The notes beneath the pieces were generated by a model, which saw only the letters and a program-made list of their open reading frames with translations, searched no databases and was not told where the DNA came from. A program made the position numbers and the translations under genes. Positions 1 through 64,000 of a stretch of DNA of 64,000 nt are shown one piece after another. Within the stretch, counting starts at the first letter, position 1; each line of letters begins with the position of its first letter. Origin of the DNA: Candidatus Thorarchaeota archaeon (GTDB lineage: Archaea; Asgardarchaeota; Thorarchaeia; Thorarchaeales; Thorarchaeaceae); contig CAVSBO010000017.1 in assembly GCA_963726195.1 (NCBI GenBank), positions 29,712 to 93,711 on the forward strand. The letters are read 5' to 3'.

Positions 1-280
1 CACAACCAACCCAAGTCTACTGAGGGACACAATGACTGTGGATGAACCATGTCCGTCTTGCGATGAGTTTGCAGTTTGTGGAGGGAGATGTCTGTTTGCA
101 AACAAGGAAAGACTGTGGGGGGAAAGTGGCTTTCAGAAAGTCTGCGATACCGTGAGGCATCTAATCGAAAGCCTTCGCATCGAGATGCCGCACGTGCGCG
201 AGCTGATCGAAAAAGGAATTGTCAACGAAGAGGACTTCAACTATCCCGAGTTCAACAATGGTTGCGAGATTATCCCCTAG
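1..280 (+). CDS. radical SAM/SPASM-type protein, C-terminal fragment (gene starts upstream of window)
   Basis: The frame is open from nt 2 to the stop at 278-280. The tail carries CPSC-DEFAV-C-GGR-C (CX2CX5CX3C), the cysteine pattern of SPASM/twitch auxiliary Fe-S domains. Confidence 0.45.
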   Translation, partial: TTNPSLLRDTMTVDEPCPSCDEFAVCGGRCLFANKERLWGESGFQKVCDTVRHLIESLRIEMPHVRELIEKGIVNEEDFNYPEFNNGCEIIP

Positions 281-819
281 ACATCCTCTTCTTCGCCTTC
301 TTGTTCTGACTCGTATAGGTCCTTCTGCATCACCATTAGTTCTGTGCCTGAACCCTGACGGCCTTCGATGGGTTTGTAACCGATGCCCTCATAAAACTTG
401 GTTTGGGAACCCATTGCACTGACGACTTCGAGCTGAACGGTTTTGGCCCCCATGTGAGTGAGCAGATTCTCAGCGTATTCGACGAGAAAGGTACCGACGC
501 GTCTATTGCGGAATTTCTCAAGAACACCGATACGGCTTATCGTACCCGTCTGACCCTGAAGCTGCACACGCATAGTTCCAACAATTGAGTCCCCAATGAT
601 TGCCACGTACACATTCCCCATCTGAATTGCACGTGATATCTTGTCAAGACCATCCTGCAGCGCGAGAGGCTCCTTGGTTTGGCGCTTCCTAACGCCGCCG
701 TAAGCCTCTTGGAGAATGGACCGAACAGTGTCCACTTCTCCGAGATCCGCACGACGGATTGAAACTTCAGCATAATCATACATGGCGGGCCCGACCTTCG
801 GTGAGCTGTTATCCTTCAA
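277..819 (-). CDS. GNAT family N-acetyltransferase
   Basis: 180-aa ORF. ISRIGVLEKFRNRRVGTFLVEYAE matches the GNAT acetyl-CoA motif A (R-x-x-G-x-G/A context). The true start may be the internal MYDYAE Met. Confidence 0.7.
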   Translation of the reverse strand: MKDNSSPKVGPAMYDYAEVSIRRADLGEVDTVRSILQEAYGGVRKRQTKEPLALQDGLDKISRAIQMGNVYVAIIGDSIVGTMRVQLQGQTGTISRIGVLEKFRNRRVGTFLVEYAENLLTHMGAKTVQLEVVSAMGSQTKFYEGIGYKPIEGRQGSGTELMVMQKDLYESEQEGEEEDV

Positions 820-912
820 GGGGACAATTCAGACATAAAGTAATTGGACTGGGACAAAAAGACCGCCTGTCTACGCCCATAGGACACCGATGAGCATAAG
901 ACATGGGCCTAG

Positions 913-1458
913 TTGAGCATGAGCTCAGACATTCCCTCAGTAAACGGTGAGGAACTCGCTGTGCCGGGAAGAACCAGAATCGAGGTAAGAGAGAAGGAAG
1001 CAGGAGACCAGAATTGGGTAAATGATCTTCTTGCCGCAAGCTGGGCATCGACCAGAATAGTGTCGCGGGGACGCCTCTGCGATGCGTCTCAGTTAGCGGC
1101 CTTCGTTGCGCTTTTCAAGAAAAGGAGAAGCGGTCTACTCACCTACAGAATATCACAGAAGGAATGCGAGATTGTTACCTTGAACAGCCTTGTACAGAAT
1201 GTTGGAATTGGAACTGCCCTCCTTGACGCGGTCACCAGCCAAGCAGAACTCGGCAGATGCGTTAGGCTGTGGCTTATAACAACTAATGACAATACAAACG
1301 CGCTGCATTTCTATCAGAGGAGGGGCTTTCGAATAGCGGCCATTCACGTCAGAGCGATCGAGGAGTCTAGGAAGCTGAAGCCTGAGCTACCCCTTCTGGG
1401 TTATGACGGGATTCCAATCTTGGATGAAATTGAGCTTGAGAGGACAATAGTAGTTTGA
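913..1458 (+). CDS. GNAT family N-acetyltransferase
   Basis: 181-aa ORF. NVGIGTALLDAV followed by NTNALHFYQRRGFR is typical of GNAT motifs A and B. Confidence 0.7.
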   Translation: MSMSSDIPSVNGEELAVPGRTRIEVREKEAGDQNWVNDLLAASWASTRIVSRGRLCDASQLAAFVALFKKRRSGLLTYRISQKECEIVTLNSLVQNVGIGTALLDAVTSQAELGRCVRLWLITTNDNTNALHFYQRRGFRIAAIHVRAIEESRKLKPELPLLGYDGIPILDEIELERTIVV

Positions 1459-1579
1459 GATTCCTGCTCAAGCGCAGCCCAATGATTCAATCTCAACTCA
1501 TTAGGGCCCTTCTCAAGCGGCAATACGCTTAGTTTAATACACTCCATGCCCTGCGGCTACCCAGAGTGGAGGATACGAC

Positions 1580-1726
1580 ATGTCACCCAAGAAGAAAGAA
1601 GAAGTCGTTGAGTCCGACAAACTGTCACCGAAAGACAAGAAAGAGATTCAAGAAGGTGCTTGTGTCAACTGCGCTATTGCGACCTTGGTGTTCGTCATCT
1701 TGATGATGACTGCAGCTCTTCTCTAA
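1580..1726 (+). CDS. small tail-anchored membrane protein (hypothetical)
   Basis: 48-codon ORF translated by hand (MSPKKKEEVV...CAIATLVFVILMMTAALL). GGAGG lies 7 nt upstream of the ATG. It has a charged head and one C-terminal TM helix. It is short, so uncertain. Confidence 0.3.
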   Translation: MSPKKKEEVVESDKLSPKDKKEIQEGACVNCAIATLVFVILMMTAALL

Positions 1727-1882
1727 GCAGCAGCTCTGGTTTCTCCGTCACCGACCCCAGTGACGCCACGAAAGCGAATCCACCTCGTCGCAACAACTTA
1801 GGGTCAAAATAGGTCGCACTCGATTCCTGGCCGAGTTGACATCGGCCACGATTTCATCGTGCAGCCGGTCGACGTTACCCTG

Positions 1883-3271
1883 CTACTTTTTCTCTTCCTC
1901 TTCTTCTTCCTCGCCCAACCGCTTTCCCGGTTTTAGTCGCTTGGAATCATCGTAGGACAGCCTGCCGGGCGAAGGAGTAGACAAATCATGGCCTTGTTTG
2001 CCTTCCTTGATGCCCTGCGCCCTTTCACTGGGCCATGCCTCACCAGGAGCTGGCATTTTCTTTGCTATGTCTTTGTCCACTTTCTCGGCCTCAGGTCTCT
2101 CGCCAGTTTCTTTCATCTGTTCGAGAATCCTTTCCGTACGTCGGCCCGTGAGATAGTAGAGCGAGGAGAACATAGCCGCGAGCGGGAATACTGTGAGCTT
2201 GGCTATGTCTTTGAAGAGATAGGTTGTAGCGGCATTCGTTACCCAAGGGTTGCTGCCAAACCAAGTTGCGATTGTCGATGCAGGGTTTGCGGCAATCATG
2301 AGAATTGAGTCTACGAAGAAATATCCGCTCGCCATGAAGAATGTCAGCAGAGGGCCAAGGTCCCGGAGTCGGGAGCGCGATTCTTCGACTGACTCAGTTA
2401 CGGTTCTACCTATGCCGCTCATTGCATAGACCAAGAAGAAGAGCGATATCGCCACATCTTCTACGCTGAGTTCTGGCGCTTCGCGACGAATCACGTTGAA
2501 CAGGAAATAGCCTGCATACACTGCAATGAAGAGAGTGAGGAGTGCAACATTAAGTGCTGAGCCTCTCCTCGCATATCGGAAGAATGTCAAAAGCGAAACG
2601 ACACCGAACAATGCCATCACAGCATAGGCCACGATGAGCCCTTGATGGTAGATCTGAAGATTATGCAAACCATTTGGAAAGATGCTGGAAATGAGAGTCC
2701 CAAGTCCGAAATAGTTGTGCGGAATGAGATAGACTGCAGCAAGTGCTTCGGCACCGAGCAAGCCAAGACCAATAAGCAATAAGATGAAACTTCCAAGGCC
2801 GATGGCAACTCCGCCCTTCTTTGGCTCCGCAATCGTTGCCACCCTCAGGCTGGCTCTTGCAGACAGGTATGCCTGAAAGGCGATCCAGCCAAGCCATCCG
2901 AAAAGTGCGAAGAAGTAAAGCGCAGAATGCCCGAGACTAATGGATATGAACACAGCGAGAGCAAATGAAATAGCCATCCATGCTAGTCCCTTTAGCTCAG
3001 TTACTCTCCCTCGACCCCTTCTGGTAATCCAAAGTGAATCGAGGCCAACCGTACACAGGAAAGACCCTATCCCGAAATATATCGCGCCCGTTGCACCTAT
3101 GTACACAAAGAAGTTGACAAGCAATATCTCCACTGGAGTTCCGACCGAGCCGCCAATCAGGGCGGCCATGAAAAGGGCAAGAAACGTCGTGGCCACGAAC
3201 ACAATCAGATAGGCGATGTATCGTCTTGTTTTGAAGAAGACTCCGAGACCTGAGAAGAACGGAACTGGCAA
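1883..3271 (-). CDS. polytopic membrane protein with acidic poly-Glu C-terminal tail (hypothetical)
   Basis: 462-aa ORF with about 10 hydrophobic helices, then a charged tail ending EEEEEEKK. I cannot name a family motif. Confidence 0.6.
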   Translation of the reverse strand: MPVPFFSGLGVFFKTRRYIAYLIVFVATTFLALFMAALIGGSVGTPVEILLVNFFVYIGATGAIYFGIGSFLCTVGLDSLWITRRGRGRVTELKGLAWMAISFALAVFISISLGHSALYFFALFGWLGWIAFQAYLSARASLRVATIAEPKKGGVAIGLGSFILLLIGLGLLGAEALAAVYLIPHNYFGLGTLISSIFPNGLHNLQIYHQGLIVAYAVMALFGVVSLLTFFRYARRGSALNVALLTLFIAVYAGYFLFNVIRREAPELSVEDVAISLFFLVYAMSGIGRTVTESVEESRSRLRDLGPLLTFFMASGYFFVDSILMIAANPASTIATWFGSNPWVTNAATTYLFKDIAKLTVFPLAAMFSSLYYLTGRRTERILEQMKETGERPEAEKVDKDIAKKMPAPGEAWPSERAQGIKEGKQGHDLSTPSPGRLSYDDSKRLKPGKRLGEEEEEEEKK

Positions 3272-3533
3272 GCAGCTACCTCCCTTTCAGTGAAGCACCG
3301 CCCTCCATGCATTTAAGCTTTGCACAGGCAGACAACACTAGACTTAGCGCTGCCCAAGAGACGCTCTGTGAACTGAACACTACTTACTTCCTAGACGTCA
3401 TTGCCGAGAGGCCCACGTCAGGACTGTCCAGCTAGACACCGTCAGAGCAAGCCGATATGGCAGACCTACATGGCTCAGGGGCCCATCACGTCCTAGAATT
3501 GAAGGATAGTGATAGGCCCAGCCATATTTGGAA

Positions 3534-4466
3534 CTATACTTCTTCAAACTCCGTGCCCTGAAGTGTAATCCGACGCGGGTTTGCGAGCAGGCTCAACTCA
3601 TACCTTTGCTGCGTAGGTCGCGCCTTTCCTTGAATCCAAGACTTGAGACCCTTCTGAAGCCGCTCTTTAATCTCATCTCTATACTTGATTGCGACTGAAA
3701 AGCATTGGAGCACCCTGCAGAACCATTCGTTCTCAGCAAGTGTGGCGTCATTGATTGTTACCTCGTAGTCTCCGCCAATGTCAATCACCTTGCTGTTGAT
3801 TCTAGCAACCATTGTCTCTCCTGTCAGACGAAAGACATTGAAATCATCACCGACGGCTATGCGTGCTCCCTCAATCCTGAATACTTCAAACTTCCCGTCC
3901 GGCCCGACGAGGTAGAAGGAGTAGTGTTCTGTTGCCAAGGCTCCTCGTCGACTCTGCAGGACATATGTAACTATCTCACTTTCCTTTGTAACTACCGAGA
4001 ATGCAAGGAGAGGCGCCTCGGAACCAAAGCTTACCGCATATTCCTGAGCGACCATTTCCTCAATTGTCGCTAGCCAGGCACCGTTGTTAGTGAAAAACTT
4101 CAAGACCATGCGGCGATTAAGATCATTGGGTTCATCGCGCCACGTGGACTCGCGAATTACGATGAATCCTACTTTCTCCTTTTTTGGCAGCTCTTTCGCA
4201 CCCTTCGCAAGCTTCGCTTCTTCTATCTTGCCAATGATCTCTGCATCCTTATTGAACTGGCGGCTCTGAGAACGCCATTGGTCATCCTGATGTACCCCGA
4301 TTTTATCGAGATGGATCCCGGTCTTGAATAGGTCTTGGCTGAAGGCCCTATAGACCGTGCTTCCGCCTCGCTTTTCTTCCTTGCCAGACGTACCTGACAT
4401 ATCTGCAACCTCTGTCATTAAGTCGATGACTACTGCCCTTCTGCGCTGCCCTACGCGATATATCAC
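3534..4466 (-). CDS. hypothetical protein
   Basis: 310-aa ORF. The competing + strand ORFs look like antisense shadows. It has a Lys/Glu-rich N-terminal third and a beta-rich C-terminal part. No diagnostic motif. Confidence 0.5.
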   Translation of the reverse strand: MIYRVGQRRRAVVIDLMTEVADMSGTSGKEEKRGGSTVYRAFSQDLFKTGIHLDKIGVHQDDQWRSQSRQFNKDAEIIGKIEEAKLAKGAKELPKKEKVGFIVIRESTWRDEPNDLNRRMVLKFFTNNGAWLATIEEMVAQEYAVSFGSEAPLLAFSVVTKESEIVTYVLQSRRGALATEHYSFYLVGPDGKFEVFRIEGARIAVGDDFNVFRLTGETMVARINSKVIDIGGDYEVTINDATLAENEWFCRVLQCFSVAIKYRDEIKERLQKGLKSWIQGKARPTQQRYELSLLANPRRITLQGTEFEEV

Positions 4467-4605
4467 CCTACCTTGGATGAATCTGGAACTGAGGATTCAC
4501 CAGCTAAGAGTGAGCTGTCCGGTTTCGGGGAGAGAGCACGGCGTGTTTTTCCTCGCGAAATCGCACTACTCCTTGTATGTCCTCAAGAAGAAACAGAGAA
4601 GCTGA

Positions 4606-5037
4606 TTGCGCATGAGTAAAACGATCGGTGTCGGCGTATTCATCGCCTTCGCGTTGACTGTGATTCTGCCTATGGTGGCTGTCATTATAGTCATGGGAAG
4701 CTTCGGAGTGGCTGAATATGTCCTTCCGATTCTCATCCCAAGCTTTCTCTCGATGATATTGATTGTTTGTTTTGCAGGGATAGCGGTGTTCGCGGGTTCG
4801 CGGATGGTGAATAGGGCACGGTACCTGACGAGTGATGGCACAGTGACTTCACCTCAAGGACAGATTCCCGACGGTTTGCCTGAGTTCTCGGTTCCTCACC
4901 AAAAACGATTCTTCATGATTCCCGTGTACTGCCCGCATTGCGGCAACGCACTGGACCTTCAACGAGTCGGTTGGTCCACTTCAAAAACCTTGACCTGCCC
5001 GGACTGCGACCACGAGATAGACGTCAAAATGATGTGA
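4606..5037 (+). CDS. membrane-anchored zinc-ribbon protein (hypothetical)
   Basis: Two N-terminal TM helices, then CPHCGN...CPDCDH (CxxC-x18-CxxC). An ATG at 4612 is the likely start rather than the TTG at 4606. Confidence 0.55.
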   Translation: MRMSKTIGVGVFIAFALTVILPMVAVIIVMGSFGVAEYVLPILIPSFLSMILIVCFAGIAVFAGSRMVNRARYLTSDGTVTSPQGQIPDGLPEFSVPHQKRFFMIPVYCPHCGNALDLQRVGWSTSKTLTCPDCDHEIDVKMM

Positions 5038-5534
5038 GAGCCCGCAGGCCGACCTCAGTACGAGCAGACGGTCGCATCGGGGCTCTCATCTGGAGAAGTA
5101 GGTAAGCGCGACGGCCTCGGTTGAAATTCTCTGACGCTTCACGTTTGTCTTTCGCTCAGAGCTCAGATTCTTGGTCTCGGCCATCAGATTCACCTTACGA
5201 CAGTGGCAAAGGCGTATGCGAGTGCATCGGTGGATTGCGACTTGATCAGCTTTCTGTTCTTCGTCACAGACATGTTTCGGGTATTGCTTTCGTGTGCCAT
5301 GTTATTTCACGAGTAATGCCACTCAGGTTCAGTATATAACGCGAAGCCACGTTCTAGGGTCACTGCAGAGAGTCACTTGTTGTTACTTGGTTGGGGAGTA
5401 TGACTCCTGCGAAGACCACGAGGACGTATGTTCAGCTCCTTTCTGGACTGCCATGGATCCTGCAACTCCGGGACCGCATTCCTACGCTCTATTGATGAAC
5501 GACCCCGTACATATCGTTTAAGAGCAAAAGCTTC

Positions 5535-6027
5535 GTGATGGCTCACGGCATGATAGCGACTACCATTCGTGGTTTGGACATCGATGTGCTTCTTGACTCA
5601 CTGTCCGAGAGATACTCGACAGCGCTGAAGAGAATCTGGCGCAGTCAGAATCAAGTCAACGCCGTCTTCGTGAGAGATGAACTCGTGCTTCGGACCATGT
5701 CAGAGCAGGCAGTAGTAGCCGTCGTGGAACACGACATCACTGCCAATGTCTGCAAAGTCCAGTGCATGGCATTGGCCGGTGGGTCTGGACTCCTCAGAAT
5801 AAGTTGGGGGGTCCCACGACGCAGCTGAATCAACGTTCCGAGATCTCATAAAAGGGCTCGCGCTCAAGCATGGCTGGCAATGTGAAATCATTCCCATCGA
5901 ACTCGCGTTCAGGGGAGTGAAGTGTCCCACATGTGGAGGTATATACTCCTACCCCAAGGAGAAGGTTCTCAAGGATGGCAGCGCTAGATGTCAGAACTGC
6001 GACATGCCATTCAACCCAGCCAGCTAG
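5535..6027 (+). pseudogene. hypothetical protein with C-terminal zinc ribbon; reading frame split at a G6 run
   Basis: ORF 5535-5828 continues sensibly in the +1 frame (5803-6027: ...STFRDLIKGLALKHGW...CPTCGG...CQNCD...) if one G of the G6 run at 5806-5811 is removed. The downstream frame has no start codon of its own. Confidence 0.4.
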
Positions 6028-6137
6028 GGAATAGCTGAGGATTCCGAGCCAGATGTGCATTCCTTTCCATCGGCGCTCAGGTATAATAGAGCGTTGGTGA
6101 ACTGGCAAGACGAGAGTCCCTACTGACATAGAATGAG

Positions 6138-7385
6138 GTGCCAGACTTGAAGGGCATAATGTACAATCTCAGAATACGCAAAGTGATTCTGAAGAAAGCC
6201 GGTCTCAGCCGCAAGCTCTCCATGATCAAGTATCGAGAGGATTGGCCCGTCCCGGAGATTGAGCATCCCACTCAAATCAAGGTCAAAACCCGCATCGCAG
6301 GTATTTGCACATCGGACCTGCACCAGATCAATGTCAATCTTCCATACTCGGCAAGCATCCTTGCAAGACGGGAGAACCCCTTTCCGTTCGGTCATGAAGC
6401 AGTGGCGGATGTTGTGGAGGTCGGAAGCAAGGTTACTGATATCAAGGTCGGCGACAGAGTCACCCATTCGCCTGTTGCTCCTTGTGAGGCATACGGTTTT
6501 GCTCTGTGCCCGAGTTGCAGCAATGGTCACTATGAGACCTGCCTCACACTCGCTGGGATAGGTGATGGATCTGACGTCGAGAATGAATACGGAGGCAGAG
6601 GGCACTTTGGCGGTTTTAGCGGAGGAGGCTTCAGCGAGTACTTCGTTGGATTCGCCAAGCAATTTACGAAGGTTCCGCCCTCACTGCCTGATGAGATTGC
6701 CGTCCTAGCTGAGCCTCTTGCTGTGAGTTTGCATGCCGTTGCTAGGAACCTGCCTGATGACAATGACAGAGTCGTAGTTATTGGAGGGGGCATCATCGGT
6801 CTCATGGCGGTGGCTTCCCTGCGCGCGCTGGGATCGAAATGCACGACAATCGCTATTGCCAAGTACAAGTTTCAGGCAGAGGCTGCGAAGAAACTTGGTG
6901 CAGACAAAGTCATATCTGAGCGTTCACGAGACCGCCTCTACGAGGGAATAGCGAAGGAGACGGGTGGAGCGCTATTCAAACCGAAGAGGGGCAGGCTGAT
7001 CCTATATGGTGACGCCGGTCCCGATGTCATATTCGATGCAGTGGGCACTGACTCAAGCTTGGACGACGCTTTGCATATGGTAAGAAGCAATGGCAGGATA
7101 GTGATTGTTGGAATGGGCTTCGGGACGACGAAGAAGACAGATTGGGCTCTGCAAGTGTACAAGCAGCTCACCATCAGAGGGTCAATGATGCACGGCATCG
7201 AGGACATCAATGGAAAGAGGACTGAGACGATGGGACTAGCACTCAGCATCATGGAAGAGAATCAGGATGCATTCAGAGATCTCGTTACGCACAAATTCAA
7301 GATTGATGATTTCAAGTCCGCATTCAAGTGTAGCGAACAAAAGGCCAAGGGAAATGAAGTCAAGGTTGCTTTCGACTTCCGGTAG
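6138..7385 (+). CDS. Zn-dependent alcohol/threonine dehydrogenase family (MDR superfamily) oxidoreductase
   Basis: GICTSDLH and GHEAVADVVEVG catalytic-zinc motifs, the Cys cluster CPSCSNGHYETC, and a GGGIIGL Rossmann motif. The start could be GTG 6138 or ATG 6159. Confidence 0.8.
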   Translation: MPDLKGIMYNLRIRKVILKKAGLSRKLSMIKYREDWPVPEIEHPTQIKVKTRIAGICTSDLHQINVNLPYSASILARRENPFPFGHEAVADVVEVGSKVTDIKVGDRVTHSPVAPCEAYGFALCPSCSNGHYETCLTLAGIGDGSDVENEYGGRGHFGGFSGGGFSEYFVGFAKQFTKVPPSLPDEIAVLAEPLAVSLHAVARNLPDDNDRVVVIGGGIIGLMAVASLRALGSKCTTIAIAKYKFQAEAAKKLGADKVISERSRDRLYEGIAKETGGALFKPKRGRLILYGDAGPDVIFDAVGTDSSLDDALHMVRSNGRIVIVGMGFGTTKKTDWALQVYKQLTIRGSMMHGIEDINGKRTETMGLALSIMEENQDAFRDLVTHKFKIDDFKSAFKCSEQKAKGNEVKVAFDFR

Positions 7386-7533
7386 ACCCTGTTTGTCGGC
7401 AGTCGGACACTGACCTCGATCACCTTTTGTCGGGACCCTCTTCGGAGCACTCGAATCCTTCGAAAAGCCTGTGTGCGCGATCAGAAACAGGGTTAGACAG
7501 TAGCGATGGGTAAGGCTCATTGTGTTTCGGGCT

Positions 7534-8043
7534 TCATCTACATACTGTAACACCACAGAAGGGACACTTGCACTGCTTTCCGTCTCGAATCAAGCTCACA
7601 GCCTGATCTGGCAATTCACCACCGCACATAGGGCAGAGATAGGCGGTCAGGTTCTGAGACATTTCGTCAATCGCAGGCATTATCATTGCTTCATCCTCGC
7701 CTGACATCCTCACTGTGCACGTAACTCCCTTCACTCCCGGTTTGCCAGTTATGGTCAGCTCAACGCCGAGATTCTTCTGTGTGTACTTTCCACGTGCCCA
7801 ACCATTGATGATTAGCTCGACGTGCTCATCAGACGTCGTATGACTGCTGGTCACATGAGAGAAATTCAACTTCTCAAACACCTGCAGGGTCTTTGAGCGC
7901 ATCTCTTCAGGAGTCCAGTCCTGGACCTTGAATGTCATCTCTTCGTGATTGAAGTCTGATAGTCTGAGTTCAAACTCGTCGGGTGTGATGACTTCAGGCA
8001 TAAGAAGATCGCAGACGGCCCTCACGGAAAATGGTTCAGTCAT
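7534..8043 (-). CDS. hypothetical protein with C-terminal zinc ribbon
   Basis: CPMCGG...CKCPFCG at the C-terminus. I place the start at Met31 of the tracked ORF (MTEPFS), giving an 8-nt ATGACTGA overlap with the upstream gene. Confidence 0.5.
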   Translation of the reverse strand: MTEPFSVRAVCDLLMPEVITPDEFELRLSDFNHEEMTFKVQDWTPEEMRSKTLQVFEKLNFSHVTSSHTTSDEHVELIINGWARGKYTQKNLGVELTITGKPGVKGVTCTVRMSGEDEAMIMPAIDEMSQNLTAYLCPMCGGELPDQAVSLIRDGKQCKCPFCGVTVCR

Positions 8044-8560
8044 AGCTGAGGTGCGGCTTTCCTTCGTCGTCAACATAGGATACGCTGGCAACGATGGCTC
8101 CTTTGATGCAGTCTTTGCTTGGAAGGAAATCAAAAGTGGGACTTACGAAACCGCTAGGATCAATCTTCGCAATAACCTTCACTGGGGGCCCCTCAAGTGT
8201 CAGAGCGTCGCGCGGGTAACTCACCAGACTGACAGTGACATCCGTAACTACGTATTTGGACCTGTTCAGTACCTTAACCTTGAACTTCAACCTGTTGCCA
8301 ACAAACTCGCCACCCCGAAGAATATCCACCGGTTCAGTCGGCTGAATTGGAAGAAAGGTGGTCTCTGACTCCATCGCACTAGCACCTATGTTGACAGCGG
8401 CTGCCATAGAGTCAATCAACGGATGGCGTTCCGGATCGAGACTCTCCACCATGGCTCCTATGAGTAGAATCAACACGGTAGCCCAGATTGGTGCTGACAT
8501 CAAGCCTGTGATCGGGTTTGCCATGATGATCACAGGTAGTGCAAGGAGAAAACCACGCAA
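8036..8560 (-). CDS. membrane-anchored beta-rich protein (hypothetical)
   Basis: 174-aa ORF with an N-terminal TM segment, then alternating beta-strand-like sequence (KFKVKVLNRSKYVVTDVTVSLVSY...). The TTG start at 8560 follows a TAA two codons upstream in the same frame. Confidence 0.5.
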   Translation of the reverse strand: MRGFLLALPVIIMANPITGLMSAPIWATVLILLIGAMVESLDPERHPLIDSMAAAVNIGASAMESETTFLPIQPTEPVDILRGGEFVGNRLKFKVKVLNRSKYVVTDVTVSLVSYPRDALTLEGPPVKVIAKIDPSGFVSPTFDFLPSKDCIKGAIVASVSYVDDEGKPHLSYD

Positions 8561-8950
8561 CCGACGCGGTTACCATCAGATTCTTGACGAATGCCCTCCT
8601 CTTGCACGTTCTTTTCCACCGCTGCGAAATATCAGCAAATCCACTTTTAGACTCCCTGTGAGCCCTCAATTCGGCCAGAGGCGACGACCAGAAGGAATAC
8701 TGACACAACTCCCCGAATAGTATCGCGAGTAACGGCGTGCATTCACTCTTACATCGAGCGCACAATGAAAGGTGTGGCCGGAGCCTGCAGGGTAAATCGT
8801 GGTAGGAGGGGGGAGTTTCGTAAATGAGGGCATGTAACGAAAACTAGCCCTGCAGACCAACCGACCACAATACTATATCGAGTTCTGGTTCGATATAAAC
8901 CAGCTCATTGTTCCAAAGCGATACACACGAACGGCACAAAAGCTCTTTAT

Positions 8951-9460
8951 GTGACAGGCCAGTCGTGCAACCAATTGAGCCGGTCATTGCCATATCAATC
9001 ATCGAGATTGGCAGCCCGGCAAGATATCACGCGGGGTGTATGTTTGGACGCAAGCAGATGCGACCCACTAGGAAGTCTGACGACAATCTATGGATTCTTC
9101 TTCATCTTCATGGCGACAGCGATTGCAGCAGCCCCTGTTCTGAAATCGACACTCGCTACGGAAGATGCAGTCATGTTCTATCTAATCGCAGTAGTACTGG
9201 GACTGGCCATTGCTCTCGTAGGCACGGAGATACTCGTACGTGCTAATGAGTGTCACGTGTACCGAATGGGACTCATCGGAACGACACTCTTAGGAATGTT
9301 TGTGCCGATTGCGTTCGTGTTTGGGGTTGGCAGGGGATTGATTCCCAACGCGTATTGGCTTGGATTGAACCTCTCGTACGCAGGCTCTCTTTGTGTTTCC
9401 GTAATTGTCGTCTTTATGTATCTCGGAGTACTAGCGCGGACCTTTCTCTCCAGAAGATGA
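8951..9460 (+). CDS. membrane protein (hypothetical)
   Basis: About four hydrophobic helices in the C-terminal 120 aa. The N-terminal 45 aa look non-protein-like, so the true start is probably internal. Confidence 0.4.
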   Translation: MTGQSCNQLSRSLPYQSSRLAARQDITRGVCLDASRCDPLGSLTTIYGFFFIFMATAIAAAPVLKSTLATEDAVMFYLIAVVLGLAIALVGTEILVRANECHVYRMGLIGTTLLGMFVPIAFVFGVGRGLIPNAYWLGLNLSYAGSLCVSVIVVFMYLGVLARTFLSRR

Positions 9461-9518
9461 ATCGCTGGCCAACTCTCAGCTGTTGGCAAGAAATACTGAA
9501 GCCTCTCAAGAGAACGAT

Positions 9519-10121
9519 TCATGTTGGATTCTCTTTGGAGCTGCTCTCCAAGGCGTTGATGTACTCTGAAACACTCAACGGGTCGGTATTGTAAGCTCGT
9601 TCTAGAGCGGCTCTGCACTGAATGCCATCTCCGAGTTCTGAATAGACCGATGCCAAATCGAGCCAAGCGTCTGTGTGTTCAGGATCAAGTTCGACTGCCC
9701 TGAGAAGAGCCCTCACTGCAGCATGGTACCTTCCTTGCGTCTTGAAGACGCCTCCGAGATTTGTCCAGAGGGCTGCGTCATCTCTCTCGAGCTTTATTGC
9801 CCGTCTGTACGCTGCTTCCGCCTTGCGCCACATTTGGAGCCTCCCCATCAGGTTGCCGAGCAAAAACCATCCTAGGTAACAGTCACCCACTTCCGACACG
9901 ACAGCCTCGAACGCATCTACGATTTCCCCCTTGGGTCCAGTTCTGAGGGCCAAGCTGGCGAGCTTCAGCCAGGCCCACCCATCCTTGGGAGTAGACTCCA
10001 CGATACGAATCTGGTCTGCAAAGATTCTATCGACACACTCACGCAGTTCAGCATCTGCGCTTGGAAGGAGCTGATTAACATCAGTACTCATTCGTAAGTC
10101 ACTTCCTCGGACAAGATTCAA
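9519..10121 (-). CDS. TPR repeat protein
   Basis: Repeated W-x2-LG-x...A-x3-Y/F-x2-A-x4-P units (AAYRRAIKLERDDAALWTNLG, RALLRAVELDPEHTDAWLDLA). The likely start is ATG at 10091 (MSTDV) rather than TTG at 10121. Confidence 0.7.
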   Translation of the reverse strand: MNLVRGSDLRMSTDVNQLLPSADAELRECVDRIFADQIRIVESTPKDGWAWLKLASLALRTGPKGEIVDAFEAVVSEVGDCYLGWFLLGNLMGRLQMWRKAEAAYRRAIKLERDDAALWTNLGGVFKTQGRYHAAVRALLRAVELDPEHTDAWLDLASVYSELGDGIQCRAALERAYNTDPLSVSEYINALESSSKENPT

Positions 10122-10345
10122 TCTGTCACCGTCGATGAAAGACTCGACTGGTTGTCCCCATTGGAAACCGACTTCTGGCAGGAGGAATCCTCCTGCATCT
10201 TTTGTGCTCGCAAGGCCAAGGCCCTGATTGCCACTGTGGTCGCCGTCTCAAAAGGACTTGAGTCTGCGAATGCTATCACAGCAGCAGCCCTTCCTACGTC
10301 CAAGCTTGGTTTTTGGGATTTAGAATTGACCGACATTCGTGCCAA
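10118..10345 (-). CDS. hypothetical small protein
   Basis: 75-aa ORF whose stop abuts the TPR gene start. No motif. Confidence 0.25.
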   Translation of the reverse strand: MARMSVNSKSQKPSLDVGRAAAVIAFADSSPFETATTVAIRALALRAQKMQEDSSCQKSVSNGDNQSSLSSTVTD

Positions 10346-10666
10346 CCTCGAATCGACAACAGGCGGGCGGCTTTGTGCACACCACCCGGCTGCAGGCTTA
10401 GCCCACGGATGCTTACATCCGCAGCACGCCCGCCTTCATGTTTGGATACTCTCTGCGGGTATCTATTACCCTTTCGAACAATCAGCATAAAGAGCCATAT
10501 TGCTTGTTGGGAACAGTAGGTTATCTTTAAACCTCCAAAACGGCAAAACGAATCGAAGGACCTCAATGATGACTCTTTTTCCCGTCATAATCCTATGTTG
10601 ACGCCTCCATTACGGGAAAAATGGGTTTTCAAAGACAGATTTGATAATCTGGAACTACCTCATTGC

Positions 10667-10710
10667 GAACAAAAAAAGAGGTGCGACCCGCACGCTGTCT
10701 GCATGCGGGT
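10667..10710 (-). terminator. hairpin plus T7 tract downstream of the ABC permease
   Basis: On the minus strand, a 7-bp stem ACCCGCA/TGCGGGT (10685-10709) is followed by TTTTTTT (complement of the A7 run at 10670-10676). It lies immediately 3-prime of the permease stop at 10721. Confidence 0.4.
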
Positions 10711-10720
10711 ACACATACGA

Positions 10721-12019
10721 TTACTCATATCTGAGCGCATCGACCGGCATGAGTCTTGATGCACGCCAAGCCGGATAGAGACCAAACACGACGCTGACAA
10801 CAATGCCAAACGTGAGAGACATCATGATCAGATAGGGCGTCAACACTGGCTTGATAGCCGAGAATGCCGAAGCAGCTGACGAGCCCCCGAACGTGTTACC
10901 ACCAAAGCTCGAGAACCCTCCACCTCCGGCAAGGCCTATTGAAATGAGGTTGGCAATGAGACTGCCAAGCGCTATGCCGACAGTTGCACCAATAATTCCC
11001 ACAATGAGAGACTCTCCTAGGAAGATTGCCATAACGGTTCGGCCTTTCGCCCCCAGCGCTTTCAAGATTCCTATCTCACGAGTTCTCTCCATCAGAGACA
11101 CTATCATGATGTTCATGATACCTATCCCAGCAACAAGCAGAGATATGCCCGCGATGCCCCCTAACAGAACGCTCACAAGCCCCAGGATGCTTGAGATGGT
11201 GGAAAGCAGTGCGGTGGGCGAAGTCACGCTGACCTCGTTGCTGTAGAGTGTCTCTATTTCCTTCGTGACTGCGTCTATGGTGGATGAGTCACTGCCTGTC
11301 AGCTTGACGATTATCTGGTTAGCCACACTGGTGGTAAAGAAATCACTTGCCGTGTCAATCGGGATGTATACCCCGCTGTCCATAGGACCCATTCCGAATC
11401 CGCCAATCTCTCCGAGTATTCCCACGACTTCCATCGTCCGGTTGAGTTGAACCAACTTCGTCCCGTTTCTGACGTTGTAAGACAGGACAACAGCATCTCC
11501 GACATTTAGCAGAATGGTGCCATTCTTGTAGGGATCATGAAGTGAGTATCCGACGACGACGGAATCGTTGCTCGGCTTGTCTGGTATCTGACCATACTCT
11601 GCAGAGAATGTTGAGTAAATGCTCTTGTATGTCGTAAAGTTGATTCCCGTGACACTAAGCGTAGTCGTCCAGTTACCCTTCACGACACTGCACCCCTTCG
11701 TGATCGTTGCTGCCGATGTCTGTACAGAGGTTAGGTTGTCAATGAGCGTAGTGTCGTTCGTATACAGCGAAAAGTCGCTGGAGGAACCGCCACCAAAGAG
11801 ACCCGCTAGTCCTCCTGACCGAGTAGAGACTAACAGCGTGTCTGTGGCAAAGCCCTTCTCAAACTGAGAGTTAAGTGCCACCTGAAAGCCTTGTGTGAAA
11901 GACATCAACGCCACGATGGCAGCTATGCCAATGACGATTCCCAAAGTAGTCAGTCCGGCCCTGAGTTTTCGAAGCCGTATCGCGCCGAAGGCATATGAGA
12001 ATGTGTCGCGCGTCTTCAC
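10721..12019 (-). CDS. ABC transporter permease, FtsX/MacB-type
   Basis: 432 aa: an N-terminal TM, a large extracytoplasmic domain, and a C-terminal FtsX-like 3-TM bundle (REIGILKALGA motif). The GTG start directly follows the ATPase stop. Confidence 0.85.
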   Translation of the reverse strand: MKTRDTFSYAFGAIRLRKLRAGLTTLGIVIGIAAIVALMSFTQGFQVALNSQFEKGFATDTLLVSTRSGGLAGLFGGGSSSDFSLYTNDTTLIDNLTSVQTSAATITKGCSVVKGNWTTTLSVTGINFTTYKSIYSTFSAEYGQIPDKPSNDSVVVGYSLHDPYKNGTILLNVGDAVVLSYNVRNGTKLVQLNRTMEVVGILGEIGGFGMGPMDSGVYIPIDTASDFFTTSVANQIIVKLTGSDSSTIDAVTKEIETLYSNEVSVTSPTALLSTISSILGLVSVLLGGIAGISLLVAGIGIMNIMIVSLMERTREIGILKALGAKGRTVMAIFLGESLIVGIIGATVGIALGSLIANLISIGLAGGGGFSSFGGNTFGGSSAASAFSAIKPVLTPYLIMMSLTFGIVVSVVFGLYPAWRASRLMPVDALRYE

Positions 12020-12708
12020 TTAGTTCACCTCATCGGAAACGATCGTGCCATCCCTCATTCTCAATATGCGGCGCGTCCGTCCTGCGACTTCAGAGTCATG
12101 TGTCACTGTAATAACCGTCACCTGCTTCTCGTTGTTGAGCTTTGCAACAAGGTCCATCATTTCCTGAGCTGTCTTGCTGTCCAAGTTTCCAGTTGGTTCA
12201 TCCATCAGCAAGAACGAGGGTTCTGTCACGAGTGCTCTCGCAACTGCAACTCTTTGGCGTTCACCGCCGCTAGCTCTGCAGATTTGTGGGTCATTCTGTC
12301 TCCAAGACCAACGCTCTCGAGCGCGTTCTCAGCACGAACCTTCCTTTCTTTCCGGGAGACTCCGGCTATGGCGAGCGGGAGTTCCACGTTGGCTTTTGCA
12401 TTCAACCTTGGGATCAGGTTGAAAAACTGAAACACGAAGCCCACGTTTCTCCGCACTTCTGCGAGCTTGTTATCGGAGAGCTTCGAGACATCAACACCGT
12501 CAACGAAGATTGTGCCGCCTGTCGGGCGATCTAGTGCGCCAATCATGTTGAGCAGTGTTGATTTACCGCTTCCTGACGGACCCAAGACTGAGACAAGCTC
12601 GCCTTCCGTCACCGCGAAGCTTACTCCTCTCAAAGCCTCAACCGGAACTGAGCCCATCATGTAGGTCTTCGTCAGGTTTTCCAATTCTAGTACTGTTTTC
12701 AAAATCAA
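12020..12708 (-). pseudogene. ABC transporter ATP-binding protein (MacB/LolD-like), frame broken before the signature motif
   Basis: ORF 12226-12708 carries Walker A GPSGSGKST and the Q-loop. ORF 12020-12229 carries Walker B FLLMDEPT and the H-loop TVTHD. In a shifted frame the junction reads SGGERQRVAVARALVTEPSF, so one nt appears to be missing near 12271-12276. GGAGGT lies 5 nt upstream of the TTG start. Confidence 0.85.
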
Positions 12709-12740
12709 CGTACCTCCACTTTGGGAACGAGAACGAGATG

Positions 12741-13475
12741 TTACTTGTCATGTCGCTGCGCGAGTCGATCGAGCTTGTCGGCCGTGGACTTCAACAGTTT
12801 CTCAAGCTCAGTCGCTTTGGCTTGGTCGGGATTTCCGCTCAATTCTGCCACTAGCACGAAAAGCGAATCTAGGATACGTCGGCCCGCCTCTGGGAGAAAA
12901 CGCAATTGATCAGGAAGATTGAAGAAAGGCGGGAAACGAAGCACACCAGATTCGAGTCTCTCTCGCATCTGTGAGGCGATTTGAGTCTCTTCATTCAGGA
13001 AGGTCTGGCCCAGATCCGTCAGGCGGTATTTCTTAGTACCACCTGTTGAGGGAAGTTCTTCTGCGAAACCTCGGTCTTCCAAGTCCTTGAGTAGTGGGTA
13101 TAGCGAACCGGGGCTTGGTCGCCAGCGTCCTTTGGTTTCCTGCTCCATGCGAGATGCGATGTCTGACCCCGACAACTCTTGCTCCTTGAGGAGCATCAGC
13201 ACCTGGTACCGCAGATATCCGCGTGGCACACGTGCTGTATGTCTCACCCACTGGGGCACAAGTGGGAGGCCAGCTGACATCATGTCGCGTAGCTTCGGAA
13301 CCTTTTCTTCTGAAAGGTAGAACTTGCCGTCAACTTCAATGAATGGCAAATCAAGGCCCATTGGAGAGTGAAGAAAGAATCTCACGCCTGCGGGCAAACC
13401 CAACTCCTCCGGAGTCAGGGCTTTGTCAGGACCAGTAGACTCCTTTCGCCCTGAAAAGTGAAAGGACCTCGTCAA
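12741..13475 (-). CDS. PadR family transcriptional regulator with N-terminal extension
   Basis: YLRYQVLMLLKEQELSGSDIASRM...SPGSLYPLLKDLEDRGF...KKYRLTDLG is the PadR winged-helix signature. It lies directly upstream of the ABC genes on the same strand. Confidence 0.75.
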   Translation of the reverse strand: MTRSFHFSGRKESTGPDKALTPEELGLPAGVRFFLHSPMGLDLPFIEVDGKFYLSEEKVPKLRDMMSAGLPLVPQWVRHTARVPRGYLRYQVLMLLKEQELSGSDIASRMEQETKGRWRPSPGSLYPLLKDLEDRGFAEELPSTGGTKKYRLTDLGQTFLNEETQIASQMRERLESGVLRFPPFFNLPDQLRFLPEAGRRILDSLFVLVAELSGNPDQAKATELEKLLKSTADKLDRLAQRHDK

Positions 13476-13526
13476 GTCTTTGTTCCATGAATGGCAGCAT
13501 CTCGTTCTGGTTCCTTGTTTGTTGTG

Positions 13527-13577
13527 GATATCGTTTGTGATATCGTTAGCGATATCGTTTGTGATATCTATATAAGC
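13527..13577 (-). promoter_or_regulatory. TATA box plus four GATATC palindromes phased at 12 bp (putative operator array)
   Basis: GATATC occurs at 13527, 13539, 13551 and 13563, within 3.5 copies of GATATCGTT(T/A)G(T/C). These are immediately followed by TATATAA (13569-13575). The array is about 50-100 nt upstream of the padR start. Confidence 0.5.
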
Positions 13578-13723
13578 TTAAGGAATGATGCATGTCGCAA
13601 TCCGGGGGTGTAGGGCAGGCCAATAGCCACAGACAGGGAGAGATTCTGGTCTCAGGTGACTGAATCCCTCACATCGTACAGAAAGACTAAGAGACGGCGA
13701 TACCGGCGGCTCTGTGAAGACAA

Positions 13724-14392
13724 TTGAAGGCACCCATGGACACAATAAAGCAGGCCGAGACAATCATCGAAACCGCTGTGTGGGACGATCTCGCCGAACA
13801 GGATACACGAAAGGCGTTGAAGGCCCATCAGAAAGCAAAGACGATGCTCGAGTCCTTGAAGAACTTGGAACCTCAGCAAGAGAAGCAGAGGAAACGGGTC
13901 CTTTCATTTTGCCTATTGCGAATTGACGATGCTCTCGTTGCGCTCGGAGATGACAAAGGCTCTGTCGAAAGAGCTAGAGAGTTTCTCAGACTTGCAAGGG
14001 AGTCAGAAGACACTGTCCAGATTGCGAGGTCACAACTCGCGCTCGGGGGTCGTCTCCTTAATGCCCAAGACATCGCAGGGGCGGAGGAGCAATTTGCACA
14101 GATACTTACGACTTGGCTCGATAGCGACAGTAGCGATTTGCAGCAAGTTGTCGGATGGACCCTCCTTGTGAGAGGGCACATACTCAATGCGAAAAGTCTT
14201 TACACGCAGGCCATCACAGTGCTCCAGAACGCTGGTACAGTCCTCACCAGTATCGGAAACTATGCGGGACTGGCGAGAGTATACGATCTGATGTCTGAGG
14301 TCTACCTGAATCTCGACGATCGCGACATGTCGGATGAATGCCGTATCAAGAGCAGCGAGTATCTCGAGAAGGCGAAAGTTGAGAAGCGATGA
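13724..14392 (+). CDS. TPR-like helical repeat protein (hypothetical)
   Basis: 222-aa all-helical ORF with degenerate TPR-like spacing (LYTQAITVLQNAGTVLTSIGNYAGLARVYDLMSEVYLNL). Confidence 0.5.
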   Translation: MKAPMDTIKQAETIIETAVWDDLAEQDTRKALKAHQKAKTMLESLKNLEPQQEKQRKRVLSFCLLRIDDALVALGDDKGSVERAREFLRLARESEDTVQIARSQLALGGRLLNAQDIAGAEEQFAQILTTWLDSDSSDLQQVVGWTLLVRGHILNAKSLYTQAITVLQNAGTVLTSIGNYAGLARVYDLMSEVYLNLDDRDMSDECRIKSSEYLEKAKVEKR

Positions 14393-14460
14393 CCCTCAAA
14401 GGATTGTGGAGAGAGATTCCTAGGAAGCCATCTGGCAGAGCGGGTGTCCAAAACAGACCT

Positions 14461-16047
14461 CTAGTACCCTGATGCTTGTCCGTCCTTCCTGTGGTCCGAG
14501 CCGCCAACCCACACATCACCGAATCTAAGTATGGCTTGGCCTCCCCCGAATTCTGATGCTGAAGCCTGAACTATATCGTGTCCTCTTTTCTTCAAATCCT
14601 TCAAGGCAGCAGCAGTAATTCCAGCTTCAAACCCGACAGTGTTGGAGTGTTGATTGTGATGAAACCTGGGATGGTCAATTGCTTGTTGGGAAGACATGTG
14701 GCAGTCGACAATGTTGCTGACAAATTGGGCATGAGCTTCGGCCTGATGATCGCCGCCCATGATTCCGAAGACTCCTAGCAGACCATCATCGTCGTAAATG
14801 GCTCCAGGACATAGAGTGTGAAATGGCAGCTTGCCTGGCCAGTAGCAGTTCGGGTGAGATTGGTCCATAGAGAACAGGGCACCTCTGTTCTGAAGTTTGA
14901 TTCCCCAACCTGGCACGACGAGACCACTTCCGAATGACATGTAGAGGCTGTTTATCAAGGACACTGCCCGACCCTCTCCATCAGCAGTCGCGAGATAGAC
15001 CGTATCTGACACTTTGTTGATGCCCGACTCTGGAATATCCATGGCTTTCTTCAAGTCAATAATCCCAGCCCGTTTCCTTGCATAATCAACTGACAGGAGC
15101 TTGTCTATTGGAACTCGATAGAAATCCGGGTCAGCATTGTGCAGCTCCAAGTCCGCATAGGCAAGCTTCTTGGCCTCAATCATTATGTGATAGCGCTCGG
15201 CATCGAGCGGCGTGAACTCAGACATTTCGAATCCCGCCATGATGTTGAGCATGAGCTGTGCTGCAAATCCTTGGCTATTGGGAGGGTGTTCAAAGACCCG
15301 GACCCCACGGTACGAGCTCCTGACCGGCGTAGTTTCTCTTGTTGCGTGTCTCTTCATGTCATCCACCGAGACGAACCCGCCATTCGACTGTATTGTCTCA
15401 GCAATTGCCTCGGCAATCTCTCCCGCATAGAACGATTCGATTCCCTCTCTTCCCACGGTCTCGAAAGTCTTCGCGAGATCGGTATTACGCATGACCTGCC
15501 CGGTCTCCGGTCCTGCTCCGTTGACTGCGAAAGTGGCCAGTGCTTCCTTGTTCCTCAAGTAGAAGACCGCATCCTTCCAGACGGCGGAGATCCCTAGGGA
15601 GACAGGAAAACCCTCGCGTGCGTATTGAATTGCAGGTGCCAGCACATCCTTGAATTCAAGCTGGCCATGTTGTCTGATGAGTGTGTACCAAAGATGCATG
15701 GCACCCGGTACTGTGACAGGTGCTCCTCCTCTGGTTGGCATACTGGTCCAGCCCCGGCTAATCAGTTGATTCAGGCTAACAAGAGACCCGGCTCTGCCCG
15801 AACCATTGAAACCGAGAGGAGCATCGCGGCCAGGCAGGTGAAGCAGTACAAATGCATCACCGCCACATCCTGTGCTGAACGGTTCTACAACATCGAGTAC
15901 TGCTGCGGTCGCAACTGCAGCATCAATAGCATTACCACCGTTTCTCAATATGCTAATCCCGGCCTGAGTGGCAAGGGGTTGAGATGAAGCGACCATTGCT
16001 TTCCGTGCCAGAACATCAGACCGACCAGATACCCGAGGCTTTGACAT
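14461..16047 (-). CDS. ggt: gamma-glutamyltranspeptidase
   Basis: 528 aa, colinear with the GGT family: N-terminal MVASSQPLA..AG..IL..GGNA.DAAVA, a putative autoprocessing Thr in SDTVYLATAD, and a C-terminal GGSDHRKDG. Confidence 0.85.
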   Translation of the reverse strand: MSKPRVSGRSDVLARKAMVASSQPLATQAGISILRNGGNAIDAAVATAAVLDVVEPFSTGCGGDAFVLLHLPGRDAPLGFNGSGRAGSLVSLNQLISRGWTSMPTRGGAPVTVPGAMHLWYTLIRQHGQLEFKDVLAPAIQYAREGFPVSLGISAVWKDAVFYLRNKEALATFAVNGAGPETGQVMRNTDLAKTFETVGREGIESFYAGEIAEAIAETIQSNGGFVSVDDMKRHATRETTPVRSSYRGVRVFEHPPNSQGFAAQLMLNIMAGFEMSEFTPLDAERYHIMIEAKKLAYADLELHNADPDFYRVPIDKLLSVDYARKRAGIIDLKKAMDIPESGINKVSDTVYLATADGEGRAVSLINSLYMSFGSGLVVPGWGIKLQNRGALFSMDQSHPNCYWPGKLPFHTLCPGAIYDDDGLLGVFGIMGGDHQAEAHAQFVSNIVDCHMSSQQAIDHPRFHHNQHSNTVGFEAGITAAALKDLKKRGHDIVQASASEFGGGQAILRFGDVWVGGSDHRKDGQASGY

Positions 16048-16236
16048 TGGTAATCACGAGCACTCTTTCACCGCTTCCGAACTGCTGTGGACTGACAGCT
16101 GCGGTTCTCATAAGGTTCGTGCCATGGAATTCGACCCACTCTACTCAAAATCGACGCTCGTCCGCAGGCGAACCTATGTCATCTCTCGTGACCAAAGCTT
16201 TAATGAGAGGCTTGAATGAGCGACTCGTGAGGTCAC

Positions 16237-16728
16237 ATGGCGAAGCGGACTGGCGGCAGACCACAGGACCTGCGGGAAGGAATAGTGATACAGACATCTG
16301 TTGAGCTCCTACGGAAAGGTGCACGCAGGGCACTCTTCGAGTTCACAGAGTCGCTAATCAAGCGCACTGGGGAAAAGAGACCTGTTGCCGACGACATAGA
16401 GGTCGGTGATGCCATCGTTTTCAGAGAAGACGTCGACCTGTTGCCAGGCGAACTGGTCGCCGTGAAGGTTGCCGGAGCAAAGGGTGCGAATCCTACTTGG
16501 TACGTAATGAGCACTGTTGAGGTTCCGCCATCTGGTTTTCCCACCGCAAAGGATGCGAGCAAGGCCGCTGACTCCGAGGCAAAGAAGCTGAGAATCCTAA
16601 CAGAGTTCCTGACAAGAGACTTAGGCGTCAAAGTCAGTGAAGTCCAGAAGTGGGAACCCGACAAGCTGCTCGATGCTGCTCAGGTCTTGGCCATTATGGC
16701 TGAGGCGTCGAGACGATATGGCCATTGA
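16237..16728 (+). CDS. hypothetical protein
   Basis: 163-aa ORF divergent from ggt. No recognisable motif. Confidence 0.45.
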   Translation: MAKRTGGRPQDLREGIVIQTSVELLRKGARRALFEFTESLIKRTGEKRPVADDIEVGDAIVFREDVDLLPGELVAVKVAGAKGANPTWYVMSTVEVPPSGFPTAKDASKAADSEAKKLRILTEFLTRDLGVKVSEVQKWEPDKLLDAAQVLAIMAEASRRYGH

Positions 16729-16733
16729 GGTTC

Positions 16734-17918
16734 CTACGCAGAAGTCCATCTATTGAAAGCTTTCATCGCCCGGTCGACGCGTCTCACGTGAGCATAGCCC
16801 GTGAGCATTCCGGTCTTTACCACATCCCGATCATAGGGCGGCATTACCCCTTTGGCCGCTAAGAGCAGTAGTTTCCGAAGCTCACTGAGCTCTGCTCCTG
16901 ACCTCTGTTGCAGCCCATGCTCTACCTGAGACAATCCCCTGAGACCATCCTCGACCAGCCAGAGTATGGCATGAGCTCCGAATACAAGCGATTCGCGGCC
17001 CCGCATTCTATCATCGTTAGCCAAATTCACAAGCATTGATCTCGCGTTCTTCATGTCCGGCCGACTGCCCTGCTTCGCGGGCGTATTCTTGAGGACCCTG
17101 TCAACCTCAGACTTCAACAAATCAAACACGCCGTCCAACTTATGGACAACCTCGTCAATTTGCTGTCCTCCGTAGGATTGGATTGTATTTCGCCCAAGCG
17201 CAACCGATAGCTGCTCTGTATTCAGAGTCAAACTGCTTCCCGCTTTGAAGACCGTGTGTTCATGTTTCACGTCTTTCGAACCATCAGCTAGTATCGATAA
17301 GAGGTCCATGCCGCAGCAATTGCATATGACGGAAGGCATGATTGCGCTCTCAATCATCGCGAACAGACGCTTGACATGACCCAAGTCATTCATACGTCTC
17401 ATGTTGATTCTGCCGTCTTGCAATAGCGTAATGCTCGTTTCACCAGTGTCTGCGCGCGCATAGCCCAAGTCCCTGCTACATTTCAGGATTTCAAACTTGG
17501 AAGAAAGGCATTCGAGCATATCACAGAGAATCACTGGGTCGAAGAGCGTGAACCGCACGAGTTCTCCTTCCTTCACACCATTGTAGACTCGGAGTTCAGC
17601 CATCACTCGGTCAACCCGGTCCTTACATGGTGAAGTCAGGAGCACTCCGCCCTTGGGCATCTCGGGCGCGGGCTTCGAGAATCCCTGAGCACCGCGGCTG
17701 GCAAGCAACTCAAACTCAGTCTTCTGGCTAGAGTATTCAGGGAGAGAAAGAAGTGGACATAGATCGCGGGCGCAGTCACCCACTACGGCAGCCCGTGCAA
17801 AGCATGCGCATCTGACATAGCCACAGAGACCGCAATCTATCTTGGGGGTCTTGTCCCATGCACGTGTCCAAACACTGCTCATTGAATAGAGCCTCGGTAC
17901 TGACAGGAATGGGGACAA
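16734..17918 (-). CDS. protein with N-terminal RnfB/CdhE-type Fe-S cluster domain (function unknown)
   Basis: CGLCGYVRCACFARAAVVGDCARDLCP matches the CGxCGxxxCxxFAxxxxxGxxxxxxCP pattern of the putative Fe-S domain found at RnfB and corrinoid Fe-S protein N-termini. I do not recognise the remaining ~330 aa. Confidence 0.55.
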   Translation of the reverse strand: MSPFLSVPRLYSMSSVWTRAWDKTPKIDCGLCGYVRCACFARAAVVGDCARDLCPLLSLPEYSSQKTEFELLASRGAQGFSKPAPEMPKGGVLLTSPCKDRVDRVMAELRVYNGVKEGELVRFTLFDPVILCDMLECLSSKFEILKCSRDLGYARADTGETSITLLQDGRINMRRMNDLGHVKRLFAMIESAIMPSVICNCCGMDLLSILADGSKDVKHEHTVFKAGSSLTLNTEQLSVALGRNTIQSYGGQQIDEVVHKLDGVFDLLKSEVDRVLKNTPAKQGSRPDMKNARSMLVNLANDDRMRGRESLVFGAHAILWLVEDGLRGLSQVEHGLQQRSGAELSELRKLLLLAAKGVMPPYDRDVVKTGMLTGYAHVRRVDRAMKAFNRWTSA

Positions 17919-17988
17919 GCAGTTTAAAGCTGCTCCCCTCGCCGTCCTGCGTCACGCTTATTAGCTCGCTCTTATCGAGCGCATTGGA

Positions 17989-18573
17989 GTGTCATGGCAT
18001 GGAGCGAATCCGAAGAGCGCTCTGAAGTGGAATCAACGTTCGGATCTTGTCAAGACCGGTTTCTTGATGATTCTCGTGGTTGGCGCCACGTTTGGGGGAT
18101 ATGGGTTGTTCATGCTTGCCATGGGAACGACGAGCCCACTTGTCGTGGTCACCAGCGAGTCAATGGAACCCACTTTGTATAGAGGTGACCTTGCGGTCAT
18201 ACAAGCAAGAGCTCCAGACCAAATTCACCTAGGTGACATTGTCGTATATCAGGACACTACATACATGCCCGGCACAGCGATTATCCACCGAGTGGTATCC
18301 ATAGACGTCATCAACGGCACCTATTACTATGCAACCAAGGGTGACCACAACCCATCCGCAGATCCGGGTACTCGTACCTACAGCGAAATCGTGGGTGTCG
18401 TGATATTCGTCGTACCACAGCTCGGAAACGTGAGCTTGTTTCTGAGAACACCACTGGGTTTGCTTCTCATTGTCGCGGTATTCCTAGCTATTCTCTTCGT
18501 GCCCGAAGCTGCCTGCAAGAAGAAAGAAGACACAGTAGCCGAATCACAACCAACGAAACCTGGACAAAGCTAA
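17989..18573 (+). CDS. signal peptidase I, archaeal/Sec11 type
   Basis: N-terminal TM, catalytic Ser box SESMEPTLYRGD, GDHN box, and a C-terminal TM. Confidence 0.8.
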   Translation: MSWHGANPKSALKWNQRSDLVKTGFLMILVVGATFGGYGLFMLAMGTTSPLVVVTSESMEPTLYRGDLAVIQARAPDQIHLGDIVVYQDTTYMPGTAIIHRVVSIDVINGTYYYATKGDHNPSADPGTRTYSEIVGVVIFVVPQLGNVSLFLRTPLGLLLIVAVFLAILFVPEAACKKKEDTVAESQPTKPGQS

Positions 18574-18623
18574 CGTCCTACAAAAGAACGGAATCCTATA
18601 GCAACCACATTTCGTTTGCCCTA

Positions 18624-20265
18624 TCATCCGAATATCTGAGAGAGGTATTTCTCAAAGAGGTCGTGTTGTTCTGTGTCGAGCTTGCGGGCATTGGTATTTT
18701 CCACTAGCTCGGTTGCTGACTGAGCATCGAGTCTCAGAGTCAATAGTCTGCTTCCCATCTCTGCAATGGCGGGCTCGAACTTCGCTCCTTTGGTCTCCGT
18801 GTGGGATTGAAATAAGTGCAACATCGGCCTCTCCTGCATCGAGCACGTCCTTCAAGCGTTTGACGGAGTAGAAAGCTGCAACACCTCCACTCCTGTCCCA
18901 GTCTTTCACATTCGGAATATCGATGCATAGGCGTTGCTCCCGGTCAGCCTTCCGCAGGGCGATGACAACAGTCGCCTGCTTCTCCGAGCCAGCCTTCATC
19001 ACATGCAGCCTTACGCTCACTCCGGAGCCCTTGCCAGCAATTGTCAGAGCTTCAACCACAGCTCCCACTACAACAGCGGAAGTAAGCTTCACAATGCGGT
19101 CCGCCTGCGGCTCAATTTCGGTCTCCTTGGAAGAAAGGGTTGTCTCAAGAATCGACATTAGATTCCTTATTGCCTCGCGAGGAATACCGCGTGAAGAAAC
19201 AAAGGCCTCATCCACATCCGACTGAGAGAACGGAAAAAGCGGATCGGGTGGAGCATCCACGTTCTGGGCCCTCCAGTATTCGCTCATTGTCGCCGCTATG
19301 TAGAGAGTGAAGTCTTCCTTGCTGAAGTGCCTCAGTTGAACCGGGCATTCCATTCTTGACCTCATTGGAGGGTCTGCAAGATTGTACACCCGTTCCCAGA
19401 TGTCGCTTAGGCACGAGGCAACGATGACCACGTTCTTGAACTCGTTATAGATGCGTTTCAGTACCTCCAAAAAATGCCGCTCGCCTTGCTCCCCGTGTGT
19501 GTTGTAGGGAGCCTCCATTTCGTCGACAAACAGTACTATGGGCCGCTCGGAGCCTTCGGCCAGAAGCTTGAGTGTGGCGAGCGTCACGTCGTCATCTTCG
19601 AGAACCGTCCTCACTCCAAGCCTCGCGATTTCTTCCTCGCTCAGTGCATCACCAAATAGCCAACGACGAGCCAGGCCACGGTTTTGAGCATCGAGACGAT
19701 ATCGAAGCAGAGCCGTCACGACATCGGAGGATATGCCAGGGTATTCGCCTGAGAGCCGGTCCAATGCGTAGTTGATGTCGTACAATTCATGGGTAACGCC
19801 CTTTACTCCTCCAAACTTCGCAACCAGCATGTCCACTGCTTCATCAAATAGTGACTCCCCAGCCTCATCAACGATGCAAGCATGAAGGTGAAGCGGCACT
19901 CGGACAGGTGCAGGAGGTGAGGGAACATACACTGCGAGGTACTTGCTGTTCGCGAAGTAGGTCTCTTCGCGGTCCTTGATGACCCAGAACAGGTGAGTCT
20001 TTCCCATGCCCGCCCCGGCAAGAACGGGCTGGAACCGAGGCATCTTGTCACTGATGGTGAATCGTATCGCCCGCATGATTGCTCTGTCCGCGGCTTCGTG
20101 TGGCGCCGGGATGTCCACGGAATCTCGCGTATCGCCTCGACAGACGTATCGCTTCATGGGCGGGTCTTCTCTCAAGATGTCAAGATAATTGTCCGTCTCG
20201 AGTGGTCCTTCCAACTTGACCGAGTTTTCCTCTAGCAATGGGTGTAATCCTCCAGCACTCTGCAA
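18624..20265 (-). CDS. P-loop ATPase (archaeal ATPase/AAA-like); 3-prime end apparently frame-shifted
   Basis: Walker A AGAGMGKTHL and Walker B VLFVDEMEAP. The last ~45 codons of the 537-aa frame are R/S/C-rich junk. The overlapping frame (18624-18839) reads as good helical protein (...FQSHTETKGAKFEPAIAEMGSRLL...EKYLSQIFG). Confidence 0.6.
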
Positions 20266-20467
20266 TAATACGGAGAACCATTCGGATTATGAAATTAGTA
20301 TAACCCACGGGATACGCTGCAGGCCAACTAGTGAGAGGCCCAATCGCGAAATTGGCCCCAATTGTGGGGATCAGGTTCTGACTGCTCAAGCAAGAGCATC
20401 ACCCATACCAGCATGATTATGTAATGAGTTGCCACGTGAGTAGAACAGTCTCTTATGGTGGCCACAA

Positions 20468-20902
20468 ATGAAGCTCACTATTGACGTTCTCAAGCAAACC
20501 ATCGATACGCTGCACATTGGCATTGTGCTCGTTGACAATGACGACAAGATTGTACTCTTCAATCGCGTTGCCGGTGAGATGTTGAAACAGGACCCAGCCA
20601 GCAGAATAGGGACATCAATATACAGATGCCATGCTGAAGTGTCGGAGCCCGCTGTCAAAAAGATGCTTACCGAGATTAGGTCCGGCGCTCTCAAGTACTA
20701 TGAAGGGTGGGTAAACTACCTCGGCCGGATGCTGTACGAGTATATCTATCCGGTTCGCAACGAGAAAGGAGAATGCGTTCTCGTTCTGGAGGAACTGCAC
20801 GACGCCGCTGAGAAAGCGGAGTACCTCAAGACAACAGGTGAGTGGAAAGACGTTCACGTTTCGGGCGTGGGTGTCAAGGCTCCCCGAGGTCCCAGACCTT
20901 AG
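20468..20902 (+). CDS. PAS domain protein
   Basis: IDTLHIGIVLVDNDDKIVLFNRVAGEML...YRCH...RMLYEYIYPVRNEKGE is a PAS fold pattern. It is a single-domain protein. Confidence 0.65.
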   Translation: MKLTIDVLKQTIDTLHIGIVLVDNDDKIVLFNRVAGEMLKQDPASRIGTSIYRCHAEVSEPAVKKMLTEIRSGALKYYEGWVNYLGRMLYEYIYPVRNEKGECVLVLEELHDAAEKAEYLKTTGEWKDVHVSGVGVKAPRGPRP

Positions 20903-21032
20903 AATCGTGCACATCTGACGGCATGACCGCAATCGGGCATAGCGAAGGCTTGAAATACCGAACGAAACCAGCCGCCGACAGTCCAAACATGCTAGGCGTC
21001 ACAAGAGACGCCGAAGGACAGGGGTGACTTGA

Positions 21033-22223
21033 ATGGGTCGGGACCCGACTGGTTGGATGAAGCAAGAATACGACAAACTCGTGCAAGATCATTTGGATTG
21101 GAAAATCAGAGAGCTGCAAGGACCTTCTGCACCAAAGTCGAAAGTCGATGGTGTCGATGTCATCATGCTCTGCAGCAACAACTACCTCAACTTGAGCAAT
21201 CACCCGAAGCTCAAGGAGGCGGCCATCAAAGCGATACAGACCCACGGTGTTGGATCAGGCTCCGTCAGAGCTATTGCCGGGACGATGGATCTTCACTTGG
21301 AGCTCGAAAGGCGCCTAGCGAAGTTCAAGGGTGCAGAGGCATCCCTGACCTACAGTGCAGGGTTCACTGCAAACGAGGGTCTCATTCCCACACTGGTTGA
21401 TGAAGGAGACGTAATCGTCTCTGATGAGTTGAACCACGGAAGCATAATTGATGGAGTCAGACTAACGAAGGCCAAGCGCTTTGTCTACAAGCACCGCGAC
21501 GTGGCTGACCTCGAACGAGTTCTGACTGACGTTGAGAAGGAGAATCCAAGGAGGATACTGATTATCACCGATGGTGTGTTCAGCATGGATGGCGACATCG
21601 CACCATTGGACAAGATTGTGAAAGCCGGGCAACCTCACGGTGCCATGATTTACGTTGATGATGCCCATGGCGAAGCCGTCCTCGGGAAGGGCGGGCGTGG
21701 AATAGTCTCCCACTTCAACCTCACACACAAGGATGTCCAGTTTGAAATGGGCACATTCAGCAAGGCATTCGGTGTAATGGGCGGCCATGTATCTGGCAGT
21801 AGGGACATGGTGAATTATGCGTTGAACAAGAGCCGGTCTTGGCTTCTGAGCGCATCACACCCGCCGGCCACAGCCGCATCGTGCATTGCTGCAATTGACG
21901 TGCTTGAGACTGAAGAGAAATGGGTGAAGACGCTCTGGGAGAATCGTGAGTATTTCGTCAAGCGTCTTACAAAGATGGGCTACAACATTGGCAACAGCCA
22001 GACGCCAATCGTTCCTGCCATGGTGGGCGATAGCGCAAAGGCAGTTGACCTGAGTGCCGGTCTTTACAAAGAAGGCATCTTGGCACTTCCAATTGTGTTC
22101 CCAATGGTCCCTCGTGACAAAGCTAGAATCCGGAACATGATGAACTCCGGTCTTACCAAGCCCCAGCTTGACCAAGCACTCGCAGCCTACGAAAAAGTCG
22201 GCAAGCAGCTTCACATCATTTAG
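21033..22223 (+). CDS. 2-amino-3-ketobutyrate CoA ligase / 8-amino-7-oxononanoate synthase family (PLP-dependent alpha-oxoamine synthase)
   Basis: SNNYLNL, DELNHGSIIDG, DDAHG and the PLP-lysine motif GTFSKAFG are all colinear with Kbl/BioF. I cannot separate kbl from bioF by eye. Confidence 0.85.
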   Translation: MGRDPTGWMKQEYDKLVQDHLDWKIRELQGPSAPKSKVDGVDVIMLCSNNYLNLSNHPKLKEAAIKAIQTHGVGSGSVRAIAGTMDLHLELERRLAKFKGAEASLTYSAGFTANEGLIPTLVDEGDVIVSDELNHGSIIDGVRLTKAKRFVYKHRDVADLERVLTDVEKENPRRILIITDGVFSMDGDIAPLDKIVKAGQPHGAMIYVDDAHGEAVLGKGGRGIVSHFNLTHKDVQFEMGTFSKAFGVMGGHVSGSRDMVNYALNKSRSWLLSASHPPATAASCIAAIDVLETEEKWVKTLWENREYFVKRLTKMGYNIGNSQTPIVPAMVGDSAKAVDLSAGLYKEGILALPIVFPMVPRDKARIRNMMNSGLTKPQLDQALAAYEKVGKQLHII

Positions 22224-22392
22224 GCGATTACGTTCCAGAGGTTGGATTAGACATCCACGCCTCTGGAGCCTCTCTCTTTTTTCCGCGATTGTTCTCCTCC
22301 ACCTAGTCGCTCCGATGAATGCGAGCTGGTCCGAGACGTGCTTCAGAACCGTTGAGGCCAATCCTTATTCTCGCTCGCGCCAATGTATTCAT

Positions 22393-22635
22393 ATGTCGAA
22401 AGCATCTGAGGCGCAGAAGGACCTCACATTTGAGATGGTATTACTCCAGGCCGCAAAGACAGGCGTGAACCTGAGACTCTATGGCAACCAGATGTGCATC
22501 ATCGCAGAAGGGCAAGTTGCATTCGTGGGGAAGGGAATCGTGGCTCTTCGGCACCGAAAGGACAAGGATCCCGACGAGTTTGTCAAGATTGACAGCATAC
22601 TCAAGGTGCAGGAGCTGCCAGAACAACGCTACTAA
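22393..22635 (+). CDS. hypothetical small protein
   Basis: 80-aa ORF starting at the internal ATG (MSKASEAQKD...). The upstream part of the tracked 155-aa ORF looks non-coding. Confidence 0.3.
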   Translation: MSKASEAQKDLTFEMVLLQAAKTGVNLRLYGNQMCIIAEGQVAFVGKGIVALRHRKDKDPDEFVKIDSILKVQELPEQRY

Positions 22636-22696
22636 GAGGCCTTCCATAGCTCGCTCACAGACGCACACAAGCCAACAGTCCCGCGTGACAATCGCA

Positions 22697-23323
22697 CTAG
22701 GTTTCTTCTGCCAAGACGGCTCTTATGATGGAAGTAGCTGTTCTTCCGAGTGCCGTGACAACAAGCAGAGCAAGAAATGCCAGAATGAATCCTCCAAGTG
22801 AAATCACAAAAGCGAAGAAACTCAGAGAAGTCATCGCAAGCGCTGCGAAATAGTATTTGTATACGAGCCAGTAGCCATACATGCCTATGATTAGGAGAAG
22901 CCCGATAGCAAGCCCGTAGATCACTATGACCGTCTTGACTCGACGCTTCCTGAGGTCTACTGAATCAATCCCGTCGCCCATTACTGCCCGGCCTAGGCGG
23001 CGGTTGACTCTTACGAAGAAACCAATTGCCGCCAAGAAAATGAATAATGTGACCATAGAGCCCAACAGCAAGAGGAACACGGCGATATCTACTTCGATCA
23101 GATTGATGAGCCCGGAATGACTAATGTAGTACGCGACAAGGGAACCCAGCATTGCAATTGCAGACACTATTTCTACAACCAGGGCAATAGCCGCAGTTCC
23201 TCTGAAGAGTGACCCCACATCAATAGGTTCGGGTTTGCGGGCAGACTGACCAGTCGCGTCGCTATCGTTCATCTCTCCTCTCACCACACTTTGTCGGAAA
23301 TTGCGGACTCTGTCCTGTAACAT
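22697..23323 (-). CDS. membrane protein (hypothetical)
   Basis: 208 aa with about five TM helices after a charged N-terminus. Confidence 0.55.
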   Translation of the reverse strand: MLQDRVRNFRQSVVRGEMNDSDATGQSARKPEPIDVGSLFRGTAAIALVVEIVSAIAMLGSLVAYYISHSGLINLIEVDIAVFLLLLGSMVTLFIFLAAIGFFVRVNRRLGRAVMGDGIDSVDLRKRRVKTVIVIYGLAIGLLLIIGMYGYWLVYKYYFAALAMTSLSFFAFVISLGGFILAFLALLVVTALGRTATSIIRAVLAEET

Positions 23324-23479
23324 AGGAACTGATTATTCTCAAAAAGCCTTGTCGGTGACAAATACCACGAGTCAGCCAACCTGCCACCGAAGCCAATATG
23401 TACTGCGACTGATGCCGGAGGGCGACACCGCAACTGTCTAAAACCACGAACATTCTCATGTTGGGAGAGTCTGGAGGCA

Positions 23480-24142
23480 ATGGCACAGAAGATTCCGTGT
23501 CGGGCCGTCATTTTCGACTTTGACGGTACACTAGCCGACAGCATGCCTTTCCTGGAACGGATTGGTGTTCAAGTCATGATGGAGCACTATCCCGTATCCC
23601 TTGAAGAAGCGACCAACCAGTATCGGTCCACAACTGGACTGCCCTATGAACAACAGATTAAGCTGAACTTCCCGAATGATGAGCGCAACGAGGCCGCAAT
23701 ATCTGAGTTCGAGAAGCTCAAAATCGATTGCATATTCGACCAAGAGCTATTCCCCGACACCGAGTCCACCCTCAAAAGAATCAAGGGCATGGGAATAGAC
23801 GTGTTCGTATCCTCTTCAACATTCCAGTCAACAATAGAGGAGTACTTCAGAACGAAGGGTCTTGCCGGCGTCTTCGTTGAGATACTTGGTTACAGGCCAG
23901 GCTTTGAAAAGGGCGCGCACCACTTCAATCATGTAAAAACGAAGTACGGTATACCTCTCGATGAAGTTGTCTTTGTGGGAGACTCTTTGAAGGACTATGA
24001 GAGGTCCCGGGGCTACTGCAAGTTCATAGCCATGGAGAGGATGTTCACCCGACAAGACTTCAGAAAGGCGGGTCATGCCGGACCAGTGGTTAAGCAGCTA
24101 TCTCAGGTCCCACCTTTGCTCAGGACCCTAAGCCCTGCCTGA
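23480..24142 (+). CDS. HAD superfamily hydrolase (phosphoglycolate phosphatase-like)
   Basis: Motif I VIFDFDGTLADS, motif II VSSST, and motif IV GDSLKD. Confidence 0.8.
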   Translation: MAQKIPCRAVIFDFDGTLADSMPFLERIGVQVMMEHYPVSLEEATNQYRSTTGLPYEQQIKLNFPNDERNEAAISEFEKLKIDCIFDQELFPDTESTLKRIKGMGIDVFVSSSTFQSTIEEYFRTKGLAGVFVEILGYRPGFEKGAHHFNHVKTKYGIPLDEVVFVGDSLKDYERSRGYCKFIAMERMFTRQDFRKAGHAGPVVKQLSQVPPLLRTLSPA

Positions 24143-24174
24143 TTGAAGAAGCTCCTTCTTCTGCCAATCTCCGT

Positions 24175-25002
24175 ATGGCCTATGCGTCAAGTCCATATGC
24201 GCCAAGTAGGCCGTCAGCTTCGCCTTCATCGGGCCGGAGCGTACCAAACATGCCATTGATTAGCATAACTTACGAAACTAAAGACGGACTCAAGAATGCA
24301 GTCAGCTTCGAAACCGATAGAACTGCCCTCCACGTCGATGGAATTGGCGTCGCTTCGATTGACTTGGCACCGTTGTCTTCTTGCTCCAGAATTCACACGG
24401 TTGATCTCTCTTCGAATGCATTGCGTAACATTGACTTGACACCGTTGGCTTCATGCAGAAAGATAGAACGGCTCTTTCTTGGCGGCAATAGACTGCAGAC
24501 CGTAGAACTTGGCCCTCTCTCCTCATGCCCGAAACTCGAGGTGTTGGAGTTGTCGGATAACATTCTGCAATCCCTTGAACTCGCCCCTCTCAGCCAGTGC
24601 GAATCCTTGGACACAATCGATGTCTCTAGGAACACGTTACAGAAAGTGGACCTCTCACCACTAGCGAAATGCGCCAGTCTGAAGTCCGTTCAACTCTCTG
24701 ACAATCAACTGAAGTCAATCGACCTCGGGCCACTATCCGCTTGCACGTTGCTGGAGGACCTCGATTTGGGAGGGAATCAAATTCAGGAGCTCAACCTTTC
24801 ACCCCTGTCATCCTGCAAGGCCCTGCGCACAGTAGACCTCGCTAAGAATAAGCTGCGCAATCTGGACCTCACGCCAATCCTGGCCTGCACAAAACTCGCA
24901 AGACTTGACCTGAGAGACAACATTCTACAGGACTTGGACGTAAGCCCGTTATCCGGAATGACGGAACTCAAGATAATGGGTCTCAGGAGAAAACGGACCT
25001 AG
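24175..25002 (+). CDS. leucine-rich repeat protein
   Basis: About ten tandem 22-23-aa units L-x-PL-x-x-C-x-x-L-x-x-L/V-D/E-L-x-x-N-x-L-x-x-I/V-D/E follow a Ser/Pro-rich head. Confidence 0.8.
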   Translation: MAYASSPYAPSRPSASPSSGRSVPNMPLISITYETKDGLKNAVSFETDRTALHVDGIGVASIDLAPLSSCSRIHTVDLSSNALRNIDLTPLASCRKIERLFLGGNRLQTVELGPLSSCPKLEVLELSDNILQSLELAPLSQCESLDTIDVSRNTLQKVDLSPLAKCASLKSVQLSDNQLKSIDLGPLSACTLLEDLDLGGNQIQELNLSPLSSCKALRTVDLAKNKLRNLDLTPILACTKLARLDLRDNILQDLDVSPLSGMTELKIMGLRRKRT

Positions 25003-25098
25003 TATTCCCGAGGCCATGCAATCGTATCAGACATACTCAGTAGGCAACAGAAATCAGATAGATTCTATTCTGAATTGGTCAACACCGATCACTGTGTT

Positions 25099-26064
25099 TC
25101 ATGATTCGGGCTTCGGCTTCACAAGCACTGGACTCGTGGTGACACTGTTCATCTTTTCGAGGGCGTTCCTAATACGAGGGACCAGTTTCGCAGGCACTGT
25201 GATCTTGTTTTCTTCTGGCAGATACTCAAGCACGCGCACGATTTTCTCCAGACTGTTCTTCTTCATTTGCTGACATCTCGCTCCGTTGTACGCAGGGATG
25301 ATTATCTTGTCCGGGTGCGCGGCTTGCAGTTGCTCGACCAGACCGATCTCAGTGGCGAGAATGAACTCCTTGGCTGGCGATTCAGCAACTGTCTTCACCA
25401 TCATTCCTGTGGAGCCGACCATGTCAGATGCCTCTTGAACTTCCAACGGACATTCAGGGTGGGCAATGATGACAGCATTCGGATGCTCCTCTCTCAACAG
25501 CTCAATCTGGGCCACGTCAAACTGTTGGTGAACGTAGCAATGCCCTTTGGGCTCAATGTCAATGACTTTTACATTCGTCTTCCTACGAACATGCTCAGCC
25601 AAGTTCTTGTCTGGTCCAAATAGAACAGTATCAACACCGAGGTTCTGAATTACCTCCACCGCATTTCCAGATGTGCAGATTACATCACACTCAGCCTTGG
25701 TCTCAGCATCCGTGTTCACATAAACAACCACCGGAACACCGGGGTACTTCTTTCTTACCACACGTATCTTTTTAGGCGTCACGTAGCCAGCGAGCGGACA
25801 AAACGTGTCGGGTGCGGGAATATAGACAGGAACGCCATTCGAGAGAACTGCTGCCATCTCGGCCATGAATCGCACACCCGCGAAGACAATCATATCATGC
25901 CCTTTGTCAGAGGCGCACTTTTTCGCCAGCTGAAGAGAGTCACCCACAAAGTCAGCTACCTGCTGAATCTCCAACGGTTGGTAGTTGTGTGCCACAAGGA
26001 GCGCGTTTCTCTTCTTCTTGAGCTCGATGACTTTGCTTTGGAGTTCCTTTATGTCGGCACCCAC
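25099..26064 (-). CDS. nadA: quinolinate synthase
   Basis: LLVAHNYQ, DFVGDSL, FMAEMA and the conserved Cys positions are colinear with NadA. Confidence 0.9.
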   Translation of the reverse strand: MGADIKELQSKVIELKKKRNALLVAHNYQPLEIQQVADFVGDSLQLAKKCASDKGHDMIVFAGVRFMAEMAAVLSNGVPVYIPAPDTFCPLAGYVTPKKIRVVRKKYPGVPVVVYVNTDAETKAECDVICTSGNAVEVIQNLGVDTVLFGPDKNLAEHVRRKTNVKVIDIEPKGHCYVHQQFDVAQIELLREEHPNAVIIAHPECPLEVQEASDMVGSTGMMVKTVAESPAKEFILATEIGLVEQLQAAHPDKIIIPAYNGARCQQMKKNSLEKIVRVLEYLPEENKITVPAKLVPRIRNALEKMNSVTTSPVLVKPKPES

Positions 26065-26263
26065 AACAGCTCACCATTGTCTACTTGTCAAATCCGCTAT
26101 TAACAGAAGCTCATTGGGCAAAGCTCGTTATCGGTGGCAGCCGATGGCAACGATTGCATGCTTCCAAATTCACATCGCATTGAACGCCGACACTGCTTGG
26201 AGGCCAATCGCGCGAATCGAGCACCATCCTTGTGTTGAAAGCTCTAAATATAAAGGGCAGCTC

Positions 26264-26452
26264 ATGCAGAAGGACATAACAGGCGAGACCGTGTTGCTCT
26301 TGAGGACCATTAGGTATACACTCACTCTCCTTGTGTCTGAGGGCATAGTCTCGAAGCAGTTGTCCTTCAGGGATAGTCGGCAAGGTCTTTACAGAGTAAA
26401 CAACGATACGCAAGACTCGAGCTGGCATTCAAAGCAAACTGTGAGTCCGTGA
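26264..26452 (+). CDS. possible small winged-helix-like protein
   Basis: 62-aa tail of a tracked ORF (MQKDITGETVLLLRTIRYTLTLLVSEGIVSKQL...GLYRV). The TAAATATAAA box at 26245-26254 is too close to this ATG for a standard promoter, so the call is weak. Confidence 0.2.
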   Translation: MQKDITGETVLLLRTIRYTLTLLVSEGIVSKQLSFRDSRQGLYRVNNDTQDSSWHSKQTVSP

Positions 26453-26459
26453 TTCCAAG

Positions 26460-28601
26460 ATGAGCACGAAAGTCAAAACACCGCAAATTGACAACAAGCT
26501 GATTGCAGGAGCGTTCACGAAGGCCGCTTCCGATGTTGCCAATGTAGCACGTGGCAAAACCATCGGCGAAGGCAAAGGTCTCTTTGGTGAACCTCGGGAG
26601 CTCCTCGTCTTTGAGATGGCTCGTGCGTCAGGAGTGAAGCAAGACTTGCTGCCGCTCGGAGCCAAGGCACATGAGCGGCTGTTGGCAATCTTTAGGGATA
26701 ATCTGCCTGACGCAGAGCGACCTGGAATTCAAGAGAGTTCGACGCTATGCCTTTATGGACTCGTTCTGAACAACTACGATGAGGAGGACTTCAGGTATCT
26801 CTACCGGTACCTCCTCTACAACTGGAAGGACCAAGAGCAGTGTGAGAAATGGGCACACAAAGCTCTCGTGTTTCTTGGATTGGTAAAGAACCTGTCAGAT
26901 AGAGAGCTGTTCCAAGATATCGTTGACTGGATGAGGTTTCTCGGCACGCCGTCATGGAACCCGACCGTCTTTGTGAGCGCATGTGCTGAATTCGGCGTTG
27001 ACATTTCCTCCATCATGTCGGAGGACGACATGAGGTTCATCGACAGCATCAGGCGTCGCCCTCAGTACCTCGAAGAAGCAGTGACGGGCAAGACCTATCA
27101 TGAGGCGCGTGTTGCATCCCGAGACTGGGTTCCAGATAGCATGTCCTCCAAGATGCTTGCTATTTATCAGAAGCGGGCATATGAAGACGCACAACGAAGA
27201 ATCGCAAAAGACGAGAGCATACAACAGTCCTTCGAATCTGTAAGAACGTCATTCGAACAATCCAAGTTTCTCAGCGACGATGGTACACCATTGCCAGTCC
27301 GGCTTCAGGAATTGCCTGCACCCCCGATGGCGGAAGCAATAGACCCGACTGTGTTTGAGCTCATTCCACAGAAACTGAGAGTCGATCTGCTCTCATCTGT
27401 GGCGTATTCCACTCGGACCAAGAGCATTGAGATTATCTTCATAGGTGGGCCTCGAATAGGACGCAGTGGCATCATCATCAAGACGGACACTGGCGGAGTC
27501 CTCCTCGACTTCGGTTTGTCTGTCGCCAACCAAAAGGTGCCAGAATGGGTGCCCGAGCTGGAAATGATTGACAGTGTCATCATATCACATGCGCACCTCG
27601 ACCATGTTGGGGGGCTTCCTATTCTCTACGAACACTATGATGGAAAATGGTGCTCTGCTGGTGTCACCGGTGCAATCAGCATGGCATTGCTCGAAGACGC
27701 AATGAGTCTGGGCTCAGGGGAATTCTCCAGAAAGGACGACAGACACGAGGACATGATGCAGTTCAGTTCGGCGACGAGTTTGACCAAGGTATCAAAGAAC
27801 CACGTTCGCCTTGAGATTGGTAAGAGTGCTGAAGTGGGCCCCGGCATCGTCGTCACACCGATTGATGCCTGTCACATCCCGGGGAGCGCAGCCTACCTTC
27901 TCGATATCGAGGGGGTAAGGCTTCTCTACACTGGCGATTTCAATACCGACCAGTCGATCCTGTTTCCGGGCTCAAACCTACCGGTAGACAGTAGGGTGAC
28001 AATGCTAGACGGAACCTATTGGGGTCGCGAGGACTTCAATCGTCCTAAGGTAGCGGAGACCATCACAGATGTCGTGAACAAGCATGGTCCCGTAATTATT
28101 CCAAGTTTCGCGGTAGGCCGCTCCCAAGAAGTGCTTATGATGTTGGAAGCGCTTGGCGTGACTCAAAGAAGAAACGTAATCGTTTCAGGTCTCGCGGAAC
28201 GTGTGACCAAGCTGGTCGGGCTTACGGGTCACTGGCAAGCAATGAGAAAGAACAAAACTGTGCTTGAGAAGGAGGACATCTTGGTTGCTGGTGGAGGGAT
28301 GCTTGGCGGCGGACTCGCTAGGCAGCACTTCAGAGAACAATGCAACAATCCTGACGCGGCGGTAATATTGTGCGGATACCTCGCCCCGAGGACTCCGGGC
28401 TGGAATCTCCTCAAGGGGTATGAACCTCACCAATGTAAAGTAGAGTACGCCCGGCTCAGCGCTCACTCCTCGGCAAGCAAACTGGAGAAATATGTCAATT
28501 CGTGTACTGGACAAAGGATAATGGTGCATACGCCGGCTAAGACAGCTCCTGACGGGGTCACCATACCGGATTACAGAACGAGAGTTGTGATTGCCACCTA
28601 G
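26460..28601 (+). CDS. metallo-beta-lactamase / beta-CASP family nuclease with ~330-aa unknown N-terminal domain
   Basis: MBL motif ISHAHLDHVGGLP, downstream DACH..GSA and TGDF motifs, and a beta-CASP-like C-terminal half. I do not recognise the helical N-terminal 330 aa. Confidence 0.75.
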   Translation: MSTKVKTPQIDNKLIAGAFTKAASDVANVARGKTIGEGKGLFGEPRELLVFEMARASGVKQDLLPLGAKAHERLLAIFRDNLPDAERPGIQESSTLCLYGLVLNNYDEEDFRYLYRYLLYNWKDQEQCEKWAHKALVFLGLVKNLSDRELFQDIVDWMRFLGTPSWNPTVFVSACAEFGVDISSIMSEDDMRFIDSIRRRPQYLEEAVTGKTYHEARVASRDWVPDSMSSKMLAIYQKRAYEDAQRRIAKDESIQQSFESVRTSFEQSKFLSDDGTPLPVRLQELPAPPMAEAIDPTVFELIPQKLRVDLLSSVAYSTRTKSIEIIFIGGPRIGRSGIIIKTDTGGVLLDFGLSVANQKVPEWVPELEMIDSVIISHAHLDHVGGLPILYEHYDGKWCSAGVTGAISMALLEDAMSLGSGEFSRKDDRHEDMMQFSSATSLTKVSKNHVRLEIGKSAEVGPGIVVTPIDACHIPGSAAYLLDIEGVRLLYTGDFNTDQSILFPGSNLPVDSRVTMLDGTYWGREDFNRPKVAETITDVVNKHGPVIIPSFAVGRSQEVLMMLEALGVTQRRNVIVSGLAERVTKLVGLTGHWQAMRKNKTVLEKEDILVAGGGMLGGGLARQHFREQCNNPDAAVILCGYLAPRTPGWNLLKGYEPHQCKVEYARLSAHSSASKLEKYVNSCTGQRIMVHTPAKTAPDGVTIPDYRTRVVIAT

Positions 28602-28619
28602 ATGTTGTTTCTATATTCT

Positions 28620-30572
28620 TTAAGCAACGACATCCAGCACGCCATCGAGGACTAGCTTGGTTGCTACGTATTTCATTGCTTGTAAACTCACACCTACCCT
28701 GTGGACAACGTCCTCCAAGGTTGAAGTGCCATCGCAAAGGTCGACAAACCTGACCACCACAGCTCCATAGGCTTTCCTGTCATCCTCTCCCACGTCACGC
28801 AGCTTTCTCAGAACACTCGTTGGCCCTATCTCGATCTTGAAGTCCACCCATCCGTATTTCTCCATGATCTGGAGGCACCCAATAACCATGTCCCGGGGGA
28901 TACCTAGAGCTCTGACGAGACCTCCTACCGTTTTTGTACCATCGATAGCGCCCCTAACCTGCACAATCACCTTTCCCAGTTCCCTATTGTTGAAGGGCAG
29001 CGGCCGTCCGGATGGTTTTGAGCGCACAACGTAGTCGAGATTCACCGGCCTTAGCGGGAATGGCGCAAGAAGCTGGAAGACGGAAGTCTCGAATCTCGAT
29101 ATATCTCCGTCCCACTTTGACCAAACATCCTCGTAGTCTTGTTCTATGTCATGGAGCGCAGAACTCATGGCAGATCTCTGGGCATCCTCGTCGTTGTTGT
29201 TTGTTACGATTATGGCTGCTACGAAATGAGGAGACTTCTCGACAATCACCAGATTCCCTTCGTGCTCGATGGTTTCGAGTGCGTCAGTCCTTTGAGCATC
29301 ATCGCTTGGCTCCTTATCTATTCCACCAAACGAGTCAAGCGCCGATATGAGAGATACCACAGATGTTGGGTCTATGTCAGGCGTGGTATAACTGATATAG
29401 TAGACGATTTGGAAACTCTCCGCCTGTTGCAGAATGAACAATAGGTGAAGAACTCTGGCAGGCTGCTTTCCCGGTTCGATAATTGCCTCCTCAATTGCGT
29501 GTGTAGAGGGGCCTATTTCGTCACTCTCGTCCCATTCCAGTGACTCAGGATCTCCCTCGGTCGCCACTGTAGGGACTTCTTTCTGCGCGACCTGACCATC
29601 CTCTTGGTAAGGCACGTTCTCGAATCCGGGTCGGGCACGTGGCGCTTTGCCCCCTTTCGGAACCTCTAGCTCTTCCGTCTTGCGCCTGACAGTAATCATC
29701 TCGCTGAGAGGCCTATCTGGCAACTGTATTCCAACGGTCTTTGCTGAAACCTCAAGCATGAAACGAATGAACTCTTCCCTCCGCGTCTTGTCGGTTGCAA
29801 CCATGGGAAAAGTGGGAGCACCGAGCAGACGCTTGATTTTGTCGGCCTTCATCGACTCAGGAAGATCCTGCTTGTTGGCAACGATGAAAATCGGAGTTGA
29901 AGAGGCCTCCTTCCTAATACTTCGAAGGAGAGTCTTTGTGTTCATCACATTCCTGAAACTCGAATCAGTGACCAAGAATATGACGTCTGTACCTTGGAAG
30001 TAGAATCCCCAAAGGTCTTGGAAGACTGCCTGTCCCGCGAAGTCCCATATTGTTACAAGGAAGGTGCCGAACTGAATGGTCTCAGACGAATCAACGGCCA
30101 CACTTATCGTGGGAACGTAGCCGCCGGGTGCGGGTTCCTTCCCGAAGAGCAATCGGAGTAGTGTGCTCTTTCCGACACCACCAGCTCCCACGAAACTCAC
30201 CTTGAATCTAGTGAATATGAGCTCTCCAAGTATATCCTCAAGGTTGTCTCGAATATAGCTCATACTGTTCCCACGCAAAGCAGTCGTGATTCTTCCTGCA
30301 CTCTCTCGGACCTTGTGATTGATGACTCTGTCTTCGTCCCTTCCGTCAGTGACGAATATCAGAAGGAGGTTATCACCCACGGGGCTGTGGAACGCCTTGT
30401 TCTGCCCAACGTAGATTGGTGTGTCCGATGAGATCCCTTGAGTGGTCATCAGATCCTTGTAGCCCGCAAGGAACTCTTTGATGTCCGAATCTGTGAATTC
30501 TATCCTCCAGAACCGGGTCCTGACCACAACGCTTCCATCTGTCTTGTCAATGAGAATCACGTTGTGTATCAT
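28620..30572 (-). CDS. multidomain small GTPase (longin/roadblock-like N-domain, Ras-superfamily G domain, second roadblock-like domain, wHTH-like C-terminus)
   Basis: G1 FVGAGGVGKST (aa ~127-137), G3 WDFAGQ, G4 NKQD. The flanking alpha/beta modules and two C-terminal DG-x-x-T/S...ED helix modules were assigned by sequence pattern only. Confidence 0.8.
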   Translation of the reverse strand: MIHNVILIDKTDGSVVVRTRFWRIEFTDSDIKEFLAGYKDLMTTQGISSDTPIYVGQNKAFHSPVGDNLLLIFVTDGRDEDRVINHKVRESAGRITTALRGNSMSYIRDNLEDILGELIFTRFKVSFVGAGGVGKSTLLRLLFGKEPAPGGYVPTISVAVDSSETIQFGTFLVTIWDFAGQAVFQDLWGFYFQGTDVIFLVTDSSFRNVMNTKTLLRSIRKEASSTPIFIVANKQDLPESMKADKIKRLLGAPTFPMVATDKTRREEFIRFMLEVSAKTVGIQLPDRPLSEMITVRRKTEELEVPKGGKAPRARPGFENVPYQEDGQVAQKEVPTVATEGDPESLEWDESDEIGPSTHAIEEAIIEPGKQPARVLHLLFILQQAESFQIVYYISYTTPDIDPTSVVSLISALDSFGGIDKEPSDDAQRTDALETIEHEGNLVIVEKSPHFVAAIIVTNNNDEDAQRSAMSSALHDIEQDYEDVWSKWDGDISRFETSVFQLLAPFPLRPVNLDYVVRSKPSGRPLPFNNRELGKVIVQVRGAIDGTKTVGGLVRALGIPRDMVIGCLQIMEKYGWVDFKIEIGPTSVLRKLRDVGEDDRKAYGAVVVRFVDLCDGTSTLEDVVHRVGVSLQAMKYVATKLVLDGVLDVVA

Positions 30573-30666
30573 TTCGTGGGGCCACCTCTGGCTTTAGTCT
30601 CAATGTGGAGTGCTGCAGCTCATGCTCGTCCTAGGTACCCACAGTAATTCCAGATAAAGAAATCCT

Positions 30667-32385
30667 CTATGGAGGCTTGAGTGCACCTGCGAGGTCAGTA
30701 TCGAAACCAACAATCCAACGCTGATGGAGCTGGGAGAAGACTGTCACTAGCACGTTAGTGGCAATGCCTGTCGCCTTCGCAATATCCTCGATGGAGTGCT
30801 TGCCATCGACGAGCCGCACTATCTCTTTCAGGTGAGAGAACAGACCGCAGAGATCCTGTTCTGGTTCAGCAAGAAGCAGTGGAACATCCTTTGAGTTTAG
30901 GATAGGCTTCGCCTTGATGGCGCCCATCGCCTTCAGAAGATGCACGGCCCCAAGAACCATTACAGGTCCTCCTTTTCCCACAAGCTGTGACATCGTTTTC
31001 TTACCGTCGAGACTGTCCCAGACCGCGTTCAGGAAGTCTCGAACTGAAGGATCTCGAAACCTATCCCAGTTTGGCTCTTCCACTTTGTATGGAGCCATAC
31101 GCGACCCCAAGTGCTCCGGCGGAAGAGTGGCCAAGAGCTTAATCGTGAATGCAGGTGCCTCATATTGATCGTTTGGATTGACGCCTTGGTCAGGTGCCTC
31201 ATCAAAGTAAAGGTCAGGAAGAAAGGAAAAGCGAGAACGAATGGACTCCACATCTTCCTTGTCTCCTGTTATTAGAGTGAAAATCAGATTCTCTCTCTCT
31301 ATAATGGCATACTTGAGATCACCGGTTTGAAAGACCGAGGTTCGATTTGGGCTAGCTGGGTCAAGATGAAACATCGAAATAGCAGCCACCACGTTTGGTG
31401 CACGTTCAAGCACTTTCGAGCTGGGCTCGTAGTAATAAGTGAACACTGGCGTACCAGTCTCTTTGTCAATCACAAAGAAAGCCTGATGACCCAATGCCTT
31501 CGCTTTTGGTAAGATGCGACTGGGACTCCAGTCAATGCTTTCATCAACAAGCCAGGTACTAAATGCAACATCAGGCTCTACGGTTATCACTCCGCACACT
31601 TGCAGCAGTGAGAGCAGAAGACGAGAGGGCTTGTCCGGCGGGCAACTGCACATCCTTGCATCAAACTGAGTCTGAAACTGCCGCACCAACTCAAGCTGAT
31701 CCTGTGAACCGGGCACCAGGGCAACAGGGACGGAGGAATTCCTCTTGATGCGTTCGAGGAGCCTTCCAAGCGATTCCTTTGATGGAAGCGGCGGGCCAAC
31801 GATTATGGCCATCCCATCTATCTCTTTGAGGTCTGTCGACCAGTTGGCAGCAGGAACTTCCCTTTCGTCAATACGCTTCACTTTCACGACAAATGGACCT
31901 ATTGAAACAGGGCGCAGGAAACGGTCCGGCAAGGCTAACCGCTGAATCAGGTTGGCCACAGTCATGGCCAACTTGTTCCCGGGCTGGGGGTTTTCCGGGC
32001 CGACAAAGCATATTGAAACGTTCTTCCTAAGGCAGGCATCCACGAGCTTGGGAAAGGAGCCTCGAGCCTCTCTCCCGGAGCTCTCGGTGACTCTTCTTCT
32101 AAACGCCGCCTCAAGCATTCTAACCTTGCCTAGGTCATCGGCCGTAACAGTCGGTAAGTCGCTCACTCCAATCAGAATAGCGTTCTCACCTGTCGGACAG
32201 AATGTTACGCCTCGATCGCCGAACGAGAACGAGCTGAATCCGATCACAGACTCTGACTGCACCAACTCATAGTACCTGTCGACCACGGCCTTAATCAGCT
32301 CCTGGTCTGTTTCTGCACGGAGAAACGAACCAGATGCAACAACCCTTGAAGCTTGAAGGTCGTAGAGATAGGCTGCTGCTATCAA
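30667..32385 (-). CDS. paralog of the adjacent GTPase with a degenerate G domain (pseudo-GTPase)
   Basis: It is colinear with 28620-30572. At the P-loop position it reads FVGPENPQPGNKL, and I see no DxxG or NKxD. It shares the C-terminal modules (SLDGKKTM.., LVDGKHSIEDI..). Confidence 0.65.
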   Translation of the reverse strand: MIAAAYLYDLQASRVVASGSFLRAETDQELIKAVVDRYYELVQSESVIGFSSFSFGDRGVTFCPTGENAILIGVSDLPTVTADDLGKVRMLEAAFRRRVTESSGREARGSFPKLVDACLRKNVSICFVGPENPQPGNKLAMTVANLIQRLALPDRFLRPVSIGPFVVKVKRIDEREVPAANWSTDLKEIDGMAIIVGPPLPSKESLGRLLERIKRNSSVPVALVPGSQDQLELVRQFQTQFDARMCSCPPDKPSRLLLSLLQVCGVITVEPDVAFSTWLVDESIDWSPSRILPKAKALGHQAFFVIDKETGTPVFTYYYEPSSKVLERAPNVVAAISMFHLDPASPNRTSVFQTGDLKYAIIERENLIFTLITGDKEDVESIRSRFSFLPDLYFDEAPDQGVNPNDQYEAPAFTIKLLATLPPEHLGSRMAPYKVEEPNWDRFRDPSVRDFLNAVWDSLDGKKTMSQLVGKGGPVMVLGAVHLLKAMGAIKAKPILNSKDVPLLLAEPEQDLCGLFSHLKEIVRLVDGKHSIEDIAKATGIATNVLVTVFSQLHQRWIVGFDTDLAGALKPP

Positions 32386-32525
32386 GTCCTTGTGGTCCTC
32401 CTAGAGTGACAGGAATGTCTGAGTTCGAAGCACTAGTCCTGAACGCCAAACCTACATGAAACTTGCTCATGACACTTTCTCCTCTGTTCAAATGCACAAT
32501 TGGGTTCAGAAAGGCACATGTGCCC

Positions 32526-34556
32526 CTACGTCTCTCGAAGATAGTTCAGCACATCTCGAATCTGCTCTGGTTCAGCATGCCGCTCAGCAAGCACAGCCCG
32601 AGCATCCCCGACCCCTAGTTGGTACAGAGCGAATACCATTGACTCAATACGGCTCGAGTAGTTCAGGCCTTCTTTGAGCACGAGTCTTACCTCACTAATC
32701 AAATCACGAGCTGTTTCCTCGTGAACGCTCGACGAGCCAACAGGATCCGGGATAGGGAGAGATGCAAGTTCCCTGTTCGACACGTGATTGTTTGCGTTGC
32801 TGAGATTGAATCTCCAGTTTATCAAGTCTGAGTTCAGCACCCCGAGAAGGTAGAACAGATAGTCCCGATTCACGCGTCCCTTCAGAGAAATGTAGTTGCA
32901 GGAATTGGCCAAGATGGTCTCAGCCGGAACGAAGGCGAACTTCAGGCGCCATCGTTGTGCCCGGTTCGAGACCTGTTGGCACACGATGCGGGGCTTGTGC
33001 ATGTGAGGAAGACGTTCAGAGGAATTGGACGATTTCATGAATTGATTAAGGTCCACAGACTCTGCCTTGGCCTTCTTCCTTGACCTCATTCTGTATCTCG
33101 TGATTTGAGATCCTCTGACAAGCTCGGACCCGGAGATGTCTAGTCGGATGCTGCCTTTGTTGAGTGTCAAGTCAAGTTCGCCGCGTCGACATACCAGCCA
33201 ACCGATTTTACCCAGCGGCGGGTTAGCATGCATCTTGTGCAGAACTCTCCAGCCTCTTGCATTAGCCCGGGGTATTGCGAGCGAATCTCCCATGGTGTCT
33301 CGGATTGCATCCACTGGTATCTTGAGCGAATCCGTGTTCTCGGTCTCTTCGATGCCTGTCAGTCCAAAACACGCTTCCAAACTTCGGCTTTTCACACCCT
33401 TATCAACGACTGCAATACAGACCGACTGCGTGACCCCCGGGAACAACTTCGCATCCTCAGGGAATTCGTAGATTGCCCGTACACTGTGCTCGGTCATCAG
33501 TGTGCGACGCAGAGGTGCGGCCGACATGTCAGCCAAAAGAGTGGAGGGCACAATGAATCCCACCTGACCTCGCTTCTGAGTCAGCCTCACGGCGCGTTCA
33601 ATAAACAACCTGTAACTGTCGATACTGTTTTGGCCACTGAGGCCGAAATCGCCGCACTCTCTGAAGTAAGCAACATCCTCAGCCATACGAGCCCTATAGT
33701 CGGCGTATTCGGCGGGCGGAATCGTACCATCAGAATAGGCAACGTGCTCTCGAAGAAACTCGCTGACATTGGGTTTCAGCCGGTTGTAGGGTGGGTTCAT
33801 GACTACGAAATCAAAACCGCCTGAGTCACGCACGATCTCGGGAAACTCATCCAACCATTCGAAGGGATGCCTGGACCGAGGGTCTGCAAAGAAATGAGAG
33901 TTGTCTGATTTGCCATCCAATCCCTTCAGCGAAATGAGCGAATTGCCTTGCTTGAGATCAGAACCTAGAGACCTAGTCGACGAAATCAATGCATTCGAAT
34001 GGAGCACCAAGGAAATCGAAGCATCGGCGACCTCGAGGGAAGCACGATCTAGGTCAACGCCGTACAGATTCTGCCTGAAACACTCTGACAAGGATTGCTG
34101 ATTGGGACCAAGCACCGAGAGGCAACTAAGCCCTATATCAGCACAGGCGCGAGCTATTCGCGTCTCTCTCGCCTTGAAAGCGAGCATCGCTGCGACCAAG
34201 AAAGCACCGGACCCACACGCAGGGTCAAGCAATCTTAGTGACATTAGATGGCGGAGGGCTTCGTCCCGCTCCTCAGGGATTCTTCGAATGATCTGGTCTA
34301 GGACGTTGCCCAGAGTCTTCTCGACAATGAAGCTGGAAACTGCTGTCGGCGTATAGAATACTCCGAGAGGCCTTCGTGTTACAATTCCTTTTGGCGAAGC
34401 GACGAGTCCGTGAGAACCTATCAGATGAATATCTGCCAACAGGTCGGGCAGGTCAGTAATCGCCAGATGACTGAAATCGTACGACCAATCCAAGTTCAAG
34501 GTCCGCTCAAGACAAGACTTGGCAATATCAAGTACTTCCGGTTTTGATATTCCCAT
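32526..34556 (-). CDS. N6-adenine DNA methyltransferase, gamma class (Eco57I/TaqI-like), no nuclease domain seen
   Basis: GVFYTP, motif I LLDPACGSGAFL (aa ~109-120), motif IV VMNPPY (aa ~252-257), and a large C-terminal target-recognition-like region. Confidence 0.85.
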   Translation of the reverse strand: MGISKPEVLDIAKSCLERTLNLDWSYDFSHLAITDLPDLLADIHLIGSHGLVASPKGIVTRRPLGVFYTPTAVSSFIVEKTLGNVLDQIIRRIPEERDEALRHLMSLRLLDPACGSGAFLVAAMLAFKARETRIARACADIGLSCLSVLGPNQQSLSECFRQNLYGVDLDRASLEVADASISLVLHSNALISSTRSLGSDLKQGNSLISLKGLDGKSDNSHFFADPRSRHPFEWLDEFPEIVRDSGGFDFVVMNPPYNRLKPNVSEFLREHVAYSDGTIPPAEYADYRARMAEDVAYFRECGDFGLSGQNSIDSYRLFIERAVRLTQKRGQVGFIVPSTLLADMSAAPLRRTLMTEHSVRAIYEFPEDAKLFPGVTQSVCIAVVDKGVKSRSLEACFGLTGIEETENTDSLKIPVDAIRDTMGDSLAIPRANARGWRVLHKMHANPPLGKIGWLVCRRGELDLTLNKGSIRLDISGSELVRGSQITRYRMRSRKKAKAESVDLNQFMKSSNSSERLPHMHKPRIVCQQVSNRAQRWRLKFAFVPAETILANSCNYISLKGRVNRDYLFYLLGVLNSDLINWRFNLSNANNHVSNRELASLPIPDPVGSSSVHEETARDLISEVRLVLKEGLNYSSRIESMVFALYQLGVGDARAVLAERHAEPEQIRDVLNYLRET

Positions 34557-34782
34557 GCTCTCTGCAGCATACGAAAGCTCGGAGAAAGGAATCTCGCTTT
34601 GGTTGATAACCTCTTGAACATGAATCCGCGAGCCGGCAGCTGAGAGCCCATGTCAATGAGGCGACTCTTGCGGCCTCTGCTGCTTTCTTGAGATGCTCAT
34701 GGCCGTGCTGGACTTCGTCTGTGGCTAAAGTGAAAAACCGATTGACAATTGATGCAGCAATTTCCTCTGCAGAAAGCGGCAA
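34528..34782 (-). CDS. possible detached N-terminal extension of the methyltransferase
   Basis: The first ~45 codons (MPLSAEEIAASIVNRFFTLATDEVQHGHEHLKKAAEAARVASL) look protein-like and the remainder is Cys/Arg-rich. The MTase frame is open and protein-like from ~34650 down to its ATG (HGLSAAGSRIHVQEVINQSEIPFSELSYAAES-M). This suggests a frame break near 34650-34660. Confidence 0.3.
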   Translation of the reverse strand: MPLSAEEIAASIVNRFFTLATDEVQHGHEHLKKAAEAARVASLTWALSCRLADSCSRGYQPKRDSFLRAFVCCREHGNIKTGST

Positions 34783-34891
34783 TTGAACTCAATCCTCTTC
34801 AGAATCAGACTCACCAAAAAAACCTGTTGAGAATAGAGTAGTCAACGCTCAAACTGCCTCGGCGCGGTAAACACCAAACCAGAAATGAATG

Positions 34892-34967
34892 TGGAGCCCG
34901 CCAGGGGAGTCGCACCCCTCTAACACAGATCTGCAGTCTGTTGCGTAAGCTGATCCGCCAGACGGGC
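34892..34967 (-). tRNA. tRNA-Cys (GCA)
   Basis: Folded by hand: 7-bp acceptor stem GCCCGTC/GGCGGGC, D stem GCG/CGC, anticodon stem ACAGA/TCTGT with loop CTGCAGA (anticodon GCA), and T stem AGGGG/CCCCT. It has discriminator U73 (a Cys identity element) and an encoded CCA. Confidence 0.9.
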
Positions 34968-34993
34968 ACCTGCACGCAACACGGTTCTAACTG

Positions 34994-35000
34994 ATATTAA
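34994..35000 (-). promoter_or_regulatory. TATA box of tRNA-Cys
   Basis: TTAATAT on the minus strand ends 26 nt upstream of the mature tRNA 5-prime end, which is the typical archaeal spacing. Confidence 0.45.
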
Positions 35001-35136
35001 GCATTGCGGCAAGAGTTGCAATGAAGTCTCGACAACCTCAAGTGACCGACAGCACAATGCGCACAGCGACGAGAAACCGACAAAGCCGTGAGGCTGAAAA
35101 GCCAGAACTGCAATCGCAAAGAGTAGGGAGAGCAAA

Positions 35137-37548
35137 ATGCCTCATGACATTCCTGAGTGGACATGGGTGATGCCATTATCCGGCGGACCCACTCGGCTAG
35201 GGAAACCACGGGGTATCCCCATTAAGACAATCCTCGGGATGCTACCGAAGTTGCGCCGAATACTGGCATGGTCGAGGGAGGCTGGCATGGGTCAGAGGGC
35301 GATCCATCCTTTCAATGATGGAGCCAATCAAGGAGTCCCCGTTGGGGGTTTGGGCTCTGGCAGCATAGGCAGGGGCTACTTGGGGGATTTCGGACGATGG
35401 CATCTCAACATAGGCGAACATGTCTATTGCCCATCAATTCCTGACCAGTTCCACATATGTATTGAGAGTGGCAGCGATAGATTTGTCCAGACGCTAAATC
35501 CAAGGAAGAGGCCCCAAGACAGGCTAGGTCTATGGGCTTGGGCGATGGACCCCAAGAGGGCAACCTACCATGCTCTCTTCCCGAGGGCTTGGACATCCTA
35601 CGACTTCTCGGACCACGGGATCAAAGCCTCCTGCGAGCAGATGTCGCCCGTCATCGCGCACAACTACAAGGAGTCCTCCTACCCTGTGGGACTGTTTGAC
35701 TGGAAGGTCGCCAATGTCGCAGACTCGAAGGTGAGAATGTCACTTATGTTCACGTGGGAGGATAGCATTACACCCATGAGACAGTCCGCTAAAGGGGACT
35801 TCTCTAGAAGCGAGAGAGACGGCAGCAAGCGAATGTTCATTGAACTGGGCCACGAGAGAACGGACGAAGTCTATCCTGTTTCTTTTGGGCTTGGGGTGGA
35901 AGGCGACAAGGAAACAATGCTCTCCAACAAGGAGTCGTTCGACACCGTAGGACATGGCGGTGACGTATGGCACGACTTCGAGAGAGATGGAATACTCAAG
36001 GAGCAGACCTCAAAGGAAACGGAGGGACGCGGAAGACTAGGAGCAGCACTCTGTGCAACACGCGAGTTGGGCCCTGGTGAAGAGGGGGATATTACTTTCT
36101 CTTTGTCATGGGACATACCCATTATGAGGTTTGGTCAGGGGAGAGGGTGGTATCGCCGCTATGCGAGATTCTTTGACACAAGTGGAGACAATGCGATACT
36201 GATTGCTCGTGAAGCGCTTACGCGCCGTCTTGAATGGGAAAAGTCAATCGTCGAATGGCAGAAGCCCACTCTGGAATCGGACAGACCCGGGTGGTTCAAG
36301 TCTGCTCTGTTTAACGAGCTATACTACTTGGTCGATGGATGCACAGCCTGGGAAACAGGTGATGCTGGCATTGGTCTCGTCAAAGAGGGCACGGGTCACT
36401 TTGGATACCTCGAGTGTATTGACTATCCCTTCTACAACACATATGATGTACACTTCTATGCGTCCTTTGCGCTGGCAATGAACTGGCCCGACATTGACAA
36501 CAGCATTCATCGTGATTTTGCGGACGCCGTCCTGCAGGAAGACAGCACGCTCAGAAAGTTGCTGTTCGAAAAGGGGCGGAAACCACGGAAGCCACTCGGC
36601 GTTGTACCCCATGATCTTGGTATGCCAATGGAAGACCCGTGGGTAGCGATAAATGCCTACAATGCTCAGGATGTCGGACGCTGGAAAGACCTGAACACGA
36701 AGCTCATTCTCCAAGTGTATCGCAATTACCTCTTCACTCGTGATGAAGTGTTCCTAAGCTACTGTTGGCCGGGCGTGGTCAAGGCAGTGGAACACATCGA
36801 TCAGTTCGACAAGGACGGTGACGGTCTCCCTGAGAACGAAGGCTTCCCTGATCAGACTTACGACGTCTGGGTCATGAAAGGGCCAAGTGCGTATTGTGGA
36901 GGACTGTATCTTGCTGCAGCAGAGGCAATGGTGGCGATGGCCAGAGCGCTTGGACAGAAGGAGATTGAAGACAAGTACAGCGCAGTCGTTGAGAAGGGAA
37001 AGGCCGCATTCGACAAGACCCTCTGGACAGGTGAGTACTTCAGATATGATGGCAGTGGGGGAAAACACAGCGACAGCATTATGGCTGATCAACTGGCAGG
37101 GCTATGGTACACACATGTCTGCCAGCTGCCAAGGATTGTCGACACAGAAAAGGCCCGCAAGGCCCTTCAGACAATATTCAAGTTCAACGTACTCGGCTAT
37201 GCTGGCGGCAACGCAGGGGCCATGAATGGCATGCGGCCCAATGGCTCCATCGACAAGACGAGCTTACAGTCTGCCGAGGTCTGGACTGGGACAACTTATG
37301 GACTCGCCGCCTTGATGATTCACGAGGGGCTGATTGAGGAAGCACTGAAGACAGCCTACGGAATCTATCAGATCACATACAGAGACCGGGGCTACTGGTT
37401 TAGGACGCCCGAGGCTTGGACAGCAGACGGCAACTACCGGGCCTCTACATACATGCGGCCTCTGGCGATCTGGGCTATCGAACACGCGTTTAGGGATCTC
37501 GAGCGGATACATCCCACTGAGCGCAAGAGAAGCGGCAAGTCTGGCTAG
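35137..37548 (+). CDS. glycoside hydrolase family 116 (GBA2-type non-lysosomal glucosylceramidase-like beta-glucosidase)
   Basis: N-terminal GVPVGGLGSGSIGRGYLGDFGRWHL and overall 800-aa colinearity with GBA2/GH116 (N-terminal beta domain plus a C-terminal (alpha/alpha)6 catalytic domain). Confidence 0.8.
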   Translation: MPHDIPEWTWVMPLSGGPTRLGKPRGIPIKTILGMLPKLRRILAWSREAGMGQRAIHPFNDGANQGVPVGGLGSGSIGRGYLGDFGRWHLNIGEHVYCPSIPDQFHICIESGSDRFVQTLNPRKRPQDRLGLWAWAMDPKRATYHALFPRAWTSYDFSDHGIKASCEQMSPVIAHNYKESSYPVGLFDWKVANVADSKVRMSLMFTWEDSITPMRQSAKGDFSRSERDGSKRMFIELGHERTDEVYPVSFGLGVEGDKETMLSNKESFDTVGHGGDVWHDFERDGILKEQTSKETEGRGRLGAALCATRELGPGEEGDITFSLSWDIPIMRFGQGRGWYRRYARFFDTSGDNAILIAREALTRRLEWEKSIVEWQKPTLESDRPGWFKSALFNELYYLVDGCTAWETGDAGIGLVKEGTGHFGYLECIDYPFYNTYDVHFYASFALAMNWPDIDNSIHRDFADAVLQEDSTLRKLLFEKGRKPRKPLGVVPHDLGMPMEDPWVAINAYNAQDVGRWKDLNTKLILQVYRNYLFTRDEVFLSYCWPGVVKAVEHIDQFDKDGDGLPENEGFPDQTYDVWVMKGPSAYCGGLYLAAAEAMVAMARALGQKEIEDKYSAVVEKGKAAFDKTLWTGEYFRYDGSGGKHSDSIMADQLAGLWYTHVCQLPRIVDTEKARKALQTIFKFNVLGYAGGNAGAMNGMRPNGSIDKTSLQSAEVWTGTTYGLAALMIHEGLIEEALKTAYGIYQITYRDRGYWFRTPEAWTADGNYRASTYMRPLAIWAIEHAFRDLERIHPTERKRSGKSG

Positions 37549-37635
37549 CATAGGTCTCCGGTCGCATTCTATCTCCGAATCCAGACATGGGCAGGCTTAT
37601 CTCCACATAGCTCGAAGGCGAGAGCCCGATGGAAA

Positions 37636-37923
37636 ATGAGAATAAAGGCCGTCCTCAGAGATGCTGAGATCCTCCGTATGACAAATGGGTCAACTGAACG
37701 CGTAGTCGCGTCAGCCGAGAAGAACTACGACCGCGTGGTGAACTTGTCAAGTCTACTGAAGGTCATGGGGCTTCGTACTGAGGATAGGCTGAAGATGCTC
37801 GAAATCCTAGAACGCTCTAGCATGCATGTCTGGCTGGCCCGTGACGGCGATCAGCACCTCATATACCTCAGCAGGAACGGACCACCTAAGGATGAGGAAT
37901 TCGTCGGGTATCAGTGGAAGTAG
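37636..37923 (+). CDS. hypothetical protein
   Basis: 95-aa ORF with no motif. Confidence 0.4.
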   Translation: MRIKAVLRDAEILRMTNGSTERVVASAEKNYDRVVNLSSLLKVMGLRTEDRLKMLEILERSSMHVWLARDGDQHLIYLSRNGPPKDEEFVGYQWK

Positions 37924-37956
37924 GTGCGTCCCGAGTCCAAGGAGTTCGACTCATAC

Positions 37957-38709
37957 CTAAGCCCTCTTCGCGCGCTTGTCCATCTCGGCGTGAACAGATT
38001 CAATCCCGTTCTGCAAAGCAGGCGGTATGGAGGCACGGTGTTTCTTGAAGGCATCTTCTATTCGGCCAAGCTCTGTGGCAACCCGAATAGCTTCTTCGTC
38101 AAGCTCCCAAGCACGCGCCAAGGAAATCAGCTTGTCACGGCCGACGTTCTTTTCCATATTGACGATGACTTCGAACTGCTCTATCAGGTTTGATACGAGC
38201 TTGGCTAGGCCCTTGCGATCAAAGTCCGATTCGTCAGTTTCCTCACTGACGTTGTCTTCCTCCGTCTGCAGAACATGCTGCAGGGGACCATAGGCTTCGT
38301 ACGTTGTTGAGAAACGCTCGGCATGCGTCTTTGCCAGCCTGTGTGCTTCATCGTACTGCTCAGCGTCAAGAAGGAGGCTGCACAGATCATCGAGAACTAT
38401 GTGAGACACTGGTTTTCTGTCCAGAAGGCCCCGATACAGTCTCTCCGCTTCTTCTGTCCGCAGCGAGTTGTCAAGAAGCCTCCCCAAAGCAGAGGTTGCC
38501 TGTTCGTCAGAGGGGTCGCTCTTTAGTACTGACCGAAGTACAGCCTCAGATTCGTTGTCTCTCCCCAGTCTTGAGAGCACTATGCCCAGCATTGTTTTGA
38601 GCCCAAGATGATTCGGATATCGCTCCAAGGCATCCTCTACTAGCTTTAGGGCTTTCTCGTTCTCTTCGCGACTGCACAAAGCGGATACAGCATCAAGGAT
38701 TCCCTGCAC
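37957..38709 (-). CDS. TPR repeat protein
   Basis: Several TPR units (EEAERLYRGLLDRKP, NESEAVLRSVLKSDPSDEQATSALG). The overlapping + strand ORFs are antisense shadows. Confidence 0.7.
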   Translation of the reverse strand: MQGILDAVSALCSREENEKALKLVEDALERYPNHLGLKTMLGIVLSRLGRDNESEAVLRSVLKSDPSDEQATSALGRLLDNSLRTEEAERLYRGLLDRKPVSHIVLDDLCSLLLDAEQYDEAHRLAKTHAERFSTTYEAYGPLQHVLQTEEDNVSEETDESDFDRKGLAKLVSNLIEQFEVIVNMEKNVGRDKLISLARAWELDEEAIRVATELGRIEDAFKKHRASIPPALQNGIESVHAEMDKRAKRA

Positions 38710-38795
38710 TACATCTGGCGTGGTTCTCAGTACCTCCCTAGAAGCGTTGGCTGCTGACCATTCTAGACAGGAGCAAGATTTGCAGACGCGTTTTT

Positions 38796-40265
38796 ATGTA
38801 CTCTTTGGAAGACACGCATCAGGTTCATGACTTGATACGAGTGTTCAATACGCTTTCCCGCTCAAAGGAAGAGTTCGTACCTCTTGATGGAAGGAATGTC
38901 AGGGTCTACGCATGCGGGCCTACCGTGTACGACTATCCGCACATAGGCAATGCCAGGTCATTCGTCGTGTTTGACACAATTAGACGCTACCTCGAGTACA
39001 GCGGCTACCGTGTGGTCTTCATCACGAATTTCACTGATGTAGATGACAAGATGATTGCTCGGGCCCACGACGAGGGCATTACAGTTCCAGAGCTTGCAGG
39101 CAAGTTCATTGCAGAGTATCAGAAAATCGCCAAGGAACTGAACCTCAAACCTGCAAATGCCAACCCTAGAGCCACAGAACACATCGATGACATGATTGAC
39201 ATGATCAAGCGTATCGTCGACAACGGTGCGGGTTACGTCGTAGGGGGAAATGCCTACTTCGACGTGAGCGCATTCCAAGCGTATGGCAACCTTTCCAAGG
39301 TGCCAATCGATCAGATGACTGCAGAAGCCCGGATAGAACCTGACGAGAACAAACAGGATCCGCGTGACTTTGTACTGTGGAAGACTGAGAAACCGGGCGA
39401 GCCCTCATGGGACAGTCCGTGGGGCAAAGGACGACCCGGTTGGCATGCAGAGTGCTCAGCTATGAGCCGACATTACCTCGGAGTTCCGTTCGACATACAT
39501 GGCGGTGGACAAGACCTGATATTCCCTCACCACGAGAACGAGATTGCACAAACGTCCTCAGCTTACGGAATAGAGACTCCAATCAAGTATTGGCTTCACA
39601 ATGGATTCCTGACTATCAACCAAGAGAAGATGTCGAAATCAGTTGGCAACTTCTTCACTGCTCGCGAAGTCCTTGACCACTATGACCATCAGGCAGTGAG
39701 GTTGTTCCTGATGTCCGCTCAATACCGCCAGCCACTCGACTATAACCCGGATGCGCTAAACCAAGCGACTCAGTCTGTCGAGAAACTTCGAAATGCGCTT
39801 GACCTGCTCGATGGCAGACTATCGCTCGTAGAGAAAGGGAGTGCCAAACCCAGCCAAGCAGATTCGAAGCTTGCTGAAGCGATCAAGAAGGTCAGAGAAG
39901 GCTTTGAGAGGGAGATGGATGATGACTTCAACACTCCCGGTTCCCTAGCGGAAGTGTTCACATTCGTGAAGTCCCTGAACACGTATGTCAGCAAATCTGG
40001 CAAGGCCTCGGTCTTGAGAGAGGCACATTCCGTCTTGGTCGAGCTCATGGGTGTACTTGGAATCGATTTTGAGAAGAAGACGACAGGAGAGGCATCGGTG
40101 AGCGATGAACTGCTTGGGCGGGTAGTTGACCTGTTGCTCCAAATCAGAGAAGAAGCGAGGAAGAGTAAGAACTATCCTCTGTCTGACTGGATAAGGAAAG
40201 GGCTGGCCGAGGTCGGCATCACGGTCTCGGACACTCAGGACGGCCCGACTTGGAAAGCAGAATAG
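38796..40265 (+). CDS. cysS: cysteine--tRNA ligase
   Basis: HIGN (YPHIGNARS) and KMSKS (EKMSKSVGN) class I signatures, the WHAECSAM zinc/Cys-binding region, and full-length colinearity. Confidence 0.95.
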   Translation: MYSLEDTHQVHDLIRVFNTLSRSKEEFVPLDGRNVRVYACGPTVYDYPHIGNARSFVVFDTIRRYLEYSGYRVVFITNFTDVDDKMIARAHDEGITVPELAGKFIAEYQKIAKELNLKPANANPRATEHIDDMIDMIKRIVDNGAGYVVGGNAYFDVSAFQAYGNLSKVPIDQMTAEARIEPDENKQDPRDFVLWKTEKPGEPSWDSPWGKGRPGWHAECSAMSRHYLGVPFDIHGGGQDLIFPHHENEIAQTSSAYGIETPIKYWLHNGFLTINQEKMSKSVGNFFTAREVLDHYDHQAVRLFLMSAQYRQPLDYNPDALNQATQSVEKLRNALDLLDGRLSLVEKGSAKPSQADSKLAEAIKKVREGFEREMDDDFNTPGSLAEVFTFVKSLNTYVSKSGKASVLREAHSVLVELMGVLGIDFEKKTTGEASVSDELLGRVVDLLLQIREEARKSKNYPLSDWIRKGLAEVGITVSDTQDGPTWKAE

Positions 40266-40302
40266 GCACTCGCTTCTTCGGTTAGCGGGTTCTCACGTTC
40301 GT

Positions 40303-40815
40303 TCACGCTCCACCCAGTTCCTGAGCTTTGCCACACGCCCTCTCAGCCTCGTCGTACCTCTTCAGTTCATGCAGGAGGACTCCGAGGTTACTCCATACAA
40401 TTGTATGTTTAGGGTCCAGTTCAAGAGCCTTGCGATACGCCTTCTCAGCCTCATCGTACCTCTTCAGGGTCTTCAGCATGTTTCCAACGTTATTCCATGC
40501 CCGCACATTATTGGGGTCCAGTTCGAGAGCCCGGTGAAGAGCCTCCTCGGCCTCGTCGTATCTCTTCAGAATCGTCAGCACCTTTCCAAGCTTGTCCCAT
40601 GCTTCTACATAATTCAGGTCATGCTCAAGGGCCTTGCGATAGGCCGTCTCAGCCTCGTGGTACATCCTACCAAGACTCATCACGAATCCAAGATTCGTCC
40701 ATGCCTTTGTGTCCGTGATCTCAAATGGCATCGGCATCTTCGGAATAAACGGGGCATATGGAAAGCGCGCCATCAGCCTAGTCGTACCTCCTAAGGTCGC
40801 CCAACGGGGCTCCAA
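40303..40815 (-). CDS. TPR repeat protein (5-prime region apparently degraded)
   Basis: Four near-identical 34-aa units (LKRYDEAE.A.RKALELDP...W.NLG). The start is uncertain: TTG at 40815 or an internal ATG. A further 1.5 TPR units lie upstream in another frame and end in TAG. Confidence 0.7.
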   Translation of the reverse strand: MEPRWATLGGTTRLMARFPYAPFIPKMPMPFEITDTKAWTNLGFVMSLGRMYHEAETAYRKALEHDLNYVEAWDKLGKVLTILKRYDEAEEALHRALELDPNNVRAWNNVGNMLKTLKRYDEAEKAYRKALELDPKHTIVWSNLGVLLHELKRYDEAERACGKAQELGGA

Positions 40816-41208
40816 GCTTATTCCATGCGGTTACGTGCTTAGGGTCCAGTTCCAGAACCCTACGAAACACCTTCTCTGCGCCGCAAAACTCTCCTAGACT
40901 GGTAGAGCCGGGATGAAACAGAGACCAGTTCTTCCCTGATCATATGAATCCTCCTCTCAGCACGTCATGGCACGGTTGTCGCCATACCGAGGTGAGCGCA
41001 CTAATTAGCATTGTGGCCGTATAGACGACGAAGTCATGTTCATCCAGTTGTTCAGTCTTCCCAGCTCTTGATACCGTAGGCAGTTGATACAACACAGACT
41101 GGCAGTATCTTGCGGACTATGATTCAATACCCCGAGTTCAGGACAGCAGAAGTCCTCTAGAGGCCGCCGCAAGGAATCAGCTGTACGGCATGGGTGCCTG
41201 CTTCTTTT

Positions 41209-42597
41209 CTACTTCTTACTAATCTGATGCTTGACGCTTACGTACAACCCGGCATTGTCCAAGATGAAGACACGTGGGTCAGGGTTCTCCTTCAAGAACC
41301 TGTGCATCAGCTCTCGAAGAACTCGCTGGGCGTCTGCCGGGTTACGAGGATTCAACCCCTCCATTCTGTAGATATCGCTCAGCATCTTTGGATCGAGCTG
41401 GGTCACCACTTTGATGTTCCTCTCGGCAACGTCCAGTAGAATCCTGAAGAGGTCGGGGACTTTCTGATTGCCAATCTGGAAGGTCTTCTCTGAACAGTCG
41501 TGCTCAATGCAGTACTTGAGAGCATCCTTAACCTTCATGCCAACCGTCGCTTTGATAGAATTCTCATAGCCCGAGCTCCCTATCCCTTCCTGACAAGGAG
41601 GTAGAAGGACAATCCATCCCTTGAGATCGTGGCGAACTCCGTTCCATGCGGCATGAATTCCTTTGCCCGCTTGATAGAGGTTGATGCCTAGGTCACCTAC
41701 AGATACGAATACAATATCGGCTGGCTCATCAACATCGACAACGCTGAGTTTCTTCAACGGTGCTGATGCTGCCTTGTGGCACTCTATGATATCGCCCGCC
41801 TGCACGTAGACAATCTTGCCCTGGTCCACAATCGTATCGATACAGAAAATGGGAATGCGTGTTGCCATCTGTCGTGTGATGTCAATCATGTCTTGGATTA
41901 CGGGATTGCCTTCAGTGTTGCCAAGTCTGCACTCAGGCTTGAATCCCTTCTCGAGGTCGAACATTCTCGGATGATTGACTCGCACTGTCTCGCGTCCTGC
42001 AACTCCTGGGCAGAATAGCTTGACCGTACCAGCCTGACCAGCGAAGTAATGATACTCCGAGTCGCTCAGGACGATTATCAGACATGAGTCGAGCACCTTC
42101 TGGTCGATGAGAATTGGTGTGCCCATTTTCGTCTTTCCCACATCACGGTTTCCTGAGTCACAATCATGAGTGAGAACGTTGGCTTTCCAGTCCTTGTAGA
42201 TCTCTGAACCCAGGACCTTGTTCTCAATGGGATCCGGCTTCGGAGGTCCGTGAGTGCCACTTGAGATCATAATCGCTATGTCTTCCTTACGTACTCCGAG
42301 CCCTAATAGACGCGCAGTAAGGATCGGTAGCAACGCCCGAGTGTGAATGTTTGGTCTCGTGTTATCATCCACGAGAAACACAATCCTCTTGCCTTTCGAG
42401 TAGACTTTCTTCACCACCTCATCAAAGGGTTTGGTACCCAACGGTTTGGCCAAAACCTCATTGAGGCGGGGCTTGAAATCAGCGAAGTCAGGCTTGTATC
42501 CTGCAGCGCGCAGAATTGCCAGCTTCTTCACACTTGACGGAATGAACTCGTCTATTGTCAGAGTGCCGTATTTCAGTGGCGTCTTCTGGTACGACAT
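41209..42597 (-). CDS. LarA-like nickel-dependent racemase family protein (DUF2088)
   Basis: FLVDDNTRP and SSGTHGP motifs, and N-terminal LKYG..(x)..IP, typical of the lactate racemase N-terminal domain. I set the start at Met39 of the tracked ORF (ATG 42597). Confidence 0.75.
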   Translation of the reverse strand: MSYQKTPLKYGTLTIDEFIPSSVKKLAILRAAGYKPDFADFKPRLNEVLAKPLGTKPFDEVVKKVYSKGKRIVFLVDDNTRPNIHTRALLPILTARLLGLGVRKEDIAIMISSGTHGPPKPDPIENKVLGSEIYKDWKANVLTHDCDSGNRDVGKTKMGTPILIDQKVLDSCLIIVLSDSEYHYFAGQAGTVKLFCPGVAGRETVRVNHPRMFDLEKGFKPECRLGNTEGNPVIQDMIDITRQMATRIPIFCIDTIVDQGKIVYVQAGDIIECHKAASAPLKKLSVVDVDEPADIVFVSVGDLGINLYQAGKGIHAAWNGVRHDLKGWIVLLPPCQEGIGSSGYENSIKATVGMKVKDALKYCIEHDCSEKTFQIGNQKVPDLFRILLDVAERNIKVVTQLDPKMLSDIYRMEGLNPRNPADAQRVLRELMHRFLKENPDPRVFILDNAGLYVSVKHQISKK

Positions 42598-43084
42598 GCG
42601 ATTACCGATATTCCGATGCTTGGGTGAGGGATAACAATTGCGGTCGTTCTGTTCGTCGGAGCATGGACTAAGCCAGCGTGATTGTAGACGTGACTCGAAA
42701 GCTCTAGCCAATCCGACATGTCTGGAATGACTCGCGTACTTGCGGCCCCCATATCATTGCCGTCGTGATGGCGTATTGAATGAAGGTCTGAAAAATCCTG
42801 GAGGAAGAACTGTGAAAATTCAGGGCGGAAACGGCCTCACAAGGCTTAAATCCAAACTTGCCCAATGGTAATACTGGGGGAATAGGAGTTCTCGGCCGAA
42901 TGTCGATTCGGGGGCACAAACTTTATAAGTGTAGTTACGCGAGTATATAAAACTGACGGAATTAAGCGGTACTTGCCTCGGAAATCATCCTAACAGCACG
43001 CCCAAGGTCGTGTTTTCGCTGTATGTATGGAGACACAGCAATTGCCGCCTGAATTCGCGAGAGAACGGAGAGAGGTGTAGGATT

Positions 43085-44050
43085 ATGGCCACCAAAGCAA
43101 GCCAACCAAACAAGCAGGGACACCATGCCCATGCCAATTCCGGCTTCACATGTCCGGAGTGCGGCGGACATGAAGTAGTCCAAGACATTGAGAAAGGGGA
43201 GAGAATCTGTGCAAGCTGTGGACTAGTCGTAAGCGAACACCGCATCGACACAGGTCCTGAGTGGAGGGCATTCACATCCGAGGAAAAAGACTCTCGGTCA
43301 AGAGCGGGAGCTCCGACCAACTATTCGATTCATGATAAGGGTCTCTCGACCATGATTGACTGGCGAGATCATGACTCCCAAGGCAAGAGGTTCACGGCAA
43401 AGAAGCGTTCAGAAATCTATCGGCTTCGTAAGTGGCAGATTAGAACTAGGGTTCACAGTTCTGTCGACAGGAATCTCGCTCAAGCCATGTCGGAACTTGA
43501 CAGGCTCTCATCTCAGCTAGGACTCACCAAGGGAATTAAGGAATTAGCAGCACTGCTCTACAGGAAGCTCATTGTGAAGAGACTCGCGCGCAGCCGGTCG
43601 ATAGACGCCATGGTTGGCGCCTCAATCTACGCAGCGTGCAGACTCAGAATGGCTCCTCGCTCACTTGAGGAAATATCAAGGTACTCTCGGGTTAGCAAGA
43701 AGAAGATAGGCCAACATTACAGACTGCTCGTTGAGAAGCTCAAGCTCAAGATGCCCATATCAGACCCCGCTAACTACGTGCCTAGATTCATGACCGACCT
43801 CAGTCTGCCAGGATATGTGCAGCAGAAGGTCTTGGAGATCCTCGAACAAGCGAAGAACAACAAGAGCCTTGTAACCGGTCGTGATCCAAGAGGACTCGCA
43901 GCTGCGGCAATCTACATTGCATCGATTCTGATGGATCATCGCGTGACACAGCGCGATATCGCTATTGCTGCTGGGGTCACTGAGGTTACAGTTCGCAATA
44001 GGTACAAAGAGCTAGTCGCCAAGCTCGGGATCACAATGGCCGCACAGTGA
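43085..44050 (+). CDS. tfb: transcription initiation factor IIB (TFB)
   Basis: N-terminal zinc ribbon CPECGG...CASCG, a B-finger/linker, and two cyclin-fold repeats. The ATG at 43085 is preceded by GGAGAGAGGTG; the GTG at 43010 was rejected. Confidence 0.9.
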   Translation: MATKASQPNKQGHHAHANSGFTCPECGGHEVVQDIEKGERICASCGLVVSEHRIDTGPEWRAFTSEEKDSRSRAGAPTNYSIHDKGLSTMIDWRDHDSQGKRFTAKKRSEIYRLRKWQIRTRVHSSVDRNLAQAMSELDRLSSQLGLTKGIKELAALLYRKLIVKRLARSRSIDAMVGASIYAACRLRMAPRSLEEISRYSRVSKKKIGQHYRLLVEKLKLKMPISDPANYVPRFMTDLSLPGYVQQKVLEILEQAKNNKSLVTGRDPRGLAAAAIYIASILMDHRVTQRDIAIAAGVTEVTVRNRYKELVAKLGITMAAQ

Positions 44051-44064
44051 GCGCTACTGCACCT

Positions 44065-44096
44065 GAGCATAGCAGGCAGAACATGCTTCTATGCTC
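44065..44096. other. 8-bp-stem hairpin between convergent tfb and NUDIX genes
   Basis: GAGCATAG (44065-44072) pairs with CTATGCTC (44089-44096) across a 16-nt loop. A role as a bidirectional terminator is inference only. Confidence 0.3.
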
Positions 44097-44163
44097 GGGG
44101 CAATCCTTTGTCCTTGACTGGACATCCAAGTCTGTTTGCCCTTTTGATATCTCCTGACGAGCA

Positions 44164-44823
44164 TTAGAGACCAAGCTTCTCCAGAGCCTCGAAGAAGGAC
44201 TTGGTCAGGAACGCTCTGTACTTGAATCCGCCCATTCCCGATTTCTTCATGAGTTTGGTCACCGGGCCGAGGAGTTGCTCCTTCGTCATGACAGTTATGC
44301 CTGAAATCTCGTGAGAGTCGATGGGCTTCATCTCCCCGCCCGCTTTGTCTGCGAGGAAGACCAGTGACCGCCAGGGAATCGTCTCTTTCCCGCAGTGGAC
44401 CGTGAGAGACATATCCAACACGAACTTGATGAGACGTATCTCCAAACCCGTTTCCTCATGCATCTCGCGACTCGCTCCTTCCTCTATGGTCTCTCCCGGA
44501 TGTGCCCCGCCTGAAGGAGCTCTGTAGATGCCAGTGCCTGAGTAGGCAGGCTTCTGAATTACTACATATCCGCCATCGCTCTTGATGAAACAAGTGATGT
44601 CGTGATTACGACCCTTTGACGTACTTCCTCTGATCAGCTCGCATTCAGGCTCGAGAAAATCGACTTCGAACTTGAGCCTTCTCGGCCGCCCGTATTTGTC
44701 TGCAAGGGCATCCACCTCGGAGGCACTAATATCAGTAGGGGTAATCACAGGATTCTGAAGTAAAACAAGGTACAAAAAGACCTGCCGGACAACTGCAGGT
44801 CGCTGCTGTTCTATTAGCCTCAA
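44164..44823 (-). CDS. NUDIX hydrolase
   Basis: Complete Nudix box GGAHPGETIEEGASREMHEETGL (Gx5Ex7REUxEExGU). TTG start. Confidence 0.8.
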   Translation of the reverse strand: MRLIEQQRPAVVRQVFLYLVLLQNPVITPTDISASEVDALADKYGRPRRLKFEVDFLEPECELIRGSTSKGRNHDITCFIKSDGGYVVIQKPAYSGTGIYRAPSGGAHPGETIEEGASREMHEETGLEIRLIKFVLDMSLTVHCGKETIPWRSLVFLADKAGGEMKPIDSHEISGITVMTKEQLLGPVTKLMKKSGMGGFKYRAFLTKSFFEALEKLGL

Positions 44824-44878
44824 TTCAACAGCCTTTTACGATTAGGCGTCAATTTGTCTAGCGATTGTAGCGAGGATT

Positions 44879-45412
44879 GTGGAATTGAAAATCAAGATTG
44901 AAGACACAGAAGTTGAGACTGTTATTGGTGACATAACCAAGGTCTCAGTGGAAGCGATTGCCAATGCAGCCAATACCGACCTTTGGATGGGTTCAGGCGT
45001 TGCAGGTGCTATCAAACATGCCGGAGGCGAGCAAATCGAGAAAGAGGCGGTGGCTCAGGGACCCATCAAGGCTGGGGGGGCAGTAATCACTTCAGGAGGC
45101 AAGCTGTCGGCACACTATGTCATTCACTGCGCCGGGATGCCCCCGGGAGGCGGCGCCTCTTACTCTAGGGTTAAGGCTTCGGTGCTTGCAGGTCTGAGAC
45201 TTGCTTCTTCAAAGGGCGTTCGCTCAATTGCCTTTCCTGCAATAGGGGCAGGAGTTGGCGGCTTACCGGGTGAGGAGTCTGCCAGTGCTATCGTAGCGGC
45301 GGTCAAAGAGCATTCGAAACATCCGGGTTCCGTTCGCCGAATTGTGCTTGTAGCATTCGATGCATCAATCGCCCAGAACTTCGATGACGCTCTGAAGGGT
45401 CTCCAGAGGTGA
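44879..45412 (+). CDS. macro domain protein (ADP-ribose binding/hydrolase)
   Basis: VEAIANAANTDLWMGSGVAGAI, VIHCAG and IAFPAIGAGVGGLP match the macro domain signatures. Confidence 0.8.
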   Translation: MELKIKIEDTEVETVIGDITKVSVEAIANAANTDLWMGSGVAGAIKHAGGEQIEKEAVAQGPIKAGGAVITSGGKLSAHYVIHCAGMPPGGGASYSRVKASVLAGLRLASSKGVRSIAFPAIGAGVGGLPGEESASAIVAAVKEHSKHPGSVRRIVLVAFDASIAQNFDDALKGLQR

Positions 45413-45906
45413 CCTCCTTGAACGAGTGGTCAATGAATGGCATGCTCGTCAAGCTTGAGAACGGACCTTACGATGACACGAACTTAGACTATGTTCTGAA
45501 GAGCAAAAGCATTGGATATATGCCGCTGCAAGCCGGAGGATTGTTTACTGGCAAGGTCGGTCCTGCTATTCAGGTGCAAGAGATGGCACTTGCGAAGAAG
45601 GTCGCATATTGGCCACAAGTTTCTCTCAAGGACTTCGGGAGACGGACAATCATATACGAAGCCGCTAAGAAGGCGCTCGAAGAAGCTAACAACTTCGAGG
45701 CTAGTGAAGTGGGTTTCTTTACGGTCGGGCTCGAAGTGGCGGGAGTTCCGAGCTGGGAGGTCGCTGAGGAAATTGTCAGGGCAGTCCATGAGCACTCAGC
45801 TAAGAAAGGAACAATCGGTAGGACCGTGCTTGTTGCTAGTTCTCCCATCCAAGTCAGTTCATTCCAGTACGCCTTGAACAATCTAGTACTCCTAACTCGG
45901 GAGTGA
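45409..45906 (+). CDS. divergent macro-like protein (hypothetical)
   Basis: The GTG start overlaps the upstream stop by 4 nt. There is weak colinearity with macro motifs (LDYVLKS..., AGGLFTGKVGPAI, VGFFTVGLEVAGVP), but the catalytic-site residues are not conserved. Confidence 0.4.
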   Translation: MTSLNEWSMNGMLVKLENGPYDDTNLDYVLKSKSIGYMPLQAGGLFTGKVGPAIQVQEMALAKKVAYWPQVSLKDFGRRTIIYEAAKKALEEANNFEASEVGFFTVGLEVAGVPSWEVAEEIVRAVHEHSAKKGTIGRTVLVASSPIQVSSFQYALNNLVLLTRE

Positions 45907-45913
45907 TTGGCGG

Positions 45914-47302
45914 TCAAGTCTTTAGCCTACGCTTTGCCGCATCTGCTGATGTGACCAAGGGATCCCAAGTGTCGCAAACGGGAGGAGCGTAGCAGTTCTC
46001 AAAATCGAAAAGACCTTTCGCATCAATCGAGTTCTGAATACCTATCGTAATCACATTCAGTCTCATAGCGGCGTCTTCTGTCCCTACAACCTGCCCTCCG
46101 ACGAGTTTGCCGGTCTGCTTGTCGAAGAACGTCTTGACCTTGATATCCTTACCTCCAACGAAGTATGGAGGCTTTGTGCTTCCCTTGATTGAACCCTTCA
46201 CAACTTCTATCTCGAAGCGCTTGGCAAGCTCCTCAGACAGACCCGTGCTTGCAATCTCAAGTCCGAAGATCTTGGTCACCTTCGCACCGACAATCCCCGG
46301 GAACTTTTCGTCTCCTCCTGCGGCGTTGATTCCTGCAACGCGACCCTGCCTAACGGCAATCGTGCCTAGGCCCATTGACATGGGCTTTCGCGTAATGAAA
46401 TCAACATTCTCTGCACAATCTCCGCACGCATAGATGTCCTTGACGTTGGTCATCATTCTTTCGTCGGTCTTTATCCCTCTAGTCGACCCAATCTCTACTC
46501 CAATCTTCTGCGCCAATTCCGTGACAGGCCTAACACCAGTCGATACAACAACAGCATCTGCCTTTACTTCGAGAGTCTCCTGTGTGTCTCTCTTTACAAC
46601 CTTTACTGCTTTTGGCGCTATGTCACCAAGTATCTCCTGAGCCGCAGCATTGGTCAGTATCTCTAGCCCTTGTGCTCTGCAATGTTCCTCGACAATCTCA
46701 GCCATATCAGGATCTACCATCGCGAGCAGAACGTTGGGCAGGAATTCAACAACAGTAACATGGACACCTCGCTCGTGAAGGGCCTCGGCGGTCTCCATGC
46801 CTGCAACTCCTCCGCCGATAACTACGACACTTTTCGCCTTTGTTGCCTCAAGCGAGAGAGCCTTGGCATCGGGGATGGTTCTAATGCCATAGACTCGCTT
46901 CTTGTCAAGCCCCTTAATCGGGGGGTCAGCGTTTCGAGCGCCAGTTGCAAACACCAAGGCGTCGTAGTCCGCTTTGCCGCCCCCAGCCTTTCCTCTGTAC
47001 TCGATCCGACGCGACTTAGCATCGATATCCATGACTGTGGTGGCTAAGCGAGCATCTATGCCCAACCCATCCCAGCTTTCCGGCGGGGTCAGTACTAGGT
47101 CCTCAAAATCGTGCACCTTTCCTGATATCGTATAGGGAAGACCGCACCTTGAGTACTGGGAATAGGATTCTGAGTTGAACATGGTGATTGAGACCTTGCG
47201 GTTGAACTTCCTTGCCTGCATGGCCGCGGTGGCTCCAGCCGCACCGCATCCAACTATGACTATTCTATCGACCACTGTGATGTTCGCCTCTGGGTTAGGC
47301 AA
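45914..47302 (-). CDS. CoA-disulfide reductase / NADH oxidase family FAD-dependent oxidoreductase
   Basis: FAD motif IVIVGCGAAGATAA, redox-active single Cys motif YSRCGLPY, and NAD motif VVVIGGGVAGME. Confidence 0.85.
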   Translation of the reverse strand: MPNPEANITVVDRIVIVGCGAAGATAAMQARKFNRKVSITMFNSESYSQYSRCGLPYTISGKVHDFEDLVLTPPESWDGLGIDARLATTVMDIDAKSRRIEYRGKAGGGKADYDALVFATGARNADPPIKGLDKKRVYGIRTIPDAKALSLEATKAKSVVVIGGGVAGMETAEALHERGVHVTVVEFLPNVLLAMVDPDMAEIVEEHCRAQGLEILTNAAAQEILGDIAPKAVKVVKRDTQETLEVKADAVVVSTGVRPVTELAQKIGVEIGSTRGIKTDERMMTNVKDIYACGDCAENVDFITRKPMSMGLGTIAVRQGRVAGINAAGGDEKFPGIVGAKVTKIFGLEIASTGLSEELAKRFEIEVVKGSIKGSTKPPYFVGGKDIKVKTFFDKQTGKLVGGQVVGTEDAAMRLNVITIGIQNSIDAKGLFDFENCYAPPVCDTWDPLVTSADAAKRRLKT

Positions 47303-47485
47303 CAGAGGAAATCAGTTGTAGAGACACCCATTCTTCAAGTTTTAGGAATCAACGAAGCTGACTGCATGAACAAATGACCAATGTCTATGGCGGCCTTTGC
47401 AGGATTCGTCAGGAGGAGTGCAATCTGTGCCCGACCATTCCTGCAACCTTGGCCTATGTCGTTGTGTATCACGCGAGGACTGCAA

Positions 47486-48926
47486 TTAGGAAGACTTGTC
47501 TTCCTTCTCGTCGGGTTCCTCAGGCTCAGGGGCACTCTTTTCTTCTTCGGGTTCTTCGGCCTGTTCGCCACCTTTCTCCTCTTCTGCTGCTGACACACGC
47601 TCCTCCTCTGTTGGCATCAGGGGCTTGCCAGCCTCAAGTGTTTGACGCAGTTTCCCTATCTGGCTCTTGCGAGCGAAATAGAGAGCAAAAATTACGCCAA
47701 CCGAGAGAGCGGCGGTCACAATAGACAGTGTTATCTGCCACTGGCTTGATCCGAAACCGAGTAGCTGGTCCCAAGTCACCAACAGGAAACCCAGCCCAGC
47801 CAAGTTCATTGCAAAGCTTCGAATTGGTGTCTCTATCTTCGTGACCTCGACGACACTGGTGTCAACCAATGCGGCTCCAATAACGCCGGAATTGTAGTTG
47901 TTCGACTTCGTACTCTTTGAGATCTTCCGAATAGACAGTGCCTTCTTCTTGCTCAAAAGCCTAAGAACGGAGTCAACCTTAGACGTCAGAAGCTCTGCAT
48001 AAGTCCTCTTCGCGTCATCAGTCTCAGTGCCGCATTTCTTGCACTTATCCAGACCACGATCCCACTTCGTCTTGCACTTGGGACAGACATCTTGCTTCCA
48101 TGCGTCAGGCGCAACCTCTCTCAACCTCTGCTTGATAATGTACCCGCTGACGCCATCTTTGGATTCGTCCTTGCCCTTCTTCTTGGTTTTCATCTGTTTT
48201 ACTATCGAGAAGAGCAATGGGAGAGCGCCAAGCACTGTTAGATTGGGCAGGGAACGAATCTCTGAAGCCTTTTTCTGAATGGTTCGAAACTTAGAGGCCG
48301 CCTTGAGACCGTCAATAAGACTGTAGAAGTTGTTGCCAATACCCCAGACTGCCCCTGCAGTTACCACCGTCGTAGCAATCCCGGCCACCGATGTGAACAC
48401 AGACGAAGGGACAAACACGTAGAACGAACCGGGGAGGTGATACACCGTAGAGTTGCCCATCTCGTTGTAGAAGAAGTCCACAGAAGCCTGGAAGAGAACC
48501 AGTCACAAGTTGAATCCCGCCGGACATCAAAAGCTGACCAAAGTTGAAATCTGCCGCAGGAGCCGTTATGTTAACATGTGTAGGAACTAAGACGAATGTT
48601 TGGTTGGTGCTCGGATCGCGGACATGAATGGTCAGTATGGCGATGCCTTGGTAGTAGAATATTATGTTAGCGCTCACATTGAGAGCCAATGTATCGGTGT
48701 TGTTTAGGCGAAGCGCCATGTGCATTGGACCTGTCATGTTAAGCTGAATCGGATTGTCAGAAGACGCCGTGGTAATCGGCCTCCCATTCAGCCCAATGTA
48801 CACCGACAGACGGGCATCACTAATCCACCCGGGCGTTGCCTGGGCGACACGAGGTGAAACAGCCAACACAATAACTAGAAGGACAACAGAACAAGACAGA
48901 AGGAGTCTAGGACGTGAGCGTGCCAT
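47486..48926 (-). CDS. secreted/membrane protein with internal zinc ribbon and acidic tail; frame apparently split
   Basis: ORF 48312-48926 has a signal peptide and a beta-rich ectodomain. Its last ~50 codons are Cys/Arg/Gly junk. The overlapping ORF 47486-48481 starts (GTG) exactly where sense is lost and continues with TM helices, CPKCKTK...CKKCG, more TMs and a Glu-rich tail. Confidence 0.5.
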
Positions 48927-49013
48927 CGAATATCAACTCTCATCAGCGAGCCGCTTTATCCGGAATGAAATCTAGCCTGCACAAAAGGGTTTTGGCTTTT
49001 CTCGCCTTTGCGT

Positions 49014-49415
49014 CTACGAATGTTCGCGGGCTCTTATGGTTCGTGCCATGTCTGCCACTTTTTCAGCTACTGCCTTGTACCCCTCGCTTTTTCTTATTAT
49101 GCCGCTGACTCCAGTTGAAACGGCTCTGGATATCATATCAGAGTCAACATAGGCAGACAGAATGTGGATGTTCTTCACTCCCTTCTTTGACAGGATCCTC
49201 GTACATTCGATACCATCCATTCCAGAAAGCCTCACATCCATTAGCGTTATGTCAGGGAGCCCTCCCCGCTTGGTCATGTCCTCCACCTTCTTGATGGCAT
49301 CCTCGCCGTTGGATGCGGACATGACGGCGAAATCATCTAGCAATCTGTGGAGGTAGGTCTCGATAATCTTGGAGACCGACGGTTCGTCATCGACTATGAG
49401 GATCTTAGTCGTCAT
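49014..49415 (-). CDS. response regulator receiver protein (CheY-like, stand-alone)
   Basis: KILIVDDEP, phospho-acceptor context TLMDVRLSGMDG, and a conserved Lys region. Start set at MTTKILIVDD. Confidence 0.8.
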   Translation of the reverse strand: MTTKILIVDDEPSVSKIIETYLHRLLDDFAVMSASNGEDAIKKVEDMTKRGGLPDITLMDVRLSGMDGIECTRILSKKGVKNIHILSAYVDSDMISRAVSTGVSGIIRKSEGYKAVAEKVADMARTIRAREHS

Positions 49416-49646
49416 TGTGTCCCACCGGCATGCGTCGAACCGAATACTTGCGCACAGCATAGATTCAGTCCCGCCTTATCAATATCTGCGTTTTGCGCGA
49501 ATTGTCGCAGGGTCTCTACTAGCAGGCCGAACTCTGTCCAGAGAGCGAGGTACTGCCTCAGATATGTATGCGTGCTGTTCTTTACTCTGAGTAAGACATG
49601 AACGGGCAGTATTCAGCCGGAGCCAGAGGCTGCAGCAGGTGTCGAC

Positions 49647-50111
49647 ATGGCCGAATCAGGGACCATTTCCATAGCACAGCTGAAACCCATGCTTCGCCCT
49701 TCAGTGGTTGCATTCAGGGTTCTTGATATTAGCGAGCCAAGGAATGTCCGAGTCAAGAGGACTGGACTCATACATAGGGTCGCGGAGGCGACTGTTGCCG
49801 ACTCGACAGGCAGAATCATACTTACCCTTTGGGACTTCGACATTGACGAGGTTGCCGTCGGAAAGACGTACCTCTTACGGAACGGCCGCATCAACTTGCG
49901 TGATGAATGCATGAGCCTTGCTCGCGGATTCTCTGGAGAGTTCGTCTTAGCCCCGGAACCCATCGCCCAAGTCTCAGATTCGCCCGATATGAGCAGGCCG
50001 TTTGCTGGTGTAACAATCAAGCGTAGAAGAGATGAATCTGGAACCGGTCGCAACTTCCAAGGCACAATGGGAAGAGAGTCAAGAGGATTCTGCTCCAAGA
50101 AGTCCTTCTAG
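49647..50111 (+). CDS. single OB-fold nucleic-acid-binding protein (SSB/RPA-like)
   Basis: The pattern VVAFRVLDISEPRNV....VAEATVADSTGRIILTLWD...GKTYLLRNG is typical of archaeal OB-fold ssDNA-binding proteins. It has a basic/Gly-rich tail. Confidence 0.55.
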   Translation: MAESGTISIAQLKPMLRPSVVAFRVLDISEPRNVRVKRTGLIHRVAEATVADSTGRIILTLWDFDIDEVAVGKTYLLRNGRINLRDECMSLARGFSGEFVLAPEPIAQVSDSPDMSRPFAGVTIKRRRDESGTGRNFQGTMGRESRGFCSKKSF

Positions 50112-50183
50112 GAGCGCACACTTGGCGATGATTTGGGGAGGAAGCGCTTTTGAGCTGGCTACATTCCATAAGCGCGACCGACA

Positions 50184-51083
50184 ATGAGAGTTAACGTACA
50201 GGGTGAAACCATTCCCTATCCTGTCACAGTGCTCCGCGGCAAGCTCAGGCTTTGCGGCATTTCTCACTTGGACGCAGAGAGAGTAATCTCGCAAGTCCTC
50301 GGCGAATTCGGTAGGAGACCACCGACTGAAGAGGAAGTCATCCAGAAAGTTAGAGACCGCCTAAGGTCTCACCATCCCGCAGCGGTGAAAGCCTTCGATG
50401 TTCTTACCAAGTATGATTCAGTGAGAGCCGCTCAGAGAACTCTGCCACCTCTCATCCTTGTACTGGAGGGAGCATCTGCCACGGGAAAATCCATGCTCTC
50501 GATTCCAATGATACTGAATCTCGCCGCTACTCGCGTGATTGGCACAGATACAATCCGACAGGTTCTGAGAACGATATACAGCGAGCGGAATCACCAAGAG
50601 CTATACTGCCACACATACCAAGCCTACCGATACCGCCAAGCTGGTCCGCTAGATCTGAGTCCAGTCGTCAGAGGTTATCTTGCTCAATGCGAGCTTATGG
50701 AGCCTGTGGTCAGGAATCTTGTTGAGAGAACAGTCGAGGAGGGAGCAGACGCAGTAATTGAAGGTGTACATGTCAGGCCAGGTTCGCTGAGGCAGTTGAG
50801 CTCAGGAATCATCGAAGTCGTAGTTGAACCGGGAAAAGAATCTCACAAGGCCATGTTCATGACCAAGGACGCGGCCGCGAAACTCAAGACTGTGAGTAGT
50901 GATCAAACAGTAAGGGAGAAAGAGTTTGAGGCCACAAGGCTGATTCAGGAGTACCTCGTGAATGAAGCTAGTCGTCTCGGAGTGCATGTACTCAAGTTCT
51001 CAGACTATGACCAAGCTGAGAGAGCCACTTGCAGTATCGTGGTGGATTCCGTCAAGCGAATTCTTGAGACCGGAGGGAAGTGA
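50184..51083 (+). CDS. 2-phosphoglycerate kinase-like P-loop kinase
   Basis: An N-terminal ATP-cone-like segment, then P-loop LEGASATGKS and the conserved GTD..R, YQAYR and EGVH blocks seen in archaeal 2-PGK. Confidence 0.6.
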   Translation: MRVNVQGETIPYPVTVLRGKLRLCGISHLDAERVISQVLGEFGRRPPTEEEVIQKVRDRLRSHHPAAVKAFDVLTKYDSVRAAQRTLPPLILVLEGASATGKSMLSIPMILNLAATRVIGTDTIRQVLRTIYSERNHQELYCHTYQAYRYRQAGPLDLSPVVRGYLAQCELMEPVVRNLVERTVEEGADAVIEGVHVRPGSLRQLSSGIIEVVVEPGKESHKAMFMTKDAAAKLKTVSSDQTVREKEFEATRLIQEYLVNEASRLGVHVLKFSDYDQAERATCSIVVDSVKRILETGGK

Positions 51084-52472
51084 ATGAACTGGAAGGACAA
51101 ATCTCTGAGTCTGCTCTTCAATCCCGAAACAATAGCTGTCATTGGGGCTTCTGACAAGCCGCAGAAGCTCGGCGGTCTCGCACTAAAGGCCTTGGGGACC
51201 TCCAGTTGCACTCTCCTGCCAGTCAATCCTCGGCTGTCATCCATTGGAGACCTGAGATGTTATCCCAGTGTAGGAGCCATTGAACAAGAAGTGGACCTAG
51301 CGGTGATTGCGCTTCAGGCCCCGCTAATCCTTCCCGCCATACAGGACTGTGCCGCGGCGGGTGTTAGGTCGGCCATAGTGTTCTCTGCTGGCTTCAAGGA
51401 ACTTGGTGATGCGGGCGAAGAGCTTCAGGCCCAAGTGAAAGCTGTCGCTGATGAAGCCCATATCGCGGTTATCGGACCCAACTGTTTAGGTGCGGGCAAC
51501 AACAACATCAAATTGAACGCCACATTCTTTCCTCATCCGGTCGGGCTGAAGAAAGGCAGGGTCTCACTCGTGAGTCAGAGCGGAGGAGTGGCTGGCTTGA
51601 TGATCTACGCTGCATCCGACGCCGGCCTCGGCGTCGCGAAATTTGCAAGTATCGGTAACAGGGTGAACATAGACTTCGATGACATGCTCAGATTCCTCGG
51701 CCAAGACCCGGAGACCGAAGTGGTTTGTCTATTCGTGGAAGGCACAGAACATGGCAGATCCATGTATGAAGAGATGGCGAGACTCACACCCAAGAAGCCA
51801 GTAATTGTGTACAAGGTCGGCAAAACTCCGGCATCCATGAGAGCAGCGAAGAGTCACACTGGCAGTCTGGCTGGCCAACAGGAGTTGTACAGTGCAGCAG
51901 TGCGTCAGGCAAACGGCATCGAGGTCGAGAGTGTCTCAGACATGATTGACACGGCCAGAGTTTTGGTTGCAAGTGGCGGCCGCCGCCGAGGTCCCAATGT
52001 CGCGATTCTCACTCACACTCTGGGACCTGCCCTCATCGCAGCACAGATACTGGAAGAGCACGGCATTCAACTCCCGATGCCCCTACCTGACACGGCGCTG
52101 AGAATCGAACAGATGCTGTCAATGCCGGTCCATATACCAATATCAAACCCGATCGACCTGCTGGCACAAGGATGGGCTGAACCGCGCGTCTTCGCTGGAG
52201 CCCTTCAACTGCTAATGGAAGACGACAGGTACGATGCTCTGATGACAGTGTTCTCTCCGAACTACCAAGAGGAGATTGGAGGTGGAATGCCTGTCGAGGA
52301 CATCGCGAAGTGTGCACGGGAGTCTGACAAGATAATCGTCGCAGTCTTGAATGCACCTGAGTCGAGACCGCCTCCGGGCAAGAATGTCCTGGAAGACGGA
52401 GGAGTACCGGTGTTCTCAAGCCCTGAGCGAGCGGCCCGAGCATTAGCTAGTGCCCTTGGGACAAGGGACTGA
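51084..52472 (+). CDS. acetyl-CoA synthetase (ADP-forming) alpha subunit / CoA-binding protein
   Basis: LFNPETIAVIGASDKPQKLGG CoA-binding N-terminus, and the phospho-histidine loop KSHTGSLAG. Confidence 0.8.
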   Translation: MNWKDKSLSLLFNPETIAVIGASDKPQKLGGLALKALGTSSCTLLPVNPRLSSIGDLRCYPSVGAIEQEVDLAVIALQAPLILPAIQDCAAAGVRSAIVFSAGFKELGDAGEELQAQVKAVADEAHIAVIGPNCLGAGNNNIKLNATFFPHPVGLKKGRVSLVSQSGGVAGLMIYAASDAGLGVAKFASIGNRVNIDFDDMLRFLGQDPETEVVCLFVEGTEHGRSMYEEMARLTPKKPVIVYKVGKTPASMRAAKSHTGSLAGQQELYSAAVRQANGIEVESVSDMIDTARVLVASGGRRRGPNVAILTHTLGPALIAAQILEEHGIQLPMPLPDTALRIEQMLSMPVHIPISNPIDLLAQGWAEPRVFAGALQLLMEDDRYDALMTVFSPNYQEEIGGGMPVEDIAKCARESDKIIVAVLNAPESRPPPGKNVLEDGGVPVFSSPERAARALASALGTRD

Positions 52473-52545
52473 AGGTGCCATCTCTTCGGTCGACCAGTTA
52501 TCACCGTCACGAAAGGATTTCCCTCTCCGGGCAGACTTTACGGGT

Positions 52546-52902
52546 CTAATCCCAATTCCCGATGTTTTCAAATCTCAAGTTGAATCTCCCGCAATTGCCG
52601 CAAAGGTACGTCGTTTTTGGTAATCGAAATTCTCCAATGTTCGTGTTCCAAGAGAATGCAATTTCCGTGGTTTTCGCGGGGGTCTGAAGAGAGGGGTCAT
52701 TATAATACTTGAACTTCTGCCCACAGTACGGGCACTTCTCTTTGGGATCCAGGTAATTGCCTAGCACGAACTTGTGACACTTTTCACAGTACCCGGGAGC
52801 ACCACAAAAGGTCTGGAAATTCTGGAACCCTCCTCCGGCTATGAATTCCTTCTTGAACCCACACTTGCAGGATGCGCGCAGCGTGTTGCCCATGATTATC
52901 AA
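52546..52902 (-). CDS. multi-zinc-ribbon small protein (hypothetical)
   Basis: 118 aa with CKCG, CEKC, CPYCG and CGNCG pairs. Confidence 0.5.
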   Translation of the reverse strand: MIIMGNTLRASCKCGFKKEFIAGGGFQNFQTFCGAPGYCEKCHKFVLGNYLDPKEKCPYCGQKFKYYNDPSLQTPAKTTEIAFSWNTNIGEFRLPKTTYLCGNCGRFNLRFENIGNWD

Positions 52903-53058
52903 AGTTAAATAAGGGAAGCGTGTTAATTAATGATTGGATGCTACGAGAGAGCATTCATTGTCGGTGTAGCGCCTGGGCCTTTTGACGTAATGATGAGACA
53001 GAAGGATGCAAGCGGTCCGCGGTCATAATGTGGGACTGAGATTGCGCAGGGAATTGAC

Positions 53059-53076
53059 ATGAGCATATCGACGCCT
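53059..53076 (+). pseudogene. 5-prime stub (start codon plus five more codons) of a mutS paralog, cut off by the IS
   Basis: ATG AGC ATA TCG ACG CCT = MSISTP, compared with MSVSTP at the start of the intact mutS (55811). The 16 nt upstream are also about 80 percent identical by my hand count (AGGGAATTGACATGAG vs GGGGAATCGTCATGAG). Confidence 0.65.
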
Positions 53077-54509
53077 TCCAAACAGTTCCATTCTATATGG
53101 GTTTACATAGGCATACGTTGCACAAATCCGGGTGTGCCTGAAAGACTCTGCACAGCTAATGAAAACCCAATTCCCTGAGCCGAGCGCCCTGAGATCTCAG
53201 GAGCCACAAGGAGGTTGCTCCAAGCGCTAAAGACCTATTCACTCAGCCATGACCAGGGCAAGGTACTCAACGGTCTAATGGCTGCCTACAACACCGTCCT
53301 CAACACCATGCTGCAGTGTATCTGGCAGACGACGGAATGGAGGAAGCATCAGATCAAAGGCAAGAAGCAGCACAGGTTCTACCCAAAGTACAGGAAGGAT
53401 AGTGTCTTCAAGCGGGCAGATGAGAGACAAATGCCTCGAAGAGTGGTGCTATGCAGCTCACTGGGTCGACTCCGCCATGAAGACGGCCTTCAGCATCATG
53501 GCTTCGTGGAAAACGAACTATGACAGGGGTGAGAGAAAAAGCGACTGCCCACATTCCCGGAGGCTCTTTTTGCGGGTCAAGCAGACCCTCCTCAAACTCG
53601 AGGGAGACACGCTCAGGATCACCCTCAAGCCACGTGAGTTCGTCTATATCGACCTCTCGCGACGTTACTTCAAGCTGCCCGGCAGCGTGTCCTCAGTGGG
53701 CTTGGGTGAACCGGTCATCACACCTGACAGAATACACCTGCCCATCCACGTGACTGAAGAAGAGAAGGAGAGAACTGCTGAGGCGATGGCGTGGGACTCG
53801 AACATGCTATCCATGGATGGCTACAGCCCTGAGACAGGCTGGGTGAAGATAGACACGAGGAAACTCGTGTCGGCGCACATATCGAGCTTCGAGAAGAGAC
53901 GCAGCGTACAGGCAAGGGCATCGAAGTGTAAGAGGATGAAGAGACTCCTCACAAAATACAGGAGAAGGGAAAGAAATCGTGCGAGGAAGCATCAAATTGA
54001 AATCGCTAGGGCAATCAGCGTGTTCTCGAACAGGAGCGGCTTCGAGGCACTGAGAAAGGAGAGGATGTATAGGCGCTCGAGACTGTGGAACCGCAGGTTA
54101 GCGAGAACGGACTGGCGGGGGATTATGAGAAGGGTTGCGGAAGGTGGTGCTGTTGAAGAGCTGTCTCCGCAGTTCACCTCGAAGAGGTGCTCCAGATGCG
54201 GGTGGATAGATAGAGACCTAAGAGGAGCGGTCTTCGAGTGTCGGAACTGCGGGCTAAGGATAGACAGGCAGCTCAATGCAGCGATCAACCTGTACCTGAA
54301 GATGGAGGGTGTTCCCCATAAGAAGGAGCGGTGGGATGCAAACATTCTACCGACACTTCGCGTGGGTAGGTACGTCCTGACGGGGGCGGAGCGGAAGGGA
54401 ACCGATGAACTCGTGAGGCTCCTAGATGATGCGGTGAAGCCCCAGATCTACGTGGAATACGATAGGTATGCTGACGCATACCTACCTACGCCTACATAGA
54501 TTGAAACCC
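53077..54509 (+). mobile_element. IS200/IS605-family, tnpB-only (IS1341-type) element, about 1.43 kb
   Basis: Boundaries are inferred (within a few nt) from where homology to mutS stops (53076) and resumes (54510). The element has a 14-bp perfect palindrome CCTGAGATCTCAGG at 53188-53201 in the left end. The right end has an 8-bp stem hairpin AGGTATGC-TGAC-GCATACCT at 54464-54483. No tnpA is present. Confidence 0.7.
53215..54499 (+). pseudogene. tnpB: TnpB (OrfB) RNA-guided nuclease, frame broken near codon 68
   Basis: RuvC-I AWDSN, FEAL (RuvC-II Glu), the zinc finger CSRCGW...CRNCG, and RuvC-III DRQLNAAINL. The N-terminal 68 codons (53215-53420) are in another frame. Removing one G from the GGG run at 53414-53416 gives ...DSVFKRQMRDKCLEEWCYAAHW. 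AAGGAGG lies upstream of the TTG start. Confidence 0.85.
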
Positions 54510-54897
54510 CATGAGGCAACAGTATACGCAGCTGAAGAGACAGTTTCCCGACTGTCTGTTGATGTTTAGGATTGGAGGCTTCTTCGATCTGTTCAACGAA
54601 GATGCCAAGACCGCAAGCCAAGTACTTGACATCGTACTCACGGCTCGCGGCGAAGGTGTAGACAAGTGGCCTATGTGTGGAGTTCCCTATCATGCAGTAG
54701 AGGGGTACGTGGCGAAGCTGCTGTAAGCTGGCTACACTGTTGCGATCCCGGACTAGATGGAGGACCTTGCGAAGGCGAAGGGCTTAGTGAAGTGTGGCAC
54801 TGTGCCGGTAGTCACTCCCGGCACCGCACTTGAACCCGACATGCTCCAAGAGACGTCAAACAACTACTTGGTGGCGCTTGACGAACACGATGGCGGA
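54510..54897 (+). pseudogene. mutS paralog remnant (mismatch-binding domain I, about 130 codons) with two in-frame stops, truncated
   Basis: It is colinear and in frame with mutS codons 7-135: MRQQYTQLKRQFPDCLLMFRIGGFFDLFNEDAKTASQVLDIVLTARGEGVDKWPMCGVPYHAVEGYVAKLL*AGYTV...D*... TAA at 54724 and TAG at 54754 replace Gln codons. Homology ends about 20 nt before the convergent gene at 54918. Confidence 0.8.
54589..54723 (+). repeat. 135-nt near-identical core shared with mutS (partner 55907-56041)
   Basis: Hand alignment gives 3 mismatches in 135 nt (at 54633, 54672 and 54681). The 78 nt upstream show 21 mismatches. Confidence 0.8.
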
Positions 54898-54917
54898 CTA
54901 AACCTGAGGTGCTCTTC

Positions 54918-55472
54918 TCACTCTGCACCTTGCCAAGGTGACTCTATCTTCTTTCCAGCCCTTGAAACGAATAATGCGACAATTGGTATGATAGGAATCG
55001 GCACAGCAATGGTGAAGCTGGCAGGGACCAAGACTGGAACGAGGTAGACTGCATATGGCAGAATCAACGCAGTAGCAGTCCAGACATAGACAGTTCTTGC
55101 ATCCACCAGGCCGCTCACTTTGTCGTGCACGAGCTTGATGAGATAGAGAGTGGGCAGGTACACCAATCCCATGAAAGAGAGGATACCCACAGGAAGAGGG
55201 AGAAGCTCCCATGGGTGAGCATTGTCTGCCCCAGTCACTTGGACTGCTTCCCACGCAAAGCCGTACAAGCGATAGACTCTAGCTGGCAGGTCAACTAACT
55301 CCACGTACATGGTCGGGCACAGGAATACGATGGCTACCATCGCATAAGTAATCCTGCGAACCTGTTTGACTGAACGTTCTTGAGGCCTAAGATTCGCTTC
55401 TGTCGGGGGAGGATTCATTTCGGGAACACCACAGCTGCTCCTTTGTCGTGATAGGACTGATGTTGCGCACAC
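54918..55472 (-). CDS. membrane protein (hypothetical)
   Basis: 184-aa ORF with about five TM helices. Start is GTG 55472 or ATG 55418 (MNPPPTE). Confidence 0.5.
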   Translation of the reverse strand: MCATSVLSRQRSSCGVPEMNPPPTEANLRPQERSVKQVRRITYAMVAIVFLCPTMYVELVDLPARVYRLYGFAWEAVQVTGADNAHPWELLPLPVGILSFMGLVYLPTLYLIKLVHDKVSGLVDARTVYVWTATALILPYAVYLVPVLVPASFTIAVPIPIIPIVALFVSRAGKKIESPWQGAE

Positions 55473-55810
55473 TACAGATACGGTCTGGCTTACAGTCTAG
55501 TCAGTTCGCCTCCTTCGTCCAGATGAGAGGCTATGCACGGACAAATCAACTGACCTAGTTGAGATACGCGGAACTTGTACCCTTGCCGCTGTCGTGATAG
55601 ACCATCTTCGCTTGCAATCATTTCGGTCTCAGATAGATGGCCGCTGCCCACAGTCTTGAGCGTTCGTTGCAGCCGAGCATGGAAACTGCGGTGCAGGTGC
55701 ACAAGATCAATAATGCATGGACTACAGCAAAGGTATTTGTGCCAAGAAGGGCAGCCGAATCTCCCTAGCATACCCTTTGGGAATGTACCGAGGCTACATG
55801 GGGAATCGTC

Positions 55811-58416
55811 ATGAGTGTTTCTACTCCAATGAAGCAGCAGTACACACATCTCAAGAGGCAGTATCCTGACTGCTTGCTTCTATTTCGACTGGGAGACTTC
55901 TTCGAGCTGTTCAACGAAGATGCCAAGACCGCAAGCCAAGTACTTGACATTGTACTCACGGCTCGCGGCGAAGGTGTAGACAAGTGGCCCATGTGTGGGG
56001 TTCCCTATCATGCAGTAGAGGGGTACGTGGCGAAGCTGCTGCAAGCGGGATATACAGTCGCAATGGCAGACCAAGTCGAGGATCCTGCGAAGGCCAAAGG
56101 ACTCGTCAAGCGTGACATTGTACGAGTCTTGACACCCGGCACATTACTTGAGCCAGGGATGCTTCAGGAGACCTCAAACAATTACCTTGTGGCATTGGTC
56201 GAACATGAGAACATGGTCGGCATTGCCGCAGTTGACGTTTCAACCGGAGAGTTTCTAGCAGCTGAAATCGAGGGCTCGATGACCAGTGAGAAGGTAGTCA
56301 ATGAGCTTGGACGGCTGGGACCAGCTGAGCTCTTGATTCCCGACTCCGTTTCGAAAAGACCAGATGTGAAAGCGGTATTGGAAGATACAGGTGCCAAACT
56401 GACATTCAGGAATGATCTTGACTTCTTGTCGTCGTCGGCTGAAGAGCGGCTAAGAGAAAGATTCGGGGTTGCTACGCTTGAGGGATATGGTCTCTCCGGC
56501 AAGAGGGTAGCAATTGGGGCCGCTGGAGCTATCCTCGCATATCTGAACGAAGTTCACAAGAACAACGCGGTCACGCTTTCGGGAATCAGAACCTACACGT
56601 TAGACGAATACATGATCATCGACAACATAACTGTGAGGAATCTAGAACTCATTAAGAATGCAAGAGACGGTACGACAAGGGGAACGCTCCTGAGTGTGCT
56701 TTCCAACACGGAGACATCAATGGGCAAGAGAAAACTGAGGCACTGGATACTGCAGCCCCTTAGGAGCCAAGAACCCATAGAGATGAGACTCGACGCGGTA
56801 GAAGAACTTGCTCGCGGAGCTCTCACTCGCCAGACTCTGTCAGAGAGCCTTGGTCATCTGGGTGATCTTGAGAGAATAACTAGTAGAACGGTATTCGGGA
56901 CTGCCAATGCGAGAGACCTTCTCGCGCTTAGAAATGCGCTAAGCAGAATTCCATCTGTGAAGAAAGCCCTGAGTGGCTGCAACTCAAGAATGCTGAAACA
57001 AGCGGCGGAATCTGTCGACTCCTTGCCTGAACTTGCGGATACTCTGCAGAATGCACTGGTTGATGACCCACCCGTAAGCGTGCGAGAAGGAGGCATGATT
57101 CGAGAAGGCTACAGCCATGACTTGGATCAGCTGAAGAAATCAATCTCGTCTGACAAGAAATGGATTGCTTCGCTTCAGGAAAGAGAGCGCAGACGTATTG
57201 GAATCAAGACTCTCAAAGTGGGCTACAACAAGATCTTTGGCTACTATATTGAGGTGAGCAGCAGCAATGCCAGTTCGGTGCCAAAGGACTACGAGAGGAA
57301 ACAGACACTCGTTGGCGGCGAGAGATACATCACACCCGAACTAAAGGAGAAGGAATCATCCGTCCTCAGCTGGAGAGGACAAGATCAACGAGTTGGAATA
57401 TGAACTCTATGAGGGACTGAGAAACAAAGTCAAAGATGTCATGGAAGTCTTACAGCGTGATGCTGACGCAATGGCGACGGTTGATGCTCTCTCCAGTCTT
57501 GCAGAGACAGCTGTCAAGAGAAGATATGTCAGGCCTAGAGTAAACAATGGAACGAGAATCGATATCGTTGATGGCCGCCACCCCGCCCTCGAGATGATTC
57601 TGGGTCCCAACGAGTTCGTTCCCAACAGTCTAGACATAGGCAATGGCGGCACCACTCTCCTCATTGTGACTGGTCCAAATATGGCCGGAAAGAGCACATA
57701 CATGAGAACAAGCTGCCCTCATCGTGTTGATGGCGCAAATGGGATCATTCGTGCCAGCAAAGGAAGCCGAGATAGGACTCGTCGACAGGATATTCACGAG
57801 AGTGGGTGCATTTGATGACCTTACTGCTAGACAAAGCACGTTCATGGTAGAGATGATCGAAACTGCAAACATACTGAACAATGCCACCGAGAGGAGTCTG
57901 GTTGTGCTTGACGAGATTGGCAGAGGAACCTCGACTTTCGATGGGATGGCACTTGCATGGGCAGTGGCAGAACGCATTGTGCAATTGAAGACTCGAACCC
58001 TCTTCGCCACGCACTTTCATCAATTGACAGACATGTCAAGCCTATACCACGGCGTGAAGAACGTGCACACGTTGGCCAGAGAGTCGGGCGACACAATCAT
58101 CTTTCTTCACAAGGTTGTAGATGGGGGTACAGACAAGAGTTACGGAGTTCACGTGGCGGCTTTGGCAGGTGTTCCGGAACCAGTTGTCAAGAGAGCGAGA
58201 GAGATTCTGGCTCGACTAGAACAGGAAAACGTTACGGGCTTGGGTGAGGCTTCTGCCACAAGTAGCGTGTCGCTTCAGACTTCTCTCGAACCGTTGATGG
58301 CCGACGATCCGCTGATAGAACGTATCACCAACATGGACCTAGAAAGGACCACACCCATTGACGCCCTCCTCCAGCTCAAGGAGATGCAGGACGAGGCTAA
58401 GAAACGAAAGAGATAG
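55811..58416 (+). pseudogene. mutS: DNA mismatch repair protein MutS (bacterial MutS1 type), split into three ORFs by two frame breaks
   Basis: Domain I (TPMKQQY...GDFFELF), core/clamp, then Walker A GPNMAGKSTYMR, and DEIGRGTSTFDG plus THFH in the third ORF. The breaks are near 57365-57371 (...ESSVLS / AGEDKINELEYELYEG) and at the AA run 57707-57708 (...STYMR / QAALIVLMAQMGSFVPA). Confidence 0.9.
55907..56041 (+). repeat. 135-nt near-identical core shared with the mutS remnant (partner 54589-54723)
   Basis: See the partner feature. The offset between copies is 1318 nt. Confidence 0.8.
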
Positions 58417-58507
58417 CCTGCCAGATACCTGAACTGAAAGCTGCGAGCGATGTGACATGTCTTGGGCAAATGCAGCTCAAATTACCACTGGTTGCCAGAA
58501 GGCTTAA

Positions 58508-59221
58508 TTGCATGCTCACATAGGCGGCTTCTGTAGACATCGAACGGAGCCAATCACCGTGAAGCCACTGATATCGCCTTCCGTGCTGTCCGCTAACTTT
58601 GCAACACTACAAGAGGACGTCAAGGCTGCGGAGAGAGGTGGGGGAGAGCGATTCCATCTTGACGTAATGGATGGACACTTCGTTCCCAACATTAGCTTTG
58701 GTCCCATGATTGTGAGAATCATGAAGAAAATCACCAACGTGCCGCTCGATGCTCACCTCATGATTTCAGATCCAGACAAGTACATACCGGAGTTCGTGGA
58801 ATCAGGAGCTGAGTTTGTCATCCCGCACATAGAGGCTTCCTATGATGTCTACAGGTCGGTCCAGCAGATTGTTGAGCTGGGTGCGAAGGCTGGCATAGCA
58901 CTGAATCCGGGGACCCCGGTTGAATGGGTTGAGCCATTATTGGACAAGATTGACATGGTGCTCATCATGAGTGTTTGTCCAGGATTCGGAGGTCAGAAGT
59001 TTCAGCCTCACTCGCTAAAGAGAATCAAAGCGCTCAGGTCCTTGCTCGACAAGGTGAAGCCAAGTGTTCACATCGCGGTTGATGGCGGCGTGAAAAAGGA
59101 GAACATTACTGAAATCTACTCTGCCGGGGCAGACATCCTTGTAGCAGGCTCTGCCATTTTTGAAGCGCAGGATATCGAAAAAGCGGTCAGAGAACTGAAG
59201 CGACTTGTCGAGAAGCCGTAG
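58508..59221 (+). CDS. rpe: ribulose-phosphate 3-epimerase
   Basis: ISPSVLSANF, HLDVMDGHFVPN and the M.V.PGFGGQKF motifs. The likely true start is the in-frame GTG at 58559 (VKPLISPS). Confidence 0.9.
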   Translation: MHAHIGGFCRHRTEPITVKPLISPSVLSANFATLQEDVKAAERGGGERFHLDVMDGHFVPNISFGPMIVRIMKKITNVPLDAHLMISDPDKYIPEFVESGAEFVIPHIEASYDVYRSVQQIVELGAKAGIALNPGTPVEWVEPLLDKIDMVLIMSVCPGFGGQKFQPHSLKRIKALRSLLDKVKPSVHIAVDGGVKKENITEIYSAGADILVAGSAIFEAQDIEKAVRELKRLVEKP

Positions 59222-59299
59222 AAGGAAAACTGACATAAAGGCGACTGGTAGCAGCTAATACCACAGCCAGTCCACATTAAGATTGGAGACGATAACAGG

Positions 59300-59971
59300 A
59301 TGAAGTTCTTCATCGACACAGCGAATGTACAGGCGATAAGAGAAGCATATGATCGCGGAATGGTAGACGGAGTGACCACAAACCCCAGCCTTGTCGCTAA
59401 GGAAGGCCGCGGCTTCAAGGAGATAGTGTTGGAGATTGCCTCATTCGTAAAGGGTCCGATTAGCATAGAGGTCATAGCCACAGACTATGAAGGCATGATG
59501 AAGGAAGCTCGAGACCTCAACGGATGGATTGACAACGCGGCAATCAAGATACCCATGACATGGGACGGACTCAAGGCAGTCAGGAAATGCTCTGACGAGG
59601 GAATCAAGACGAATGTCACACTCTGCTTCAGCCCAAACCAAGCTCTCTTGGCCGCAAAGGCTGGAGCCACGTTCGTGTCGCCCTTCATAGGTCGCCTTGA
59701 TGATGTCGGCCAAGTTGGAATGGACATTATCCCCGACATGGTTCAGATCTACTCTAACTACGGATACAAGACTGAAATCATAGTGGCGAGCATTCGACAC
59801 CCCATCCACGTGTACGAGGCAGCCCTGGCAGGTGCGGACATAGCAACGATTCCTCCAGATGTTTTAGACAAGATGGTGAAGCATCCGTTGACCGACATCG
59901 GAATCGAGAAGTTCCTTGCTGATTACAGGAAGATACCCCAGGCCGCCGAGACAAAGAAGCACGGCAAATGA
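59300..59971 (+). CDS. tal: transaldolase / fructose-6-phosphate aldolase (short TalC/Fsa type)
   Basis: [16 protein letters not shown], the Schiff-base Lys context AIKIP, and FVSPFIGR. Confidence 0.9.
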
Positions 59972-60040
59972 GATGCCTGTCCCCCTAGAATTGGACAGCA
60001 AGGATGATATGTCCATTAAATCGAGACTACCACAAGCTGG

Positions 60041-61609
60041 GTGTCGCGCATGAAGTTGGAGGCAGACCTCGTAGCATTCAATGGTAACATCGTAACGATG
60101 GATTCTGAGAATCCTACGGCCACAGCACTTGCAGTCAAGAATCACAAATTGGTCTTCGTTGGAAGCGATACACAGGTCCCGGACCTTGTGGCTGATGCGC
60201 GAAGGACCATGGACCTTGGAGGCAAGACCGTAGTTCCGGGTTTCGTCGATGCTCACACACACATCACTGGAGCTGGCATGAAAGCCTCACAGGTGAATCT
60301 GGAATCGACTCATTCTGCCGGAGATGTAAAGCATGCATTGAAAGATGCTCTCCCAAGGTACGGTCGAGGGCAGTGGATTCGCGGCTATGGATGGGACGAG
60401 AGCTTCTGGCCTGAGAAACGATACCTTACGGCTGAAGACCTAGATGATGTTAGCGAAGTAAACCCAATCGCCATCGACAGAGTGGACGGACACCTGACTT
60501 CTGCGAACAGTCTAGCCTTGAAGAAGCTCGGAATCTCTCTCGAACATGAAGGTGTTCTCAAAGACAAGAAGGGAAAGCCTACCGGTGTGCTCAGGGACAT
60601 TGACAATCTCTGGAGTGAGTTTCCTCCTTCGCCCGAAGAAATCAAGCAGGGCGTTGTGGCCGGCAACAGGATCGCAAGTAGACATGGTATCACAGCACTG
60701 GTGGATAACCAGCCGCCTGGGATGCTCCGCTCCGTGCTCGCATGCGAAAAGGAAGAACTCCTCACTGCACGGATGGTAGTCAATGAATACTCCGAAGTCA
60801 CCAAGAACATGATTGAATTGGGAATCACATCAGGGATGGGCGATTCCATGGTGAGAATCGGCGGCGTCAAATCGTTCATGGACGGGTCCATTGGAGCGAG
60901 GACAGCTGCCTTGTCTCAGCCCTACATTGATGACAAGGGCAACAAGGGCAGGATGCTCATCTCTCAAAAAGACATGGAAGCACTGTTGAAGCAAGCGGTC
61001 AATAGCGATATTCAGACGGCAACTCACGCGATTGGTGACGATGCAATTGAGACCCTCATCTCAGCGTTCGAGAGCCTGAGTGAAAGCGAGAAGAGTAAGG
61101 TCAAAGACCAGCGACACCGCATCGAGCACGTCGAAATGATCAACCAAGACCAGATTCGGAGGGCAGTTGGTCTGGGTCTCATTCTATCAATGCAGCCCAA
61201 TTTCGTGGGCGTATGGCAGCAGAAGGGAGGTCTCTACGAACAGAGACTCGGACCTGAACGAGTGTCATCGATGAACATGTTTAGAGTAGCACTCGATAGT
61301 GGAGCACACGTATGCTTCGGTTCAGACGGGATGCCCTACAGTCCCCTCTATGGCATTTGGTCGGCCGTGACGTTTCCAAATCCGAAAGTGAAAATCAGTG
61401 TCGAGGAAGCGTTGCGTTGTTATACAGTTGAGAGTGCCTACTCAGTATTCATGGAGAATACAATAGGCAGTCTCGCAGTTGGAAAGAAAGCCGACTTCGT
61501 GGTTCTTTCCAACAACATCATGACCGTACCACCAGCCAGAGTTAATGACATCAAGGTCGAAACGACGATTCTAGGCGGCATCGTCGAGTATAGTTCGTCG
61601 AACGCGTGA
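60041..61609 (+). CDS. amidohydrolase family protein (Amidohydro_3 / YtcJ-like metal-dependent hydrolase)
   Basis: VVPGFVDAHTHI metal-binding HxH, internal HAIGD, and a C-terminal GSDG plus ADFVVL pattern. Confidence 0.8.
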   Translation: MSRMKLEADLVAFNGNIVTMDSENPTATALAVKNHKLVFVGSDTQVPDLVADARRTMDLGGKTVVPGFVDAHTHITGAGMKASQVNLESTHSAGDVKHALKDALPRYGRGQWIRGYGWDESFWPEKRYLTAEDLDDVSEVNPIAIDRVDGHLTSANSLALKKLGISLEHEGVLKDKKGKPTGVLRDIDNLWSEFPPSPEEIKQGVVAGNRIASRHGITALVDNQPPGMLRSVLACEKEELLTARMVVNEYSEVTKNMIELGITSGMGDSMVRIGGVKSFMDGSIGARTAALSQPYIDDKGNKGRMLISQKDMEALLKQAVNSDIQTATHAIGDDAIETLISAFESLSESEKSKVKDQRHRIEHVEMINQDQIRRAVGLGLILSMQPNFVGVWQQKGGLYEQRLGPERVSSMNMFRVALDSGAHVCFGSDGMPYSPLYGIWSAVTFPNPKVKISVEEALRCYTVESAYSVFMENTIGSLAVGKKADFVVLSNNIMTVPPARVNDIKVETTILGGIVEYSSSNA

Positions 61610-61619
61610 AGGTGGCGCG

Positions 61620-63386
61620 ATGGGGAACATCAAGACCCTTAGCCCCGACTTGGTGTCGCTGATATCTGCAGGCGAAGTCATTGACGGGCCATGGTCGGTG
61701 GTCAAAGAGCTCATCGAGAACTCTCTGGACGCTGGCGCGAAGCATATTGACATTGAAATCAAGAATGGCGGGATAGACTCGATAAAGGTCTCAGACAACG
61801 GTTCGGGCATCACCAAGACCGACATCAGGCTGTGTGGTCTGCGGCATTCTACAAGCAAGATAGCTTCCAAGACCGACCTTGAATCAATAACAACCTACGG
61901 CTTCCGTGGAGAGGCGCTGGCAAGCATGGCTGCTGTCGCCGACGTTGAGATAACAAGTCGCTCTTCCAATGAAGACATCGGGACCAGACTTGTGTCGAGA
62001 ACAGCCGAACACCGGACCTACTCAGATGCATCGAGACCACCGGGAACGACTGTAGAAGTTACGAACCTTTTCGATCGTGTGCCCGCTCGAAAGAAGCACC
62101 TGGCCTCCCCGAAGACTGAGGGGCAGCGAGTTGTCGATGTTGTCATGCGACACGCAGTCGCCAGACCCGACGTGGGATTCAGACTAATCAAGGATGGGCA
62201 ATCAGCGATAGACTGCCCACCGCAAAGCGCCAGGGACAGGGTTGCTACCATATGGGGTCCAGATGTGGCAAGAAACCTCGTGGACGTTGATTCTGTCAGG
62301 GACGAGACGAGAGTCAGAGGCTTTCTTGCCAGACCGCCTGTCTCCAGAGGCAATCGTTCTCATGAGTACTTCTACATTAGAGGCAGACCTATTGAGGATG
62401 GGCAACTCAGCGCAGCCCTTGAGAGCGTTTACTCCTCCCTCTTAATGCGCGGTCGGTACCCAGTGTCGGCCCTAGATATCTCCTTGGACACTACCCGTGT
62501 TGATGTCAATGTGCACCCGACCAAGCGCGAAGTGAGGATTGCAGACATCGAGGAAGTCAAGGCTGCATTGAAGGGTGCGGCTCGAGAAGCTTTGGCATTG
62601 GAGACACCACCAAAAGAACCGGCGTTCGTTCTGAATACCGGCGTCGTGTCTGAATCCATCACACCCGCGAGTCGAAAGGCTTCCAAGCACGCTGACCGTT
62701 CTCATGCAAAGCCTCTTCTCACAGATACCCTTGTTGAGGCAGACACGCTCAAAGTTCCTGCCGTTGTGAGGACCGATGACACGATGCAAATCCTGGCGCT
62801 TGGTGGTGTGTTCAGAATCATTGGTCAGCTTCAGAACCTCTACGTGCTTCTCGAGTTTGAAGATGGTTTGGTTTTGGTTGACCAGCACGCAGCGCACGAG
62901 AGGATTATGTATGAACGGCTCCGGCGCGAACTCGACAGCGGCCCGATGCCAGTCCAAGAACTGCTTGAGCCCATAGTCCTTCGGCTCGAACATGGTGACT
63001 CAGACCGCGTGTTGGAGCTCGCTCAACCGCTCAATACGCTCGGATATACTCTAGCAAGTTTCGGCGGGAATGAGGTATTGATCTCAACGCTTCCCGATGT
63101 GCTCGGGCACCAGGTTTCCGACAACGAGGTCATGGCTATTATCGATGAAATCCTTGATCTTGGAGAAGAACACGCTTCTAAGCACTTCATGGACGACGTT
63201 GTAAAGCTAACAGCCTGCCATGCTGCTATCAGAGCCGGACAGCCACTGAGCATTGATGAGATTCGAGATCTTCTGACTAGCATGGCAAGCACTCCCAACC
63301 GATACAATTGCCCACACGGAAGGCCTACAATCGTTCGAATAACCTCGGATGAGCTGGAGAAGAGGTTTGGCAGAGTTCAGCCATAG
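61620..63386 (+). CDS. mutL: DNA mismatch repair protein MutL
   Basis: GHKL ATPase N-terminus (IAAGEVI-type LISAGEVIDGPWSVVKELIENSLDAGA, DNGSGI, GFRGEAL). The C-terminal dimerisation/endonuclease domain has DQHAAHERIMYE and CPHGRP. Confidence 0.9.
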   Translation: MGNIKTLSPDLVSLISAGEVIDGPWSVVKELIENSLDAGAKHIDIEIKNGGIDSIKVSDNGSGITKTDIRLCGLRHSTSKIASKTDLESITTYGFRGEALASMAAVADVEITSRSSNEDIGTRLVSRTAEHRTYSDASRPPGTTVEVTNLFDRVPARKKHLASPKTEGQRVVDVVMRHAVARPDVGFRLIKDGQSAIDCPPQSARDRVATIWGPDVARNLVDVDSVRDETRVRGFLARPPVSRGNRSHEYFYIRGRPIEDGQLSAALESVYSSLLMRGRYPVSALDISLDTTRVDVNVHPTKREVRIADIEEVKAALKGAAREALALETPPKEPAFVLNTGVVSESITPASRKASKHADRSHAKPLLTDTLVEADTLKVPAVVRTDDTMQILALGGVFRIIGQLQNLYVLLEFEDGLVLVDQHAAHERIMYERLRRELDSGPMPVQELLEPIVLRLEHGDSDRVLELAQPLNTLGYTLASFGGNEVLISTLPDVLGHQVSDNEVMAIIDEILDLGEEHASKHFMDDVVKLTACHAAIRAGQPLSIDEIRDLLTSMASTPNRYNCPHGRPTIVRITSDELEKRFGRVQP

Positions 63387-63575
63387 GTCTCATGGATCCT
63401 GCCGAATCACAGCTTGACGAGTTGCACTGGTTCGGCATTTGACCAACCATCCTGACAGCATTGCATTACATGTACGGAAAAGCGAATAGTTTTACTAGGT
63501 TCGAGCGGATAATGTATGGAGCCTCCACGAGGAACATAAGTTCGATATGCCCGGCTTTGGAGATGACAACGGTTC

Positions 63576-63977
63576 TTGAGTACGACATGGTTCATAGCCA
63601 AGGAGTACCTCAAACGACTTCAAATCAACTTTGAGGAAAACGCCCGCAAGACATTCAGCGTTCGGCCACAGAACCCTTCAGAGGCCGTTGAGATAGAGGT
63701 GTTCCCAGGAACGAGTTGGATAACTCTCACGACAAGGTTGATGGACCTTGGCACGATACCGGAAGGAAGAAGGAAGGGCGCATACGAGAAGCTGTTGAAG
63801 TCCAACGCGAAGCTTGCCGAGGTCAGTTTCGGAATTGACAAGAAAGACTGTCTCATCATCCGTAATGCGATCCCAGTTGAGGGCATATCATACGATGCGT
63901 TCAGCTCGACGTACGAAGCGCATATTGCAGGCATCAAGTTCTTCCAGCAGATGCTGCTTCCAGTCCTAGAGCACTGA
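63576..63977 (+). CDS. hypothetical protein (possibly YbjN/T3SS-chaperone-like fold)
   Basis: 133-aa ORF. The fold guess rests only on length and the alpha/beta pattern. Confidence 0.35.
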   Translation: MSTTWFIAKEYLKRLQINFEENARKTFSVRPQNPSEAVEIEVFPGTSWITLTTRLMDLGTIPEGRRKGAYEKLLKSNAKLAEVSFGIDKKDCLIIRNAIPVEGISYDAFSSTYEAHIAGIKFFQQMLLPVLEH

Positions 63978-64000
63978 TTGTATGATTATGTCTTGAAGAC

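Follow-up and report, generated by a model that had tools for sequence, protein, structure and literature searches.

The window, a 64,000-nucleotide stretch of a Candidatus Thorarchaeota genome (assembly GCA_963726195.1, contig CAVSBO010000017.1, positions 29,712 to 93,711), carries two neighboring minus-strand genes, here termed A and B (Table 1). Both open reading frames lie where the first-pass annotation placed them, though its word 'giants' overstates what are mid-sized proteins. More than 120 full-length homologues of A were found in Thorarchaeota, at 62–80% identity; B has about 120 homologues at 34–77% identity, every one named 'hypothetical'. A profile search with B gave only 48 matches among 1.84 billion representatives, and all 63 genome loci belong to Thorarchaeota-type MAGs. 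Across the Thorarchaeota genomes checked, the A/B family is single-copy and universal.

Table 1. Genes A and B, their domains and the two flanking genes (LD, longin-type domain; wH, winged-helix module)
Feature	Coordinates	Strand	Basis
Gene A, 650 aa; longin / Arf-Rag-like GTPase / longin / bridge / wH / wH	28620..30572	-	ORF, Pfam, AlphaFold2
A LD1, aa 1-101; longin-type strand-strand-helix-strand-strand-strand-helix	30270..30572	-	AlphaFold2 DSSP, Foldseek
A G domain, aa 121-285; G1 GAGGVGKST / T155 / G3 WDFAGQ / G4 NKQD	29718..30212	-	Pfam, NCBIfam TIGR00231, PDB matches
A acidic disordered linker, aa 291-369	29466..29702	-	pLDDT <50
A LD2, aa 372-480; second longin-type domain	29133..29459	-	AlphaFold2 DSSP, pLDDT about 80-90
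A bridge, aa 481-527; helix + strand between LD2 and wH1	28992..29132	-	Conserved W.GD..F motif
A tandem winged helices, wH1 aa 528-592, wH2 aa 594-650	28623..28991	-	AlphaFold2 DSSP
Gene B, 572 aa, TTG start; A paralogue with degenerate G domain	30667..32385	-	ORF, hhalign to A
B LD1, aa 1-101; longin-type	32083..32385	-	AlphaFold2 DSSP, pLDDT about 90
B pseudo-G domain, aa 121-265; Ras-like strand/helix order, without G1, G3, G4	31591..32025	-	AlphaFold2 DSSP, alignment to A
B LD2, aa 299-396; best-conserved part of B	31198..31491	-	AlphaFold2 DSSP
B bridge, aa 397-443; conserved F413, K416-T420, P422, W440, F443	31057..31197	-	AlphaFold2, family conservation
B tandem winged helices, wH1 aa 444-496, wH2 aa 508-565	30691..31056	-	AlphaFold2 DSSP
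Eco57I/Alw26I-type N6-adenine DNA methyltransferase, upstream neighbor (context only)	32526..34556	-	Pfam, NCBIfam, PADLOC
Beta-CASP metallo-beta-lactamase nuclease, convergent neighbor, with 320-aa N-terminal region (context only)	26460..28601	+	Pfam, NCBIfam

The G domain of gene A is Arf/Rag-like, fully canonical and under extreme constraint. Its aa 121–252 match the Pfam families Arf (E 1.7e-18), Roc and Ras, TIGR00231 also matches, and Arf1 entries are the top PDB sequence matches (E 3e-15). The domain scores 67 bits as Arf versus 21.0 bits as Gtr1_RagA (cut-off 22), and in both PDB sequence and Foldseek searches Arf and Rac come ahead of MglA-type G domains. The motifs of a complete Ras-superfamily G domain sit where first reported (FVGAGGVGKST, aa 127–137; WDFAGQ, aa 176–181; NKQD, aa 233–236). 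G1, switch-I T155, WDFAGQ and NKQD are invariant in 39/39 family members, and the mean pairwise identity of the domain is 93%.

At the position aligned with this P-loop, B reads CFVGPENPQPGNKL. None of 50 B family members has a GxxxxGK[ST] P-loop, and neither a conserved DxxG nor a conserved NKxD was found in these members at the positions aligned with A. The AlphaFold2 model of B (pLDDT 84) contains a Ras-like domain with 36% identity across the family, to which a SAR1 profile matches weakly (E 0.28). Sequence and model together indicate that B is a pseudo-GTPase, in which the G fold is kept and every nucleotide-binding motif is lost; the earlier view of B as inactive holds at the level of sequence.

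BLASTP aligned A 1–236 with B 1–229 (E 4e-5) and A 542–640 with B 458–553 (E 2e-4), and hhalign matched the two family profiles from end to end (probability 98.7%, E 2.8e-16, 553 columns). By these alignments A and B are end-to-end paralogues, colinear module for module as originally described. AlphaFold2 gives both the common order longin, G or pseudo-G, longin, bridge, wH, wH, and the two C-terminal helix modules noted at first pass are winged helices (helix plus hairpin) that close each protein. The acidic linker of A, also noted at first pass, is disordered and poorly conserved (34% identity, mean net charge about –9), and has no counterpart in B in the profile alignment. All models are single chains with pTM of only 0.43–0.52, so the intramolecular packing of the domains is uncertain, and the G domain of A was modelled poorly (pLDDT 30–65).

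Constraint is distributed differently along the two proteins. In A, LD1 (module at aa 2–99, pLDDT 70–91) has a mean pairwise identity of 74% with R20, F21 and W22 invariant, LD2 repeats the same strand/helix order at aa 374–479 and includes the invariant 12-mer ALETIEHEGNLV, and the bridge is 66% identical. For B, mean identity is 30% in LD1 (module at aa 2–101), 61% in LD2 (aa 300–395) and 55% in the bridge; the N-terminal half evolves freely, and LD2, bridge and wH1 are constrained.

The modules flanking the G domains had been called longin/roadblock-like, and the models point to the longin type. Their Foldseek matches include sigma-adaptin, zeta-COP and the VAMP7 longin (TM about 0.5) and multi-longin proteins, with sigma-adaptins and zeta-COP matching A LD1. 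MON1A LD1 was a weak profile match (E 0.43). Pfam Fuz_longin_1 matched B LD2 in 13/50 members (E 2.8e-4, below cut-off), all Pfam longin and NPRL family matches to A and B fell under curated cut-offs, and Robl_LC7 matched neither protein.

Residues 366–647 of A align end to end with a stand-alone Thorarchaeota protein, P0276 (E 1e-28). In both A and B, the C-terminal half (LD2, bridge, wH, wH) is homologous to this stand-alone family, termed family C, which is Thorarchaeota-wide and occurs as tandem paralogue pairs adjoining a Robl_LC7 gene. Its domain plan is that of Nprl2/Nprl3. Among eukaryotic proteins these resemble the C-terminal half most closely, a likeness that the first-pass annotation did not mention. 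HTH_NPRL3, the model of the NPRL3 C-terminal HTH, matches 25/35 family C members, and this affinity is seen mainly in the stand-alone relatives. The NPRL3 C-terminal HTH is a protein scaffold within GATOR1. Among B members, HTH_47 matches the winged helices in 12/50, and NPRL2 aa 170–235 is a weak profile match (E 0.79); HTH_47 and TrmB match the winged helices of A weakly. Family C is probably the 'NPRL2-like' family, with a longin and a C-terminal domain, that Liu et al. reported in most Thorarchaeota MAGs (bioRxiv 10.1101/2020.10.19.343400).

In Foldseek searches with the A and B models, the top matches were a SEA-complex chain and GATOR1 chains (Nprl2/Nprl3, Npr2/Npr3; E 5e-7 to 1e-5), in alignments of 335–377 columns whose low TM-scores (0.13–0.25) denote domain-level similarity only. 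RagA, RagC, Gtr1 and Gtr2 were among the best matches of B (E about 2e-6, about 320 columns), in keeping with the Rag likeness suggested earlier, and 6ces_A (Rag/Gtr) also matched A. The longest alignments of B (460–526 columns) were to tri-longin RabGEFs (E 7e-6 to 3e-4), with Fuzzy, Mon1 and Ccz1 at E 7e-6 to 1e-5.

These systems resemble the A–B pair in different ways. The Nprl2–Nprl3 (Npr2–Npr3) subunits of GATOR1/SEACIT are likewise paralogues; they work as a heterodimer with only one catalytic subunit. Each is a longin plus two or more wHTH, and this plan (longin, short intermediary, at least two winged helices) is also found in family C and, within A and B, in the C-terminal half (PMC3747258). 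Unlike A and B, which have a longin and a G (or pseudo-G) domain fused ahead of this plan, Nprl2/3 have no G domain and act in trans, with DEPDC5, as the RagA GAP. Moreover, no conserved counterpart of the arginine finger or GP motif of GAP-type longins was found in LD1 or LD2, and Pfam NPR2 and NPR3 do not score above cut-off. Rag/Gtr proteins (RagA/B–RagC/D, Gtr1–Gtr2) share with A and B a G domain followed by a longin/roadblock-type domain, through which these paralogues join as obligate heterodimers. Yet nucleotide is bound by both subunits of a Rag dimer, and B is predicted not to bind it; Rags lack the N-terminal longin and winged helices; Arf is by far the better-scoring model for the G domain of A; and LD2 follows the longin permutation, not that of roadblock domains, and in A is split from the G domain by the 80-aa disordered linker. 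The tri-longin RabGEFs (Mon1–Ccz1, Fuzzy–Inturned/CPLANE, HPS1–HPS4/BLOC-3) likewise join paralogous multi-longin proteins into heterodimers that serve as a GTPase platform, but they have three longins, instead of two plus a G-type domain, and the GTPase is a separate client rather than built in; Pfam scores for this group were below cut-off. MglA–MglB and the actinobacterial conservon combine a small GTPase with a roadblock-type platform, in their case as separate small proteins. The conservon comprises CvnB (roadblock), CvnC (DUF742) and CvnD (GTPase), and also a small winged-helix-like protein; DUF742 gave weak, sub-threshold matches on the wH modules of 5/50 B and 5/35 family C members.

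Gene order is strongly conserved. The pairing seen in the window recurs at 52/52 testable loci, with A downstream of B on the same strand and a gap of mostly about 90–190 nt, even where B identity falls to 32–34%. In four loci, insertions of 1.8–3.6 kb with unrelated genes split B from A, so strict co-transcription is not required. The N6-adenine methyltransferase lies upstream of B, and the nuclease is convergent with A, at all loci with enough flank; being convergent, the nuclease is not in one operon with A and B. Its aa 1–327 have no Pfam match. A C5 methylase is found between the N6-adenine methylase and B in 55/67 loci.

We consider the best reading, with a probability of about one half, to be that A and B form an obligate heterodimer joined by longin platforms, in which only A cycles GTP and the winged helices are protein scaffold. 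Longin/roadblock domain pairs form GTPase platforms (PMC3747258), and by analogy with Rag A/C, Nprl2–Nprl3, Mon1–Ccz1 and MglB, the longins of A and B would pair side by side, LD2 with LD2 and perhaps LD1 with LD1 too. A alone would cycle between GTP and GDP on this platform, and the dead G domain of B would fill the second G-domain place, giving an asymmetric switch. Which conserved surfaces of LD2, bridge and winged helices partners can reach may then depend on the nucleotide state of A. The stand-alone NPRL-like pair is a candidate for such a partner, as is the roadblock protein that Thorarchaeota genomes encode at another locus.

A much less probable alternative, though the strongest of those considered, is that A and B act independently, as homodimers or monomers, their adjacency being an old tandem duplication kept by slow gene-order change; B would then serve by itself as a longin/winged-helix scaffold, with no part in the cycle of A. 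The block of methylase, B, A, nuclease, NadA and HAD hydrolase is syntenic across Thorarchaeota, so A–B adjacency alone could be inherited gene order; the block also holds an NAD-kinase-like gene, and such unrelated housekeeping genes, like the four insertions between B and A, speak for independence. Evolutionary distances of A track those of B (partial r 0.62 given the nuclease) far more closely than those of the nuclease or methylase (partial r 0.14), but B distances correlate equally with the nuclease and with A, so that the mirror-tree signal is not A–B specific. Homodimers have also been modelled for other Asgard Rag-like architectures (Tran et al., PMC10933270). Against independence, order, strand and spacing persist at all testable loci despite the divergence of B, and the constrained half of B is exactly the half common to A. 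Furthermore, all known paralogous longin pairs (Nprl2/3, Rag A/C, Mon1/Ccz1, FLCN/FNIP) work as heterodimers (PMC3747258).

The first-pass annotation had proposed a nucleic-acid-binding output, with the tandem winged helices binding DNA or RNA and the pair serving as a GTP-controlled transcription or nucleic-acid regulator. We find this improbable. DNA-binding wHTH families (TrmB, MarR, Rrf2, HTH_7) do match in Pfam, weakly and sub-threshold, DNA methyltransferases and a beta-CASP nuclease are conserved neighbors, and Levine et al. once raised the possibility that the winged helices of Nprl2 have DNA as a partner (PMC3747258). However, the wH modules of both families are neutral to acidic (net charge –3.7 to +0.4; mean pI 7.15 and 4.81 for wH1 and wH2 of A, 7.42 and 5.23 for those of B), and the remainder of both proteins is strongly acidic. 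Beyond generic models such as HTH_47, the stand-alone relatives show one recurrent specific affinity, for the C-terminal HTH of NPRL3, and the closest structural matches are GATOR1 subunits, whose winged helices are structural.

The least likely alternative, and a very improbable one, would make A and B accessory subunits in one module with the two methylases and the nuclease, serving DNA modification, restriction or RNA processing: the proximity of these genes would fit, and GTP-dependent restriction exists (e.g. McrBC), but neither A and B nor the nuclease is matched in PADLOC, a restriction endonuclease domain was not found, A and B are intact in the window even though it has no C5 methylase, and a single-copy, universal pair whose G domain is so uniform across the class is unlike fast-evolving, patchy defence genes.

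The claim that the architecture was undescribed stands only in part. Longin–GTPase–roadblock fusions and operonic Rag-like pairs are already known in Asgard archaea: Tran et al. (2024) described Rag-like GTPases, annotated as Arf-like, with a longin fused on one side and a roadblock domain on the other, as well as an MK-D1 operonic pair for which Gtr1–Gtr2-like dimerisation is predicted (PMC10933270). Neither that study nor Liu et al. describes a C-terminal tandem winged-helix extension on such GTPases, a pseudo-GTPase partner, or the homology of A and B to the NPRL-like pair. On our heterodimer reading, which we hold at even odds, A–B is a putative small-GTPase switch specific to Thorarchaeota and part of their core genome, and the pair appears to be a simple relative of the Rag/GATOR1 switch machinery of eukaryotes.

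Genes A and B, which encode a GTPase and its neighbouring pseudo-GTPase paralogue, lie head to tail, with B upstream of A in the direction of transcription and 94 nt between them (see table). Short ORFs on the opposite strand are mechanical. In AlphaFold2 models, the two proteins share one predicted domain order: a first longin-type domain (LD1), a G or pseudo-G domain, a second longin-type domain (LD2), a conserved bridge and two winged helices (wH1 and wH2). LD1 of each protein (aa 1–101, plus two connector helices) follows the longin permutation, strand-strand-helix-strand-strand-strand-helix-helix. LD2 spans residues 372–480 of A and 299–396 of B and, by DSSP assignment of the models, the C-terminal halves (A 372–650, B 299–565) each consist of a longin and then two winged HTH modules. 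An acidic disordered linker of ~80 aa (291–369) is extra in A. Candidate functional elements of the LD surface of A are R20/F21/W22 and the ALETIEHEGNLV strand. Single-domain longins (VAMP7, zeta-COP and sigma-adaptins) match in Foldseek at a target-normalised TM of ~0.5. The permutation and these matches bear out the proposal of the first-pass annotation that the modules flanking the G domain are longin-like. As for an MglB- or conservon-type assignment, Pfam Robl_LC7 was absent on A and B, and DUF742 appeared in a few members only (E 0.003 or weaker).

Features of the window discussed in the text
Feature	Position	Strand	Remarks
Gene A	28620–30572	minus	ORF, 650 aa, ATG start
Gene B	30667–32385	minus	ORF, 572 aa, TTG start
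N6-adenine methylase	32526–34556	minus	Eco57I/Alw26I-type, TaqI_C specificity domain; Thorarchaeota core genome
beta-CASP metallo-beta-lactamase nuclease	26460–28601	plus	713 aa; convergent with A
LRR protein	24175–25002	plus	275 aa; LRR_8 E 3.7e-33; between HAD hydrolase and NadA
tRNA-Cys	34892–34967		sole tRNA of the window

Judged by its sequence, protein A is a real Ras-superfamily small GTPase. Residues 121–270 matched Pfam Arf with 67.1 bits (cut-off 22.3, E 1.7e-18), and the same region scored above the cut-offs of Pfam Roc (64.1 bits), Pfam Ras (52.1 bits) and TIGR00231 (66.9 bits, cut-off 42.5). The closest PDB sequences were Arf1 (E 3e-15) and then Rab35. Across the A family, GAGGVGKST (P-loop, written GxGGVGKST for the family), switch-I T155, WDFAGQ with its catalytic Gln, and NKQD are invariant in 39/39 members. 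Curated models and motif invariance thus uphold the complete Ras-superfamily G domain noted at first pass. The AlphaFold2 model of A is poor over the G domain (pLDDT 30–65), probably because its alignment has little diversity; for that region the sequence evidence suffices. Protein A does not belong to the Arf family proper, since its G domain is internal, behind the 101-aa longin and two helices; the arrangement of Arf proper, in which an N-terminal amphipathic helix for membrane insertion directly precedes the G domain, is not seen in the model of A. Gtr1_RagA (PF04670) gave 21.0 bits on A, just below the cut-off of 22 and far under the Arf score, and part of the A family carries a precomputed PF04670 match.

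Searches with B alone of Pfam, NCBIfam and the PDB (phmmer), and domain-wise Pfam searches of cut pieces, gave nothing above cut-offs. B is colinear with A in two BLASTP blocks (E 4e-5 and 2e-4), and hhalign aligns the profiles of both families over their full length (probability 98.7%, E 2.8e-16, 553 columns), confirming the module-for-module colinearity first seen by inspection. At the aligned P-loop, B reads CFVGPENPQPGNKL, a stretch that varies even within its family. GxxxxGK[ST] occurs in 0/50 B members and NKxD is likewise absent at the aligned positions, the G4-equivalent being a conserved P-G-S-D; the missing motifs reported for the single protein are therefore a property of the family, at the level of sequence. 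The Ras-like order of strands and helices is kept at ~aa 121–263 of the AlphaFold2 model (pLDDT 84–92; mean for B, 84), this segment aligns with the G domain of A in hhalign, and Rag chains are matched in Foldseek. Lack of the P-loop, a Ras-like predicted fold and alignment to the G domain of A together indicate that B fits the definition of a pseudo-GTPase.

For both models, the top PDB matches in Foldseek were a SEA-complex chain (8adl_S, 9h4q_T) and GATOR1 chains (E 5e-7 to 1e-5, 335–377 columns). From chain lengths and the sequence table, we infer that these chains are Nprl2 and Nprl3. The B model also matched RagA, RagC, Gtr1 and Gtr2 (E ~2e-6) over ~320 columns, a span corresponding to the G domain and the longin/roadblock domain after it, and the tri-longin RabGEF subunits Fuzzy, Mon1, Ccz1 and HPS over 460–526 columns. 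Whole-chain TM-scores were low (0.13–0.3), so the likeness is one of domains and their order, not of rigid-body arrangement. Fuz_longin_1 matched LD2 in 13 of the 50 B members, with the window B at 21.5 bits against a cut-off of 26.1. Profiles from alignments of B, of the C-terminal half and of family C (introduced below) gave marginal matches to PDB sequences: SAR1 with the pseudo-G domain (E 0.28), NPRL2 aa 170–235 with wH2 of B (E 0.79), MON1A LD1 with LD2 (E 0.43) and MarR (E 0.06). These weak sequence echoes agree with the fold search and are insufficient alone.

A profile of the B family, run against 1.84 billion representatives, recovered only 48 proteins, comprising the B and A families (the latter at E ~1e-10) and a few others of ~280–300 aa. 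One such protein, P0276 (289 aa), spans A aa 366–647 end to end (25% identity, E 1e-28). These stand-alone proteins, termed family C, have the order longin, bridge, wH, wH and occur Thorarchaeota-wide. They are encoded by a tandem pair of paralogous genes, and two genes from this pair lies one for a Robl_LC7 roadblock protein. Examples are L070 2198–3040 and 3100–3942, L071 7001–7858 and 7973–8806, and L068 455–1327 and 1324–2154; the paralogues are ~280–290 and ~276–280 aa long, and besides the Robl_LC7 gene two genes nearby (~320 and 225 aa) are without assignment. By tblastn, the family C locus is absent from the window. HTH_47, a generic wHTH model, matched 35/35 family C members, and HTH_NPRL3, the C-terminal HTH of GATOR1 Nprl3, matched 25/35 (best E 9.4e-5). 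NPR2 was found on one of the 35, and HTH_NPRL3 on one of 50 B members (E 0.078); for A and B of the window, none of Pfam NPR2, NPR3 and HTH_NPRL3 was above cut-off. Nprl2 and Nprl3 are homologues that pair as a heterodimer, each with a longin at the N terminus and at least two winged HTH (Levine et al., PMC3747258), a plan common to the C-terminal halves of A and B. Because this half is Nprl-like and also exists as a stand-alone protein, A and B are most aptly viewed as an Nprl-type protein with a longin plus G unit fused ahead of it. Family C is very probably the NPRL2-like family of Liu et al. (bioRxiv 10.1101/2020.10.19.343400).

GAP-type longins, which have been linked to Asgard longins (Traffic 2025 paper), are marked by a catalytic arginine finger and a GP motif (PMC12290439). 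Inspection by eye of consensus lines and alignment A3 revealed no conserved motif of this kind. Family C and most LD2 sequences of the A family have a G-x-P before strand 2, and at this site the window A reads QQAESFQ and B reads TGEA (also by eye). The motif was accordingly not used as evidence.

The winged helices had been read at first pass as a nucleic-acid-binding output. Mean pI values for wH1/wH2 are 7.15/4.81 in A and 7.42/5.23 in B, and the TrmB, MarR and HTH_7 matches on both proteins all fell under cut-offs. Neutral to acidic pI, sub-threshold DNA-HTH matches and relatives that act as scaffolds in GATOR1 leave that output unsupported and unlikely. A Roco (Roc-COR) protein was also considered, prompted by the Pfam Roc score of 64 bits and the nearby LRR gene. 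Against it, the 50 Foldseek matches listed for each model include no Roco or LRRK2 structure, and the LRR gene lies outside the conserved block, so this reading was dropped; that gene is absent at this place in three loci inspected gene by gene (L001–L003). A defence system was rejected: PADLOC had no match for A, B or the nuclease (only the methylase matched, to Type II MTase models), A and B are core genes with high conservation, and housekeeping genes flank them. The Pfam name 'Cmi2' gave no result in the literature.

We scanned one genome per species and obtained 63 loci, every one from a Thorarchaeota-type MAG. Sequence of at least 700 nt downstream of B was available in 52 of them, and in all 52 the next gene of the pair, A, is found there on the same strand, as expected for a conserved gene pair. 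The gap is 87–372 nt in 48 of these loci and holds an unrelated-gene insertion of 1.8–3.6 kb in the remaining 4, which means that a single transcription unit is not required. The insertions are in L027, L030 and L065 (~1.8 kb) and in L054 (7704–10871, 3.6 kb), where the insert encodes two proteins, one of 526 aa with a membrane anchor predicted at its C terminus and one of 417 aa that is a multi-pass membrane protein.

Protein A is constrained throughout, with mean identity across the family of 74% in LD1, 93% in the G domain, 66% in LD2 and 80% in wH2. The N-terminal half of B is relaxed (LD1 30%, pseudo-G 36%); its LD2, bridge and wH1 are at 53–61%. This pattern suggests that the selected function of B resides in the half common to A and the Nprl-like family. 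In a mirror-tree comparison, A distances follow those of B (partial r 0.62 given the nuclease) far more than those of the nuclease or methylase (partial r 0.14), and B distances also track the nuclease; the comparison is weakly informative, as all four neighbouring genes correlate (r 0.82–0.92).

Every locus with enough flank has the N6-adenine methylase upstream and the beta-CASP nuclease convergent downstream. The block also has NadA, a HAD hydrolase and often an NAD-kinase-like gene, and the window flanks are housekeeping (GH116, CysRS, aminotransferase). From these genes, we take the wider neighbourhood to reflect inherited gene order rather than an operon of functionally related genes. 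The nuclease, whose stop codon is 19 nt from that of A in the window, shows 49–65% identity across the Thorarchaeota loci with enough flank; its first ~320 residues matched no Pfam family. The annotated neighbours of the methylase include no identified restriction endonuclease, and the methylase looks like an orphan, possibly with a housekeeping role. A C5 DNA methylase gene (~409–436 aa) lies between the N6-adenine methylase and B in 55/67 loci; it has no match anywhere in the window, where its usual site is a 140-nt gap (32386–32525). Directly upstream of the beta-CASP gene, 32/67 loci carry an NAD_kinase_C-containing gene. Only its last ~56 residues are recognisable in the window (26246–26413, plus strand, 55% identity), in what looks like the remnant of a deleted gene. 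In L001 (3799–4392), a divergent genome, a stand-alone 197-aa Arf/Ras/Roc-type small GTPase is encoded directly upstream of the methylase; such a gene occupies that site in only 3/67 loci, and the window lacks it. A search with Rfam gave no RNA family within the window.

Longin/roadblock pairs dimerise into a GTPase platform, a rule drawn from solved systems, and the paralogous longin proteins Nprl2/3, Rag A/C and Mon1/Ccz1 act as heterodimers (PMC3747258). We propose that A and B would dimerise via LD2, and perhaps LD1. Nucleotide cycling would be carried out by A alone, the dead G domain of B would fill the second G-domain place, and conserved surfaces of LD2, the bridge and the wH modules would relay the nucleotide state to partners. 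The domain plan, paralogy, motif loss, gene pairing and conservation pattern are observed here; dimerisation, nucleotide-state coupling and partners are inferred, and we give this heterodimer switch as a whole a probability of about 0.5. A further-reaching idea, which we regard as a long shot, is that A–B might be a self-contained fused Rag plus GATOR1-like module, in which one heterodimer would unite a Rag-type G/pseudo-G pair with an Nprl2/Nprl3-type scaffold and work with the stand-alone Nprl-like pair and roadblock protein encoded elsewhere. If so, eukaryotic Rag GTPases and longin-wHTH regulators would descend from, or have been assembled out of, one archaeal family, and Thorarchaeota would keep a minimal nutrient- or state-sensing switch without TOR.

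The putative A–B switch differs from known systems in several respects. Both Rag/Gtr subunits bind guanine nucleotide, whereas B lacks the P-loop and NKxD sequences. Rag/Gtr proteins dimerise through a C-terminal roadblock domain after the G domain; in A and B that place is taken by a domain of longin permutation, although B aligns with Rag chains over ~320 columns in Foldseek. Tri-longin RabGEFs have three consecutive longins, A and B two longins and a G-type domain. In the Lokiarchaeon MK-D1, Rag-like GTPases, often annotated as Arf, carry a longin, a roadblock or both fused to the G domain, which in the last case lies between the two, and one operonic pair is predicted to dimerise like Gtr1–Gtr2 (Tran et al. 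2024, PMC10933270). Longin–Rag fusions and the NPRL2-like family are mentioned in the accessible text of Liu et al. Hence the architecture, not recognised at first pass as a described family, is described in part: longin–GTPase–roadblock fusions and an operonic Rag-like pair are in print. Within the accessible texts of these studies, none describes an Nprl-type wH tail on such a GTPase, a partner that is a pseudo-GTPase, or a Thorarchaeota family of four members made up of A, B and the stand-alone pair, and these features are apparently new.

Eukaryotic growth control depends on Rag heterodimers and the longin regulators GATOR1, folliculin and Ragulator. The origin of the Rag GTPases and longin regulators is a matter of debate, and to our knowledge there has been little biochemical work on their Asgard relatives. 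The weight of the present family for eukaryogenesis is limited, because it is restricted to Thorarchaeota and related architectures are already published; Thorarchaeota are not the closest relatives of eukaryotes. A–B is a compact, soluble-looking two-gene system, universal in one Asgard class, in which a live GTPase and its naturally dead paralogue come together with two longin platforms and a wH tail of Nprl type. If A and B dimerise, they would offer a simple model for how longin platforms read GTPase state, for what a pseudo-GTPase contributes, and for whether winged helices of the Nprl type already served as protein scaffolds before there were eukaryotes.

Follow-up and report, generated by a model that had tools for sequence, protein, structure and literature searches.

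The DNA window analysed here is a 64,000 nt stretch of a Candidatus Thorarchaeota contig, and all coordinates refer to it. Within it, a mutS gene is preceded by a second, truncated and stop-bearing mutS 5′ segment, the two being separated by a spacer of orphan DNA, and a TnpB-only insertion sequence (IS) element lies inside the upstream segment. The coordinates of these features are given in Table 1. The segments of the two mutS copies are named as follows: a1, the native mutS 5′ start; P, a shared 150 nt patch; b1′, the foreign tail of the relic; a2, the foreign 5′ end of the current mutS; and b2, the native mutS body.

Table 1. Features of the mutS locus and its upstream relic.
Feature	Position (nt)	Strand	Remarks
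Native mutS upstream region	52903–53058	+	Common to close relatives, whose contigs are ~99.5% identical over 52500–53073
Orphaned native mutS start	53059–53075	+	Codons 1–5 and first two bases of codon 6
TnpB-only IS200/IS605-type (IS1341-like) element	53076–54509	+	1434 bp; 5′ flank ACGCC; no target duplication
tnpB	53215–54499	+	TTG start after GGAGG motif; PF07282
Putative omega-RNA scaffold	54290–54509	+	Overlaps the 3′ end of tnpB and the right end of the element; contains the 54463–54484 hairpin
Remainder of a1	54510–54577	+	Third base of codon 6 to about codon 28; relatives-like
Relic copy of P	54578–54728	+	96% identity to 55896–56046
b1′, foreign decayed mutS fragment	54729–54897	+	Codons ~79–135; 55 differences in 169 nt versus current mutS
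Orphan spacer	54898–55810		913 nt; missing from relatives and skipped in their contigs
ORF in spacer, predicted 3-TM protein	54918–55472	-	Database gene call of 130 aa, ~54918–55310
a2, foreign 5′ end of current mutS	55811–55891	+	Codons 1–27
Current mutS, MutS domains I–V	55811–58416	+	868 aa after removal of extra bases 57367 and 57707

A first-pass annotation, made from the sequence of the window, had recognised a TnpB-only IS within a truncated second mutS 5′ segment, and this outline is supported. The motif MSISTP lies at 53059–53076 as it described, while the continuation MRQQYTQLK begins at 54511, one nucleotide later than it had placed it. Joined together, 53059–53076 and 54511–54897 make up 135 codons that align without gaps to the 5′ end of mutS at 55811–56215 (blastn, 80.4% identity over 383 nt, E = 1e-98). 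Both of the reported in-frame stops are present (TAA at 54724–54726, TAG at 54754–54756), as is the abrupt end of the relic, where homology stops at 54897/54898, 20 nt before the stop codon of the convergent spacer ORF. The similarity it saw in the 16 nt upstream of the two starts proved weak: an ungapped comparison finds matches at 12 of the last 20 nt, and with one gap allowed the alignment covers ~35 nt, pairing the end of the native upstream region with the sequence that precedes the current mutS start. No further copies of the IS or of mutS fragments were found elsewhere in the 64 kb window.

The downstream mutS had been taken as full-length, but in the window it is divided into three ORFs by single extra bases at 57367 and 57707. 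Pfam domains MutS_I, II, III, IV and V follow in order across the three pieces, as in bacterial-type MutS (MutS1), and the repaired product of 868 aa is colinear with the intact MutS of the outgroup OWC5, with a2 in frame. The tnpB gene is similarly split into two ORFs, by an extra G at 53414, and encodes 427 aa once this base is removed. All three extra bases are absent from short-read contigs (runs X4, X1 and X2), and comparison with contigs from the same population revealed others at 34642, 40898 and ~48497. Extra bases of this kind turn up about every 4 kb in the window; substitution errors elsewhere in it, judged against the same-population contigs, are all but absent. A real inactivation of mutS by two frameshifts was rejected, since extra bases of this kind recur and are missing from the short-read contigs. 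The frameshifts in tnpB and mutS are probably assembly errors, so that both genes are probably intact, and apparent frameshift pseudogenes of these two genes should not be trusted in this assembly.

The TnpB protein (Pfam PF07282, E = 3e-14) has a RuvC-like nuclease domain with a zinc-finger C-terminus and matches PDB structures of TnpB and Cas12f, among them ISDra2 TnpB (8exa). Homologues at the 85–87% level carry PF27234 together with PF07282, and sometimes PF01385; no contig record was found for the two closest (P0122 and P0123). The first-pass annotation had proposed that the ends and target motif of the element be fixed from other copies, and such copies have now defined both, the motif provisionally. 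The element was placed at 53076–54509 because close relatives hold the empty site ACGCC^CATG and eight copies share the right end ...TTGAAACCC. The eight terminate in ...GAAACCC and have unrelated flanks, and the ends are common to copies L099, L101, L102, L103, L104, L105 and L106. The insertion is therefore 1434 bp long, against an earlier estimate of ~1433 bp, and it sits inside codon 6 (CC^C) rather than between codons 6 and 7. Read depth over the IS is 30–50, compared with 8–15 over its flanks (runs X2 and X3), and the sequences that follow position 54509 are varied. The empty site, seen in X2, X3 and X5, leaves no target-site duplication. The 5′ flanks of four copies read ACGCC, ACGCT, TCGTC and TCGCC, giving a target motif of WCGYY that is provisional, as it is drawn from these four copies only.

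As to the structures described earlier within the element, the TnpB gene and a right-end hairpin are present; the left-end palindrome shows conservation from copy to copy, with a fold that does not reach significance (z = -0.87). The right-end hairpin (9 bp, 54463–54484; z = -2.1) is also conserved. Conservation is strongest at the 3′ end of the element, with 92–96% identity over 54363–54462 and 85–94% over 54463–54509, compared with 62–93% elsewhere. The consensus fold of the putative omega-RNA is stable (70 pairs), with only two compensatory changes, and Rfam searches of the IS and relic region at gathering and E-value thresholds gave no match. The IS is one copy of a multi-copy Asgard family of TnpB-only IS200/IS605 elements, and its TnpB and putative guide RNA are predicted to be active.

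Close relatives preserve the locus as it was before either event. Their contigs, from three peat or wetland metagenomes (runs X2, X3 and X5), contain neither the IS nor the further 1318 bp at this position, and carry one intact mutS in which the first ~80 nt of the relic are fused directly to the downstream gene, that is, an a1 start on a b2 body. The joins are exactly colinear in all three runs, at 53073→54508 and at 54573→55892. The first of these skips the 1434 bp of the IS (with a slack of 2) and reads ...ATATCGACG/CCCATGAGG at the empty site; across the second, the relatives match the current mutS copy only from 55892 onward. Divergence from the relatives over the whole locus is only 0.5–3%. 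In the outgroup OWC5, mutS directly follows a CoA-binding gene, and it is likewise a1-like (85%, versus 77% for a2) and b2-like (82%, versus 63% for b1′). Given this single mutS of the relatives, in which the native start runs straight into the downstream gene, the relic is a mosaic. It is not the simple decayed copy that had been supposed, for it opens with ~80 nt of native mutS start, and the downstream gene, which had been regarded as the real mutS, is itself partly imported, its first 81 nt being foreign, as are the 913 nt upstream of them.

The boundaries within the mosaic are sharp. The two copies of P (54578–54728 and 55896–56046) are 96% identical, versus ~70% on either side: the copies differ at 25 of 85 positions between a1 and a2, at 6 of 151 in P, and at 55 of 169 between b1′ and b2 (Fisher p = 6e-8 and 9e-12 for the breaks at the two edges of P). 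Segment a1 equals the relatives at 18 of the 19 sites that separate it from the current mutS; it has one private change, L27I. At three sites in P the relic has the same base as the current gene and the relatives have another; apart from these the current gene equals the relatives, so that both copies of P are recipient-type. Between lineages P shows no special conservation at the nucleotide level, OWC5 and L082 being only 77–79% identical to the window there. The relic copy of P has 6–7 private changes, among them D29G, Q78* (the TAA at 54724) and E32D, which lies in the Phe-X-Glu motif; these three fall on conserved residues. The 96% identity of its two copies makes P the mark of the recombination tract.

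The segments on either side of P have a different history. Segment a2 is 70% identical to a1; 17 of their 25 differences affect third codon positions, and every amino-acid change is conservative. It is 77% identical to OWC5 and 82% to L082. In b1′, 35 of the 55 differences from the current mutS are at third codon positions; conserved arginines have been lost, the TAG at 54754 interrupts the frame, and identity is 63% to OWC5 and 70% to L082. The third-position bias implies that both segments diverged as working genes elsewhere. This bears directly on the origin of the relic, for which the first-pass annotation had offered either a partial duplication or a recombined foreign fragment. A partial tandem duplication of the native mutS 5′ end in situ, with later decay of one copy, would give two colinear copies in direct orientation and a relic with stops, as found. 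However, a2 and b1′ are ~30% diverged from the native a1 and b2 at a locus that is only 0.5–3% from its relatives, the third-position bias reflects divergence under selection and not decay, and the spacer has no counterpart in the relatives. Duplication followed by decay was rejected on these grounds and is highly improbable; the foreign origin is upheld.

No Pfam or PHROG match, integrase or recognisable gene was found among the ORFs of the spacer (54898–55810). The product of the spacer ORF retrieved only the window's own 130 aa gene call from 5.8 billion proteins and had no match in viral contigs, and the spacer DNA had no blastn or tblastx match to ~100 fetched loci. Its GC composition does not mark it as foreign. 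Searches of protein, JGI and viral-contig collections and of the ~100 loci did not turn up a donor genome with a2, b1′ or the spacer: the MutS N-terminus, compared with a large protein set, matched short fragments alone, at no more than 76% identity, and of the 17 mutS loci in the JGI scan none was near a2 or b1′, L082 being the best at the values given above. A second N-terminal mutS fragment was absent from the 97 other mutS loci examined.

Part of the arrangement is independently confirmed, in that the spacer, the junction from spacer to a2, and the a2-P-b2 order recur in runs X1 and X9 with 100% identity. For the four novel junctions (a1/left end, right end/a1, P/b1′ and b1′/spacer), four read layouts and three additional run searches gave no independent read or contig; the same-population runs have only ~3x depth. 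These uncovered junctions, in an assembly that does contain indel errors, allow the relic-spacer-mutS order to be read as a chimera in which different strains or species were joined at the 150 nt repeat. Such an artefact is quite improbable. A misjoin induced by a repeat cannot make the b1′/spacer junction, because this junction lies outside any repeat; the private substitutions and stops of the relic fit no working allele, in a window where substitution errors are close to nil; and the segments confirmed in X1 and X9 argue against it as well.

The best reading, to which we give somewhat better than even odds, is that a 5′ fragment of mutS arrived on a small foreign circle, which integrated by a single, Campbell-type crossover, gave mutS a new promoter and start and orphaned the native start. 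In Campbell or 'ends-in' integration, a circle with the 5′ fragment of a gene enters the chromosome by one crossover and leaves a truncated copy behind the native promoter and a complete copy behind the incoming promoter; when a gap is repaired in the process, recipient sequence is found in both repeats across the repaired tract. At the present locus, direct repeats of P flank the insert, the upstream copy breaks off at codon 135, and the downstream one is complete. The order of b1′ (upstream), spacer and a2 (downstream) is a circular permutation of the donor gene order, and a linear donor is excluded as a one-step source because b1′ precedes the spacer and a2 in the window.

The events may be reconstructed as follows. 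The ancestral locus would have had the upstream gene followed by a single a1-P-b2 mutS, as retained in the close relatives. A foreign molecule, most simply circular, and carrying an upstream region, the first ~135 codons of mutS (a2, P, b1′) from a different Thorarchaeota lineage and ~0.9 kb of orphan DNA, would then have entered the 5′ part of mutS by one crossover as an 'ends-in' insertion-duplication. The exchange tract would lie at nt ~81–236 of mutS, and recipient-type sequence in both copies is what heteroduplex correction or double-strand gap repair would be expected to leave there. One product would be the truncated relic a1-P-b1′ behind the native promoter; the other, the complete a2-P-b2 gene, would have a foreign promoter, start codon and first 27 codons. 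The relic has afterwards gained its private changes, partly nonsynonymous and nonsense, and the TnpB-only IS lies in the orphaned native start after ACGCC, having entered either before or after the foreign integration. The sequence comparisons establish the mosaic itself, the empty sites, the ends of the IS and which segments are native or foreign; we infer the circular form of the donor, the correction or gap repair, and the use of the new promoter, which is presumably carried by the spacer. Classical Campbell integration, as worked out in yeast and bacterial genetics, involves laboratory constructs with identical homology, whereas the event proposed here is natural and its arms are only ~70% identical, which makes them a poor substrate for homologous recombination. 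Other points against a single crossover are that the free 1.3 kb circle is hypothetical, that the insert encodes no recombinase, that no donor genome was found, and that the four novel junctions have no independent coverage.

A route by linear DNA would avoid the circle. If the relic-spacer-mutS arrangement had arisen by tandem duplication in a different lineage and a linear P-b1′-spacer-a2-P segment were then imported, a double crossover with both exchanges in P would yield the same mosaic by ordinary recombination. This is improbable, however, as it needs more steps and a donor with flanks ~70% identical to the recipient but a P of at least 95% identity; between lineages P is only 77–79% identical (OWC5, L082), and no such donor was found.

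The insert could also be what is left of an integrative element with a specific target site in the 5′ region of mutS, comparable to the mutS elements of proteobacteria. The element would have carried a mutS-like attachment region (a2, core, b1′) that rebuilds an intact mutS, with P as the att core, and its integrase and most of its cargo would have been lost, or the integrase would act in trans. The logic is that described by Chu et al. (2017), with an orphaned host start that matches the relatives and a promoter and start supplied by the element; direct repeats stand at both sides of the insert; and a2 looks selected while b1′ looks unselected, as expected of attP arms that mimic the target. 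Nevertheless, the 913 nt spacer has no integrase or recognisable gene, a core of 150 nt would be very long by the standards of site-specific recombination, the crossover is away from the TPMxQQ motif, and none of the 97 other mutS loci has a second N-terminal fragment, all of which leave this origin unlikely.

Equally doubtful is a scenario in which the IS came first and the TnpB nuclease forced the exchange of the mutS start for a heterologous one. The TnpB element would have knocked out the native mutS at codon 6, and the resulting mismatch-repair-deficient cell would tolerate recombination between sequences that are ~70% identical. Rescue would then have come through the capture, downstream of the IS, of the 5′ part of a foreign mutS together with its promoter. 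A diverged allele would be favoured because TnpB, led by the guide RNA, would cleave every native allele that lacked the IS: the predicted guide match is CATGAGGCAACAGTATACGC beside ACGCC, whereas the a2 allele has ACTCC and 5/20 mismatches.

A core DNA-repair gene of an Asgard archaeon has here gained a foreign N-terminus and, presumably, a foreign promoter, with the prior state visible in its relatives, and the locus is a record of recombination between sequences only ~70% identical. In bacteria, Denamur et al. reportedly put forward in 2000 the idea of 'mutator rescue', the horizontal replacement of mismatch-repair alleles that gives rise to mosaic mutS genes. As in those mosaics, a segment has here been swapped for sequence of a diverged lineage, with sharp breakpoints; unlike them, the host is an archaeon and the displaced native start and orphan DNA remain in place, so that there was no clean allelic swap.

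The IS resembles the IS1341 group and ISDra2 (ISDra2 TnpB and its omega-RNA: Karvelis et al. 2021, PMC8612924) in its TnpB, which has a RuvC domain and a zinc-finger C-terminus, in its right-end hairpin and in its position 3′ of a short motif, and it likewise lacks tnpA, inverted terminal repeats and a target duplication; its strongly conserved 3′ region is compatible with a guide-RNA scaffold. It differs in belonging to an archaeal/Asgard clade with an MJ0013-type N-terminus by Pfam, in its GC-rich provisional motif (WCGYY) and in a left-end structure that is not significant. A homing model has been proposed for TnpB (Meers et al., preprint, 10.1101/2023.03.14.532601). TnpBs abound in archaea, but their recent mobility is rarely seen (PMC10691335). 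The present locus documents a recent insertion of a TnpB element in Asgard archaea, for which the empty site is known, the ends of the element are defined and a target motif is provisionally assigned.

The closest parallel to the rearrangement of mutS itself is found in the mutS elements of proteobacteria, described in Vibrio splendidus 12B01 and in hundreds of Beta- and Gammaproteobacteria, which are 4 to >150 kb in length, encode an integrase, integrate at HTPMMQQ and excise as circles (Chu et al. 2017, mBio, PMC5296598). In both cases, mutS receives a new promoter, together with its start codon and N-terminal codons, from DNA inserted near its start, the host start that matches close relatives is orphaned upstream, and similar sequences flank the insert. 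Unlike those elements, the insert described here is only 1318 bp and has no integrase (no Pfam or PHROG match among the spacer ORFs); its exchange tract is 150 nt long and lies at codons 28–78, not at the HTPMMQQ equivalent; and the orphan is 135 codons long, its later part being a decayed piece of foreign mutS. The host here belongs to the Asgard archaea, and only the IS, a separate event, is found at the TPM motif (T-P^M). The arrangement resembles a known bacterial one, but in an archaeal host and with no integrase, and an outcome that mirrors the integrase-bearing elements of Proteobacteria suggests that the 5′ end of mutS is a recurrent target across domains.

The truncated second mutS copy (the relic) upstream of the current mutS was confirmed. 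Its first six codons (ATG AGC ATA TCG ACG CCT) encode MSISTP at 53059-53076, as the first-pass annotation stated, while the second piece, beginning MRQQYTQLK, starts at 54511, one base later than stated there. Joined together, the two pieces align without a gap over 135 codons to mutS at 55811 (80.4% identity over 383 nt, E = 1e-98, blastn), bearing out the claimed colinearity across the junctions. Both in-frame stops are present (TAA 54724, TAG 54754), and the similarity does end abruptly, at 54897/54898, 20 nt before the stop of the convergent ORF. The similarity proposed upstream of the two ATGs was also found, and is recognisable over about 35 nt only. The interpretation, an IS-disrupted, truncated second mutS allele, is partly supported and substantially refined by the comparisons that follow.

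The nearest genome, Candidatus Thorarchaeota OWC5, whose MutS has 86% amino-acid identity, carries an intact 868-aa mutS directly after a CoA-binding gene. Among public metagenome runs, X1, X4, X6 and X9 (freshwater sediment) hold the window's own population (~100% identity, only ~3x depth), and X2, X3 and X5 (peat/wetland) hold close relatives (~97-99.5% identity across the flanking genes). One contig in each of X2, X3 and X5 runs from 52500-53073 to 54508-54573 and then from 55892 onward, omitting 1434 bp at the first jump and 1318 bp at the second. The jumps are exactly colinear, and the relatives therefore have a single uninterrupted mutS, in which the first ~80 nt of the relic are fused straight to the downstream gene. 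Between the CoA-binding gene and mutS is a gene for a 118-aa zinc-ribbon protein that has four CxxC-type pairs and matches Pfam and PHROG profiles only weakly; it is present in the close relatives and absent from the equivalent position in OWC5.

The relic differs from the current mutS in a three-block pattern (table). Of 19 informative sites in segment a, the relatives share 18 with the relic, and OWC5 is 85% identical to the relic versus 77% to the current mutS. In segment b, the relatives and OWC5 side with the current mutS (82%, versus 63% to the relic). By this comparison, segment a of the relic (a1) and segment b of the current gene (b2) are the native parts, and a2, the spacer and the relic's b1' are the imported ones. 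Most differences fall at third codon positions (17/25 in a2, 35/55 in b1'), so both must have been working genes of a different lineage while diverging; b1' has additionally lost conserved arginines and carries one stop.

Mosaic segments and other features of the mutS region
Feature	Position	Strand	Details
Block a	nt 0-84		25/85 differences, relic vs current mutS; Fisher vs P, p = 6e-8
Block P	nt 85-235		6/151 differences; reference block of the Fisher tests
Block b	nt 236-404		55/169 differences; Fisher vs P, p = 9e-12
a2	55811-55891		imported
Spacer	54898-55810		913 nt; imported
b1'	54729-54897		imported; in relic
IS	53076-54509		1434 bp
Convergent ORF	54918-55472	minus	small hydrophobic protein
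Zinc-ribbon gene	52546-52902	minus	118 aa

Segment P of the current mutS matches that of the relatives except at three sites, all shared with the relic. Private changes in the relic number 6-7, among them D29G, E32D and Q78*. This pattern indicates that both P copies are of recipient type, that of the relic having drifted since the exchange. E32D falls in the Phe-X-Glu mismatch-binding motif of MutS. Selective conservation was rejected as the cause of the 96% match between copies: nucleotide identity of P to OWC5 and to a further mutS locus (L082) is only 77-79%, so the match reflects recombination.

With b1' upstream and a2 downstream of the spacer, the window shows the donor order (spacer, a2, P, b1') in circularly permuted form. 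A single crossover between a circular donor and the chromosome would account for this in one step, if correction or gap repair then restored the ~150-nt exchange tract to recipient sequence on both sides. The products would be a truncated mutS copy under the native promoter and a complete copy under the incoming promoter and start, the same outcome as in laboratory insertion-duplication. No homologue of the spacer ORF was found among 5.8 billion proteins or viral contigs, nor any Pfam or PHROG family. The donor of a2 and b1' was not found, the best of 17 JGI Thorarchaeota-like loci reaching 82% (a2) and 70% (b1'), and none of 97 other mutS loci carried a second mutS N-terminal fragment.

The IS, a TnpB-only IS200/IS605-type element, had been placed between codons 6 and 7. 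The empty site in the relatives (...ATCGACGCC^CATGAGG...) and the ends shared between copies place it instead inside codon 6, without target duplication. The right end (...TTGAAACCC) is common to eight copies (OWC5, JGI contigs and Atabeyarchaeia-1), beyond which the sequences are unrelated, and the left end (T(T/C)C(C/T)(A/T)A(A/T)AC(A/T)GTTCCA...) to four. The four 5' flanks (ACGCC, ACGCT, TCGTC, TCGCC) suggest WCGYY as a provisional target motif. The relatives' metagenomes contain multiple copies of the IS. A second family member, 86% identical to the window's copy and with its tnpB called as two ORFs, occurs at 1095-2539 of L101 (JGI Ga0526686_0039899). Its flanks match loose ends of X1 and X3 (…CGACATTCGTC^TCCT… and …GAAACCC^GATAGTCTTTTATC…), so at least two diverged members exist in the same or a closely related population. 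Extra DNA lies between the left end and tnpB in an Atabeyarchaeia-1 copy (L102, ~500 nt, about 960-1460) and in the OWC5 copy (L099, ~100 nt, about 2270-2410), and is missing from the window's copy. The complete Asgard genome Atabeyarchaeia-1 (CP147779) encodes at least nine TnpBs of the family (62-79% amino-acid identity). Right ends are nearly identical in the four copies that were retrieved as DNA (L102-L105), and the family thus spans Asgard lineages. More distant members occur in Methanosuratincola, Conexivisphaerales and Marsarchaeota.

After removal of an extra G, TnpB is 427 aa long, carries PF07282 and matches Cas12f and TnpB structures. Homologues are 85-87% identical in Thorarchaeota and 73-79% in at least eight Atabeyarchaeia-1 copies; tnpA is absent from the IS. 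The stretch 54363-54462 is 92-96% conserved and the final 47 nt are 85-94% conserved, versus 62-93% elsewhere in the element. The 3' region has a stable fold, minimal covariation and no Rfam match, and fits a putative guide-RNA scaffold. A right-end hairpin reported previously (54463-54484) is supported, while the left-end fold was not significant. TnpB takes its guide from the sequence next to the right end and cuts unoccupied sites (Karvelis et al. 2021, PMC8612924; Meers et al., preprint 10.1101/2023.03.14.532601). If this biology applies here, the predicted guide would match the native a1 allele and not a2, in which the motif is changed and 5 of 20 target positions differ. On that basis, the IS might have come first, followed by rescue by a nuclease-proof foreign mutS allele, a speculative order of events that we consider improbable.

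The spacer, its junction with a2, and a2-P-b2 are borne out at 100% identity by runs X1 and X9. An assembly chimera would be consistent with the lack, in the runs searched, of any read or contig over the four novel junctions (IS left end, IS right end, P/b1' and b1'/spacer), but is unlikely because the relic has private substitutions and stops, and no repeat covers the b1'/spacer junction. The assembly splits mutS into three ORFs and tnpB into two, every break being one extra base. X1 (100% identical otherwise), X2, X3 and X5 lack the one at 57367 (mutS), X2 lacks that at 57707 (mutS), and X4 that at 53414 (tnpB). Comparison with short-read contigs from the same population places others at 34642, 40898 and ~48497. 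Extra bases number about one per 4 kb, and the window has essentially no substitutions against those contigs; position 58417 differs from the relatives X2 and X3 only. This pattern resembles indel errors of the assembly and not real pseudogenes. The extra bases are most likely such errors, and the repaired MutS is colinear with that of OWC5. Other ORFs are similarly split (e.g., 47486-48481 and 48312-48926, minus strand), and same-strand overlapping pairs or triplets at 7534-8560 (minus), 8908-9594 (plus), 9253-10121 (minus) and 20615-21245 (minus) look like genes split by one-base frame errors.

The closest precedent for the mutS insert is the group of integrase-bearing elements (4 to >150 kb) that Chu et al. 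2017 found inserted in proteobacterial mutS at the HTPMMQQ motif and that provide a new promoter and start and orphan the host start upstream (PMC5296598). The outcome here is the same, but the insert is 1.3 kb and without integrase, the exchange tract is 150 nt (codons 28-78), the orphan runs on into a decayed foreign fragment, and the host is an Asgard archaeon. The IS, which is separate from the 1.3-kb insert, lies at T-P^M of MutS STPMRQQY (53071-53076 / 54510-54513), the archaeal equivalent of the motif targeted by the proteobacterial elements (PMC5296598), a position that may just reflect its WCGYY target preference.
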